From Alphaproteobacteria bacterium (lineage in GTDB: Bacteria > Pseudomonadota > Alphaproteobacteria > Rs-D84), in assembly GCA_017534945.1 (NCBI GenBank), contig JAFXVB010000026.1:65034-129033 (forward strand): a stretch of DNA of 64,000 nt, given 5' to 3'. The position numbers were made by a program, and so were the translations under genes. Below, one piece after another: positions 1 through 64,000 of the stretch. How positions within the stretch are numbered: the stretch's first letter is position 1; each line of letters starts with the position of its first letter. The notes beneath the pieces are model-generated. The model was not told the origin of the DNA, did no database searches, and was given only the letters and a program-made list of their open reading frames with translations.

Positions 1-1
1 T

Positions 2-484
2 CGCATACGAATTATAAATACATATATGCCCAACGGTGACAATATTGAATCACCAAAATTCGTATATAAAATTGATTGGATGAACGCATTTACAAAATAT
101 ATCGCACAATATATTGATTCACCCGAAGCGGTCATAATCGCTGGCGACTTTAATGTTGCGATAAATGACAAAGATATTTGGAATCCAAAAAATTATATTG
201 GTTCATCTATATCGGCACCAAATGCGCGTAAAATCATGCAATCATGGTTGGATTCTGGTTGGATTGATACATGGCGCAAATTACACCCAGACACAATTGA
301 TTACACATGGTACGGATATCGCGGTGGTGATAGTGTCACCAAAAAACAAGGATTGCGTCTGGATTATTTCCTGTGCAATAAAACCGCGGCAAAAATGGTT
401 AAAAATTGCGAAATTGATTTATGCCCAAGACAAGCAGACAAACCAACCGACCATTGTGGATTAATGTTGGAATTACGCGATTAA
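2..484 (+). CDS. xthA: exodeoxyribonuclease III, C-terminal part (5' end lies outside the window)
   Basis: The frame is open from position 2. It shows IINTYMPNG, IIAGDFNVA and a C-terminal DHCGLMLEL motif, all typical of the ExoIII/AP-endonuclease family. Confidence 0.8.
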   Translation, partial: RIRIINTYMPNGDNIESPKFVYKIDWMNAFTKYIAQYIDSPEAVIIAGDFNVAINDKDIWNPKNYIGSSISAPNARKIMQSWLDSGWIDTWRKLHPDTIDYTWYGYRGGDSVTKKQGLRLDYFLCNKTAAKMVKNCEIDLCPRQADKPTDHCGLMLELRD

Positions 485-2994
485 TCCTCCACGCGCGCTA
501 AATCATCATACGCTTTGTATTTTTTATCACCTGTTTCACGATATTCATATGGTGCATTACCAACAGAATACATATTCACTAAATCTTTAACTTTGGCAAT
601 GGCATTATGCATCATATTTGCCACATCGTCCGCATCATACCAAATCATGCGCGTATCAAAATTTTTCAATTGCATAAAAGTAATTTCTGGATTTTGAGAT
701 TTATCAGTTGTTTTTATATCAAACCCACCCGATTGCAACATATACGCTTCCAATGGTAATTGCGGCATATTTCCATCCATCAATTGTGATTTATTTGGTG
801 CTGCGCCTGTTTTAATATCCATAACACCACCATCCCAAACACGATCCGCACGCGCACGAATAACGCGTCCACCGATTACAACTTTGCCACCAATTTCCGG
901 CACAGATTTTTTCAACAAATCTGCATTTTCATCAACCAACTTTGCGATTTCAACAAATCTTTTATGCCAAAATTTAAACAACATACCACTTGAATTTGTT
1001 GTATGCAAAGCATCGCGTGCCGCCCTGTCCATTTCTGGAATAATTGTTGCCGGCGAAAAATCACGCGCATGTTCAATAACATCGTGCACCAAATTACCAA
1101 AGACACGCGCATCGGCACCAACCCACCAATCATCAATCGGTTTTAACCGTAAAATATGTGCAACATAAAAAGCATACGGATTATGAATCAATTTTTCTAA
1201 TTCTGTGACATATACATCACTCCAATCTGCCGGTGGATTTGGCGCACTGTAATCCAACGGGCAAAAAGCGACATTATCGCGCGCACGTACCGAATCCAAT
1301 ACAGATTTTGACATATCCAAATCAATATCACCCGCACGCGCCGCAACCCGGGATATAAATCGCGATTCTTGTGTTTTAACACCCCCAGAATTCAAACTGC
1401 GCAACCAATATATTTCACGTCCACATGATAAATTCATAAAATCCAAAGACATCAAAGACACTTTTCTGTCCGGACTCGGCAATCCAATTTCATCTGCAAT
1501 CCGCGATGGCAACCAAGCGTTTTCATACCCACGTGCCGGAAACATACCATCATTTAACCCGGTTAAAATTACAACATCTGCGGTTTGCATACGCGATTCA
1601 ATTGTCCCCAACACAACAATTTTGGCATTATCATCCATCACATCACGCACAGAAACATTTGATATTGCATCTGCAATAAATGCACGCGCATCCGGTGCCG
1701 ATAATTTAATATCATACCGCGCCAAACAATCACCAAGATTTTTTATTGCCAACCAAATTTGCCCAGATTCATTTGATTCAATTTCAAACAAAGGCGTCAT
1801 AAAATCTATATTATTATTTATAATATCAGCAACAGTATTAAATAAATCAAAATCATTACGCGTATAATATGAATCCCACATTGAATTTCCATTTTCAATC
1901 CAAGAATCTAATAAATTCAAAATTGCGCGACCGGCATGTGTAGCCGCCCCACTTTTCGCACCAGAAAAATCCGCCACCAATCCACAATCTTGGAAAGCAC
2001 TTTCTATTCTTTGATTTCCCGCCGCATCCGGTGTAATCACCATCACAGATTTATTTTGTGAAACGGCACGCCGACAAATTTCTGCAACTGCGGCGGCTTC
2101 TTCACTTTCTGTATCACAATTTATCAAATGACAATTTTTTAAATTTTTATCACCGCTGTATTCCGCCGTATCATTTCCAAACGCATAATTCATAAAGTCT
2201 ATATTTGATGCACCAACATTAATTGGTATAACATCTGCATCTGTCATGCCCAATCGGGATAAAAATTTATATTCTGCATTATATGGGTTTGTATTTAATT
2301 TGAAATCTTGAACCCGCCCCGATATTTTGCCAGACAAAATAATCCGCCCATGTGGAATATTTGCAACCGCAACCATCAAATCCGCCGTTGCTGGCACAGA
2401 TGCCGTTGAACCACACACAACAACAAACGAGTACTTATCCAATTCATGAATCCATGCACGCACATCATTATTTCTTTGTGCCGCAGATGTAATACGCCCA
2501 TTTGCCGCACTTGGCAAAACACCCGTCAAAATATTTAACATTTTTGCCTTTGCTTTGAAATGTTCGGCAAATCTGTCATCAACCAAATTTTCCCAATTGA
2601 TTTTTGATGAATCAACACCTTCGTTTTCCAAATAATCTTGGCATCGCACCAAATCACGCGCAATGGTTAATGCCGTTGACATATTTCCAATATTTGCATC
2701 CGCCGCCAACAACTTTGCTAACAAAACCACACGTTCTGTATTACTAAAAACATCTGGCGAAATAATTTCTTCATCATCATCAATTCCTTCACCCAGCGCA
2801 ACCAACTTTGGCAATAAAACCGCCCTGCCCGCCTTTTCTACAAACATTTTTTCTGCCACACGCACCGCACGACGACTTGGTAAAAAAATCAAGCAATCCG
2901 CCAAAGGCACATTTGATGCCATAACCACAGAATATAATGCATCCAACATCCGCGCCGGATTTGTTATTGAAAAAACATTTTTATTTGACACCAA
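481..2994 (-). CDS. addB: double-strand break repair protein AddB-like (inactivated helicase plus PD-(D/E)XK nuclease)
   Basis: 837 aa. The C-terminal RADRVWDGGVMDIKTG looks like a D..D.K nuclease motif, and the overall layout resembles alphaproteobacterial AddB. No addA is adjacent. Confidence 0.6.
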   Translation of the reverse strand: MVSNKNVFSITNPARMLDALYSVVMASNVPLADCLIFLPSRRAVRVAEKMFVEKAGRAVLLPKLVALGEGIDDDEEIISPDVFSNTERVVLLAKLLAADANIGNMSTALTIARDLVRCQDYLENEGVDSSKINWENLVDDRFAEHFKAKAKMLNILTGVLPSAANGRITSAAQRNNDVRAWIHELDKYSFVVVCGSTASVPATADLMVAVANIPHGRIILSGKISGRVQDFKLNTNPYNAEYKFLSRLGMTDADVIPINVGASNIDFMNYAFGNDTAEYSGDKNLKNCHLINCDTESEEAAAVAEICRRAVSQNKSVMVITPDAAGNQRIESAFQDCGLVADFSGAKSGAATHAGRAILNLLDSWIENGNSMWDSYYTRNDFDLFNTVADIINNNIDFMTPLFEIESNESGQIWLAIKNLGDCLARYDIKLSAPDARAFIADAISNVSVRDVMDDNAKIVVLGTIESRMQTADVVILTGLNDGMFPARGYENAWLPSRIADEIGLPSPDRKVSLMSLDFMNLSCGREIYWLRSLNSGGVKTQESRFISRVAARAGDIDLDMSKSVLDSVRARDNVAFCPLDYSAPNPPADWSDVYVTELEKLIHNPYAFYVAHILRLKPIDDWWVGADARVFGNLVHDVIEHARDFSPATIIPEMDRAARDALHTTNSSGMLFKFWHKRFVEIAKLVDENADLLKKSVPEIGGKVVIGGRVIRARADRVWDGGVMDIKTGAAPNKSQLMDGNMPQLPLEAYMLQSGGFDIKTTDKSQNPEITFMQLKNFDTRMIWYDADDVANMMHNAIAKVKDLVNMYSVGNAPYEYRETGDKKYKAYDDLARVED

Positions 2995-3535
2995 CGATTT
3001 TCCTTAAACTTTCTAAACCCATTTTGGTTTCCGCCGAAGTAAATAAAATTTCCGCCGCCATCGCACCATGATTATCATGCGACAATTCAACCTGATTAGA
3101 TTCCCGTACTTTTTTATCTTTTTTGGTATAAACAATTTGATAAAGGATTCCATTACAATCACAAAAATCCATCAATTCTAAATCAGTTTCTTTTGGCCCA
3201 ACACGTGAATCAATCAATATAAACAAACGCTTTAACTGAGTCCGCGCCAACAAATATTTTTGCAACCGATGCGCCCACGCGGCCGCCACATCACGCGACA
3301 CACGCGCATAACCATATCCCGGCAAATCAACAATTAAAACCCGGTCATCAACATTAAATAAATTTAATTCTTGGGTTCGCCCCGGCGTATTCGAAGTTCG
3401 TGCAATTTTTTCCCCAAGCACCGCATTTATCAAAGAAGATTTACCCACATTACTGCGCCCAACAAAAGCATATTCCGGAAATTGTGTTTTCGGCAAACTT
3501 TCAACCGTAGCAAACGACCCAACAAATTTTATCAT
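2981..3535 (-). CDS. engB: ribosome biogenesis GTP-binding protein YihA/EngB
   Basis: G1 motif GRSNVGKSSLINA, followed by TPGRTQ and DLPGYGYA. Confidence 0.85.
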   Translation of the reverse strand: MIKFVGSFATVESLPKTQFPEYAFVGRSNVGKSSLINAVLGEKIARTSNTPGRTQELNLFNVDDRVLIVDLPGYGYARVSRDVAAAWAHRLQKYLLARTQLKRLFILIDSRVGPKETDLELMDFCDCNGILYQIVYTKKDKKVRESNQVELSHDNHGAMAAEILFTSAETKMGLESLRKIVGVK

Positions 3536-4323
3536 TTGTCCCCCTTTAACAAGCGTTTATATGCTTCTTTTTTTGAAATTCCCGCGCGCGCCGCCAATTG
3601 TGCCGCACTTGATTTTGTTGACCCATCAGCAATATCATTTACAATATCGCGAATTTCATCATCTGTCATTTTTTGTGTTGGTGCCGGCGCAACCACAATA
3701 ACAATTTCACCACGCGGCGGTGCTATACGCATTAAATCCGCAGGATATCCAACAATCACTTCTTCATGAATTTTTGTAATTTCACGAACGATTGCGATTT
3801 GTCTTTCGGGCATAACACGCGCCATTGCGGCGATTGTCGTCATAATGCGATTTGGACTTTCGTAATAAATAATCGTATGACGAATTTTATTATCATCACG
3901 CAATTTCTTTTCATCAAAAAAGCCGCAAAAAGTGAACCTGTCGGTTGGAAACCCAGACATAACCAAAGCCGATATTGCCGCCGTTGGTCCTGGCACCATA
4001 TAAACCGGCACATCCGCCGCACGCGCCGCACGAACCAAACGAAACCCAGGGTCACTTACCCCCGGCATCCCAGCATCAGTCACAACCGCCACAGCGGCAC
4101 CATTTTCAATTTTTTCAATAATAGAATCTATGACTTTATTCTCGTTATGTTCATGATGCGATATGCACTTTGTTTTAATATCAAAATGCAACGCCAACTT
4201 TGCAAACACGCGCGTATCTTCGGCAGCAACCAAATCAACCGAACGCAAAACCTCAATTGCGCGTGGCGACATATCACCTAAATTTCCAATTGGTGTTCCA
4301 ACAATATACAGTCCAGATTGCAT
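3532..4323 (-). CDS. rsmI: 16S rRNA (cytidine1402-2'-O)-methyltransferase RsmI
   Basis: LYIVGTPIGNLGDMSPRAIEVL and VSDAGMPGVSDPG motifs. I placed the start at MQSGLY, which removes the overlap with the divergent gene; the ORF track extends it to 4437. Confidence 0.8.
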   Translation of the reverse strand: MQSGLYIVGTPIGNLGDMSPRAIEVLRSVDLVAAEDTRVFAKLALHFDIKTKCISHHEHNENKVIDSIIEKIENGAAVAVVTDAGMPGVSDPGFRLVRAARAADVPVYMVPGPTAAISALVMSGFPTDRFTFCGFFDEKKLRDDNKIRHTIIYYESPNRIMTTIAAMARVMPERQIAIVREITKIHEEVIVGYPADLMRIAPPRGEIVIVVAPAPTQKMTDDEIRDIVNDIADGSTKSSAAQLAARAGISKKEAYKRLLKGDK

Positions 4324-4372
4324 TTCTAAATCCTTTATGATAAAATAATACAACAACAAATAGGCGTTTTCA

Positions 4373-5959
4373 ATGAATAGATTTTTTACCCGCATTATTG
4401 CAACTTTAATTTTGGCTGGTTGTGCCGGCACCGACACAAAACACGATTGGGGTGCCGATGTAATGGACGGCTCTGTTGGGACACCTGTGCAAATGCAATA
4501 CGGGTCATATTATTCAACATTTGATTCCGCCGATACCCAGCATAATATCGCGGTATTATTACCAATGACGGGACAAAACGCGGCCGCCGGACGCGAAATT
4601 CGTAACGCCATGGAATTGGCATTATTACAGCACTCACTTTCACAATTACATGTGAATTTTTATGATACTGCAAACGATCCGGCAACGGCAATCAATACGG
4701 CATTGTCAACCAACCCCGAAATCATAGTCGGCCCATTATTTTCCGCCGATGCACAAATGCTGCGCACAACAAAACCTGATTATATGCCGGCAATATCATT
4801 TACATCGGACGCAAACGCGGTTGGCGATGGCGTTATGACGGTCGCGTTAATGCCAACAAACAGCATTGAACTTATCGTGCGCGAAATGTTTTATGATGGC
4901 ACCCAAGATTTTATTATCATGGCACCAAACACAGACTCTGGGAAAATCATGGCTGGAACTGCGAAACGTGCGGCTGAAATTTATGGTCCACGCGTTAGTG
5001 GAATATTTTACTATAACGAACGCGACAATGATAATTTGAAAGAAATTGCGCTTTCTGCATCCATGAATACGGCACGCACCGCGGCAAACAAACGCGCCCG
5101 CACAGTATTATCTGATATATTGACGAACGAAACATTAAACGGAATTGAAAAATCGAAATTGTATTATCAATTAGATAAAATATCTAAATCCGACACACTT
5201 GGCACATTACCATATTCTGCAGTTTTATTCCTTGGTGGTGTTGATGACACAAAAACACTTGGTTCATTTTTACGATATTACGGTGCTGATTCCAAAAATG
5301 TTCGTTTTTACGGAACTGCATTATTGGATGGCACAGATATTACCGCCGATTACACAATGATGGGTACAAAATACGCCGCTTTGCCAGAGCAAAATCAAAC
5401 ATTTGTTAATTTATATCGGCAAACATACGACGCGACACCATCACGCCTTGCGACATTTGGATTTGATGCGGCGAATATTGCAATGGGAACAGTATATTCA
5501 AACAAATCCCCGGCGGCATATTTACTAGACCCCAGTGGTTATGCCGGTATGGACGGCATAGTTCGCCTTAAACCAAATGGCGACAGTGAACGCGGACTTC
5601 GCATAGTCCAAGTCAATGGTTCTGGTACACCTGTATTGATTCGCAATGCACCCGAAAACTTTATCAATCCAATTTATAATATTGAACAAAGGCATATCAA
5701 ACCGGCGGACGCTATGGAATTACAAACACGCGGAATAAATCCAAATGATTTCATCAAGATTCCAGATCGCTTGAAAAGCAAATATAAATCACAAACATAT
5801 GGTACAAATATGACGGAATTGGTTCAACCAAAACCACAAAATTCAATTACAGTTATCACATCTGGCGATGATACAACAATCACAGATGCCGATTATCAAC
5901 CTGTGCAATTTGAATCAATCAATAAAAAAATGATAGATACCGTAGAAATAAACGAATAA
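4373..5959 (+). CDS. penicillin-binding protein activator LpoA-like lipoprotein (periplasmic ligand-binding fold)
   Basis: Lipobox ILAGCAG; IAVLLPMTGQNAAAGREIRNAMELA. The divergent arrangement with rsmI matches yraL/yraM in E. coli. Confidence 0.6.
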   Translation: MNRFFTRIIATLILAGCAGTDTKHDWGADVMDGSVGTPVQMQYGSYYSTFDSADTQHNIAVLLPMTGQNAAAGREIRNAMELALLQHSLSQLHVNFYDTANDPATAINTALSTNPEIIVGPLFSADAQMLRTTKPDYMPAISFTSDANAVGDGVMTVALMPTNSIELIVREMFYDGTQDFIIMAPNTDSGKIMAGTAKRAAEIYGPRVSGIFYYNERDNDNLKEIALSASMNTARTAANKRARTVLSDILTNETLNGIEKSKLYYQLDKISKSDTLGTLPYSAVLFLGGVDDTKTLGSFLRYYGADSKNVRFYGTALLDGTDITADYTMMGTKYAALPEQNQTFVNLYRQTYDATPSRLATFGFDAANIAMGTVYSNKSPAAYLLDPSGYAGMDGIVRLKPNGDSERGLRIVQVNGSGTPVLIRNAPENFINPIYNIEQRHIKPADAMELQTRGINPNDFIKIPDRLKSKYKSQTYGTNMTELVQPKPQNSITVITSGDDTTITDADYQPVQFESINKKMIDTVEINE

Positions 5960-5966
5960 AATTCTG

Positions 5967-6980
5967 TCATTTACGCGAAATGATTCCACCAATTCCAAAC
6001 AACAAAGATAATATCAATGCCGCAATAATGGTCAATCGCACGCGCACACTTAATACATCACGTGCAAACCATTCTGTAAAACTACTGCGCTTTGTGATTG
6101 GTGTATCAATATAATTTGGCGCAACACTTACATTTCCATTTTTATCTATATCAACATCGATATAACCAAACTTTGGATTTTCAGGATTGCGAATTGATTG
6201 ACCACTGCTGGGCGCAGTATAAAAATCTATACCTGCAAAATTACCACGCGAATAGAAATGCACATGTCCAAAAAACATTGCATTGATTTTATATTTACGC
6301 ACAATAGTTTCAAACTTTTTAATTGTATCGGGTTTCATTATATGGTCGCTAAAATAATCAGGTCGCGAATTTGCCGGCGGTACATGTCCAATAATTATAC
6401 AATTATGAAACATCGGCCGAATTTTTTGAAGTGTATCATTCAACCAAACCAATTGATTATCATCTAAACTTTCATCCCCAGAATCCAATGTAATAAACAA
6501 AGTATCACCATATCCAAACCAATAATACCCCGCACCCATTACTGTTTCATAAAAAGCCCTGTCTTTTTTATAATTATGCGACATACCGATACGCCGCGAA
6601 ATTTCATGGTTCCCAGGTATGGTCCACATTGGCACATCACCCAAAGACGGTTTAATTTGATTCAACATCCAATAATATCCGGCAATTGACGCGTTCTTGG
6701 TCAAATCACCCAAATACATAACAAAGTCATATTTTTTATTTTGAAAGGCATCATCAATAATTTTCCGCAACAATAAATCATTTGACCCAGTATCCGACAC
6801 CATTAAAATCGAAGCACCATGTTTATCTTTGGCGATAAATTCACTTTGCGGATTGCGAAAATCATGAATTGCATTAAAATATTTATCACTATAAAAAGTA
6901 TGCGCAAACAACAAAATAAAAGCGCACGCAAAAAACACACCCGAAATCCAGAAAAATATTTTCGATAATTTCATGCACAA
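5967..6980 (-). CDS. membrane-anchored metallophosphoesterase (calcineurin-like)
   Basis: Motifs SDTGS, GDLT, GNHE, GHVP and GHVH, with hydrophobic segments at both the N and C termini. Confidence 0.7.
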   Translation of the reverse strand: MCMKLSKIFFWISGVFFACAFILLFAHTFYSDKYFNAIHDFRNPQSEFIAKDKHGASILMVSDTGSNDLLLRKIIDDAFQNKKYDFVMYLGDLTKNASIAGYYWMLNQIKPSLGDVPMWTIPGNHEISRRIGMSHNYKKDRAFYETVMGAGYYWFGYGDTLFITLDSGDESLDDNQLVWLNDTLQKIRPMFHNCIIIGHVPPANSRPDYFSDHIMKPDTIKKFETIVRKYKINAMFFGHVHFYSRGNFAGIDFYTAPSSGQSIRNPENPKFGYIDVDIDKNGNVSVAPNYIDTPITKRSSFTEWFARDVLSVRVRLTIIAALILSLLFGIGGIISRK

Positions 6981-7213
6981 TCCTTTTTACAAAATAACTA
7001 TAAAAGACAAAATTTAAAATGTCCACAATCAATTGGTAATCCAAATAAAACCCGCACTTTAATGGTACGGTGTATCTTTTGGTGGGAGTACGCTTGCATT
7101 AATCGAGCAGAAAACAAACAAGAATTTGCTAAACTTATGCACAATGTTAAAATGTATAAAGCAAAATAGTTATGATTTCACCAGTGGGTGATATTGAATA
7201 AAAGTTGAATTTA

Positions 7214-7222
7214 TGGTATAAT
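7214..7222 (+). promoter_or_regulatory. extended -10 promoter element TGGTATAAT
   Basis: A TGnTATAAT match 24 nt upstream of the ATG at 7246, with a GAGAGGA Shine-Dalgarno between them. Confidence 0.3.
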
Positions 7223-7245
7223 TTGTTTCGCGAGAGGATTTTTGT

Positions 7246-7776
7246 ATGAATATCGGCAGAAAAATCATAATTATGGGTGGGTCTTGTTCAGGCAAATCAA
7301 CGATGGCGCAGAATTTAGGTGAAAAATTTAATTTGCCTATTGTTTATTTGGACTTATATGACCCATATGCAGTGCCAGCAGGTAAAGAGCGCGATAAAAG
7401 AAAACAAAAAATAAATCAAGTTATCCAAGATACTGTTAAAAAAGACAGTTGGATAATCGAAGGAATATACGAATGGTATGCATTTGAAGAACGGTTAAAT
7501 AGTGCAGATACCATGATTTTACTATTATCACCGGCATATAAAAGACTTTGGTGCTATATAAAAACTTGCATTACAAAAACAAAAAGACATGGTCGCCAAG
7601 GTTTTTCTGCAAAAAATTTTCGATGGGACCATGTTTGGTATATGGTGCGAAAAAAAGATGCACCGTATGATTTGATTAACCAAGCGATCCAAAAACATCC
7701 TAATTTACAGGTTGTGAAATTAAAATCGCACAAAGAAGCGAATAAATTTTTAAAATCGGTGCAATTAAAAGGATAA
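7246..7776 (+). CDS. small P-loop NTPase (adenylate-kinase-like / topology modulation FlaR-like)
   Basis: Walker A IIIMGGSCSGKSTMAQ at the N terminus; 176 aa. Confidence 0.5.
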   Translation: MNIGRKIIIMGGSCSGKSTMAQNLGEKFNLPIVYLDLYDPYAVPAGKERDKRKQKINQVIQDTVKKDSWIIEGIYEWYAFEERLNSADTMILLLSPAYKRLWCYIKTCITKTKRHGRQGFSAKNFRWDHVWYMVRKKDAPYDLINQAIQKHPNLQVVKLKSHKEANKFLKSVQLKG

Positions 7777-7779
7777 CAA

Positions 7780-8625
7780 ATGAAAACACCAAAAGTTTCT
7801 ATCATATTACCGTGTTATAATGTTGCCCAGTTTATGGAACCTATGTTTACATCCTTGCGTAATCAAACAATGAAGGATATTGAAATAATTTGTGTAGATG
7901 ATAAATCAACAGATGATACGATTAAAAAAATTCGTGATTTTATAAAATCTGATAATCGCATTCGTTTGTATAAACTTAATAAAAATACTGGTGCATCACA
8001 TGCAAGGAATTACGGATTAAAAAAATCCAACGGAAAATATGTATGTTTTCTGGATCCTGATGATTATATCGATAATGATTTTATTGAAAAATTATACAAA
8101 AGCATAACAAAAACCAAATCTGATGTTGCAAAGGCGAGATTTAAGGTCGGTGATAAATACTGGAAAACACACGAATTGGTAAAAGAAAATTATTTATGTT
8201 TTAGTTCAGAACATTGTTCCGCGATGTATAATAAAAAATTTTTACTGGAAAATAATATATTATATCCCGAAGATGTTATTACGGGCGAAGATGCGGTTTT
8301 TCTGTCAAACCTTGTATTGCATACCAATAAAATTATAACCATAGATAATGCTGATTACCATTATATTCGGCGCGAAGGTTCGTTGGATGCAAAAAAATTA
8401 TCGCACAAAATGGTGTTGGCCAGAATTAAGATGTTAGATTACAAGTTGCAAATGTTAAGAGAGCACGAATTTGATACCTATACTGATAAAATTATTTTTA
8501 TACAACGACATATTTTGAATCATTTTTGTTATGCCGTTGACCCAAAACGCATATCAGAATCAGATAAAAATTTACTGGTTAAATGGTTTATAAACAATCG
8601 CAAAGCAGTGTATACCGACATCTGA
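7780..8625 (+). CDS. family 2 glycosyltransferase
   Basis: VSIILPCYNVAQFM, CVDDKSTDDT and FLDPDD (DxD) motifs. Confidence 0.8.
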   Translation: MKTPKVSIILPCYNVAQFMEPMFTSLRNQTMKDIEIICVDDKSTDDTIKKIRDFIKSDNRIRLYKLNKNTGASHARNYGLKKSNGKYVCFLDPDDYIDNDFIEKLYKSITKTKSDVAKARFKVGDKYWKTHELVKENYLCFSSEHCSAMYNKKFLLENNILYPEDVITGEDAVFLSNLVLHTNKIITIDNADYHYIRREGSLDAKKLSHKMVLARIKMLDYKLQMLREHEFDTYTDKIIFIQRHILNHFCYAVDPKRISESDKNLLVKWFINNRKAVYTDI

Positions 8626-8853
8626 AACTTGCATATATGAACCCGCATACTATCAATGACATCATGTCTGGCAAGTTGCAATGTAGTGTTGATAAGTTGT
8701 TTAATCTGCCAAACATGCTTTAATTCTTGATTTTTATGTTGTTTTATGATATAATGCCTGCATCAAGACGGTTAAGTATATAAACCGTATCTTATCAAGT
8801 TGATTTTTCCATTTTTATGTGCTAAATATTTCATAACAAATATGGATAATTTG

Positions 8854-8862
8854 TGATATAAT
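8854..8862 (+). promoter_or_regulatory. extended -10 promoter element TGATATAAT
   Basis: A TGnTATAAT match 22 nt upstream of the ATG at 8884. An identical TGATATAAT lies at 8747-8755. Confidence 0.3.
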
Positions 8863-8883
8863 GACATTGCAAAAGGGTCAAAT

Positions 8884-9126
8884 ATGATTTTAAAGTATGA
8901 TGTATTAGTAGATCTTCCGCTACAAATAAGAAATGAAATTATGAGTGGAAATATTGCGTTATATTCACAACAGGATGGTTTTGATGATAGAGGAACAAAA
9001 TATATAATGGTGGTTGGCGATCTGTATTTCAGAATAAACGTAACTGGAAAGTTAATTTTACCACCACTTGATAAAATGCCAGAGAATGCAGATAGATCTG
9101 ATTTGGTTATACTCCAAAAGGATTAA
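8884..9126 (+). CDS. hypothetical 80-aa protein, first gene of a two-gene module
   Basis: The ORF has an AAGGG Shine-Dalgarno and ends 2 nt before the next gene. I recognised no motif. Confidence 0.45.
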   Translation: MILKYDVLVDLPLQIRNEIMSGNIALYSQQDGFDDRGTKYIMVVGDLYFRINVTGKLILPPLDKMPENADRSDLVILQKD

Positions 9127-9128
9127 TT

Positions 9129-9998
9129 ATGGTTCAGATTCTCCAAACTTCAGCGCAAAGTTCTGTATGGGTGTTTATTGCTGAAATGGATAGGGATCTG
9201 CCGAGGTTTTTGTTTGATATACAAAATTTTGCTGAGAAGTTAAAAGCCAAACAATCTGGTAATGATTCTAATTTTTATTTCTTTGTTGATAACGTAGAGC
9301 AGTTGAAATCAGTTTTAGCACTAAAAAACATATCAACAGATAAAGTCTATGAAATATCTCAATTTAAAACTGAAATGGGTAAATTATCTGGTATACCATT
9401 TTTAGGATGTGTCGTGTCGTCACACGGAAATATAGATGGTGCGGCAACATTAAATCCTAACAAAATATTAAGCTGTATAAACAACATTCCAGGACTAACT
9501 GACGGCTTATTGTTATTGGGTCAGTGTTTTGCGGGTGTCTTCAATACGCCAACAACATCAAAAATATGTGTTATTGGTGCAAGTAATTTTTGTGAATCAT
9601 TAAGTGCTGAATTTAGTGAAGTTTCCTGGTGTGCAAACATATTTCTGTATTTCTTTTCTCGCTGGTTTATTGAAAACAACAATCAAGATGTTGATGGCGA
9701 TGGAAACTGCTCTATTTTAGACGCTTACAAGTATGCATCCTTTCACACCAGTCTATTGTTGCAAAACGTAAAAGCTCAATTCTCAAAAAACTTTCATATT
9801 TGGTGTACAGATGAGGTAAAAAAACTACAAGATATATCAAACCAGATTATAGCCCCCAAAGAAGGTCAAAACATCGTTGAATTGCAAGCTGTGTACAAAA
9901 GTACACAACTAGAGTTGGATCGCAATTTATCATTGTATCATAACAATCAAGAACCTTGGATTTCTGATATGAATGTCGCGATGCGTCTTATTATATGA
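9129..9998 (+). CDS. hypothetical protein with a clan CD (legumain C13 / caspase-like) His-Cys signature
   Basis: VVSSHGNIDG, then about 30 aa, then LLLLGQCFAGVF, then ICVIGASNFCESL. This resembles the H-G ... A-C ... (E)SS order of C13/caspase-fold peptidases. Confidence 0.4.
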   Translation: MVQILQTSAQSSVWVFIAEMDRDLPRFLFDIQNFAEKLKAKQSGNDSNFYFFVDNVEQLKSVLALKNISTDKVYEISQFKTEMGKLSGIPFLGCVVSSHGNIDGAATLNPNKILSCINNIPGLTDGLLLLGQCFAGVFNTPTTSKICVIGASNFCESLSAEFSEVSWCANIFLYFFSRWFIENNNQDVDGDGNCSILDAYKYASFHTSLLLQNVKAQFSKNFHIWCTDEVKKLQDISNQIIAPKEGQNIVELQAVYKSTQLELDRNLSLYHNNQEPWISDMNVAMRLII

Positions 9999-10170
9999 GA
10001 TGAATCTCCAGTTAAACAATCGGCTTTGTATGTAATTTTGGAAAAATAACGGATTTTGGCGTACCCTATATACATACAAGATATTATCACCACAAAACAT
10101 CCTGAAAACGTCCCGGAAATCAGCCATATTTACACAAACAAAAAACCGACCATACTTGGTCGGTATTTAT

Positions 10171-10257
10171 TGGTGGGAGTGGGTGGATTCGAACCACCTC
10201 AGTCGTAAGACAACAGATTTACAGTCTGCCCCGGCTCTCCAACTCCGGCGCACGCCC
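10171..10257 (-). tRNA. tRNA-Tyr (GTA)
   Basis: Hand-folded cloverleaf: D stem CCGG/CCGG, anticodon loop CUGUAAA, long variable arm, T arm GGTGG-TTCGAAT-CCACC, encoded CCA. There is one C-U mismatch in the acceptor stem. Confidence 0.85.
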
Positions 10258-10350
10258 AGAACTAAATTTCAATTCCTTCTGTCCGCCTCCGCCAAGGCTA
10301 CGGCGGGACACTGAATTTTCAACCCTCGCTATCGCTTCGGTGAAAATTCG

Positions 10351-10425
10351 TGGTGCGGGCAGCGGGAATCGAACCCGCATTTCAAGCTTGGAAGGCTTGC
10401 ATACTAGCCTTTGTACTATGCCCGC
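10351..10425 (-). tRNA. tRNA-Gly (TCC)
   Basis: GCGGGCATAGTACAA...; anticodon loop CUUCCAA; T arm GCGGG-TTCGATT-CCCGC; encoded CCA. Confidence 0.9.
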
Positions 10426-10476
10426 AACAAATTCGAAGCAAAGCAATTATATATTATTATTTTCCAAACGCAAGTA

Positions 10477-11106
10477 TTATTTGCCCATTGGTGGGAAACA
10501 TGTAATTCCATCACTTAAACAACAATTAAAACCTTGGTTGCCCAAATCTGTATATGTTTCACCTGAACAACAACCGTTCACATCCGGTTCACCACCATCA
10601 TCACACAATTGCCCAGGCTGAACATCTGCTGATTTCATCGGCGGATAACAATGTTCATCATTTGCGGTACAACAATTAAATCCCGCATCACCTAAATCTT
10701 TATATACCTCACCCGGACAACAACCATTTTCATCTGGGGCATCACATGTTGATTTTGCTGCATCCGTTGTTTTTTCGTCTGCCACAAATTCCTGGGGTGC
10801 CGAACCAGAAGGTACGATTTTCTTTTGTTTAATCGAACGCCGCCCTGCCGCTTTTTGCATACAACGCGACCGTTGTTCCACCTTCAAAGATTCCAAACGC
10901 GCCATATCTTCTTCGTTCAATTCATCTTTGGCATTTAACGCATTTATCTCTGTTTTTATATCATCACATGTCACGCGTTTTCCCACAACACGCGTTTCTT
11001 CTTCAACAAACTCTTGTTCAACAAATTCATCTTCGGCAATTGCATTCACCACATACACACATGGAACAAGCATACATATTGACAAAGCAAATATAATTTT
11101 GCGCAT
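10477..11106 (-). CDS. secreted Cys-rich protein with two tandem 6-Cys modules
   Basis: Signal peptide MRKIIFALSICMLVPCVYVVNA. Duplicated module C..(N)GCC.GE.Y.DLG..GFNCC....(H/T)C(Y/F)PPM. Confidence 0.5.
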   Translation of the reverse strand: MRKIIFALSICMLVPCVYVVNAIAEDEFVEQEFVEEETRVVGKRVTCDDIKTEINALNAKDELNEEDMARLESLKVEQRSRCMQKAAGRRSIKQKKIVPSGSAPQEFVADEKTTDAAKSTCDAPDENGCCPGEVYKDLGDAGFNCCTANDEHCYPPMKSADVQPGQLCDDGGEPDVNGCCSGETYTDLGNQGFNCCLSDGITCFPPMGK

Positions 11107-11115
11107 TTTATGTCC

Positions 11116-11847
11116 TTATTCATTTATAATTTTTTCAACCTGCATAATAAAATCAATTGCAGGATTAGTAAGTTTTTTTGCCTTGTTAAAAATCTCTTCG
11201 GCATCTTGTTGCATTTTCAATCTTTTATAAGTTTCAACAACTTCCAAAGTTTCTTGTTCATCAAATTTATCATCTTGAACCGCACGGGCAATTTCTAACT
11301 CTTGTTTTGCCAACGCGCCATATTTTTGATTATTTTCTGGACAACCTTTTTCCGCCATAATTGCATAGATTTTTGCACGTTCAATATGTGTTTCCGCGTC
11401 AGAATCAGCATAAACATTTGGCAATCTGGCATTCAAACTTTCTTCTATTTTTCCGCATGTTGTTTTTATATTCTGCATAGCATTCACATTATCAAAACGA
11501 TAATCTGCACACACGACCTCTAAAACTGCCTGTTTATTTTTTGCCATCTGCACAAAATTATCACGATTTTCAGGGCACCCATAATCAACCAACTTCATAA
11601 TTTTTTCTAAATCTTCTTTAACCGCATCACAGTTTGCATCATCACCCCACATTTTGCCCAGCAAAACTTTTTCAATCGCCTGGCATGATTTTTCCACAGG
11701 CTGTTCAACAACTGGATTTTCAATCTGCTTATTTTTAACCGCGTAATTCCAATTTGCAATTCCAACACCAACCATAGACCCACATATAAATAATGCGATA
11801 AAACCCAACCAAACTTTTAATCTTGCAAATTTATAATTGCTGTTCAT
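11116..11847 (-). CDS. membrane-anchored hypothetical protein with repeated GCPEN motifs
   Basis: N-terminal TM VWLGFIALFICGSMVGVGIA. Two helical modules each contain (Y/K)GCPEN. Confidence 0.45.
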   Translation of the reverse strand: MNSNYKFARLKVWLGFIALFICGSMVGVGIANWNYAVKNKQIENPVVEQPVEKSCQAIEKVLLGKMWGDDANCDAVKEDLEKIMKLVDYGCPENRDNFVQMAKNKQAVLEVVCADYRFDNVNAMQNIKTTCGKIEESLNARLPNVYADSDAETHIERAKIYAIMAEKGCPENNQKYGALAKQELEIARAVQDDKFDEQETLEVVETYKRLKMQQDAEEIFNKAKKLTNPAIDFIMQVEKIINE

Positions 11848-11875
11848 TTTTCTCTCTCCCTTTATATATATATTA

Positions 11876-12592
11876 TTATAACTTATTTACGACCCCATTT
11901 ACAATGGTAATTTTCCTATCTGCACGTGAAGCCAAACCCATATCATGCGTCACAAACAACATCGCCATTTTATTTTTTCGCACCACATCCAACAACAAAT
12001 CAAATACAGCCGACGCATGTGCCGGGTCCAAATTACCTGTGGGTTCATCAGCCAAAACAATCTCTGGCGAATTTGCCAAAGCACGTGCAACCGCAACGCG
12101 TTGCTGTTCTCCGCCTGACATTTGACCTGGCAAATGTGATGCACGATGTTCAACATCAACCGCCTTTAATAATTTTTTAGCACGCGCCACCGCCGCATCT
12201 TCTGTCATACCATTTGCCAACATTGGCATCATAACATTTTCGAGTGCAGTAAAATCCGCCAATAAATTATGCCGTTGATACACAAAGCCAATTTTTTTAC
12301 GACGAACAACAGTGCGGTCTTCTTCACTCATTTGATGCACCGGCACACCGCCAACCAAAATACTGCCCGATGTCGGTTTATCCAACAATCCAACACATTG
12401 CAACAAAGTTGATTTCCCAGACCCCGACGGCCCCACCAAAGCCACAATTTCACCGGCACCCAAATCAAAACCACCGCCGGTTAAAATATGTAATGGCTGA
12501 CCACCTTCCATAAATATTTTTTTAATATCACGCACAGACATAACAATATCTTTTTTTGACACACGCGATAAAGAATTCAAAATATTCGCCAT
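11876..12592 (-). CDS. lolD: lipoprotein-releasing system ATP-binding protein LolD
   Basis: Walker A GPSGSGKSTLL, signature MSGGEQQRVAVARAL, Walker B VLADEPTGNLD. It sits directly downstream of a LolC/E permease. Confidence 0.85.
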   Translation of the reverse strand: MANILNSLSRVSKKDIVMSVRDIKKIFMEGGQPLHILTGGGFDLGAGEIVALVGPSGSGKSTLLQCVGLLDKPTSGSILVGGVPVHQMSEEDRTVVRRKKIGFVYQRHNLLADFTALENVMMPMLANGMTEDAAVARAKKLLKAVDVEHRASHLPGQMSGGEQQRVAVARALANSPEIVLADEPTGNLDPAHASAVFDLLLDVVRKNKMAMLFVTHDMGLASRADRKITIVNGVVNKL

Positions 12593-12606
12593 ATTTATTT
12601 ACCCTT

Positions 12607-13863
12607 TTATTCATTACGCAATACTTCGACCGGATCTGTATTTGCCGCCTTCCATGCTGGATACAATGTTGCTAAAAACGCCAAAACAATAGCAATCAAA
12701 GCAATTCCAAACACAGTCCAAAATTCCACGCGCGATGGCAATTCAGACAAATAATATAATTCCGCCGGAAATAAATCGCGCCCCGTCATCCATTGAAAGA
12801 ATTTACGAATTGGTTCTATATAAATTGCAATAATTGTTCCTAAAAAAGTTCCTGCAACCGCACCAATTATACCAATCGTTGTCCCCGACAACATAAATAT
12901 TTTCATCATAGACCGCCGCGACACACCAAAAGTCCGCAGCACCGCAATATCTTTGGATTTATCTTTGACCAACATAACCAATGACGACACAATATTAAAT
13001 ACCGCAACAATAATAATCAGCATTAAAATCAAAAACATAACATTTGATTCAACCTGTAATGCGCCAACAAAACCACGATTTAAATCACGCCAATCACGCA
13101 CGATAAACCCATCTGGCAAAAGTCTTTGTAATGCTTCACGCACAATTTTTGTATTTTCTGCATCGCGCAAAAACACATCAATATGCGTCACAGATTTTCC
13201 AATATTCAAATATTTTTGCACGGTGGAAAGTGGCATAAACACATACCCAGAATCGTATTCATACATACCCATAAAAAATGTTGTTTTTACCGGATACGCC
13301 ATAATCCGCGGCATAGAACCAAATGGTGTTGGCGTACTGGCATTTGCAGAAACCAAAGAAACATCATCACCTAATGTAATATTCAAACTGCGGGCTAAAC
13401 TGCTGCCTATTACTAATTCACCATCTTTGATTTCGGTAAGTGCTTTACCATAAAAACGCGCACCGTCATCGGTCTTGGCAACCAAATCCGGCATATTTAT
13501 TCCACGAATCATTGCCCCAGAATTGCGTCCCTTGGCCGTCACCATAACCTGACCTTCGGCAATTGGAACAATTGATGTCGCATTTGACATAACAATTTTA
13601 TTTTGTTTGATTTTATCAATTAAATAATTGTAATCACCAATTGCGCCATCTTGATGATACACGACGACATGACCGTTCATACCAACAATTCGTCCCAACA
13701 AAACATCATGAAAACCGCCCATAACAGACATAACAACAATCAATGTTGCCACACCTAACATAATTCCAATCAAAGACACCCAAGATACAACCGAACCAAA
13801 CCCGCGTTTTTTAGCCCATAAATATCTGTATGCAACTTTTTTTTCTAATTTTGAAAACAACAT
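12607..13863 (-). CDS. lolC: lipoprotein-releasing system permease LolC/LolE family
   Basis: N terminus AYRYLWAKKRGFGSVVSWVSLIGIMLGVATLIVVMSVMGGF; FtsX-like C-terminal TM domain; 418 aa. Confidence 0.8.
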   Translation of the reverse strand: MLFSKLEKKVAYRYLWAKKRGFGSVVSWVSLIGIMLGVATLIVVMSVMGGFHDVLLGRIVGMNGHVVVYHQDGAIGDYNYLIDKIKQNKIVMSNATSIVPIAEGQVMVTAKGRNSGAMIRGINMPDLVAKTDDGARFYGKALTEIKDGELVIGSSLARSLNITLGDDVSLVSANASTPTPFGSMPRIMAYPVKTTFFMGMYEYDSGYVFMPLSTVQKYLNIGKSVTHIDVFLRDAENTKIVREALQRLLPDGFIVRDWRDLNRGFVGALQVESNVMFLILMLIIIVAVFNIVSSLVMLVKDKSKDIAVLRTFGVSRRSMMKIFMLSGTTIGIIGAVAGTFLGTIIAIYIEPIRKFFQWMTGRDLFPAELYYLSELPSRVEFWTVFGIALIAIVLAFLATLYPAWKAANTDPVEVLRNE

Positions 13864-13877
13864 CCTATAACCTTTTA

Positions 13878-15203
13878 TTAGTTATTCAAAAATTCCCGCA
13901 AATCATCACCAACCAATTCGTCCACAGATTCCGTTGCTTTTGTATCAACAATCGACACCAATCGTGGCGACATAAACACAACCAATTCTGCAAACGGACT
14001 GATTAATGTTTCCGGTGTTGTCACAAAAGAATGTGTTGGAATACCAATAATCACATAATTATCGCCAACACTGGATGGAATATTAAACGAAGTCAATTCA
14101 CCATATTTTGTTGTTAAAACGATTTTTGCATCTATTTTTTGATATCCACCATAATCACCATAACGCCCTGTTGCACCAACAATTAAATCTGTTTCCAATC
14201 TATCTTCTTTACTACATTGACCAATATCAAATTTTGATTGCCAACCATTTGGAATTGAAAAAGTCCCCTGGGAAATCAAAACAATATTTGCCTGGGTCGC
14301 TAAAAATTCTTGCAAAGTTTTTGTATTCACTTCTGGACCCACAACCAACGCACGACCAACAACACCCGGTATAGACATTTTTACATTATGCTTACCAAAT
14401 GCCGGCAACATATTCATCCAAATAATTGGATTATCTGTCTTTGGATACACACGATACACATCCATATCCCACGCCAACATATATTTTTTCGATGCGATAT
14501 CTGCAATTATTCTGGACACTTCGCGTTCTGTTTGATAATCGCCTTCGAACACGACGGTTTTATCTTGCCAATTTACCAACAAATTACGCACATCTGCGCC
14601 ATGCATAGCGTCCAACAAAGCCATTATAATTGCTTCATCTTTTGGCATTTTAATCATCCATTTTGCACGATGTTGCAAATGAATTTCAGCGGTTTCCGCA
14701 TCATAAGAATAATACGCACGTCCCATTTTAGAAATCAAATCAACCGTATCCATCAAAGTTCCCGATTGTACTTCACCAGAAATTTTTTCAATCAATTGTT
14801 CGTCTGTCACAACCGATACATCTGTGCCATCTAATAGCTTATTCAACGCCGCCGCAACCGTCACATCTTTGAATTTATATTCATTCACAGACAAATCTGG
14901 CATTGCATCACCTAAACCCAAACGCACCATTTCAATTTTTTCTTCGCGAACCACAGAAACCACAGATTGATTATCCCAATCAACCGTACACCGCATTGGC
15001 AATTCCACAGAAAACCTTTGCGCCGTATCCGTTGTCAACGCCGCTTTCTTTGGAAATATCGGCACAGACCGTTCATCAATAACCATATTTTCAACAACCT
15101 GGACGGTATCATATTGTTGAACATTATTTTTATTTTGACATCCAACACATACGAACAACGCCACAAAGCACAATAAAATTTTTTTCATCTTTTTTCTCCA
15201 CAT
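13878..15203 (-). CDS. lipoprotein, possibly a divergent short secretin (type IVb PilN/BfpB-like)
   Basis: Lipobox FVCVGCQ (the start is probably MKKILL at 15188). N-domain-like YKFKDVTVAAALNKLLDGTDVSVV. The C terminus YVIIGIPTHSF...ELVVFMSPRLVSI resembles the end of secretin domains. Confidence 0.35.
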   Translation of the reverse strand: MWRKKMKKILLCFVALFVCVGCQNKNNVQQYDTVQVVENMVIDERSVPIFPKKAALTTDTAQRFSVELPMRCTVDWDNQSVVSVVREEKIEMVRLGLGDAMPDLSVNEYKFKDVTVAAALNKLLDGTDVSVVTDEQLIEKISGEVQSGTLMDTVDLISKMGRAYYSYDAETAEIHLQHRAKWMIKMPKDEAIIMALLDAMHGADVRNLLVNWQDKTVVFEGDYQTEREVSRIIADIASKKYMLAWDMDVYRVYPKTDNPIIWMNMLPAFGKHNVKMSIPGVVGRALVVGPEVNTKTLQEFLATQANIVLISQGTFSIPNGWQSKFDIGQCSKEDRLETDLIVGATGRYGDYGGYQKIDAKIVLTTKYGELTSFNIPSSVGDNYVIIGIPTHSFVTTPETLISPFAELVVFMSPRLVSIVDTKATESVDELVGDDLREFLNN

Positions 15204-15217
15204 CTTCTTATAACATA

Positions 15218-15538
15218 CTATATGTTCATAATTTTTTCAAATTCTTCCAATGTCATTTCATAAATCGGTTTTTCAGTTGGTGTGACCAAATCTTTGACCC
15301 CATCAAATCTTTCCTGAAAAATTTTCATCACGCGCGCGACATCATCTGGGACTGGACCTGCCTCGGTTAACCTACGACCATATTCAACAATATATTCCAA
15401 CACATCTGCGACAAAGAAACGTCCCACATAATTTTCCATGGCGATACCGCCCTTTTCCACGCAAATCGCCGACATAGTCGTCAACATTTGGTTATAAAAA
15501 TTTGCTAATTTAATAAAATTTTGAACAGATATAGCCAT
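15218..15538 (-). CDS. hypothetical protein (106 aa)
   Basis: ORF only. It lies on the same strand directly upstream of the secretin-like lipoprotein. Confidence 0.4.
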   Translation of the reverse strand: MAISVQNFIKLANFYNQMLTTMSAICVEKGGIAMENYVGRFFVADVLEYIVEYGRRLTEAGPVPDDVARVMKIFQERFDGVKDLVTPTEKPIYEMTLEEFEKIMNI

Positions 15539-15612
15539 CTGTGCTCCTTCCTCTTTTTTTCATATTATAAAAACTATTGCCCCACAAACGCAAATGAATT
15601 ATAATATAAAAT

Positions 15613-15993
15613 ATGAAAATAAAACAACTTGCTTTATTACTGGCTTTGACCGCTTGTGCATCTGCCAATCGGGGCAGTATTGATGACGCCACAATATTGA
15701 ATTGGGAAAACGAAGCCGTCACAACCGAACAATTTGTCCGCGACCATAAATCTTGTTTGGGAATAAAGGCCACAGATTACACCCCGCGTTCGCGTATTGC
15801 GCGCCTACTTTCCCCAAACCAAAGCGACCAAATGCCGGATTGGGACGGAATATGGGTCACATTTCAATCAAACGAATATCGTGATGTTGGCCAACGCGCA
15901 TTAATGTCTGTTCCCCGGAACAAAGCATCAAAAACTGTCGGTGCATACCGCCGTTGCATGATGCGTCGCGGTTATTTATTGCGTGCAATATAA
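15613..15993 (+). CDS. hypothetical lipoprotein (126 aa)
   Basis: Lipobox LLLALTACAS. TATAAT at 15600-15605 lies 7 nt before the ATG, so the mRNA may be leaderless. Confidence 0.5.
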   Translation: MKIKQLALLLALTACASANRGSIDDATILNWENEAVTTEQFVRDHKSCLGIKATDYTPRSRIARLLSPNQSDQMPDWDGIWVTFQSNEYRDVGQRALMSVPRNKASKTVGAYRRCMMRRGYLLRAI

Positions 15994-16029
15994 AAATATT
16001 TTATCACACTTTCTTATTTATAAAAAATA

Positions 16030-16038
16030 TGGTATAAT
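16030..16038 (+). promoter_or_regulatory. extended -10 promoter element TGGTATAAT preceding the ftsQ ATG by 7 nt
   Basis: A TGnTATAAT match. The ATG at 16046 begins 7 nt after the -10 hexamer. Confidence 0.3.
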
Positions 16039-16045
16039 ATACCGC

Positions 16046-16726
16046 ATGAGGCGGTCTATCTGGTTTTGGATATCTTTTTGCGTTGCCATTGTTTTGGCGG
16101 TGTATTTTATTTCCCGTATAATTATGGTTGGAATGGGACATGGGTCAATGGCACGATTGCACAAAACATCAATTATTGCCGATATTGAAAACAAAGACAT
16201 GACTGCATTATCTGCGGCGGCGGCATTACCAAAAAACACACCATTGTATTCCATCGATTTAAACGAAATAAATTCCAACATTTTATCTGTTCCCGGCGTC
16301 AAAGATTCTGCAACCCGTCGATTACCAAATGGGAATTTAATTATACATGTATCATATCATCACTTTGTTGCGGCATGGACCGATGGCGAAAGTTATTTTC
16401 CATTATCAGACGATGGCACAATTGCAAACAATCCATCATCTGAACGTCCAACAACCGCAATTTTATTTCGCGGGCCGGTTCCAAATGACATAACCGAAAT
16501 CACCAACGCCGCAAACGATATGTTGGCCGACATTGATTATCTGGAATGGATTGAAAATCGCCGTTGGGATATTCATACAACTGGCGGAATTACAATTAAA
16601 TTACCAGAAAAAGATTTTGGTACTGCAATTGCAAGTTTAATAACCATAAACAAAAACCATAATATACTTGGTCGCGATATACGCGTGATTGATATGCGCG
16701 ACACCGCACGCATATTGGTAAAATAA
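16046..16726 (+). CDS. ftsQ: cell division protein FtsQ-like (POTRA domain)
   Basis: One TM (WFWISFCVAIVLAVYFISRII) followed by a POTRA-like region; it sits immediately upstream of ftsA. I placed the start at MRRSIW; the ORF track starts at 15983 and overlaps the previous gene. Confidence 0.6.
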   Translation: MRRSIWFWISFCVAIVLAVYFISRIIMVGMGHGSMARLHKTSIIADIENKDMTALSAAAALPKNTPLYSIDLNEINSNILSVPGVKDSATRRLPNGNLIIHVSYHHFVAAWTDGESYFPLSDDGTIANNPSSERPTTAILFRGPVPNDITEITNAANDMLADIDYLEWIENRRWDIHTTGGITIKLPEKDFGTAIASLITINKNHNILGRDIRVIDMRDTARILVK

Positions 16727-16727
16727 A

Positions 16728-18500
16728 ATGAACTTATTTGATTCTTGCTTTTTATGCCTTGATATCGGGACCAGTTGCGTTCGTGGAATCGCGCATCGCG
16801 TTTGTTCGGCCAAGATAGTTCAATCTGCAACCGCAATGTGCGATAATTTTAATCAGCAATTCGCCGTAAAATCTGTTATTGATAATTTAGAACACGAATT
16901 AAAAACACACTTTGAATCCGCATACATAACCGGAAATTTTGGTGCCACAGAATATCTTCGTCCGCGTCAAAATACACTTTGGAACGGCGAACACAAAATT
17001 ATGGGCAAAGATATCGGTTCTCAAATTTCCAAGATTGCATTTCCAGACGGTTTTTCACCAATTCACATTATGCCACTGCAATACGACACACCGTCTGCGC
17101 GGCGTATAAAAACACCGATTGGATATACCGACCATCAATTAATATCTACATTTGGTGTAATTTGTTATGAAACAGAAAGATTAAACGAAATCGTATCAAT
17201 CTTACACAAAGCACACATCCAATATGACGGTTTATTCGACCCACATTATTTACAAAACATGACTTTACGCAAACCCGGTGAAACCGTATTGTTCATTGAC
17301 CTGGGGGCTGAATTTTCAAGCATATCAATTTGGAACGACAATGGTGTTTTATGGCATAAAAAACTAGAAATTGGTATGTCAAATATCACAATGGATTTAT
17401 CGAATTCTTTGCATATTGATTTTGATGAAGCCGAAAGAATAAAACGCATGACGGCAAATTTGATACCACGCGCGATGGACCGCATGGTTCCCGCGGACAC
17501 CGCATACGATTTTTCGCGTGGCGATGTGAACGATGTGATTGTTCCACGTGTTGTTGAAATAATTGGAAAAATCAAAGATGCCGCCGCCGAACATGTATCA
17601 CAATGTAATCCTACAAAAATTATAATCAGTGGTGGCGGAACACAAATTGACGGTGTTGTTGATTTTGTTGAAAACGCATTTGGATTACCTGCTGAAAATC
17701 ATCATGCCGACGCAACCATAACTGCATTATCTAATTATGTATGGGACGCGCAAAAATATGCCCGCGAAAAATATCTGGAACGCAGTGCACGCCACGAAAA
17801 AATCATAAATAAAATTGCAAAATTATTTACAAGAAAACATAAAACAAAAAAACCAAAATTCATACCAATTGCGCCATCGACATTATGTTTTAACATGTTG
17901 AATCCTTTAACATATAAGATGTTTGAATCCGGTGGCATATCAACAATACATGTTGATATTATGGACGGATTTTATGTGGATAAAATTGCTGGTGGAATCC
18001 CCGAATTAAAAACAATCCGTAACAACACACGCGCACATTTGCATGTCCATTTAATGACAGAAAATCCATCTATTTGGGCGGCGAACGCGATAAAGGCGGG
18101 TGCCGACACAATCATTTTATCATTGAACACATCTGGGGTTCGTGCGGCTTTGCGTGGGATTCGTGCAACCGGTCGCCGCGCTGGTGTTGCAATAAATCCA
18201 AACACACCATTGTCTGCATTGGTGCCAATATTACGCGATGTTGATGAAATTATGGTAATGGGTGTTATGCCGGGTGCCGCCGGTCAAACATTTAATCCAT
18301 CTGTATTGCAAAGGATATCGACACTATACACAACACGCAAAAAACATGGATTAAAATACATAATATCTGTGGACGGTGGCATCAACCCAGAAACCGCACA
18401 ACAATGTTGGGCATCTGGGGCGGATTTATTGGTATGTGGTTCTTACCTTGCCAAATCAAATGACTTTCCATTGGCCGTACAAAGTTTATTAAAAAAATAA
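16728..18500 (+). CDS. FtsA-like actin-fold protein fused in frame to ribulose-phosphate 3-epimerase
   Basis: N-terminal part: CLDIGTSCVRGIA, FIDLGAEFSSISIW, IIISGGGTQIDGVVDFVENAFGLPA (FtsA). C-terminal part from about 17866: IAPS, HVDIMDGFYV, HVHLMTENP, VMGVMPGAAGQ, SVDGGIN (Rpe). No stop codon separates the two. Confidence 0.65.
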   Translation: MNLFDSCFLCLDIGTSCVRGIAHRVCSAKIVQSATAMCDNFNQQFAVKSVIDNLEHELKTHFESAYITGNFGATEYLRPRQNTLWNGEHKIMGKDIGSQISKIAFPDGFSPIHIMPLQYDTPSARRIKTPIGYTDHQLISTFGVICYETERLNEIVSILHKAHIQYDGLFDPHYLQNMTLRKPGETVLFIDLGAEFSSISIWNDNGVLWHKKLEIGMSNITMDLSNSLHIDFDEAERIKRMTANLIPRAMDRMVPADTAYDFSRGDVNDVIVPRVVEIIGKIKDAAAEHVSQCNPTKIIISGGGTQIDGVVDFVENAFGLPAENHHADATITALSNYVWDAQKYAREKYLERSARHEKIINKIAKLFTRKHKTKKPKFIPIAPSTLCFNMLNPLTYKMFESGGISTIHVDIMDGFYVDKIAGGIPELKTIRNNTRAHLHVHLMTENPSIWAANAIKAGADTIILSLNTSGVRAALRGIRATGRRAGVAINPNTPLSALVPILRDVDEIMVMGVMPGAAGQTFNPSVLQRISTLYTTRKKHGLKYIISVDGGINPETAQQCWASGADLLVCGSYLAKSNDFPLAVQSLLKK

Positions 18501-18519
18501 TACCGCAAATGCGGTATTT

Positions 18520-18936
18520 TTATTTGATAACCAATTTTCGCCCAGTATTACAAAATTCATCACATGGCGATATATATATATGAATTGTATTACTTGGCAA
18601 CATACCCGCGGCAACATCTGGCCACTCTATAAGAGTAATATCATTTTGCATTGCATACGACAAACCGATTTCTTCCAATTCGCTTGCATCTGTAATTCTG
18701 TATAAATCAAAGTGCGATATTCCATCATAATTTTGAACAATTGTAAATGTTGGACTTGGCACCACAGTATCTTCACCACGCAAAGTACGAATAATTGTTC
18801 GTGCAATCTCACTTTTTCCCATACCCAAATCACCATGCAATGCAACAGTTTGTGGCGCATGCAAAGTTTTTGCAAATTCGCGCGCCCACGCATGTGTTGC
18901 TTCTAAATCTGGCAAACAAATTTCCGTCATAAACAA
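18520..18936 (-). CDS. tsaE: tRNA threonylcarbamoyladenosine biosynthesis protein TsaE
   Basis: P-loop HGDLGMGKSEIARTIIR, SPTFTIVQ and HFDLYR motifs. Confidence 0.8.
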   Translation of the reverse strand: MFMTEICLPDLEATHAWAREFAKTLHAPQTVALHGDLGMGKSEIARTIIRTLRGEDTVVPSPTFTIVQNYDGISHFDLYRITDASELEEIGLSYAMQNDITLIEWPDVAAGMLPSNTIHIYISPCDEFCNTGRKLVIK

Positions 18937-18939
18937 CCC

Positions 18940-20937
18940 CTATTCTAACAATAATAAATCATCTTGCATTTTGTGTATAGTATCACGAATTGCGGCCGCC
19001 TGTTCAAAATCCAAATCTTCGGCGGCTTTGCGCATACGTTTAGTAAGTGTTGCAATTTCTTTACGCAAACTTGCCGCATCCCATGTACCATTACTATTGT
19101 AAACAAACTTGCGTTTCTTGTCCACTTTTTCATTTGTATCGGCAACCTCACTAAACACAGCCTTGGTCACAGTTTTTGGTACAATACCATGTTCGGTATT
19201 ATACATCATTTGAATATCTCTGCGACGCGCGGTCTCGGTCAATGCTTCGCGCATAGAATCTGTTATATTATCGGCATACAACAAAACGCGACCATTTGCA
19301 TTACGCGCCGCACGCCCAATCGTTTGAATCAACGAACGCGTTGAACGCAAAAAACCTTCTTTATCTGCATCCATAATAGCGACCAATTCACACTCTGGCA
19401 CATCCAAACCTTCGCGCAACAAATTGATTCCAACCAAGACATCATATTTACCCAAACGCAATTCACGCAATAACTCAATGCGTTCCAAAGTATCAATATC
19501 ACTGTGCATATAACGCGCACGCACACCATTTTCGTTCAAGTAATCTGTCAATTGCTCTGCCATTTTTTTGGTAAGTGTCGTGACCAGCGCACGCCCCTTT
19601 AACTTTTTCAATTCATCCAATAAATCATCAACCTGGTGTTCAATTGGTCGAACTTCACAAATTGGGTCCAACAAACCTGTTGGTCGAATCACCTGCTCTG
19701 TCACAACACCATTTGATTGTTCTAATTCCCATTGTGCCGGTGTCGCAGACACGAATATCGTTTGCGGTCTAAGGGCATTCCACTCATCAAAAGTCAGCGG
19801 TCGATTATCAATACATGACGGCAACCGAAAACCATATTGCGACAAATTTTCTTTACGCGCCCTATCCCCGCGGGACATCGCAGCAATTTGCGGTACCGTC
19901 ACATGACTTTCATCAATAAATAGTATTGCGTCTTTTGGCAAATATTCAAACAAAGTCGGTGGTGGTTGCCCCGGCATCCGCCCAGTTAAATATCGCGAAT
20001 AATTTTCAATACCCCGACATGTTCCGGTTGATTCCATCATTTCAATATCAAAATTCACGCGTTCACGCAGTCTTTGTTCTTCGACATATTTCATATTATC
20101 ATGAAAATATTTCAATCTTTCTTCTAAATCACGACGAATATTACCAATTGCCTGCATCACCGAAGGCATTGGTGTGGCATAATGTGTATTTGGATAAACC
20201 GCCACCCGATTTAATTTATGTAATTTTGCACCGGTAAGTGTATCGAAATCCCAAATTTCTTCTATTTCATCACCCCAAAAAGAAACCTTCCACCCCAAAT
20301 CCGCAGAATGTGATGGAAATATATCCAATGTATCCCCACGAACACGAAATTCACCGCGGTTCGGCGCAACATCATTTCTTTTATATTGAATATCAACCAA
20401 AGAACGAATCACATCCGCCACACCAACCCTGTCCCCAACATTTAACACGACACGCATAGACGAATATTGCTCTGGCGAACCCAAACCATAAATCGAAGAA
20501 ACCGAAGAAACAACAACAACATCGCGTTCTTCTAACATTGCACGCGTTGCGCTATGTCGCATACGATCCAATTGTTCGTTTATTGCGGCATCTTTATCAA
20601 TATATGTATCGGTTGTTGGTATATATGCCTCTGGCTGGTAATAATCATAATAAGACACAAAATATTCAACATGATTATGTGGAAAAAAAGATTTCATTTC
20701 TGTATATAATTGTGCCGCCAAAATTTTATTCGGCGCCATCAACAAAGCCGGTCGCGACAAATCGGCAATAACATTTGCCATTGTAAAAGTTTTCCCAGAC
20801 CCCGTCACCCCCAATAAAACCTGAGATTTTTTACCGGCATTAACACCCGCAACCAAATCCGCAATTGCATTTGGTTGATCACCCATTGGGGCATAATCAC
20901 TTTCAAGATTAAATATACTTTTTTTATTCACAAACAT
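18940..20937 (-). CDS. uvrB: excinuclease ABC subunit B
   Basis: GVTGSGKTFTMANVI, DESHVT, and a C-terminal UVR motif (DLDFEQAAAIRD). Confidence 0.95.
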   Translation of the reverse strand: MFVNKKSIFNLESDYAPMGDQPNAIADLVAGVNAGKKSQVLLGVTGSGKTFTMANVIADLSRPALLMAPNKILAAQLYTEMKSFFPHNHVEYFVSYYDYYQPEAYIPTTDTYIDKDAAINEQLDRMRHSATRAMLEERDVVVVSSVSSIYGLGSPEQYSSMRVVLNVGDRVGVADVIRSLVDIQYKRNDVAPNRGEFRVRGDTLDIFPSHSADLGWKVSFWGDEIEEIWDFDTLTGAKLHKLNRVAVYPNTHYATPMPSVMQAIGNIRRDLEERLKYFHDNMKYVEEQRLRERVNFDIEMMESTGTCRGIENYSRYLTGRMPGQPPPTLFEYLPKDAILFIDESHVTVPQIAAMSRGDRARKENLSQYGFRLPSCIDNRPLTFDEWNALRPQTIFVSATPAQWELEQSNGVVTEQVIRPTGLLDPICEVRPIEHQVDDLLDELKKLKGRALVTTLTKKMAEQLTDYLNENGVRARYMHSDIDTLERIELLRELRLGKYDVLVGINLLREGLDVPECELVAIMDADKEGFLRSTRSLIQTIGRAARNANGRVLLYADNITDSMREALTETARRRDIQMMYNTEHGIVPKTVTKAVFSEVADTNEKVDKKRKFVYNSNGTWDAASLRKEIATLTKRMRKAAEDLDFEQAAAIRDTIHKMQDDLLLLE

Positions 20938-20977
20938 AAATATAATACACTATAATCAAAATACAAGGGATAAGAGA

Positions 20978-23452
20978 ATGAATATAAAATCAAGACATCG
21001 CCGTCGCTTTTTTTGGACAATTGTGGCTTTATTTGGGCTTATCATCATTGGATTCATCTGTATTCCGCCGTTTATCAATTTGAATAAAATGAAACCAATT
21101 TTGGAAAGTAAATTGTATGAACAAACCGGTGTTAATACAAAAATCAAAGGCGATGTAAATTTCAGTTTGCTTGGTCATGTGACAATTGTTGCACACAATA
21201 TTGATGTTCCAAACGGACAAATTGGCGACATATCTTTTTCTGTTCCATTAAAACAAATGTTTGATTTGCAAAATGCGACTTTGAACAAACGCATAACTGT
21301 TCACAATGCGAACTTAAAAATTACAGACATATTTCCATACGCTGTATCACACGACATATTTATTTCAAATTCGCAACTGGATTTTATGAATCATGATTAC
21401 AAAATTGTTCGTGGTGTTTTATCCAACAACAAATTTTCTGGCCAGGTTCGCACCGGTCAACACAAATATGACATCACATACGAAAACGGCGAATTCACAA
21501 TATTAAACAGTAATGATAATTTATACATCCGCGGGACATTATTCCCCGATGGTGGTGCCGCCGGCGAAATGACAATAACCACAGACGACATAAACAAATG
21601 GTTTGAATTTGAAAACCCAAAAATAGACGAACCTGTTGCACTATCTATGGACTTTAATTGGGACGGTGGTTATGGATTTGATTTTACAAACATAAAGGCG
21701 AATAATTATCATGGTTCTATTAAATTATTACCTTCTGGATTTCGGTCTTTAAATTTTGAATCAAACACTGCAAATATCGATATGTCTTTCATTGCATACG
21801 ACCATAATATAACGAACAAAACAAATATGAATTTCGATTTATCCGGTCGCATAAAATTCAAAGACAATGTATTTTCAAAATTCAAAATTATTGCGGCGGG
21901 ATTAAATAACAAACTTGAATTAAATCATGTTGTTGCTGACAACATTGAATTATCTGGCGGCACATACGATGAATACGGATTACATAACACAAAATTACAA
22001 ATAAATAATTTACCTGAAAAATTCAGTTGTGAATTTTCTGGGACACCACTTGTTTGGGAATGTCAAACATTTACATACGGTGATATATCTGGTTCTATAT
22101 CATGCAACAACGGCATATTTAATATAATTGCAAATTCTACAGACAAAATGCCATCGTTCAAAACAATTCGCGATTTAATATCACGCATTGGTGAAAATGG
22201 AACGATTGATTTTACATTTTCAAATATGTCTGGGACATTGGTTATAACACCAAATCAAATGATACCAAAATTCCGTTATGCCACAGATGTCACATTATCC
22301 GGCATTGATTTTAATTTAAAATTTTTACCTGAATTTATGTTTAATACACGCGGCACATATACACATAATGGAAACAAAAAAACATTTATTCCTGAAAATC
22401 AACAATGGATGATTGATATCACAGACAACAATTTTACAATTACTGGTAAAAACTTTAAACAATGGTTGCCGAACATGGATTTGCGTTTTTTAAACGATAT
22501 GCCGTATGCTGTATCTGGGACATATAACGACACAAACATTGGTGATTTGAATATTATTTTAGCAGGTCAAATTTTTTCAGGCAATTTAACCAATTCTGGA
22601 TTAAACCTGAAAACGACAACTTTAAATTTGGATAAATTTATAAATCCATATTTCAAAGATAATTTCGAAGAACAAAAATTTTTAACCAATCACCCATTGG
22701 CAACAATTTTTGAATTGCCATTAAATATTTCGTTGTCCGCAGATTCAATAATATTAAATGACCAAGAATATAAAAACTTTGTATATTCGTTAAAACCAAA
22801 TACCCAGGTCTTTTCAATATCCGACAATAATCGTGGTCATTTACTGGGTATAATTGAAAAAGACAAATTTGATTACGACATTTCGATTCAATTAAACAAA
22901 TTTCAATTAAACGGAGAATTATTAAAATTTGAAACCCCGTTAAATATTGATGGTGCAACTGCCACCGCAGAAATCAAATTACACACATCGGGTCAAACCG
23001 CAAACGATTTGATTTATAACCTGAACGGTGATGTTGACATAACATTTTCCAACGGCATCATCAAAGGGTTTGGATTTGATATGTTTTATGCGTCTGCTGA
23101 AAAATTAAACATGATGAATGCAGAATATGTGTTATCTGCCGCTTTGGAATCTGGGCAAACAGAATTGAAAAAATTAAAAATTGTTGGCACATATAAAAAC
23201 GGTAATTTTGAAACAACGCGACCACTTACTATATCAATGAAACATATCGAAGGTGTTGGTGCATTATTCATCAACAATCGCATTATGACCGGAACATTTG
23301 AATTTGTTTTGCGTGGCACCGCGCCACAACCGGCATCAATTGAATTAAACATAAACGAAAATGGCCGCCGCACATATTCAATCACAGAAATCATAAACAA
23401 TCTGGATTTGGGATACATGCGCGCATTTTTGAAAACACATAACAAATTCTAA
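20978..23452 (+). CDS. AsmA-family outer-membrane assembly protein
   Basis: 824 aa with a single N-terminal TM, then a long Asn/Thr-rich beta-type region. This is the typical size and layout of AsmA-like proteins. Confidence 0.45.
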   Translation: MNIKSRHRRRFFWTIVALFGLIIIGFICIPPFINLNKMKPILESKLYEQTGVNTKIKGDVNFSLLGHVTIVAHNIDVPNGQIGDISFSVPLKQMFDLQNATLNKRITVHNANLKITDIFPYAVSHDIFISNSQLDFMNHDYKIVRGVLSNNKFSGQVRTGQHKYDITYENGEFTILNSNDNLYIRGTLFPDGGAAGEMTITTDDINKWFEFENPKIDEPVALSMDFNWDGGYGFDFTNIKANNYHGSIKLLPSGFRSLNFESNTANIDMSFIAYDHNITNKTNMNFDLSGRIKFKDNVFSKFKIIAAGLNNKLELNHVVADNIELSGGTYDEYGLHNTKLQINNLPEKFSCEFSGTPLVWECQTFTYGDISGSISCNNGIFNIIANSTDKMPSFKTIRDLISRIGENGTIDFTFSNMSGTLVITPNQMIPKFRYATDVTLSGIDFNLKFLPEFMFNTRGTYTHNGNKKTFIPENQQWMIDITDNNFTITGKNFKQWLPNMDLRFLNDMPYAVSGTYNDTNIGDLNIILAGQIFSGNLTNSGLNLKTTTLNLDKFINPYFKDNFEEQKFLTNHPLATIFELPLNISLSADSIILNDQEYKNFVYSLKPNTQVFSISDNNRGHLLGIIEKDKFDYDISIQLNKFQLNGELLKFETPLNIDGATATAEIKLHTSGQTANDLIYNLNGDVDITFSNGIIKGFGFDMFYASAEKLNMMNAEYVLSAALESGQTELKKLKIVGTYKNGNFETTRPLTISMKHIEGVGALFINNRIMTGTFEFVLRGTAPQPASIELNINENGRRTYSITEIINNLDLGYMRAFLKTHNKF

Positions 23453-23460
23453 AAAAAAAC

Positions 23461-23487
23461 ACCCGCCATTTTGGCGGGTATTTTTTT
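23461..23487. terminator. bidirectional rho-independent terminator
   Basis: ACCCGCC-ATTTT-GGCGGGT is flanked by an A-run upstream and a T-run downstream. It lies between convergent genes. Confidence 0.7.
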
Positions 23488-25258
23488 AATTTTTCTTTCT
23501 TATTTGAATATGAACATCGCGTAATTGTTGTTCGCTTACCTCATTTGGCGAACCCATCAACAAATCTTGTCCGCGTTGGTTTGCCGGAAAGGCAACGATT
23601 TCACGAACACTGTCGCCGATACCCAAAATTTCGGAAACAACGCGTTCAATACCAAACGCACAACCGCCATGCGGTGGCGCACCATATTGGAACGCAGTAT
23701 ATAATCCAGAAAAGTTTTTCTCTACCGCTTCCAATGGATATCCTGCAATTTCGAAACATTTTTTCATAACTTCTGGATTATAATTACGAAGTCCCCCACT
23801 ACAAATTTCGATACCATTCAAGACCATATCGAATTGTGCAGCCTTAATAGTGAACGGGTCGCGTGTTGATAATTCTTCGATTGAATCCACAATTGGATAT
23901 GAAAAAGGATTATGTGTAAATGCCGGCGCACCACCCCTTTCTTCATCTGGTTCAAAGAACGGGAAATTATCGACCCAGCAAAATGCGAAATCGCGTGGCT
24001 TTATCAAACCCAAATCTGCACCCAATTTATTACGCAATTTACCGGCGGCCTTGGCGGCATTATCCACCATATCGCACACAAAGAACAAAGAAGAATTATC
24101 ACCTGCAATTGCGTGCAATTTTTCAATGCGTTCGGCATCTAACTTTTTTGCAACAGGCCCCTTTGGTTCATCTGCAAAAACGATATACCCCAATCCACCA
24201 AGTCCCAATTCGCGCGTTGCATATTCGCCCAACTTATCAAACCAAGAACGCGGGCTAGAAGCGGATGCCGGTGCCGGAATCGCACGCACAACGGCGCCAC
24301 TTTCAATTGCATTTGCAAAGATTCCAAATTCAGACCCGCGGAAAATTTCCGTCACATCACTGATTAAAATAGGATTACGCAAATCTGGTTTATCACAACC
24401 ATATTTTAACATTGCATCATCAAATGATATATGCGGGATTTCCGGATAAACATTTGCATCCGGCGCAAAAGTTTTCACCATTTCCGGCATAATTGCTTCG
24501 CCAACGGCTTGGATATCTGGCAAATCAACAAAAGACATTTCCATATCTAATTGATAAAATTCCAACAATCTGTCGGCGCGCAAATCTTCATCACGAAAGC
24601 AAGGCGCAATTTGGAAATACCGGTCAAAACCCGACACTTGCAACATTTGCTTAAACATCTGGGGTGCTTGGGGCAACGCATAAAATTTACCATGATGCAA
24701 ACGCGATGGCACCAAGAAACTGCGTGCGCCTTCGGGTGAATCCGCGGTAAGCAATGGTGTTTGAAATTCAGAAAATCCCAAATCCCACATTTTATCGCGC
24801 AACCATTTCATCATTTTATTACGCATCAAAATATTGTAATGCAACCGTTCACGCCGTAAATCCAAGAAACGATATTTATAACGCAATTCTTCACTTGTTT
24901 CTTCGTCCCCGAACACTTGGAAAGGAAGTATTTCGGCATTTGTTAACACATTTACTTTTTCCGCCTTTATTTCAATATGCCCGGTTGGGATTTTATCATT
25001 AATTGCGTCCGCATCACGCGCGACAACTTTGCCTGTAATTTGAATCACAGATTCCGGACGAATTTTTTCCAAATTTTCATCGCCCCCATCAAACACACAT
25101 TGTGTAATTCCATAATTATCGCGCAGGTCAATAAACAACAAAGACCCATGGTCGCGCTTACGATGAACCCAACCTGCCAAAGTCACAGTTTCACCGACAT
25201 TACCAATATTCAATTCACCGCAAGTATGCGTTCTGTATTTTGATTTTAAAGATAACAT
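23486..25258 (-). CDS. aspS: aspartate--tRNA ligase
   Basis: YRTHTCGEL, FIDLRD, FYQIAPCFRDED and GLDR-like motifs. I placed the start at MLSLKSKY, which has an AAGGGA Shine-Dalgarno. The 52 upstream codons in the ORF track cover a T-box-like leader. Confidence 0.9.
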   Translation of the reverse strand: MLSLKSKYRTHTCGELNIGNVGETVTLAGWVHRKRDHGSLLFIDLRDNYGITQCVFDGGDENLEKIRPESVIQITGKVVARDADAINDKIPTGHIEIKAEKVNVLTNAEILPFQVFGDEETSEELRYKYRFLDLRRERLHYNILMRNKMMKWLRDKMWDLGFSEFQTPLLTADSPEGARSFLVPSRLHHGKFYALPQAPQMFKQMLQVSGFDRYFQIAPCFRDEDLRADRLLEFYQLDMEMSFVDLPDIQAVGEAIMPEMVKTFAPDANVYPEIPHISFDDAMLKYGCDKPDLRNPILISDVTEIFRGSEFGIFANAIESGAVVRAIPAPASASSPRSWFDKLGEYATRELGLGGLGYIVFADEPKGPVAKKLDAERIEKLHAIAGDNSSLFFVCDMVDNAAKAAGKLRNKLGADLGLIKPRDFAFCWVDNFPFFEPDEERGGAPAFTHNPFSYPIVDSIEELSTRDPFTIKAAQFDMVLNGIEICSGGLRNYNPEVMKKCFEIAGYPLEAVEKNFSGLYTAFQYGAPPHGGCAFGIERVVSEILGIGDSVREIVAFPANQRGQDLLMGSPNEVSEQQLRDVHIQIRKKN

Positions 25259-25428
25259 TTTGGTCCCTTTTTTTTTCGGCACCAAACAAAAACCAGATTT
25301 GGCACCAACATTACAACTTTCGGGGCGCGAATATACCGCGCGGTGCCACCCGAATTTATCACTCGTACATTGGGTTTTGTTGCCTCCATGGTTGTCAGTC
25401 ATATCAACGGCCACGCGCCCTTAAAAAC
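25259..25428 (-). promoter_or_regulatory. T-box-like leader RNA (Asp) upstream of aspS
   Basis: On the minus strand, AAAUUCGGGUGGCACCGCG matches the T-box consensus. It folds as UUCGGG / bulge UGGCACC / GCGCG-GUAUAUU-CGCGC / CCCGAA. GAC triplets lie in an upstream hairpin. Confidence 0.6.
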
Positions 25429-25434
25429 AAGATA

Positions 25435-25463
25435 ATTTTAATCACAAAAAATTGAATTTGCAA
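25435..25463 (-). promoter_or_regulatory. sigma70-like promoter for the aspS leader
   Basis: On the minus strand, TTGCAA, a 17-nt spacer, then TAAAAT. Confidence 0.4.
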
Positions 25464-25481
25464 GTGAATTAAAAATATATT

Positions 25482-25805
25482 TTATCGACTGATTCTGTCC
25501 AAAACGAACCGAAACCAAGATATATGCTCGTAAATTTGCCCACTGGATTGCAAAGCCCTGATATATTCGGCCGCCGCAGATTTCAATGATTTCACCTTTT
25601 GTTCACCCAACTCTTGCGTTTTATTTTCATAATATTGCGCAACAAAATCCTGACACAAACCCGTTTTTTCAATTTGATGGATATTCATAAAACTTTCAAC
25701 CAATCGCGCATATTGTTCTTGTTTTTTCTGCTTACGCGAACGATTTTCATCTTCTCGTTTTTTATCCTCAATCAATCTAGCAAATTTTTTATTTATATCA
25801 ATCAT
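25482..25805 (-). CDS. hypothetical protein (107 aa)
   Basis: ORF immediately downstream of the 740-aa repeat protein on the same strand. Confidence 0.4.
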   Translation of the reverse strand: MIDINKKFARLIEDKKREDENRSRKQKKQEQYARLVESFMNIHQIEKTGLCQDFVAQYYENKTQELGEQKVKSLKSAAAEYIRALQSSGQIYEHISWFRFVLDRISR

Positions 25806-25822
25806 GCAAATTCACCCTAAAA

Positions 25823-28045
25823 TTATCTGGTATGTACCTTTTTCAACACACCACGATTAACCAGATATGCGCGTTGTTGCGCCTTGGTTGCATTCTCGAA
25901 TTTACTGTGTTTACCCAAACTGCCGCCACGTGCCTCGACACGTTGTTTGGCCATCTGTTGAACGCCTTTACCACGTTCCCCAGCATCCACAATAACCTTG
26001 TTTAATTCAGCCATTTGTGCATCTGTTAATTTTTGATTACCGTTCACAGCCAAATTCAACACATCAATATTAAATCCATATTCACGATATATAAAATACG
26101 CATATGCAACGCGTTCCACAGAAATATAATCGCTTAAAACAATATTGCCTGATTGAACTTGGTTATTTATTTTTGCTAACACATTTGCTTTTTTTGCACC
26201 ACCAATAATATCCAGCGCAGAATTATAATAATTCACCAAAGCCTCTGCATACGCTGTATCAATTGCAACTGTCGTCGCTTCTTGTTTTTGAACAACAGGT
26301 CTTGCTTGTTCTGTCTTGATATTTTTTTTATCCGACTTAACTGGTATATTATTATTCGTAGGTAAGAACGTAATCCACATACCTGCAACCGCCACTAATG
26401 CCGCAATCGGTGCAACAGACGGATGCGCAAACAAATTTCTATAAAAACGACCAAGATTTTTCTTTTCTTCTTCGGCTTGCTTTTCTTCGCGTTTCAATTC
26501 TTTCCAGTGTTCACGTGACGCGCGTTCTGCATCACGAATAATTTCGCGATTTTGTTTTGCGGTTTTGCGTTTTGCTTTTAAATCATCATGCTTTACCATA
26601 ATTTCTGAAACCACAGAACCAACATTATATAAACCTTTATCAATCGCCCCAGATACTTTCATTGCAACATCGGCCACAGTATTTTCATATTTTTCACTAA
26701 CCGCCTGCATTGAATTTTGCAATTGTTCCAACTTTTGGTTTTTCGGTTGCTGTTGTTCCAAATTTTTCCAATGTTCACGTGACGCACGTTCTGCATCACG
26801 AATAATTTCGTGATTGCGTCTTGCCGTTTCGATTTCACTTTTCTTTTCTTGCCATTTTGATTTTAATTTATCTTTGACAGAAGCGAATCCATTTGCAACC
26901 TTGCCCACCGCCCCAAAAACAAATTTCTTTGCGTTATCAATATGTGCCTGTCTGCGTTCTTGATGTTCTTGTTTTTCAATTTCTTGCAATCTTGCTTGTT
27001 CGGCCTGTTCTGCTTCTTTACGCAACTTTTCTGCACGTTGTGCATCTTTATCTTGCTTAATAGTTGTTCTAATTTGTTCAATTCTTTCTCTTAACGCTTG
27101 TTCGCGTTCAGCTTTCTTTTCAGCAATCTGTTTCGCTCTTTCTTGGGCAATCTCGCGATTTTTTTGTTTGCGTTCAGCCTTTTGTTGTTCTATACGCTGT
27201 TTCCATTGATGAATTTTTTCACGTTCTTTTTGTTTTCTTTCTTCGATTTTCTGTCTAATACGATTGATTTTCTCTTTAACAGATTCCTTATCAGTTGCTG
27301 TTTGTTCAACATCTGATGCTGATTCATTTGATTCTTTTTCAGGTTCATAAACAGAAACAAAATCTTCGATTTCCGTATGGATATCCATTTCTTGAATTTT
27401 TTCTATTAAAATTTTTTTCGCCAAATTCGCAACATCACCGTCCACAGTATTAATAATCACAGCATTTAAAAATTTATGCACAGATTCTAAATATTCTTTT
27501 GAATTATTTTTCAATTTACCATTAACCACAGCATGAACCAATTCATATGCTTCATCTTGTATTACATCACACACTTCCACACTATGGAAAGTTCTACGAT
27601 GTTGTTTTATACATTTGCGCGCACGACTGACTTTATCAATACGACGCATCAAATCCTTTGCTGATAATTCTGTAATATCTTTTTTCTTGTTAATACCAAA
27701 TTTTGATTCTGTGCTGCGATTATATGCACCAACAAAAGCAACCACATCAAAGTTTGCATATTTTTGTAAATCGTTTAACAAACGATTGCGTTGCATTTGT
27801 TCAAAAGAATCTACTAACACTGCAAAACATTTAATATCATCATCGTCAAGATTTTTACCGGCATTGTACAAAGATTGTTTCATAAACAACAAATAATGCC
27901 CGGCCCGGCGGGAACATCTTTCCACCACCGCATGCGCGCGTTTATCGTTATAATTATCCGCCACGCGCGAATGAGCCTTTCGATAATCTTGTGCCAAATC
28001 AAAAATTTCTTTACGTTCTGTTTCTGTTAGCATAATAAACTCCAT
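25823..28045 (-). CDS. large coiled-coil, Lys/Glu-rich repeat protein with one TM segment (effector-like)
   Basis: 740 aa. Contains a KE-rich helical tract, a duplicated (H/R)EIIRDAERASREHWK motif, and the TM VAPIAALVAVAGMWITFLP. I recognised no enzymatic motif. Confidence 0.5.
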   Translation of the reverse strand: MEFIMLTETERKEIFDLAQDYRKAHSRVADNYNDKRAHAVVERCSRRAGHYLLFMKQSLYNAGKNLDDDDIKCFAVLVDSFEQMQRNRLLNDLQKYANFDVVAFVGAYNRSTESKFGINKKKDITELSAKDLMRRIDKVSRARKCIKQHRRTFHSVEVCDVIQDEAYELVHAVVNGKLKNNSKEYLESVHKFLNAVIINTVDGDVANLAKKILIEKIQEMDIHTEIEDFVSVYEPEKESNESASDVEQTATDKESVKEKINRIRQKIEERKQKEREKIHQWKQRIEQQKAERKQKNREIAQERAKQIAEKKAEREQALRERIEQIRTTIKQDKDAQRAEKLRKEAEQAEQARLQEIEKQEHQERRQAHIDNAKKFVFGAVGKVANGFASVKDKLKSKWQEKKSEIETARRNHEIIRDAERASREHWKNLEQQQPKNQKLEQLQNSMQAVSEKYENTVADVAMKVSGAIDKGLYNVGSVVSEIMVKHDDLKAKRKTAKQNREIIRDAERASREHWKELKREEKQAEEEKKNLGRFYRNLFAHPSVAPIAALVAVAGMWITFLPTNNNIPVKSDKKNIKTEQARPVVQKQEATTVAIDTAYAEALVNYYNSALDIIGGAKKANVLAKINNQVQSGNIVLSDYISVERVAYAYFIYREYGFNIDVLNLAVNGNQKLTDAQMAELNKVIVDAGERGKGVQQMAKQRVEARGGSLGKHSKFENATKAQQRAYLVNRGVLKKVHTR

Positions 28046-28149
28046 AAAAATTCAAACACTTTAATATACACCAAAAACAAATATTGTCAACAAAAAACAT
28101 TACTCAAAACCCACTCTTGATTTTTTACAAAATATAGCATAACATAAAA

Positions 28150-28300
28150 CCGCATGCGTGTGTTGCGCATGTAGGGTTCCTAGACCCTATGACAAGTATT
28201 CCAACCATTGGTTGGAGTGTGCGAATATACAAAATAAGCACGCAATTCTTGTCAATTGTTTAGGAACTCCAACCTCCAAACTCATTTGGCGGTTTTTTTG
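28150..28300 (+). ncRNA. structured leader or small RNA ending in a rho-independent terminator
   Basis: Hairpins at 28153-28171, 28173-28188 and 28200-28216, a terminator at 28271-28299 (CCTCCAAA-CTCA-TTTGGCGG plus a T-run), and a possible promoter TTGATT-17-TAACAT at about 28118-28146. Confidence 0.35.
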
Positions 28301-28322
28301 TATCTAAACAAAAGGAAACACT

Positions 28323-28655
28323 ATGGCAACCGCTGACATAAAAACATTGAACGCAATCAATAAAGTTTTGGATAAATTCGCAACACGACTTTCCCCTGAA
28401 TTGTCCCCGGTATTCACAAAAATTCGCGGCGCGGTGATTGAAACAGCATTGTCATATTATATCCATGACATTACAAAATCTCTTGAATCTTTGGTGGCAA
28501 CAATACACATCATAATTGTTATGAAATCTTATGACATTGCCCAAACAACCAAAACAAAATCCACCAAAGACAACCTGGATAAAATCCGCCAAATCGCGTT
28601 AAAATTGGTCCACAAATCCATAAAAACCGAATCAATTAAAAATAATTGCAATTAA
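28323..28655 (+). CDS. hypothetical protein (110 aa)
   Basis: ORF with an AAGGAAA Shine-Dalgarno. No motif recognised. Confidence 0.4.
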   Translation: MATADIKTLNAINKVLDKFATRLSPELSPVFTKIRGAVIETALSYYIHDITKSLESLVATIHIIIVMKSYDIAQTTKTKSTKDNLDKIRQIALKLVHKSIKTESIKNNCN

Positions 28656-28664
28656 AAAAATCTC

Positions 28665-28673
28665 TGTTATAAT
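28665..28673 (+). promoter_or_regulatory. extended -10 element TGTTATAAT upstream of the tRNA
   Basis: A TGnTATAAT match 10 nt before the tRNA 5' end. Confidence 0.3.
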
Positions 28674-28683
28674 GCGTTCCATC

Positions 28684-28760
28684 GGCGGGATAGCTCAGCT
28701 GGTTAGAGCAGTGGAATCATAATCCACGTGTCGGGGGTCCGAGTCCCTCTCCCGCTACCA
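28684..28760 (+). tRNA. tRNA with CAT anticodon (elongator Met, or Ile2 if lysidine-modified)
   Basis: GGCGGGATAGCTCAGCTGGTTAGAGCA; anticodon stem GTGGA/TCCAC with loop ATCATAA; encoded CCA. Pair 1-72 is G-U. Confidence 0.8.
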
Positions 28761-29013
28761 CGAAATTTTGTTAGCCCGCACAGAAAAGTGCGGGCTTAAA
28801 AAATTTCAGTGCCGCGCCGTAGTTATTACATTCAATGAACAATATTAACAATTCCTGATATTTTGTTTTCAAAATTAAGCACCAACGAAGGCGGGCTTAG
28901 AAATTTCAACCTGTCGCGTATATGCAATACATAGACAAGATTTATTATTTTATCTTGCTTTTTTATTTTGTTTTTTTATGTTTTCATTTATAATTTTCAA
29001 AAAGGATTAAAAC

Positions 29014-29649
29014 ATGAAAATCTTTAAAAAAGTTCCACATGGAAACGGCCATATGTATGTATATTTATTCGGTATTAAAATACTTTCGTTTAAACCCGAA
29101 CATTTTATCAATGGCAAAAACAATACGGTTAAAATTCCTGCATCTGCCGATGTAAAATATAAAATTATTGGCGATAACAACAAAATAACAATCGATGACA
29201 CATGCGGATATAATCCACACATGAATATCAAGATTGGACTTATTGCGCCATGTAATAATTGCGAAATTAAAATCGGCAAACATTTTCACTGTGGGACTTT
29301 GGAATTTATCACCCCAATCCAAGAAGACGGCATGAAAATCGAAATCGGCGATGATTGTATGTTTTCAATTGGAACAGAATTCATCCCCAGTGATTCACAC
29401 GCTATATTTGATGAAAACGGCAAAGTTCGTAATATCGCGAAACACATTAAAATCGGGAATCATGTATGGTTCGGCGCAAATGTCACAATTTGCAAAAATA
29501 CAGAAATTGCCGATGGCTGTATCGTCGGCGCACACAGCGTGGTCAGTGGAAAATTCACCGAACCAAATTGCATAATTGCCGGCAACCCTGCACGCGTAAT
29601 TCGCCGCAACGCAACATGGGATGTGCGACTGCCAAAAGAGTTTTTATAA
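29014..29649 (+). CDS. hexapeptide-repeat (LbH) acetyltransferase
   Basis: IGNHVWFGANVTICKNTEIADGCIVGAHSVVSGKF...IIAGNPARVIR. Confidence 0.75.
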   Translation: MKIFKKVPHGNGHMYVYLFGIKILSFKPEHFINGKNNTVKIPASADVKYKIIGDNNKITIDDTCGYNPHMNIKIGLIAPCNNCEIKIGKHFHCGTLEFITPIQEDGMKIEIGDDCMFSIGTEFIPSDSHAIFDENGKVRNIAKHIKIGNHVWFGANVTICKNTEIADGCIVGAHSVVSGKFTEPNCIIAGNPARVIRRNATWDVRLPKEFL

Positions 29650-29694
29650 AAACGGTTGATTTTTACGTTATGGCGGTTATAATAAATCGCAATC

Positions 29695-29768
29695 GCCCTA
29701 ATAGTCTAGTGGTAAAACACGTCCTTGGTAAGGACGAGTCGCAAGTCCGATTCTTGCTTAGGGCACCA
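29695..29768 (+). tRNA. tRNA-Thr (GGT)
   Basis: Acceptor GCCCTAA/TTAGGGC; anticodon stem CGTCC/GGACG with loop TTGGTAA; encoded CCA. A terminator hairpin follows at 29782-29803. Confidence 0.8.
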
Positions 29769-29801
29769 TGAAATTTTATTAGCCGGCAATTGCCGGTTTT
29801 T

Positions 29802-30803
29802 TTATTCACATGTTTTTTGATAATTCCAAGAATCGCGGCACATATCGTCCAAAGAATATTCCGCACGCCAACCCAAAACTTTTTCGGCTTTTTCTGGATT
29901 TGCATAACACGATGCAATATCACCCGGTCGCCGCGCCACAATTTCATACGGGATTTTAATATTATTCACCCGTTCAAATGTCTTTATCACATCCAATACA
30001 GAATACCCATGCCCCGTACCCAGGTTAAATATATCAATTCCGCAATTATTTTCAATCGCACCCAACGCCCGCACATGCCCACGCGCCAAATCAACCACAT
30101 GAATATAATCACGCACACCGGTGCCATCTGGGGTATCATAATCATTTCCATACACAAATAATTTTTCACGCCGTCCACACGCGACCTGGGTAATATATGG
30201 CATTAAATTATTTGGGATTCCATTTGGTTTTTCACCAATAAATCCCGAAGGATGCGCACCAATTGGATTAAAATATCGCAAAATTACGATATTCATATCC
30301 CGATTTGCATTTTGTGTATCGATTAAGATTTGTTCAATCATATGTTTTGTCCAACCATACGGGTTTGTGCAAATTCCCTTTGGACAATCCTCTGTAATCG
30401 GCACAAAAGCCGGCGTTCCGTACACAGTCGCACTGGATGAAAAAATGATATTTTTACAATCAACATCATGCAAAACTTTCAACAAAGAAATTGTTCCGCC
30501 AATATTATTATCATAATATTCAACCGGCTTTGCGACAGATTCACCAACCGCCTTTAACCCGGCAAAATGAATACAGCAATCAATTTTATATTTTGATAAA
30601 AACGATTTTAATTTATCTGTATCACGAATATCACACTCATAAAAATCGATATCATGTCCGGTTATTTTTTTAATATTTTCCAATACAGATTTTGATGAAT
30701 TACTTAAATTATCAACACCAATAATATTATGATTTTCTTTTTGCAATTCAACGATAGTATGCGATGCAATGAAACCGGTTGCCCCCGTAATAAGAATATT
30801 CAT
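29802..30803 (-). CDS. galE: UDP-glucose 4-epimerase
   Basis: ILITGATGFIASH Rossmann motif, the YGWTK catalytic YxxxK, and a length of 333 aa. Confidence 0.85.
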   Translation of the reverse strand: MNILITGATGFIASHTIVELQKENHNIIGVDNLSNSSKSVLENIKKITGHDIDFYECDIRDTDKLKSFLSKYKIDCCIHFAGLKAVGESVAKPVEYYDNNIGGTISLLKVLHDVDCKNIIFSSSATVYGTPAFVPITEDCPKGICTNPYGWTKHMIEQILIDTQNANRDMNIVILRYFNPIGAHPSGFIGEKPNGIPNNLMPYITQVACGRREKLFVYGNDYDTPDGTGVRDYIHVVDLARGHVRALGAIENNCGIDIFNLGTGHGYSVLDVIKTFERVNNIKIPYEIVARRPGDIASCYANPEKAEKVLGWRAEYSLDDMCRDSWNYQKTCE

Positions 30804-30913
30804 ATTGACTCCTTATGTACAATACATGGTATTAAACCAAGGGCAAAAAAGCAAACCCAAACACAAAATTATTCAATTTGAATAAATACTTAAAATATGA
30901 TAGAATAAGCCGT

Positions 30914-31486
30914 ATGAAACGCAATTTTTTATTTTTATTACCATTAATTGTGCCGAACATAGCATTGGCAAATTGGTTTTTGCCCGACAAAAATCCATTT
31001 ATGGGAAAATACGAAAACCAAATGTTTTACGGTATTGGCCAAGGATTTGACACCGGTATTTTATTACCGCCACCTGTGCGTCCTGTGCCATTTTACATTG
31101 GGACAATCACATATTCCCAACCAACAACATTTTTCCGTATTCCGGCACGCAGAAATTTAAATATTTCACAAACCGTTGGCTTTGGTGAAAAAAACGGATG
31201 GAAATGGGATGATTACACAATTCCAATGGGTTATTTTACCGAAGATATCGCCCTATTCCGGTATAAATGGTTTTATATGGGAACCGGTGCCGGCGTTGGA
31301 CTCCAAGTCAAAGAAAACGAACGTTTGGGTGCAAAACTGTTATTTGAATTCAAGGTAACATTTGGATTCAATATCACACGCGAATGGGCAACCGAAATAT
31401 TTATTCAACACTTTTCCAATGCAAACACCGCGGACGAAAATAATTCATATGCATTTTATGGAATTGGTTTAACACATAACTTTTAA
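30914..31486 (+). CDS. outer-membrane lipid A deacylase (PagL / acyloxyacyl hydrolase family)-like beta-barrel
   Basis: Signal peptide MKRNFLFLLPLIVPNIALA. The C terminus IQHFSNAN...YGIGLTHNF carries an H.SN motif and a terminal aromatic residue. Confidence 0.5.
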   Translation: MKRNFLFLLPLIVPNIALANWFLPDKNPFMGKYENQMFYGIGQGFDTGILLPPPVRPVPFYIGTITYSQPTTFFRIPARRNLNISQTVGFGEKNGWKWDDYTIPMGYFTEDIALFRYKWFYMGTGAGVGLQVKENERLGAKLLFEFKVTFGFNITREWATEIFIQHFSNANTADENNSYAFYGIGLTHNF

Positions 31487-31496
31487 TAAAAGTTTT

Positions 31497-32159
31497 TTAC
31501 CAATCAATTGGCGCGAAACCATTTTGTTTTAAGTATTCGTTTGCCTGACTGAAATGTTTACAACCAAAAAATCCACGATACGCCGACAAAGGCGATGGGT
31601 GCACAGTTTTTAACACAAGATTTTGTGATGTATCCACCAACGCGGCTTTCTTTTGGGCATAACTACCCCACAACATATAAACAATATGGGAACGCCGCGC
31701 CAACGCCGCAATCGCCGCATCTGTGAATTGTTCCCACCCGCGCCCCGCATGCGATGCCGCCACATGTGCGCTTACCGTTAATGTAGAATTCAACAATAAC
31801 ACACCCTGCTCTGCCCAATGCGTCAAATCACCATTGGTTGATGATGGGCGCCCTAAATCATTTTTAATTTCAGTATAAATATTTACCAATGACGGCGGCG
31901 GTGTAATGCCTGTTGGCACAGAAAAACAAAGTCCCATTGCTTGTCCTGGTTCATGATATGGGTCTTGGCCAATAATCACAACACGTGTTTTATCAATTGG
32001 ACACAAATTAAAAGCATTAAAAATATCACGCGCCCGCGGATATATTTGTTTCCCAGACAAATATTCGCCGCGCACAAAATCAGTAAGTTTTATAAAATAA
32101 TCTTTATCAAATTCTGCGGCCAATTCACGCTTCCAAGATTCTTCTATCTTCACATCCAT
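31497..32159 (-). CDS. ung: uracil-DNA glycosylase
   Basis: VVIIGQDPYHEPGQAMGLCFSV and HPSPLSA motifs. Confidence 0.9.
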   Translation of the reverse strand: MDVKIEESWKRELAAEFDKDYFIKLTDFVRGEYLSGKQIYPRARDIFNAFNLCPIDKTRVVIIGQDPYHEPGQAMGLCFSVPTGITPPPSLVNIYTEIKNDLGRPSSTNGDLTHWAEQGVLLLNSTLTVSAHVAASHAGRGWEQFTDAAIAALARRSHIVYMLWGSYAQKKAALVDTSQNLVLKTVHPSPLSAYRGFFGCKHFSQANEYLKQNGFAPIDW

Positions 32160-32160
32160 T

Positions 32161-32823
32161 TTATTTCAACCCCGTTATTAAACCATTTTGTGCAGATTTC
32201 CAAAGCACAACATCAATATACCCGATTGGTAAATTTGTTTTTTGTGCCAAACACTCAAACATCGCATCACAATATTTTTTCACCTCTGGATTTAATTTTT
32301 GATTATCAATAATTGCACTTTGAACTTCGCACTTTGCACTTTGTATCGCAAACGCGACGCCCAACCGTTGAATCCAAATATCATATTTCACAATATCGCA
32401 CCCTAAATTCCGCGCCAAATGATGACTTGTAATTTTTCCAATATGCGGCAAAGACGAAAGATATTTTAATTTATCATCTATACTTTTTTGCACATAATAT
32501 TCGCGCGTATAATCATCACGATTTTGCCAAATTTTATAAATCGCATTTACTTTATTTTTATTGTGAAAAATTTGAAACAAAGAATCTGCATCTGCACCAT
32601 CGCGCAACGCATCACAAATTTTTTTATGAATTTTTTTTGCTGTTTTCTGGGAAAATCCACCCGCCAAAATCACATAAGAACACGCATCTGCAAACGCGTC
32701 CGGCGACAATTTCCGCGGATGCGCCAACATATCACGAATTTCATCAAAAGACATATCATCACTGTCCAGCCCACGCGCCCGCAAAGTCTTATCTAAATCA
32801 AAAAACCAATCTGCCGTAAACAT
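32161..32823 (-). CDS. helix-hairpin-helix protein, possible DNA glycosylase-like
   Basis: LPHIGKITSHHLARNLG looks like an HhH motif, and the gene sits adjacent to ung. It contains a heptamer-repeat tract at 32314-32342. Confidence 0.3.
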   Translation of the reverse strand: MFTADWFFDLDKTLRARGLDSDDMSFDEIRDMLAHPRKLSPDAFADACSYVILAGGFSQKTAKKIHKKICDALRDGADADSLFQIFHNKNKVNAIYKIWQNRDDYTREYYVQKSIDDKLKYLSSLPHIGKITSHHLARNLGCDIVKYDIWIQRLGVAFAIQSAKCEVQSAIIDNQKLNPEVKKYCDAMFECLAQKTNLPIGYIDVVLWKSAQNGLITGLK

Positions 32824-32824
32824 T

Positions 32825-34558
32825 TTAATCGTTATTTGTTTTCATAAACAGTTTTTTTATCAACGCTTTTTCTTTTGCACTACGGGTATCATCTTGGGCT
32901 TCTTTTTCTTTCATTTGTGCCGCATGTTGTTCTGCTTCGCGCTTGTTCAAAACATTAACAATTGCATCTTTGAATTTATTTGTTTTATATGTCGCTTTTT
33001 CAACATCATTTTTAAGTTTTTCATCAAAACTTACAACTTTTTCTGCCGCATTATATACACCTTTATAAAGCATTGCCTTTGGTTTTGAAACCACACCAAT
33101 TTTTTGAGCCACCTTTAAATCTTCTTCAAATTTACGTCTATCGTCCGCAGGACTCTGCACTACATCTTTTGGTGTCATATCGCGTTGTTGTTCTGTTTTT
33201 TCCTCGCGTTTTTTACCAATTGCTTTAAAATCAGCTATAAATTTATCTTTATCATGTTCAGCTTTACCGTATTGACCCGACAACAATTGTTTATATTGAT
33301 TGGCCATACTTTGTGAAATAACCCCTTCACGCACAGAACTGGATATATATTTGCTAAACTTATCTATTTCATAATTAGCCTCGCCAACATTTTCTCCATC
33401 CAAAGCCTTGCTATAATTATCTATAAATTCCTGTATCCTACCAGAAAACTCTTTCTTAAAATCTTTTTCTACTGATTGGCCCATATTAAACATACCAAAT
33501 TTTGCTTTTGGGTCTTTGGTTTTTTCTGGTTCGAACATTACAGTTTTTTTACCCTGTTTATCTGCGATTTTATCTTGCTGTTGCACTTCATAATCTAATT
33601 TTCTTTTATCATCGGCAACACTTTGCACAATATCTTCGGCTTTTTCTGGACGCTGTTGCGGCATTTGTCCTTTATTAACAATTTCGTTCAAAGATTTCAC
33701 CGCATCTTCATGCAAATGAACAGAAAACGCCCCACTTTGCACTTCTCGCAATGGCCGTCTTAATTCATCAGCCACAGCGTTAGAAATCACCCCAGCTTTT
33801 GCTGCGGCATTAATTTCATTTGCCAATTCAACAAATGAACGCGATGTATCCTTGAAAGATTTTCTTTCCACCGCATCAGTATATTTTTGTATTGCTTTTT
33901 TCACAGAATCCACGCTTGGTGTCGAACGTTCGTTATCTGCTTTAACCTGTTCTTCGGGCAATTTACGTTTATCGTCCGCCGGACTTTGCACGACATCCAT
34001 TGCTTTCATATCACGTTGTTGTTCCTGTTTTTCGATTTTTTGTTGTGTTTTATCAAACTGGGGTGCTTGCGCGTGCACAGATTCCACTTTTTCTAAATTA
34101 TTCATTAATTGTTCATTTCTATAACTTTCTCTTTCAATAGCATTATGAAACTCATCGCCTGCATAAACCAAATATTTTACATTTTCTTCCACATTATCAG
34201 TGAACCCACCCCTGTCCTGCAAAAATTTTGTATAATGCATTAAATCATTATTTACATAATCATAAAACATTTTGTAAAAGTGATTTAATTCCTCAAAATC
34301 ATACGGATGTTCTAAATCCAGTTGTTTTCCACGTATAAAAAAATTTTCCAATTCATTTGATAACTGTTCAAAAAGTCCACCAACCTCATACGCTTCCATA
34401 TTTCGATATGTTCGGGCAAGGTTTTCTGCTTGATCATGCACACGATAAACCAGTTGCATCAATTCATTCCAAAAATCAATCAATTCCTTGGATGCCTTTG
34501 GGGCCACACCTCTATCACGAAGTTCTTGCAATTCTTGTAAAGATATATCTTCATCCAT
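32825..34558 (-). CDS. repeat-containing hypothetical protein (effector-like)
   Basis: 577 aa with three copies of a (Q)QRDM..DVVQSPADD(K/R)RK module and three G(V/I)(I/V)S helical modules. No signal peptide. Confidence 0.5.
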   Translation of the reverse strand: MDEDISLQELQELRDRGVAPKASKELIDFWNELMQLVYRVHDQAENLARTYRNMEAYEVGGLFEQLSNELENFFIRGKQLDLEHPYDFEELNHFYKMFYDYVNNDLMHYTKFLQDRGGFTDNVEENVKYLVYAGDEFHNAIERESYRNEQLMNNLEKVESVHAQAPQFDKTQQKIEKQEQQRDMKAMDVVQSPADDKRKLPEEQVKADNERSTPSVDSVKKAIQKYTDAVERKSFKDTSRSFVELANEINAAAKAGVISNAVADELRRPLREVQSGAFSVHLHEDAVKSLNEIVNKGQMPQQRPEKAEDIVQSVADDKRKLDYEVQQQDKIADKQGKKTVMFEPEKTKDPKAKFGMFNMGQSVEKDFKKEFSGRIQEFIDNYSKALDGENVGEANYEIDKFSKYISSSVREGVISQSMANQYKQLLSGQYGKAEHDKDKFIADFKAIGKKREEKTEQQRDMTPKDVVQSPADDRRKFEEDLKVAQKIGVVSKPKAMLYKGVYNAAEKVVSFDEKLKNDVEKATYKTNKFKDAIVNVLNKREAEQHAAQMKEKEAQDDTRSAKEKALIKKLFMKTNND

Positions 34559-34597
34559 ATCCCAACTCTCCTTATCCTTATAAAAACAAATTTGGAC

Positions 34598-37015
<2,418 letters not shown>

Positions 37016-37039
37016 TTACTACATAAACTTAGCAATTTA

Positions 37040-37048
37040 TGCTATAAT
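37040..37048 (+). promoter_or_regulatory. extended -10 element TGCTATAAT
   Basis: A TGnTATAAT match 33 nt upstream of the ATG at 37082. Confidence 0.3.
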
Positions 37049-37081
37049 TTTCAAGGAAAAAGGACAAAAAAAGGGCGAAAA

Positions 37082-37396
37082 ATGAAATCTGTTCGTAATA
37101 AATTTGCGACACGTGAACAAAAAGAACACATGGTATGTGTTGGCGATGCATTTAATCCCGTAAAATCATACACAAAGGCGGATTTTATATCCCCATCAAA
37201 TGTTGCTGAAAAGTTCAATATTTCACGTGACGCGGCCAAAAAATTAATGCAAAAGGCAAAAACATACGATGAATCTTTTGTCTTGAACGGGCACAAGGCA
37301 CCAATTATAGTAAAACTTAGCAAGACCAGTGGCCTGTATTTGCATCCAATGGCGATTGATGCCTTCCAAGAATACTTACAAAAACAAAGGAACTAA
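37082..37396 (+). CDS. hypothetical small protein, possibly HTH-containing
   Basis: SPSNVAEKFNISRDAAKKLMQKA resembles a helix-turn-helix. The ORF ends 3 nt before the next gene. Confidence 0.3.
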   Translation: MKSVRNKFATREQKEHMVCVGDAFNPVKSYTKADFISPSNVAEKFNISRDAAKKLMQKAKTYDESFVLNGHKAPIIVKLSKTSGLYLHPMAIDAFQEYLQKQRN

Positions 37397-37399
37397 GCA

Positions 37400-37969
37400 A
37401 TGAAATTCAAATTAATTTATTTTGGCGATATTTTTGTTAATCCAAAAAAACGCGCACAACATATTGCGGATATCCGCATGCAATTCCACCCACAATTAAA
37501 ACGGTTAGTAGAACACAGCCCATGGGATAATTTAACAAAATACATGTTGCCAAACGCATCAAAAAGCCCACTTATTACCCGTCATGTTGGTGGCATAGAT
37601 TGGAACCCAATAATCAGTCCAAACCTGAATATGATTGCAGAATTGGATATTTTAATGTTGCACCCTGAAATTGTTGGCGTTGCACACTCGGATATTGATA
37701 ATCGTATTAAAACATTAATGGACGGGTTGCGTTGTCCACAAAACGAGCATGAAATTGGTGGTAACACACCAAACGATATTGGGCCAATTTATACACTGTT
37801 GGACGATGACCATTTGGTGACGAAATTGACCGTTAATACATCACACTTACTGGCACAAAATATGTTTCCAGAAAACTTCAAAGCAACCCCTGATTCAATA
37901 TTTATGCTGATTGATGTAAATGTCCGGGTCACCGAAGGAACCTTGGAAAACCTACCATTTATGGTATAA
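37400..37969 (+). CDS. RusA-like endodeoxyribonuclease domain protein (long variant)
   Basis: SDIDNRIKTLMDGL followed by LLDDDHLVTKLTV matches the RusA D.DN..K...D.L ... DD..V pattern. It is 189 aa, against about 120 aa for canonical RusA. Confidence 0.5.
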   Translation: MKFKLIYFGDIFVNPKKRAQHIADIRMQFHPQLKRLVEHSPWDNLTKYMLPNASKSPLITRHVGGIDWNPIISPNLNMIAELDILMLHPEIVGVAHSDIDNRIKTLMDGLRCPQNEHEIGGNTPNDIGPIYTLLDDDHLVTKLTVNTSHLLAQNMFPENFKATPDSIFMLIDVNVRVTEGTLENLPFMV

Positions 37970-37989
37970 TAGAGTAAAATTTCATTATT

Positions 37990-38034
37990 TGAACTTTGAA
38001 CTCTGAACTTTGAACTCTGAACTTTGAACTTTGA
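37990..38034. repeat. tandem heptamer array (TGAACTY) x6 plus a partial unit
   Basis: Read directly: TGAACTT TGAACTC TGAACTT TGAACTC TGAACTT TGAACTT TGAA. It is preceded by the 23-nt dispersed repeat CATTATTTGAACTTTGAACTCTG. Confidence 0.9.
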
Positions 38035-38040
38035 AAAAAA

Positions 38041-38064
38041 TCCCGATTTCCATCGGGATTTTTT
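38041..38064. terminator. bidirectional rho-independent terminator
   Basis: TCCCGAT-TTCC-ATCGGGA flanked by A7 upstream and T6 downstream, between convergent genes. Confidence 0.7.
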
Positions 38065-38140
38065 AACAGGGCCCCGCGAAATTGCAAAATTTCGTGGGTA
38101 AAACCCGGGCCCCGAAAAATTCATAAGAATTTTTTGGGTA

Positions 38141-39211
38141 TTATGCCAACATCATTGTAATTTGGTCTTGCATTTGGAAAGTCGCCAAAACGACCCATGC
38201 AATAATCGCCGACACCAATAAAATACCGACACTATTTAATGCACTTGATATAGATTCCATTTTACGCACAGAATCCGCCAAATAATCTTTGGCCAATCGC
38301 GATATATTCGGCGCAAAATCGTTCATTTCTGAATAAATTGTTAAATCACCGATAATTTCATTATTTGGAAATTCATAACCTGTGTTTGCCAATGCCACAC
38401 CTAAATTATCACCATTTGCAATATACCTTAATGTATCTTCCAAAATTTTTCGCAAATACCGATTGGCATTATCTGCCAAAGTCCGCATTGCATCTGGCAT
38501 TGCAATTCCCGCCGACACCATGGCGGACAAAGACATCAACCAACCAACGGCTGTATGCATTTTATAAACATTCCATGGTGGCAACACATCAAACATAGTC
38601 CGCAAATATCCGGTCCAATTTGCCAAACTGAACCACACCAACAAAGAAAAACCAACCAACACACCCGCAATAATATGCCAATAATTTATTGTGAAATTTG
38701 ATACACTAATCAACAAACCTGCCGCACCGGTCCACACAACATTTTGACCCGCAACGGCGGAAAGTGGTGGCACCAAATACATACCAACCATAACAATTAT
38801 ACCAAATGTCAAAACCAATAAAAACATTGGGTATGCGATTGCACTGCGCATTGCGCGTTTAATTTTTGAAATACCATTTACAACGGTTTCAACATTTTCC
38901 AAAGCCACAACCAAATCTGCAACATTTGCCGATGTGACAAGTAATGTTTCTTCCATTGGCAACCAACCGCGTGTTGCATCAGCAAAACTCATACCCATTT
39001 CTAAATTTTTTTGCCACACACGCACAACAATTGCATATGGTTCATCAGGTTTGCGTCCGTTTTGCGACTCTATTTGTTCAATTCGCGACAACGCGTCCAT
39101 CAAAGAAAAATTATTACGCAACAAAGACGCCAACTTACGCACCATTGCCATGCGTCGTTCAGTATTCAATTTGAACACCATTTTTGCATATAATAATTCT
39201 AACTTTTCCAT
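38141..39211 (-). CDS. GspF/PilC-family inner-membrane platform protein (type IVb PilR/BfpE/TcpE-like)
   Basis: 356 aa with two T2SS-F-like repeats (LASLLRNNFSLMDAL..., LEDTLRYIANGDNLGVAL...) and three TM segments. Confidence 0.7.
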   Translation of the reverse strand: MEKLELLYAKMVFKLNTERRMAMVRKLASLLRNNFSLMDALSRIEQIESQNGRKPDEPYAIVVRVWQKNLEMGMSFADATRGWLPMEETLLVTSANVADLVVALENVETVVNGISKIKRAMRSAIAYPMFLLVLTFGIIVMVGMYLVPPLSAVAGQNVVWTGAAGLLISVSNFTINYWHIIAGVLVGFSLLVWFSLANWTGYLRTMFDVLPPWNVYKMHTAVGWLMSLSAMVSAGIAMPDAMRTLADNANRYLRKILEDTLRYIANGDNLGVALANTGYEFPNNEIIGDLTIYSEMNDFAPNISRLAKDYLADSVRKMESISSALNSVGILLVSAIIAWVVLATFQMQDQITMMLA

Positions 39212-39215
39212 TTGA

Positions 39216-40838
39216 TTAATATTCCCTTGGTCTGTCTAAAAAACCGACCCAACGTTCTAATTCATCAACACCGATAATACCTTTTAACATCAATTCCGCC
39301 GCGGACTCTTTTAATGTTCGACCATCCATTTCTTCCAACCAATACTTTGTTGCCAAATCTGTATTCCCAGAAAGTGCAAGACGCAAAAACTCACTGTTTG
39401 TAATAATAATTTCACCGGCCTTTATACGTCCCATTGTTCCCGACCCATTACACTCACTACATCCGGTTCCTTTGATAAAAGTTTGTTTTAATCCAATTTC
39501 ACCAAACGCATCTTTGACACGTGTATATGCGGGATGTTCTGGATGATTTTCCAAAGGTTCACGACAATGTGGACATAACTTTTTAAACAAACGCATTGAT
39601 ACAAGTCCACGCATCAATGTTTCTTCTTTTAACTTAAAACTTTCCACCCCCATATCCAACAAACGGGTCAATGCCGCCATCGCAGAATTCGCATGCAAAG
39701 TCGTCCAAACATTATGTCCCGACAAAGCACCACGCACCGTTAATTGTGCCGCCGCCAAAGTCCGGATTTCACCAACCATCAATGTATCAGGGTCGCTGCG
39801 CAATGCCGCCGCCAATGCTTCTGTATATTTTTCATCGCGTTGTTCTTCGTTCATTGCATTTACAACCGGCATTTGATGTGCGCCAAATATTTTTTGTTCA
39901 ACCGGATTTTCAACCGTAATCATATTTATTTCATAATTTCGTTCTTTTAACATCAACGACATATTCCGCACCAAAGTCGTTGATTTACCGGACGAAGTCG
40001 GTCCCGCAACCAACACCAATCCCGTTGGATAAGACCGCAACCGCGCCATCAATTTTTGTTCATATTCACCAAATTCTTGTTCTGTTTTAATACCTTCGGA
40101 TGGATTATCATACAACAAACGCATAACAACATATCGCGTTCCATATGCAATAGGGTTAAATTGCATACGAATACTGGTGACACCTTCGGGCAAATATAAA
40201 TCTTTGGTTCCACGCAGTGGTGTTCGTCCATCTTTTTGTGCAGATTGATATTCATTTTGTGCATAATTTGAATTTGAAATATCCGCCGAAGCAAACGCGG
40301 CACGCACAAAAGATTCGCCCCACGCCGAATTATATTCCAATACGGGTTGCATACTGCCATCTATACGGAAATAGATTGTTGTTTGGTCGGCAACTTCTAT
40401 ATGTACATCCGACACTTTTTGCACTGCGGCCTTGGCAATAATATCGACAAAATCTTTCTGCATTTGGTTATCATAATCGGCACGCGAATGATTATTACCA
40501 CCCAATCTTTCTTCGTATGTTTTATATATTGCCGACACCAAACCTAAATCAGAATAAAATGGTACACGCATTGGCATATTGCGTTCACGCAACAAATCAA
40601 GGAAAGCCAACACACGCCCATCATATTTATGTGTTCGTGAAATAATGATTTCACCACCAGTAAAATAAGCAATCAAACTTTGAACATCGCGCGACAATTG
40701 CATTTGCGCACCGGTTGCCGTCAACAAACGATTACCGTTTGAATACAAGTAATCAAGTATTTCTTTTATTTCGGCATGTTCCATACCGACCGGTATTGAC
40801 GGTTTATTATTCAATAAATCTTTTGTTTCTTTGCTCAT
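39216..40838 (-). CDS. GspE/PilB-family secretion ATPase
   Basis: Walker A VAGPTSSGKSTTL, Asp box DPDTLMVGEIR, His box WTTLHANSA, and the tetracysteine CPHC...CSECNGSG. Confidence 0.85.
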   Translation of the reverse strand: MSKETKDLLNNKPSIPVGMEHAEIKEILDYLYSNGNRLLTATGAQMQLSRDVQSLIAYFTGGEIIISRTHKYDGRVLAFLDLLRERNMPMRVPFYSDLGLVSAIYKTYEERLGGNNHSRADYDNQMQKDFVDIIAKAAVQKVSDVHIEVADQTTIYFRIDGSMQPVLEYNSAWGESFVRAAFASADISNSNYAQNEYQSAQKDGRTPLRGTKDLYLPEGVTSIRMQFNPIAYGTRYVVMRLLYDNPSEGIKTEQEFGEYEQKLMARLRSYPTGLVLVAGPTSSGKSTTLVRNMSLMLKERNYEINMITVENPVEQKIFGAHQMPVVNAMNEEQRDEKYTEALAAALRSDPDTLMVGEIRTLAAAQLTVRGALSGHNVWTTLHANSAMAALTRLLDMGVESFKLKEETLMRGLVSMRLFKKLCPHCREPLENHPEHPAYTRVKDAFGEIGLKQTFIKGTGCSECNGSGTMGRIKAGEIIITNSEFLRLALSGNTDLATKYWLEEMDGRTLKESAAELMLKGIIGVDELERWVGFLDRPREY

Positions 40839-40842
40839 TTTT

Positions 40843-41568
40843 TTACCGACTGGATATATTCAAATTTTGTGTTTCACCATCTTTGGTAAATACAACACCA
40901 TCTTCCAAAGATATAGATTTAACTGTAAATCCATTTATCTTTTTACCAACACTTACGCGTTTGGTTTGACCTGTTTCTAAATCAGAAAGCGTTGCCTGTA
41001 ATTGATTACCGGCCCCCATAACATTTACCAATTTATACATTGTTGAAATATCTTCTTCCAATTCTTCAGTTGGCTGTTTTTTTGGCGCAGTTTTTTTCTT
41101 TGATTGCCCAGAAACCGAATTCGACACACTATCCGTTGTTGCGACATCTGCCGCGGCGGCGGCTGCTGCCAAAGCGCGTTTTTCATTTTCAATTCTTGCG
41201 GCTTCGGCTTCTAACTTTGACTTTTCATTTTGCAAAATTTGTTGTTCTTGTTCTGCGCGTCCCGACAGTGTATCCATTTCCATTTGCAATTTAATTTTTT
41301 CCGCCGCCAATCTGTCTAAATCCAAATCCAATTGTGCGCGCTCTTTTTCCAATTCCATTAAAACTTTTTCTTGCTCTAAATCTGTAATTTGTTGAAACAA
41401 AGAACCGTTCACATCATAATCTGCAACCGAACCCACAACCACATCACCACCATCATCGGTAATAACAATTTCTTCTTCGTCAAATTCTTCATCAACCGCA
41501 TACGCCGGCATCGCGCATAACGCAAATACAGCAATCAACAAACCAAATAATTCATTTTTATTTTGCAT
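40843..41568 (-). CDS. secreted coiled-coil protein with a PilP/GspC-like C-terminal beta domain
   Basis: Signal peptide ...CAMPAYA, a long coiled coil, and the C terminus YKLVNVMGAGNQLQATLSDLETGQTKRVSVGKKINGFTVKSISLEDGVVF. Confidence 0.4.
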   Translation of the reverse strand: MQNKNELFGLLIAVFALCAMPAYAVDEEFDEEEIVITDDGGDVVVGSVADYDVNGSLFQQITDLEQEKVLMELEKERAQLDLDLDRLAAEKIKLQMEMDTLSGRAEQEQQILQNEKSKLEAEAARIENEKRALAAAAAAADVATTDSVSNSVSGQSKKKTAPKKQPTEELEEDISTMYKLVNVMGAGNQLQATLSDLETGQTKRVSVGKKINGFTVKSISLEDGVVFTKDGETQNLNISSR

Positions 41569-42925
41569 AGATTATAACCTCATAGTTCCAATTTCTTGCG
41601 ATGGCGTTCCACACACAACGTGTCATATAGAATCCACCGAAATCTTCAAACATTTTTGTAAATTGCATCGGCATCATTTTCGAAGTCGTTGCAAATTCAA
41701 CAATGTTTAATTTTGCAGTATCAACACCATTGGTAAGTGTATCAACAACAATTTCCGTCTTTACATCTGTGTGCAAAGTTTGAAATAAACTAACGATATT
41801 GCGTTCAACGGTCTCTGCATCGCGTTCATCTTGACTGGATTCAACTGCGACCTCTGGCAAATCAACACTTACACTCAAAGTATTGTCATCAATTTCGATA
41901 ATCGTTGCCCCAGGTAAAAAATCCGCTGCAATCGTATAAAATTCGTCCAAAGTCCCATATTTTCTGTTAAATTCAGCCGTTGCATTTTTTTCACCGCAAA
42001 TAACTTTGGATTGAACCCAACCTGTAACCGGTTGCATTAAAAATCCAATTGCCTGATAACATTGTTTTGCACGCGCACCCGGCACAGGCAAAGAAGAATA
42101 TGGAATAACCAACGGTTTAATTTCTTGTTTTACGATTTCAAATTCGGCATCTAATTCTTTACTTTTTTCTTCGATTTGGCGTTTATATTCCGCCGCCAAT
42201 TCTGGGTCAATTTGAACCGGCTTTACCGCACGCATTTTATCAATCGGTTCACGAAAGAATAAATAAACACATGCAAAAAACGCCAACAACAAAATAAAAG
42301 ATAAAATTCGCGACTTCCATAAATTTATTGCACGCAATTTATACTTTGCCTTGCGCGGTAATAAAGTATTTAAATCACGCGCCGATGCACGCGGCACCCC
42401 CCAAGAATTTGGCGCAATAAACGCGGTCCAATCCGGGATTTTTGAAAACTTTGCATATTCTGCACGCGCATCGGCTTCATTATTAAATAATTTATCAGCC
42501 AAAATAATTCCGTTACGCACTGCAACCAAATAATATTTTTTATCAATTTCAAAAACAGCCAAAAAAGAAGAATATTCACTTAATGCATCGACAATTTCCG
42601 CCGCCGCCGATGGCATACCGGCAATATAACCTTTGTGCCGCGACGCCAATCCAATCATAGACCGATATTCAACATATAAATTCGCTTTTCCTTTGGAATT
42701 ATGTGCCAAAGTATATGCGTATTTTCGCGGCGCATAACCCACCGCCACAGGTTGCCAAAACAACCCAGCCGCAAATCGTTTTTTATTCACGTGCAACAAT
42801 TCACTCAAAGTATTGTCGCCAATCCTGAATATTTTATTAAAAACGAAACTGAAAAAAGCACCAATAACTGTGTCTAACAATTTATTTACTCTCTCCTGTC
42901 TTATAATTATACCAAAAAACAACAA
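41558..42925 (-). CDS. bitopic assembly protein (GspL / BfpC / type IVb PilO-like by topology and position)
   Basis: About 210 aa cytoplasmic, one TM (ILSFILLLAFFACVYLFF), about 220 aa periplasmic. It overlaps the next gene by 11 nt. Confidence 0.35.
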   Translation of the reverse strand: MLFFGIIIRQERVNKLLDTVIGAFFSFVFNKIFRIGDNTLSELLHVNKKRFAAGLFWQPVAVGYAPRKYAYTLAHNSKGKANLYVEYRSMIGLASRHKGYIAGMPSAAAEIVDALSEYSSFLAVFEIDKKYYLVAVRNGIILADKLFNNEADARAEYAKFSKIPDWTAFIAPNSWGVPRASARDLNTLLPRKAKYKLRAINLWKSRILSFILLLAFFACVYLFFREPIDKMRAVKPVQIDPELAAEYKRQIEEKSKELDAEFEIVKQEIKPLVIPYSSLPVPGARAKQCYQAIGFLMQPVTGWVQSKVICGEKNATAEFNRKYGTLDEFYTIAADFLPGATIIEIDDNTLSVSVDLPEVAVESSQDERDAETVERNIVSLFQTLHTDVKTEIVVDTLTNGVDTAKLNIVEFATTSKMMPMQFTKMFEDFGGFYMTRCVWNAIARNWNYEVIIYAK

Positions 42926-42959
42926 GCCTTGGCAAACATATAATCACACAAAATGATTA

Positions 42960-43283
42960 TTATTTGGCACAATCATAAACACGCGCAGTCATCAAATATT
43001 TATATTCTGGCCCAAACATAACCCAAGTATTTTGAACTGTTTCATCGCGTTCCAACCAAAACACATTACCGGTTTTATTTTGTTCTGCGATACGATTTTT
43101 CAAATATTGAATTGCGTCATCATGGGAATACACAGACGCTTCTGCATCTAACTTATACAAATAAGTGCAATTTGATGGCGCAGATTTCACCATCATCAAA
43201 CTATCACTATTATTTTCTGGTTTAATTGCATGCGTACACGCCGCCAAAGCACCAACCGCACAAATTAAAAATATTTTTTTCAT
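42960..43283 (-). CDS. small lipoprotein
   Basis: Lipobox GALAAC after MKKIFLICAV, and a conserved C-terminal Cys (VYDCAK). Confidence 0.5.
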   Translation of the reverse strand: MKKIFLICAVGALAACTHAIKPENNSDSLMMVKSAPSNCTYLYKLDAEASVYSHDDAIQYLKNRIAEQNKTGNVFWLERDETVQNTWVMFGPEYKYLMTARVYDCAK

Positions 43284-43337
43284 TTTTTCCTCCTTGTCCC
43301 ACAAAGCCTTGGCGAAGTGGGATTCCTTTTTAATTGG

Positions 43338-44276
43338 TTATTTATCAACGATTTCATAATTTTTTGGGTCGCTGAATAATTTTCGCAACACCAGATTATT
43401 CAAAGCATGACTTCCCTTGTACGACACCAAATCCCCCATAACAAAACCACCGGCGGTGAACATATCGCCCAACGCATCGATTACTTTGTGCCGCACAAAT
43501 TCATCTGGCCAATACAGGTTATTTAACACGCCATCACCCGCCGCATTTAACGCGATAACATTATGTTCATTTGCACCGCGTCCCATACCATGTTTTTTAA
43601 GGTATTCCCACTCTGAAATTTTTCCAAATGTCCGCGCGCGCGCAACATCACGCAAAAATTTATCACGCGATTTTTTTGTCCCATCAAAAGAATAAACAAA
43701 AGATTGTTCGCCTATTATTTTTTCTGGATAAACCAAAGTCGCAATAATATTTAATGCATGTCCACCATTTGGCGACAACCGCACAAAACCGTCTGTCTTT
43801 CGACCTGCCAATTTATTTATAATCCAAAATTTCAACTTTTCGAACATTGGGATATTTTTCTTAGCCTCGGCCGATTTCACAATAACTTCGCGTTTAACAA
43901 TAATGCGTTTTGGACTTAAACCAACGACACCAATGGATAAAAATTTTTCCATAAAATTATATGCACTGCCATCTAATATAGGTGTCTCGGGTCCATCGAT
44001 TTCTATTATCGCACTGTCAACACCAACCATCATCAATGCCGCCATCAAATGTTCAATTGTTTGCACATACCCAGAATCCATTTTACCAATGGTGGTATTA
44101 CGCATTTTTGTTTCGCCGACATTATCATATGTTGCGGGTATATCGAACTTTTTATCAATATCCACACGATGAAAAACTATACCTTTGGCCTTGCTTGGTT
44201 TAATAACCATTTTAACTGGTGTACCACTATGAATACCGACACCACTTATTTCAAATTTCTTTTTAAATGTTGCCAT
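43338..44276 (-). CDS. lpxC: UDP-3-O-acyl-N-acetylglucosamine deacetylase
   Basis: SGVGIHSG, TIEHLMAAL and a HKVIDALGD-like motif. Confidence 0.9.
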   Translation of the reverse strand: MATFKKKFEISGVGIHSGTPVKMVIKPSKAKGIVFHRVDIDKKFDIPATYDNVGETKMRNTTIGKMDSGYVQTIEHLMAALMMVGVDSAIIEIDGPETPILDGSAYNFMEKFLSIGVVGLSPKRIIVKREVIVKSAEAKKNIPMFEKLKFWIINKLAGRKTDGFVRLSPNGGHALNIIATLVYPEKIIGEQSFVYSFDGTKKSRDKFLRDVARARTFGKISEWEYLKKHGMGRGANEHNVIALNAAGDGVLNNLYWPDEFVRHKVIDALGDMFTAGGFVMGDLVSYKGSHALNNLVLRKLFSDPKNYEIVDK

Positions 44277-45177
44277 CTAAACTCTCCTTTAACCAAGCAA
44301 AGAATTTCTTTTCAATTTTCATTTCCAACTTTGCATATTTAATTTCATCACGAACATCATTTGGCAAACGCACCCAATCTTTTTCAGTTGTCAATAATTT
44401 CGCATTATATTTTGTCGCCAATCCTAAAAGTCTTTTTATATCTGCATCTGTATATTGATAATGATCCGCAAAAGATATTTTTTTAACAACATTTTTCAAT
44501 CGCCGGAAAAATTTTTCTGGATATCCAATTCCCGCAAAAGCAACAATTCGCACATCATCATCGTATGGCGATATAGTCGCGCTTTCCGCATAAAACACAG
44601 GGATATTTTCTGGGATTTTTAAATCTGTTTTCTTTGATTTATCTGCACGAATAATAATCACCGCATCGGCGCGTGATATTGCATTTAACTTTTCACGTTT
44701 TGGACCCGCCGGCAACAAAAATCCATTTCCAAAACCAAAAGATTCGTCCACAACAATGATTGATACATCTTTTTTAATACTTGGATTTTGAAATCCATCA
44801 TCCATAACAATTGGTGTATTTGAATCTTGCTTGTTCAATAAAATGATATTGCTGTATCGTGAACCAGTATGCACATTTAAACCATACCGCGACAGCATCA
44901 TTGCCTCATCACCAACGCCGCCTGTTTTTTGTGATTTTTTATATCCACGCATAACCACCGGCGCATCTAAAAATTCAGCAATTTGACGCACAATCGGTGT
45001 TTTACCAACACCGCCCGCCAAAATATTTCCAACACAGATTATTTTTCGACGCGATTTTAACGGTTTCCGCGCACGCAAACGAAAAACCGCGCGTGATACC
45101 CATAAATAAAATACAGACAAAGGCAATAATATCAACGCAATCAAACCTTTGCGTAAAAACCATTTTGGTGTTTTCAT
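44263..45177 (-). CDS. lpxK: tetraacyldisaccharide 4'-kinase
   Basis: GNILAGGVGKTPIV P-loop; 304 aa; overlaps lpxC. Confidence 0.85.
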   Translation of the reverse strand: MKTPKWFLRKGLIALILLPLSVFYLWVSRAVFRLRARKPLKSRRKIICVGNILAGGVGKTPIVRQIAEFLDAPVVMRGYKKSQKTGGVGDEAMMLSRYGLNVHTGSRYSNIILLNKQDSNTPIVMDDGFQNPSIKKDVSIIVVDESFGFGNGFLLPAGPKREKLNAISRADAVIIIRADKSKKTDLKIPENIPVFYAESATISPYDDDVRIVAFAGIGYPEKFFRRLKNVVKKISFADHYQYTDADIKRLLGLATKYNAKLLTTEKDWVRLPNDVRDEIKYAKLEMKIEKKFFAWLKESLDGNI

Positions 45178-45962
45178 TACTTTTTTTCCTTTGCTAATTT
45201 TTCTAACTTTTTAGCCTCGCGCATTTTATGTTTAAACTCACTGGCGGTTAAATCAGCTTCTACCTGCATTAAATTAAAAATTTTATCTAAATCGCGCATT
45301 TGCTTCACACAGATTTTTTCAATTTTCTGGCGTTCTTGTTCAAATGCCGGTGTTTTAATCTTAGATTTCACAAAAATCGGTTCGCCCACATCCATAATAT
45401 TTTTAGAAAAAGGAAGTGCTATCAAATACCTATCCCAACGCGTTTGAAACCAAGATTTAGACGATGCAAAGCACACCGGAATAATTGGCGCATTTGCCAT
45501 CTTGGCAAAAAACATTGCACCATCTTGCAACCGCAATGACGGACCACTGGGGCCGTCTGGACACATAACAATACAACGTTTTTCTTTATTTAACACACGC
45601 ACCCCTTGACGCAATACAGAAACCGCACCATTTGATGTACTGCCATAAATTGCCTTGGCACCGAACATATGTTGAATTTTTGCCATAAGTCTCCCGTCTT
45701 TATTACGACTGGTGACGGCACAAGACCGAATACGATACAACGCCATAACAACCGATGGAATCATTGTTCGTCCATGCCAAACAACGAAAATTGCGGGTTT
45801 TTTCCGGTATTCTTTTAACACTTTTTTATTACGCACATGTGTACAACATGTTGCAAAAATCAACCACATAATAATAGATACCGGCACAGCAAAAATCCAC
45901 TGTACAATGTCTAAGCCTAAAAAGGGGTCTAAAACAAATTTTCTAAACTTACTTCTTGCCAT
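45177..45962 (-). CDS. DUF374-type lysophospholipid acyltransferase-like protein
   Basis: VVWHGR and CPDGPSGP motifs, positioned upstream of lpxK as in many alphaproteobacteria. I placed the start at MARSKF. Confidence 0.55.
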   Translation of the reverse strand: MARSKFRKFVLDPFLGLDIVQWIFAVPVSIIMWLIFATCCTHVRNKKVLKEYRKKPAIFVVWHGRTMIPSVVMALYRIRSCAVTSRNKDGRLMAKIQHMFGAKAIYGSTSNGAVSVLRQGVRVLNKEKRCIVMCPDGPSGPSLRLQDGAMFFAKMANAPIIPVCFASSKSWFQTRWDRYLIALPFSKNIMDVGEPIFVKSKIKTPAFEQERQKIEKICVKQMRDLDKIFNLMQVEADLTASEFKHKMREAKKLEKLAKEKK

Positions 45963-46131
45963 ATAAATCACCACATATAATACTTGGGAAATCATAGCAA
46001 CAATAAAAAAACAATGCAAGAGCCAAAGGTGAACATCGTGCTAACTTTCGGTTTTAACACAAATTTTTTGAAAAAAATATGATTTTTAATTGACATCGCT
46101 TGAATTTAATATATAATAACCCCTATCACAT

Positions 46132-46208
<77 letters not shown>

Positions 46209-46392
46209 GTTTAATAATAAAAATGCCCCAAATGGGGTATTTTTATTATTAAATTTATTCTGGGATTTGAACCAACGAAGAAGTTGGTTCACCACAAGGA
46301 TTAGGCGGGTGGAAACACGCCGGTTTGCGATAGCAAAAATCCGCAGTTGCCGCGAAAATTTCATTTTCGCGAATTCCATCTCCCGCAATTAA

Positions 46393-47058
46393 TTATTTTT
46401 TCTTTGATTTAAAATATCTTTCAAATGCATCGTTTACTTTATTTTCGATGCATTTTTTAATTTTTTCGTCTTCGGTTCCGTCTAAAATTGACGCATCGTT
46501 TTCTTGTTGTTTTTTGAATTTTTCGACTAAATTTTTCAATCGCACATCATCAACAATTTTATTTTGAATTGTTTCAAACGCGATTGGCACATTATCAACA
46601 TTTTCAACATATATCGGCATAATATCATTTGAAATGTTATGCAAAGCCACATCAACATCTTGGAACACAGAATCCAATGCTTTACGCGAATCTGCGATAT
46701 GGTGATTTTCATGTTCTAAAATTGCATTATATTCACAAGAATCCTTTTTGTATTTTTTATCTATGACAACTTCGAAATCTTTGAAACCGATTTTTGCATC
46801 CACAGAATCTAAAAAAACACAATAATATTTACCATTAAAAACATAACTTATTTTTGGTGCAAAAGAACCGAAAGGCATAACATTAACATAACCACCTTTT
46901 GGCCATAAATCATCATTTGACGATTGAATTTTAACACCACCATTTTCGCGTAAAACATTAACATCTGGAATTTTTTTATATTGATTACACAAATCATCGG
47001 CCGCATATAAATCAGCGCAAAACAAACAACACAAACCAAACAATAATTTTTTAACCAT
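46393..47058 (-). CDS. secreted HExxH-motif protein (paralog 2), putative zinc metallopeptidase-like
   Basis: Signal peptide; CEYNAILEHENHHIADS. It shares the architecture of the upstream paralog and overlaps it by 8 nt. Confidence 0.45.
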   Translation of the reverse strand: MVKKLLFGLCCLFCADLYAADDLCNQYKKIPDVNVLRENGGVKIQSSNDDLWPKGGYVNVMPFGSFAPKISYVFNGKYYCVFLDSVDAKIGFKDFEVVIDKKYKKDSCEYNAILEHENHHIADSRKALDSVFQDVDVALHNISNDIMPIYVENVDNVPIAFETIQNKIVDDVRLKNLVEKFKKQQENDASILDGTEDEKIKKCIENKVNDAFERYFKSKKK

Positions 47059-47677
47059 TACACTTTAACAATTCTTCATATTGTTTATTTTCATCATCAA
47101 CCTTGGCATTTCTTAATTCTTCTTCGGCGGAAATTTTTTGTTTTACCAAAATCATATCTGGGTGTGTTTGTAATTTATTATTTAAATCATCAATTGCATC
47201 GGCAATATCTTCTTCATTTTTAACAAATATAGGAATAATAGAATTTGCTGCCGAATATACAGATTTTTTCAAGTCATTTTGAAAATCATCAATCACAGAT
47301 AAATACGCCGTAATATGTTCACCTTCGTGCGCCAAAACCGCCTTGTATGAACAAGAATCCAATTTATGACGCATATCAACTTTTACCAAAAAATCACTAT
47401 ATCCAATTGTTGCATTTATATCTTTGATACCGACACAAAAACCCTCATTATCTGGTAATTCATCAATATTAACAACGATATTATATTCATCAACCAAAGT
47501 CGCGACAACATTACCATGATATAAATCCATCATCTGCAAAGGTTGACCAACTTTTTTAACCCAATTTGGTTTTTCTATTCTTACCAAAGGACGAATTTTA
47601 TAGGCGACACATTTATCTTCGGCAAAAGCATTTGCAGAAACAATCAAAGATAATAAAAATGTAAAAATTTTATACAT
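47051..47677 (-). CDS. secreted HExxH-motif protein (paralog 1), putative zinc metallopeptidase-like
   Basis: Signal peptide ...VSANAFA; CSYKAVLAHEGEHITAY. It overlaps the end of virB4 by 8 nt. Confidence 0.45.
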   Translation of the reverse strand: MYKIFTFLLSLIVSANAFAEDKCVAYKIRPLVRIEKPNWVKKVGQPLQMMDLYHGNVVATLVDEYNIVVNIDELPDNEGFCVGIKDINATIGYSDFLVKVDMRHKLDSCSYKAVLAHEGEHITAYLSVIDDFQNDLKKSVYSAANSIIPIFVKNEEDIADAIDDLNNKLQTHPDMILVKQKISAEEELRNAKVDDENKQYEELLKCNG

Positions 47678-50093
47678 TTTTCTTTAAATATTCCTCTACA
47701 AAACCACTCCCATACTTTTTATATAATTCTTCGGCTAATAAAACCGATGAACGCCCAGATTCAAACAATCGCAACAAACTTCCCAATCCACCAAGTTCAG
47801 TATTCAAAATCACAGATTCATTATTCACCGGCCGCGACAATAATACCGCGCGTTTCAGGTTTGGATATGCCTTTCCTTGGATAAACGCCATTTCCAATGG
47901 ATTCAATTTCCAATGTTCATAATCTGATATATCTGCGGCTGGATTACGGAAGAATAATATTGTTTGTGCCTGACCACGCACAACATCACCAATACCCAAT
48001 TTATCCAACACATTTGCGCGTTGAAAAGCCACCATATATGCCTGACGATTTTTACGACCTTCTTGTAATCCGGCAATAAAGTTATCGCGGAACATTTTGT
48101 TTTCAAGCATAGGTGCCGTTTCGTCAATCATAATCAATGACGGATTTCCGCCTGATACAGTTGTATTATTTATTCTGTGTAAAATATAAGATATAACCGC
48201 CGGCGCCAAAACCGGATCTTGCAAAATATCTGTAAAATCAAAAGTAGTAAGGCGCGATTGCAAATCCAAAGTATCTTCATTTTCATTGAACATATCGCCA
48301 TATTGCAAATCATCAACCCACTTTTTAAGTGCCGATCGCATTTCGCCATTTGAAGAAAAACAACTTTCCCATAAATTTGATAATTTTCTATCTTTTTCCG
48401 CCAAATAGTCGAAATTAACCGATACGGCACGCGCGATTTCATCCGCTGAATTTGCATCTGTTTGACCTGATATCATTGCCAACCAACGCCGCAAAAACGC
48501 ACGATTTGCAACTGTATCCGCCATTTTAAACGGATTTAAATGTGTTTCAAAAGATTGTTCTTCTGCATTTTTAGTTTTATCTTTACCCTGCATAGTTATA
48601 TATTTACCGCCAACCGCCAAAGTAAATATTTCCGCACCTTTATTTCTATCGAAAAAGAACGCTTTTAATTTTTGATGACGAAGTGCTTGGGCAATTAAAA
48701 AAGAATACAATGTTGTTTTACCACCACCTGTTGGACCAATTGTTAAACTGTGTCCTACTGCAACTGGCGCATCCGATACATGAAATTGAAATTGATATGG
48801 GGTACCTTGGGCGGTTGGGAATATAACCAATGGGCCGCGTCCCCAATCACTGTTTGTATGACCGCGTGGCACATAATCCATAGGAATCGAAATTGCGGCG
48901 GTTTTTGATAATAACTTAAAACTGCGTGGAAAAACATCAAATCCCGGTATCATAGAAAACCAAGAAACACGTGATGCAAATGTTTCAACAATCGGTGAAA
49001 CACCAAATGACGCAGATATTTTTTTAAATTCGCCAATATAATTTTCCAAATCTTCGGGTGTATCACCAAACAAAACAAACAAAGGATAATAATTCACCAA
49101 AGTTTGATTTCCAGAAACGTTTTCATCCATCACACTTTCGGCTTCATCTAATTGTTCCATTGTTGATTCTTCGGTTTTATCATCCATGGTTGATTGTGTT
49201 TGACGCAAAGCCATCGCAACATCGGCGGTTCCCATAATACGAAAACCGTTCATACAAATCATTTCGCATTGAATTGTTGAAATATTTATGAAAAATTCTT
49301 CATCCAGATAATCCGGTGCCATTTTAAAAGAAATCGCCGCTGCATATTTTTCCGCACCACCACTTTCATAACGAATAAAACCATCATTTAAAAAATCAAC
49401 ATCATCAACTGTCACTAAATCTGCGATATTTTTATCGGCATTTTTTGGTTCTGGTTTGGTAAGTGGCGACAAAATACGGCCAAAAAACCGCGCCATATTA
49501 TTTACATCATCATTTTTTAATAATGTTGGTTTATATGCAGAAAACATAGATTCAATATAATTACAATATTGATTTAATTTATCAATTGCATCACCACCAC
49601 TGACCGATATAACAATATAATAATTATTAGAAAAAATCTTTAATCCCTGATTTTTCCATTTATTATAAATCATCTGTAATGTTGGTTGATGAAATTCATA
49701 ATCCAGATTTTCATGAACCGCGTCACGCGTTGTAAAAAATCGCAAAACAACATTTGGGTCATGAATTTGATTAAATAAACTTGCCCTTAAATCTAAAAAT
49801 TTAGCGCGGGTTTGTTCATCTTGCATACTGGTTTGAATACCATCTAAATGATAAACACGAACAAAACCACCGTCTGTCAGTTCCAAAGTATTATCTTTTC
49901 TAACATTTTTAAATGGTAAATATGCAGAATAACGTAAATAACCAAATTTCGGGAAAATTTTTCGTGTTAATACCGGCATATATAACATCAAAACGATAAA
50001 AATAAACAAAACCACCATAACTAATATAGTAATAGTCATGGGAAATTCACCACTGCCTGCAAAATAATCAAAAAAATCAAAATTAATATTCAT
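47670..50093 (-). CDS. virB4: type IV secretion system ATPase VirB4/TrbE family
   Basis: 807 aa with an N-terminal TM, Walker A IGPTGGGKTT and Walker B-like LIMIDE. It lies directly after a VirB3-like gene. Confidence 0.8.
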   Translation of the reverse strand: MNINFDFFDYFAGSGEFPMTITILVMVVLFIFIVLMLYMPVLTRKIFPKFGYLRYSAYLPFKNVRKDNTLELTDGGFVRVYHLDGIQTSMQDEQTRAKFLDLRASLFNQIHDPNVVLRFFTTRDAVHENLDYEFHQPTLQMIYNKWKNQGLKIFSNNYYIVISVSGGDAIDKLNQYCNYIESMFSAYKPTLLKNDDVNNMARFFGRILSPLTKPEPKNADKNIADLVTVDDVDFLNDGFIRYESGGAEKYAAAISFKMAPDYLDEEFFINISTIQCEMICMNGFRIMGTADVAMALRQTQSTMDDKTEESTMEQLDEAESVMDENVSGNQTLVNYYPLFVLFGDTPEDLENYIGEFKKISASFGVSPIVETFASRVSWFSMIPGFDVFPRSFKLLSKTAAISIPMDYVPRGHTNSDWGRGPLVIFPTAQGTPYQFQFHVSDAPVAVGHSLTIGPTGGGKTTLYSFLIAQALRHQKLKAFFFDRNKGAEIFTLAVGGKYITMQGKDKTKNAEEQSFETHLNPFKMADTVANRAFLRRWLAMISGQTDANSADEIARAVSVNFDYLAEKDRKLSNLWESCFSSNGEMRSALKKWVDDLQYGDMFNENEDTLDLQSRLTTFDFTDILQDPVLAPAVISYILHRINNTTVSGGNPSLIMIDETAPMLENKMFRDNFIAGLQEGRKNRQAYMVAFQRANVLDKLGIGDVVRGQAQTILFFRNPAADISDYEHWKLNPLEMAFIQGKAYPNLKRAVLLSRPVNNESVILNTELGGLGSLLRLFESGRSSVLLAEELYKKYGSGFVEEYLKKNV

Positions 50094-64000: not shown

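Follow-up and report, generated by a model that had tools for sequence, protein, structure and literature searches.

A minimal T-box-type leader with an Asp/Asn loop triplet upstream of aspS in a Candidatus Enterousia-like alphaproteobacterium

The stretch of DNA analysed here (the window, 64 kb) comes from a Candidatus Enterousia-like gut/rumen alphaproteobacterium, and carries on its minus strand a gene for a bacterial-type aspartyl-tRNA synthetase (AspRS) preceded by the leader that is the subject of this report, Table 1. In a comparison with PDB entries, the protein matched the AspRS structures of E. coli, Mycobacterium, Pseudomonas and Thermus with E about 1e-130, and it contains the Pfam domains PF01336, PF02938 and PF00152. 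The PDB comparison gave no sign of a horizontal origin of aspS, since the protein is equidistant from several phyla; a search for AspRS homologues returned only proteins of 88-93% identity and was uninformative on the phylogenetic edge. A preliminary description of this DNA had placed a TTGCAA-17-TAAAAT promoter upstream of the leader. The site exists, but it matches the consensus at only 9 of 12 positions, a quality of match expected 2.5 times in shuffles of the same region, and it is not conserved as such among relatives, many of which have a tRNA-Thr directly upstream of the leader in its place.

Table 1 Features of the aspS locus (positions in the window; paired strands are given 5' strand first)
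Feature	Position	Strand	Sequence or detail	Basis or remark
aspS	23486..25258	(-)	bacterial-type aspartyl-tRNA synthetase, 590 aa; gene presumed to be regulated by the leader	structure and Pfam matches
aspS start codon	25258-25256	(-)	ATG	direct reading of sequence
Shine-Dalgarno (SD) and aspS start	25256..25270	(-)	AAAGGGACC (with GGGACC 25267-25262)	direct reading
Segment 3, candidate anti-SD	25276..25287	(-)	GUUUGGUGCCGA	3' strand of 2:3 hairpin, complementary to SD region
Segment 2	25296..25308	(-)	UUGGUGCCAAAUC	core GGUGCC 25306-25301, then A 25300
T-box antiterminator/antisequestrator	25319..25354	(-)		RF00230 alignment, core invariance, outer A1 covariation
Helix A1		(-)	UUCGGG 25354-25349 with CCCGAA 25324-25319
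T-box bulge, 7 nt	25348-25342	(-)	UGGCACC
Helix A2		(-)	GCGCG 25341-25337 with CGCGC 25329-25325
Antiterminator loop, 7 nt	25336-25330	(-)
Purine-rich linker, single-stranded	25355..25371	(-)	ends in AGUGAUAAA	consensus AAAAGU[G/A/U]AUAA, two invariant A residues
Reduced Stem I	25372..25420	(-)		covariation, G.A motif conservation
Stem I outer pairs		(-)	GGG 25420-25418 with CCC 25374-25372
Stem I lower helix		(-)	GUGGCC 25414-25409 with GGCAAC 25384-25379
K-turn		(-)	bulge GUU 25408-25406, GA 25405-25404, opposite GA 25386-25385
3-bp helix		(-)	AUG 25402-25400 with CAU 25390-25388
Apical loop, 9 nt	25399-25391	(-)	ACUGACAAC
Specifier and 3' purine	25393..25396	(-)	GAC 25396-25394, A 25393	second GAC of loop
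Candidate sigma-70 promoter	25435..25463	(-)	TTGCAA-17-TAAAAT	weak; 9/12 consensus match

To place the leader in an evolutionary context, we fetched 80 related aspS loci, whose AspRS identities range from 73 to 95%, and report leader counts out of 81. An element of about 100 nt lies upstream of aspS in 80/80 of the fetched relatives and in all 81 of these Enterousia-type leaders, and its helices covary strongly: 89.6% of alignment cells pair in the consensus structure and 36-57% after sliding of the partners, the covariation score reaches 0.446 compared with 0.18 in shuffles (0/500), and the helices also emerge from an independent prediction by RNAalifold. From the element we built a covariance model (R1), which detects a single copy in every locus, at 78-117 bits. 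No further copy was found in the 64-kb window with filters off, nor anywhere besides aspS in the 80 loci, where a weak match (L008:277-375) proved to be a gene end with a terminator; pheS, also in the window, has no such leader. A metagenome scan for the layout of hairpin and T-box with a non-C discriminator base, which used a rigid pattern and was not exhaustive, revealed no sister elements. It gave at least 120 matches, all of them, among the matches listed, ordinary Firmicutes-type T-boxes or coding sequence, and R1 found none there. The most divergent AspRS sequences (L058/L078) still fall within the radiation.

The core of the element is the 39-nt AAAUUCGGGUGGCACCGCGCGGUAUAUUCGCGCCCCGAA at 25357-25319(-), 61 nt upstream of the aspS ATG at 25258, where the preliminary description had already recognised a T-box sequence. 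In the 64-kb window GGGTGGNACCGCG occurs once, compared with 0.00 expected (100 shuffles); a looser second match, GGTGGAACCGC near 58434, lies inside mrdA and was for this reason rejected as chance. The core folds exactly as had been drawn, into helices A1 and A2, the UGGCACC bulge and a 7-nt loop, and it thereby has what is expected of a T-box at this point, a 7-nt UGGNACC bulge between A1 and A2 with the T-box sequence as the 5' side of the antiterminator. The T-box core is invariant in 81/81 leaders, and the outer A1 pairs covary (CG/UA/UG and AU/CG/GU/GC). The basal A2 pair is G-C in 81/81, rather than the G.U wobble associated with sensing of the 3'-aminoacyl group, and a G-C pair is also found in the canonical metagenomic T-boxes L102, L109 and L135. 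The variable bulge base is C in 81/81 leaders, which predicts a G73 discriminator, the base that bacterial tRNA-Asp and tRNA-Asn carry. There are no tRNA-Asp or tRNA-Asn genes in the 64-kb window or in the 80 related loci, so that the G73 of the Enterousia tRNAs rests on general knowledge.

Recognition of the leader by the Rfam T-box model RF00230 is only partial. No T-box is called in the window at the gathering threshold (93 bits), and it takes a permissive local search to obtain a match, at 25318-25485(-), of 28.7 bits and E=1.2e-4; among nine relatives, five score 26-31 bits and four go undetected at E<=0.1. The T-box sequence AAnnnGGGUGGnACCGCG and the antiterminator are aligned at high posterior probability and purines, AGUG...AA, are recognisable at the Stem III position, whereas about 90 Stem I model positions and all of Stems II and III are deleted. 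Only 14-18 unpaired nucleotides separate Stem I from A1, with the purines AAAGU-N-AUAA conserved among them and no helix predicted by RNAalifold. In canonical T-boxes Stem III is flanked by a string of purines, RRRxG...AA (PMC7583486), to which the linker is similar, but the Stem III helix itself is missing. Between Stem I and the antiterminator there is neither room nor a conserved helix for a Stem II S-turn or a IIA/B pseudoknot. Nor is there a long Stem I whose distal end, with its AG bulge and loop (interdigitated T-loops), contacts the tRNA elbow: Stem I ends at the specifier loop, and the alignment of leaders shows no extra helix.

In what remains of Stem I, the preliminary description had drawn a small GUUG/CAAC hairpin, which has to be abandoned as a conserved pairing, as covariation favours a K-turn followed by a 3-bp AUG/CAU helix and a 9-nt loop. 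In the lower helix 6/6 pairs have undergone compensatory changes and each is seen as 5-6 pair types, and the 3-bp helix varies between AU/GC/GU and UA/CG. The G.A motifs are conserved in 81/81 leaders on the 5' side and in 78/81 on the 3' side, and the order of C-stem, 3-nt bulge and G.A/A.G is that of a canonical Stem I, although the K-turn is assigned at the level of sequence only. In this hairpin, which the K-turn supports, the codon GAC or AAC and the purine after it sit in a 7-nt loop built like an anticodon loop, C-U-GAC-A-A in the window, and the T-box bulge UGGCACC follows about 45 nt downstream. The triplet is GAC in 69/81 leaders and AAC in the remaining 12/81, with no other variant, and in 81/81 a purine follows. 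Mapped onto the AspRS tree, codon position 1 has undergone about ten independent G<->A switches and positions 2 and 3 none. Reading the loop in another frame (ACA, CAA or the first GAC, 25400-25398) yields codons that are inconsistent among relatives or that disagree with the gene or the discriminator. A triplet that matches the amino acid of the regulated gene, here aspS, and is followed by a conserved purine is what a T-box specifier should provide. Specificity for Asp, as proposed earlier, agrees with GAC in the majority of leaders and with the fit of UGGC to G73, but not with the Asn codon AAC in the other 12, which implies that the sensed tRNA is tRNA-Asp or tRNA-Asn. It is established that a non-discriminating AspRS has both of the corresponding tRNAs as substrates (see also PMC2494555).

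The presence of the element in every leader, the covariation of its helices, the specifier pattern, the agreement of UGGC with G73 and the lack of a terminator together support the view, already put forward in the preliminary description, that this is a T-box-type leader, carrying an Asp/Asn loop triplet before aspS in an alphaproteobacterium; binding of tRNA is inferred from the sequences and has not been tested. Without binding data, we nonetheless hold with high confidence that the leader is a T-box-type tRNA sensor, and consider its specificity for Asp/Asn very likely.

How such a sensor might act on aspS is less clear. A scan of the leader found no terminator-like site, in line with what had been noted before. 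Downstream of the core lie segment 2 (GGUGCCR), the C-rich segment 3 and the SD, and the segments are alternately G-rich and C-rich. The two GGUGCC copies reported earlier are present, but lie 1-2 nt from where they had been placed, at 25306-25301 and 25283-25278. Their complementarity to the T-box bulge is borne out for segment 2, where pairing is possible at 7/7 positions and in 91% of cells, and may be mechanistically important. Segment 2 is complementary to the whole bulge, to the antiterminator 3' strand (GCGCC) and to segment 3. It is nearly invariant among 71 distinct sequences, and stays frozen while its partner, segment 3, drifts. The hairpin between the two is paired in 85% of cells, with covariation, and has an average energy of -14.4 kcal/mol (window, -13.2). 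Segment 3 can alternatively pair with the SD region, at -8.5 kcal/mol on average (window, -10.2), and with segment 2 left out of the fold, 78/80 leaders have a paired SD. The sequence class of the SD varies together with segment 3, whose pairing with the SD of its own leader is stronger, at -7.66 kcal/mol, than that with SDs from other genomes, at -6.64 (0/5000 permutations). Candidate helices for a mutually exclusive, SD-sequestering structure are present, but neither the energetics nor the modelling of SD accessibility shows a clear switch: by nearest-neighbour energies, which favour it, the ON fold (antiterminator plus 2:3 hairpin) lies at about -29 kcal/mol and every OFF fold that we wrote at -17 to -24, and SD accessibility from partition functions moves only from 0.36 to 0.24-0.28 between the modelled states, with no change for the window sequence. 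When whole leaders were modelled, by minimum free energy and by partition function, implausible long-range pairs prevailed and SD accessibility differed only slightly.

The reading that we favour, and consider on balance probable, is a minimal T-box-type riboswitch of about 165 nt, expression platform included, that senses uncharged tRNA-Asp/tRNA-Asn and controls the translation of aspS. The anticodon, GUC or GUU, would pair with the specifier loop, and the uncharged 3' end, G73-C-C-A, with UGGC of the bulge. Control would be exerted at the SD through the three downstream segments, without a terminator; that the output is translational is an inference made without expression data, to which we give moderate confidence. 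Segment 2 (GGUGCCR) would be transcribed earlier than segment 3. With the bulge empty, its seven free bases could capture segment 2, whose GCCA/GCCG end resembles the acceptor end of a tRNA, leaving segment 3 to pair with the SD region and the gene OFF; uncharged tRNA in the bulge would instead leave segment 2 free to form the strong 2:3 hairpin, and the SD open (gene ON). Control of this kinetic, co-transcriptional kind is established for the translational ileS T-box (PMC12647780). We infer that a helix of all 7 bp on the bulge is incompatible with intact A1 and A2; sterically, about 4 bp on the bulge, as with tRNA, or a fold in which A1 has melted, is all that seems plausible. We also count against the mechanism the G-C pair in place of the G.U wobble at the base of A2, the existence of one leader (L078) with neither segment 2 nor segment 3, and that the element is without parts reported to be necessary for tRNA binding: a truncated Stem I without Stem II barely binds tRNA, and an antiterminator without Stem III shows no appreciable binding (PMC7583486).

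That it is the bulge and not the 3' strand of the antiterminator which captures segment 2 is the most tentative step in this scheme, to which we give somewhat less than even odds, and one could also imagine a canonical switch. There, in the absence of uncharged tRNA, the 3' strand GCGCCC would pair with GGGUGC of segment 2, forming a homologue of the terminator/sequestrator helix and leaving segment 3 to sequester the SD; with tRNA bound the antiterminator would hold, segment 2 would pair with segment 3 and the SD would be open. Such a helix, of 5-6 bp, is possible in all sequences (95% of cells), it would correspond directly to the alternative helix that all known T-boxes have (PMC7583486, PMC12647780), and the alternation of G-rich and C-rich segments is that of classical attenuator relays. 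It averages only -8.7 kcal/mol, however, against -15.0 for the antiterminator that it would have to replace, whereas in known T-boxes the terminator or sequestrator is the stabler fold (PMC12647780). Covariation cannot decide the matter, as both strands of the helix are invariant. The canonical switch also leaves the conservation of C87 and R88 in segment 2 unexplained: both lie beyond the reach of the antiterminator 3' strand and are conserved though unpaired with segment 3 in 22/71 and 11/71 sequences, yet they pair with the bulge G and U in 71/71 and 69/71. We regard the canonical switch as unlikely, while not discarding it.

Less probable again is a tRNA sensor with an output other than SD sequestration, in which the 2:3 hairpin might for example be a constitutive stabilising or processing structure and the target of the tRNA might be the stability of the transcript, access of Rho or standby loading of ribosomes, or in which the sensor is weak or decaying. 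The small state-dependent change in SD accessibility in the thermodynamic modelling speaks for this possibility, as do one leader (L078) that is without segments 2 and 3 altogether, and eight that tolerate an extra 31-nt hairpin separating segment 3 from the SD. It does not account for the preference of segment 3 for its own SD, nor for a segment 2 more strictly conserved than a hairpin alone would require; the leader has neither a terminator nor any other output signal that could be recognised, and decay is excluded by the strict conservation of the sensor in 81/81 leaders.

The 7-nt loop C-U-G-A-C-A-A could further suggest an operator bound by AspRS itself, in autoregulation through the kind of molecular mimicry seen in E. 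coli thrS, where the leader loop would imitate the anticodon loop of a tRNA. The anticodon loop of tRNA-Asp is CUGUCAC, from which the leader loop differs mainly at the middle base. What the loop holds, however, is the codon (GAC/AAC) and not the anticodon (GUC/GUU), so that the AspRS identity base U35 is missing, and an operator would explain neither the invariant T-box bulge and antiterminator recognised by the Rfam T-box model nor the codon-tracking G/A toggling; we consider this very improbable. Finally, that the leader codes for additional N-terminal residues of AspRS (from GTG 25414 onwards the frame is open and in phase with aspS, and some database AspRS entries have 600-623 aa) or resembles a T-box by chance can be dismissed, given in-frame stops within 156 nt upstream of the ATG in 77/80 relatives, a T-box-to-ATG spacing that is uniform modulo 3 (29/28/23), PDB AspRS chains whose own N-terminal residues align with query residues 7-9, a motif expectation of 0.00 per window, and base-pair covariation, which is a signature of RNA.

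The favoured riboswitch reading can be compared with two known systems. The translational ileS T-boxes of Actinobacteria (Mycobacterium, Nocardia) have an 'ultrashort' Stem I (Sherwood et al. 2015, in PMC7583486; PMC12647780). Like these, the aspS leader has its specifier in an apical loop above a K-turn, no elbow-binding distal platform, a T-box bulge between A1 and A2 and no intrinsic terminator, and it precedes an aminoacyl-tRNA synthetase gene, with an output presumably at the SD, which for the aspS leader is untested. The ileS T-boxes, however, hold the codon-anticodon duplex by a Stem II S-turn and a IIA/B pseudoknot and keep Stem III, and since all of these are missing from the aspS leader, the architectural likeness to them drawn in the preliminary description is limited to the apical specifier loop. 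The platforms differ as well: the ileS sequestrator is stabler than the antisequestrator and its 3' strand pairs with the SD region directly, whereas the aspS leader has a separate downstream partner for the SD (segment 3) and a direct alternative helix weaker than its antiterminator; specificity and phylum are also different. The glyQS T-boxes of Bacilli, a natural form without Stem II and IIA/B and the simplest natural architecture known before, share with the aspS leader the K-turn followed by a flexible single-stranded linker to the discriminator. They differ in having a long Stem I whose interdigitated T-loop platform rests on the tRNA elbow, a Stem III and a transcription terminator, and in relying on a G/C-rich GGC:GCC duplex.

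T-boxes are textbook regulators of Gram-positive bacteria. The literature searched assigns them to Firmicutes, Actinobacteria, Chloroflexi, Deinococcus-Thermus and two deltaproteobacteria (PMC2494555, PMC3766115), and the leader described here is a minimal T-box variant, with tRNA binding inferred, that has not previously been reported for Alphaproteobacteria in the literature searched. A bolder interpretation, which we find possible but doubtful as a whole, is that it represents the smallest natural T-box, a sensor of tRNA-Asp/tRNA-Asn of about 100 nt made of an anticodon-loop-like kissing loop and a bare antiterminator, and the first T-box lineage in Alphaproteobacteria, with a previously undescribed platform built on a GGUGCCR mimic of the acceptor end and a specifier that toggles between the two substrates of a non-discriminating AspRS. 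In detail, GGUGCCR would compete with the tRNA 3' end for the bulge and so set the anti-SD relay, and there would be no elbow platform, Stem II/IIA-B or Stem III.

The finding extends the range of T-boxes to a widespread gut/rumen lineage of Alphaproteobacteria, and indicates that divergent members are missed by curated models. The structural point outweighs that of range: according to the structural view, tRNA is bound by a truncated Stem I only with the help of Stem II, and by an antiterminator only with that of Stem III (PMC7583486), and here an element with neither is kept under strong purifying selection. If tRNA is bound, the element would define the true minimal requirements for the decoding of tRNA and the sensing of its aminoacylation by RNA, and its compactness would make it attractive as a scaffold in the engineering of tRNA sensors. 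The toggling between GAC and AAC, in turn, ties the specificity of the riboswitch to the indirect pathway of Asn-tRNA formation.

The T-box sequence on which the preliminary description had based its proposal of an Asp-specific leader upstream of aspS was found exactly at 25357-25319 of the minus strand, and the gene behind it encodes an AspRS that matches solved AspRS structures from several phyla with E about 1e-130. The string GGGTGGNACCGCG occurs once in the window, where shuffles give an expectation of 0.00; a second, looser match to the T-box core near 58434 lies within mrdA and was rejected as chance. The curated Rfam T-box leader model, RF00230, by which the proposal was to be checked, calls no T-box at its gathering threshold (93 bits) and recovers the element only in a permissive local search (28.7 bits, E=1.2e-4), with a good alignment for the T-box sequence and antiterminator alone and about 90 Stem I positions deleted. 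By scanning one genome per species we collected the best 80 aspS loci (protein identity 73-95%), and the motif, whose absence from relatives would have refuted the proposal, is present as GGGTGGCACCGCGC in all 80, 63-165 nt before the ATG. With a covariance model derived from this aligned stretch (R1), a single copy is recovered in the window (106 bits; runner-up 12.8 bits) and exactly one strong copy in each of the 80 loci (78-117 bits). On a diverse sample of nine relatives RF00230 reached 26-31 bits only and missed four, and these elements are thus invisible to routine annotation. The conservation was assessed in the best 80 loci and close-relative proteins only, and its extent beyond the Enterousia radiation is not delimited by these data.

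All 80 loci derive from MAGs of gut or rumen origin that carry the labels Candidatus Enterousia, Alphaproteobacteria or 'Rickettsiales', Enterousia standing in the NCBI taxonomy as Alphaproteobacteria incertae sedis, and the window also holds an addB of alphaproteobacterial type and ordinary chromosomal genes. One contig, CAVGNU010000015.1 (locus L063), is labelled Bacteroides fragilis; its aspS leader is near-identical to that of the related locus L054, its aspS is 76% identical to that of the window, and it is probably mis-binned or contaminating in that assembly. With R1 we found no other copies in the 64 kb window or in 80 x 7.7 kb of loci, and pheS (62012-62980, plus strand), a classic T-box target in Firmicutes, has no T-box-like leader, so that, in this part of the genome at least, the aspS element appears to stand alone. 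We also scanned metagenomes for this layout combined with a different discriminator base; the matches listed were all ordinary T-boxes or fortuitous. Only about 8-20 nt separate the end of a tRNA-Thr(GGU) gene from Stem I of the aspS leader in many relatives, which leaves no room for a promoter, and the leader is therefore probably co-transcribed with the tRNA and freed by tRNA processing. The window differs in that its tRNA-Thr lies elsewhere (29695-29768, plus strand) and a 107-aa ORF precedes the leader. The promoter proposed at 25463-25435 does exist as a site matching 9/12 consensus positions, but where the sequence is so AT-rich, matches of that quality are frequent. Elsewhere in the window, a 590-aa ORF (16728-18500, plus strand) has an N-terminal part like FtsA/PilM and, as its C-terminal part, a ribulose-phosphate 3-epimerase; either this fusion is genuine and unusual, or the mechanical ORF call merged two genes.

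In an alignment of 81 sequences (the window and 80 relatives), 89.6% of cells pair in our structure, a share that drops to 36-57% on shifting the partners by 1-3 columns, and RNAalifold without a supplied structure predicted the same four helices. The covariation score of 0.446, compared with 0.18 in shuffles (0/500), together with the zero expectation for GGGTGGNACCGCG, excludes a chance resemblance to a T-box. A coding leader is excluded by in-frame stops in 77 of the 80 relatives and by a spacing to the ATG that is uniform modulo 3. In the window the leader can be read without a stop, in the frame of aspS, from a GTG at 25414 (25259-25414, minus strand); some database AspRS entries (P0002, P0023, P0031, P0079) are 600-623 aa long, gene callers having apparently extended aspS into the riboswitch.

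Features of the aspS leader and its surroundings (window positions; L numbers denote related aspS loci)
Feature	Position	Strand	Details
aspS	ATG 25258 to 23486	minus	590 aa, bacterial-type AspRS
Outer pairs GGG/CCC	25420-25418 with 25374-25372	minus	weak
Lower Stem I helix	25414-25409 with 25384-25379	minus	six pairs; 5-6 pair types at every position
K-turn signature			3-nt bulge, then G.A and A.G; GA on 5' side 81/81, 3' side 78/81
Short helix			three pairs AUG/CAU; covaries AU/GC/GU; UA/CG
Apical loop			nine nt, ACUGACAAC
Linker			14-18 unpaired purine-rich nt; conserved string AAAGU-N-AUAA
Antiterminator	25354-25319	minus	A1, bulge UGGCACC, A2; outer A1 pairs covary CG/UA/UG and AU/CG/GU/GC; helix mean -15.0 kcal/mol
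Segment 2	25308-25296	minus	core GGUGCC then A or G; almost invariant
Segment 3	25287-25276	minus	C-rich, variable
Segment 2:segment 3 hairpin			85% of cells paired (40-53% slid); mean -14.4 kcal/mol; modest covariation, nearly all on segment 3 side
Segment 3:SD region			SD paired 78/80; mean -8.5 kcal/mol (segment 2 excluded)
Antiterminator 3' strand GCGCC:segment 2			95% of cells; mean -8.7 kcal/mol; invariant, hence no covariation test
Bulge UGGCACC:segment 2 (GGUGCCR)			91% of cells; all seven bulge bases pairable; invariant
tRNA-Thr(GGU) close to leader	L053:2754-2827; likewise L060, L067-L070, L074, L077, L079		
A2-loop complementarity subgroup	L007, L011-L014, L016, L017, L020, L021, L023, L031, L040, L041, L051, L052, L065, L076		
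31-nt hairpin in aspS leaders	L010:2954-2985, L032:2954-2984, L037:2957-2986, L004:844-875		

The first and last bases of the apical loop are mostly A.C, and G-C or U-A in some genomes; if they are taken as a closing non-canonical pair, the other seven read Y-Y-[R-A-C]-R-[A/C], which is the format of a tRNA anticodon loop. Loop positions 4-6 hold GAC in 69 and AAC in 12 of the 81 leaders and nothing else, followed in every case by a purine, as is the rule for canonical specifier loops (PMC7583486). Mapped onto a neighbour-joining tree of AspRS, the triplet shows about ten G/A switches at its first position and no change at positions 2 and 3, with the flanking loop positions varying freely; other reading frames of the loop give codons that are inconsistent across relatives. 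GAC and AAC are the codons of the two tRNAs charged by a non-discriminating AspRS, and in most alphaproteobacteria Asn-tRNA is made by the indirect route. This pathway has been summarised (PMC2494555). A G73 discriminator is to be expected from the bulge UGGC, a prediction made without any tRNA-Asp or tRNA-Asn sequence from these genomes; neither gene was found in the window or the 80 loci. G73 is the usual discriminator in bacterial tRNA-Asp and tRNA-Asn. An operator that binds AspRS by mimicking tRNA is unlikely, as the loop holds the codon rather than the anticodon and the T-box bulge would be left unexplained. In one subgroup of leaders (around 2900-2960 in most of the loci concerned) the A2 loop (GAAAAAAUCUUA) and the UAAGAUU that closely follows the antiterminator are complementary; a pseudoknot involving the antiterminator, or else another helix, could result, and neither is part of our model.

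Terminator-like sites are absent across the leader, as originally described, and two further segments are conserved between antiterminator and start codon in the window and 79 of the 80 relatives. Segment 3 pairs better with the SD of its own genome than with those of others (-7.66 vs -6.64 kcal/mol; 0/5000 permutations reach the observed value), and co-changes are visible (GGCAUCC with GGGUGU, UCGCC with GGCGA, CGCCC with GGGCG). Segment 2 is frozen while segment 3, its hairpin partner, drifts, and its positions C87 and R88 are conserved though often unpaired in the hairpin and outside the reach of GCGCC, which favours the bulge as the putative second partner of segment 2. If so paired, its GCCA/GCCG end would look like a built-in mimic of the tRNA acceptor end. 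In line with the ileS translational T-box, for which co-transcriptional control has been shown (PMC12647780), we propose a kinetic switch: an empty bulge would capture segment 2 immediately on its transcription, segment 3 would then pair with the SD and aspS would be off, while uncharged tRNA on the bulge would let segment 2 pair with segment 3, freeing the SD and turning aspS on. Against this model, the ON fold is the ground state by 5-12 kcal/mol (nearest-neighbour energies), and in constrained partition functions SD accessibility falls only from 0.36 to 0.24-0.28, with no change for the window sequence; in MFE folds of the full-length leader, implausible long-range pairs prevail. By geometric inference, intact A1 and A2 also leave no place for a helix of 7 bp on the bulge. 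Finally, one relative (L078:298-363) has only 63 nt from T-box core to ATG, with neither segment 2 nor segment 3, and would thus, if regulated, require a different and simpler output. An output other than SD sequestration remains open, as does a canonical-style switch in which GCGCC of the antiterminator 3' strand pairs with segment 2. Several aspS leaders carry a 31-nt hairpin (AUCCCACUUCGCCAAGGCUUYGUGGGAC) between segment 3 and SD, and a further copy stands in the window at 43293-43323 (minus strand), where it is followed directly by the SD (AAGGAGG) that serves a small lipoprotein-like ORF with its start at 43281; the hairpin has the look of a module dispersed among 5' UTRs, with no role assigned.

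Compared with known T-boxes, the element is without the distal Stem I platform, Stem II, the IIA/B pseudoknot and the Stem III helix; it shows the core T-box features and falls short of the Rfam threshold and of four criteria that concern accessory domains. The purines seen on either side of Stem III in canonical T-boxes, RRRxG...AA (PMC7583486), seem to persist as AAAGU-N-AUAA, as though a deletion had shortened Stem III to 2-4 nt. A G.U wobble at the base of A2 has been described as the main sensor of a 3'-aminoacyl group (PMC7583486), but here this pair is G-C in 81/81, which is not unique, being found also in three canonical T-boxes from the metagenome scan. Since a truncated Stem I without Stem II hardly binds tRNA, and an antiterminator without Stem III shows no appreciable binding (PMC7583486), no architecture considered sufficient is as small as the Enterousia element. 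It is plausible, although inferred without binding data, that a loop-loop (kissing) contact of two anticodon-type loops compensates for the lost domains. Nearest in architecture are the ultrashort-Stem-I ileS T-boxes, which share the apical specifier and lack of a terminator, and the glyQS T-boxes, which share the lack of Stem II, yet each retains features missing here. In the literature searched, T-boxes range over Firmicutes, Actinobacteria, Chloroflexi and Deinococcus-Thermus, and outside these occur upstream of leuA in Geobacter and Pelobacter (PMC2494555, PMC3766115); the T-box database sought the translational class within Actinobacteria or among Rfam-detected sequences only (PMC7778990). 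In the literature searched, at title and abstract level, for a T-box riboswitch in Alphaproteobacteria, the titles and abstracts of full-text matches contained neither term. We take the element to be a variant of the T-box kind, with the core features kept and the accessory domains absent.
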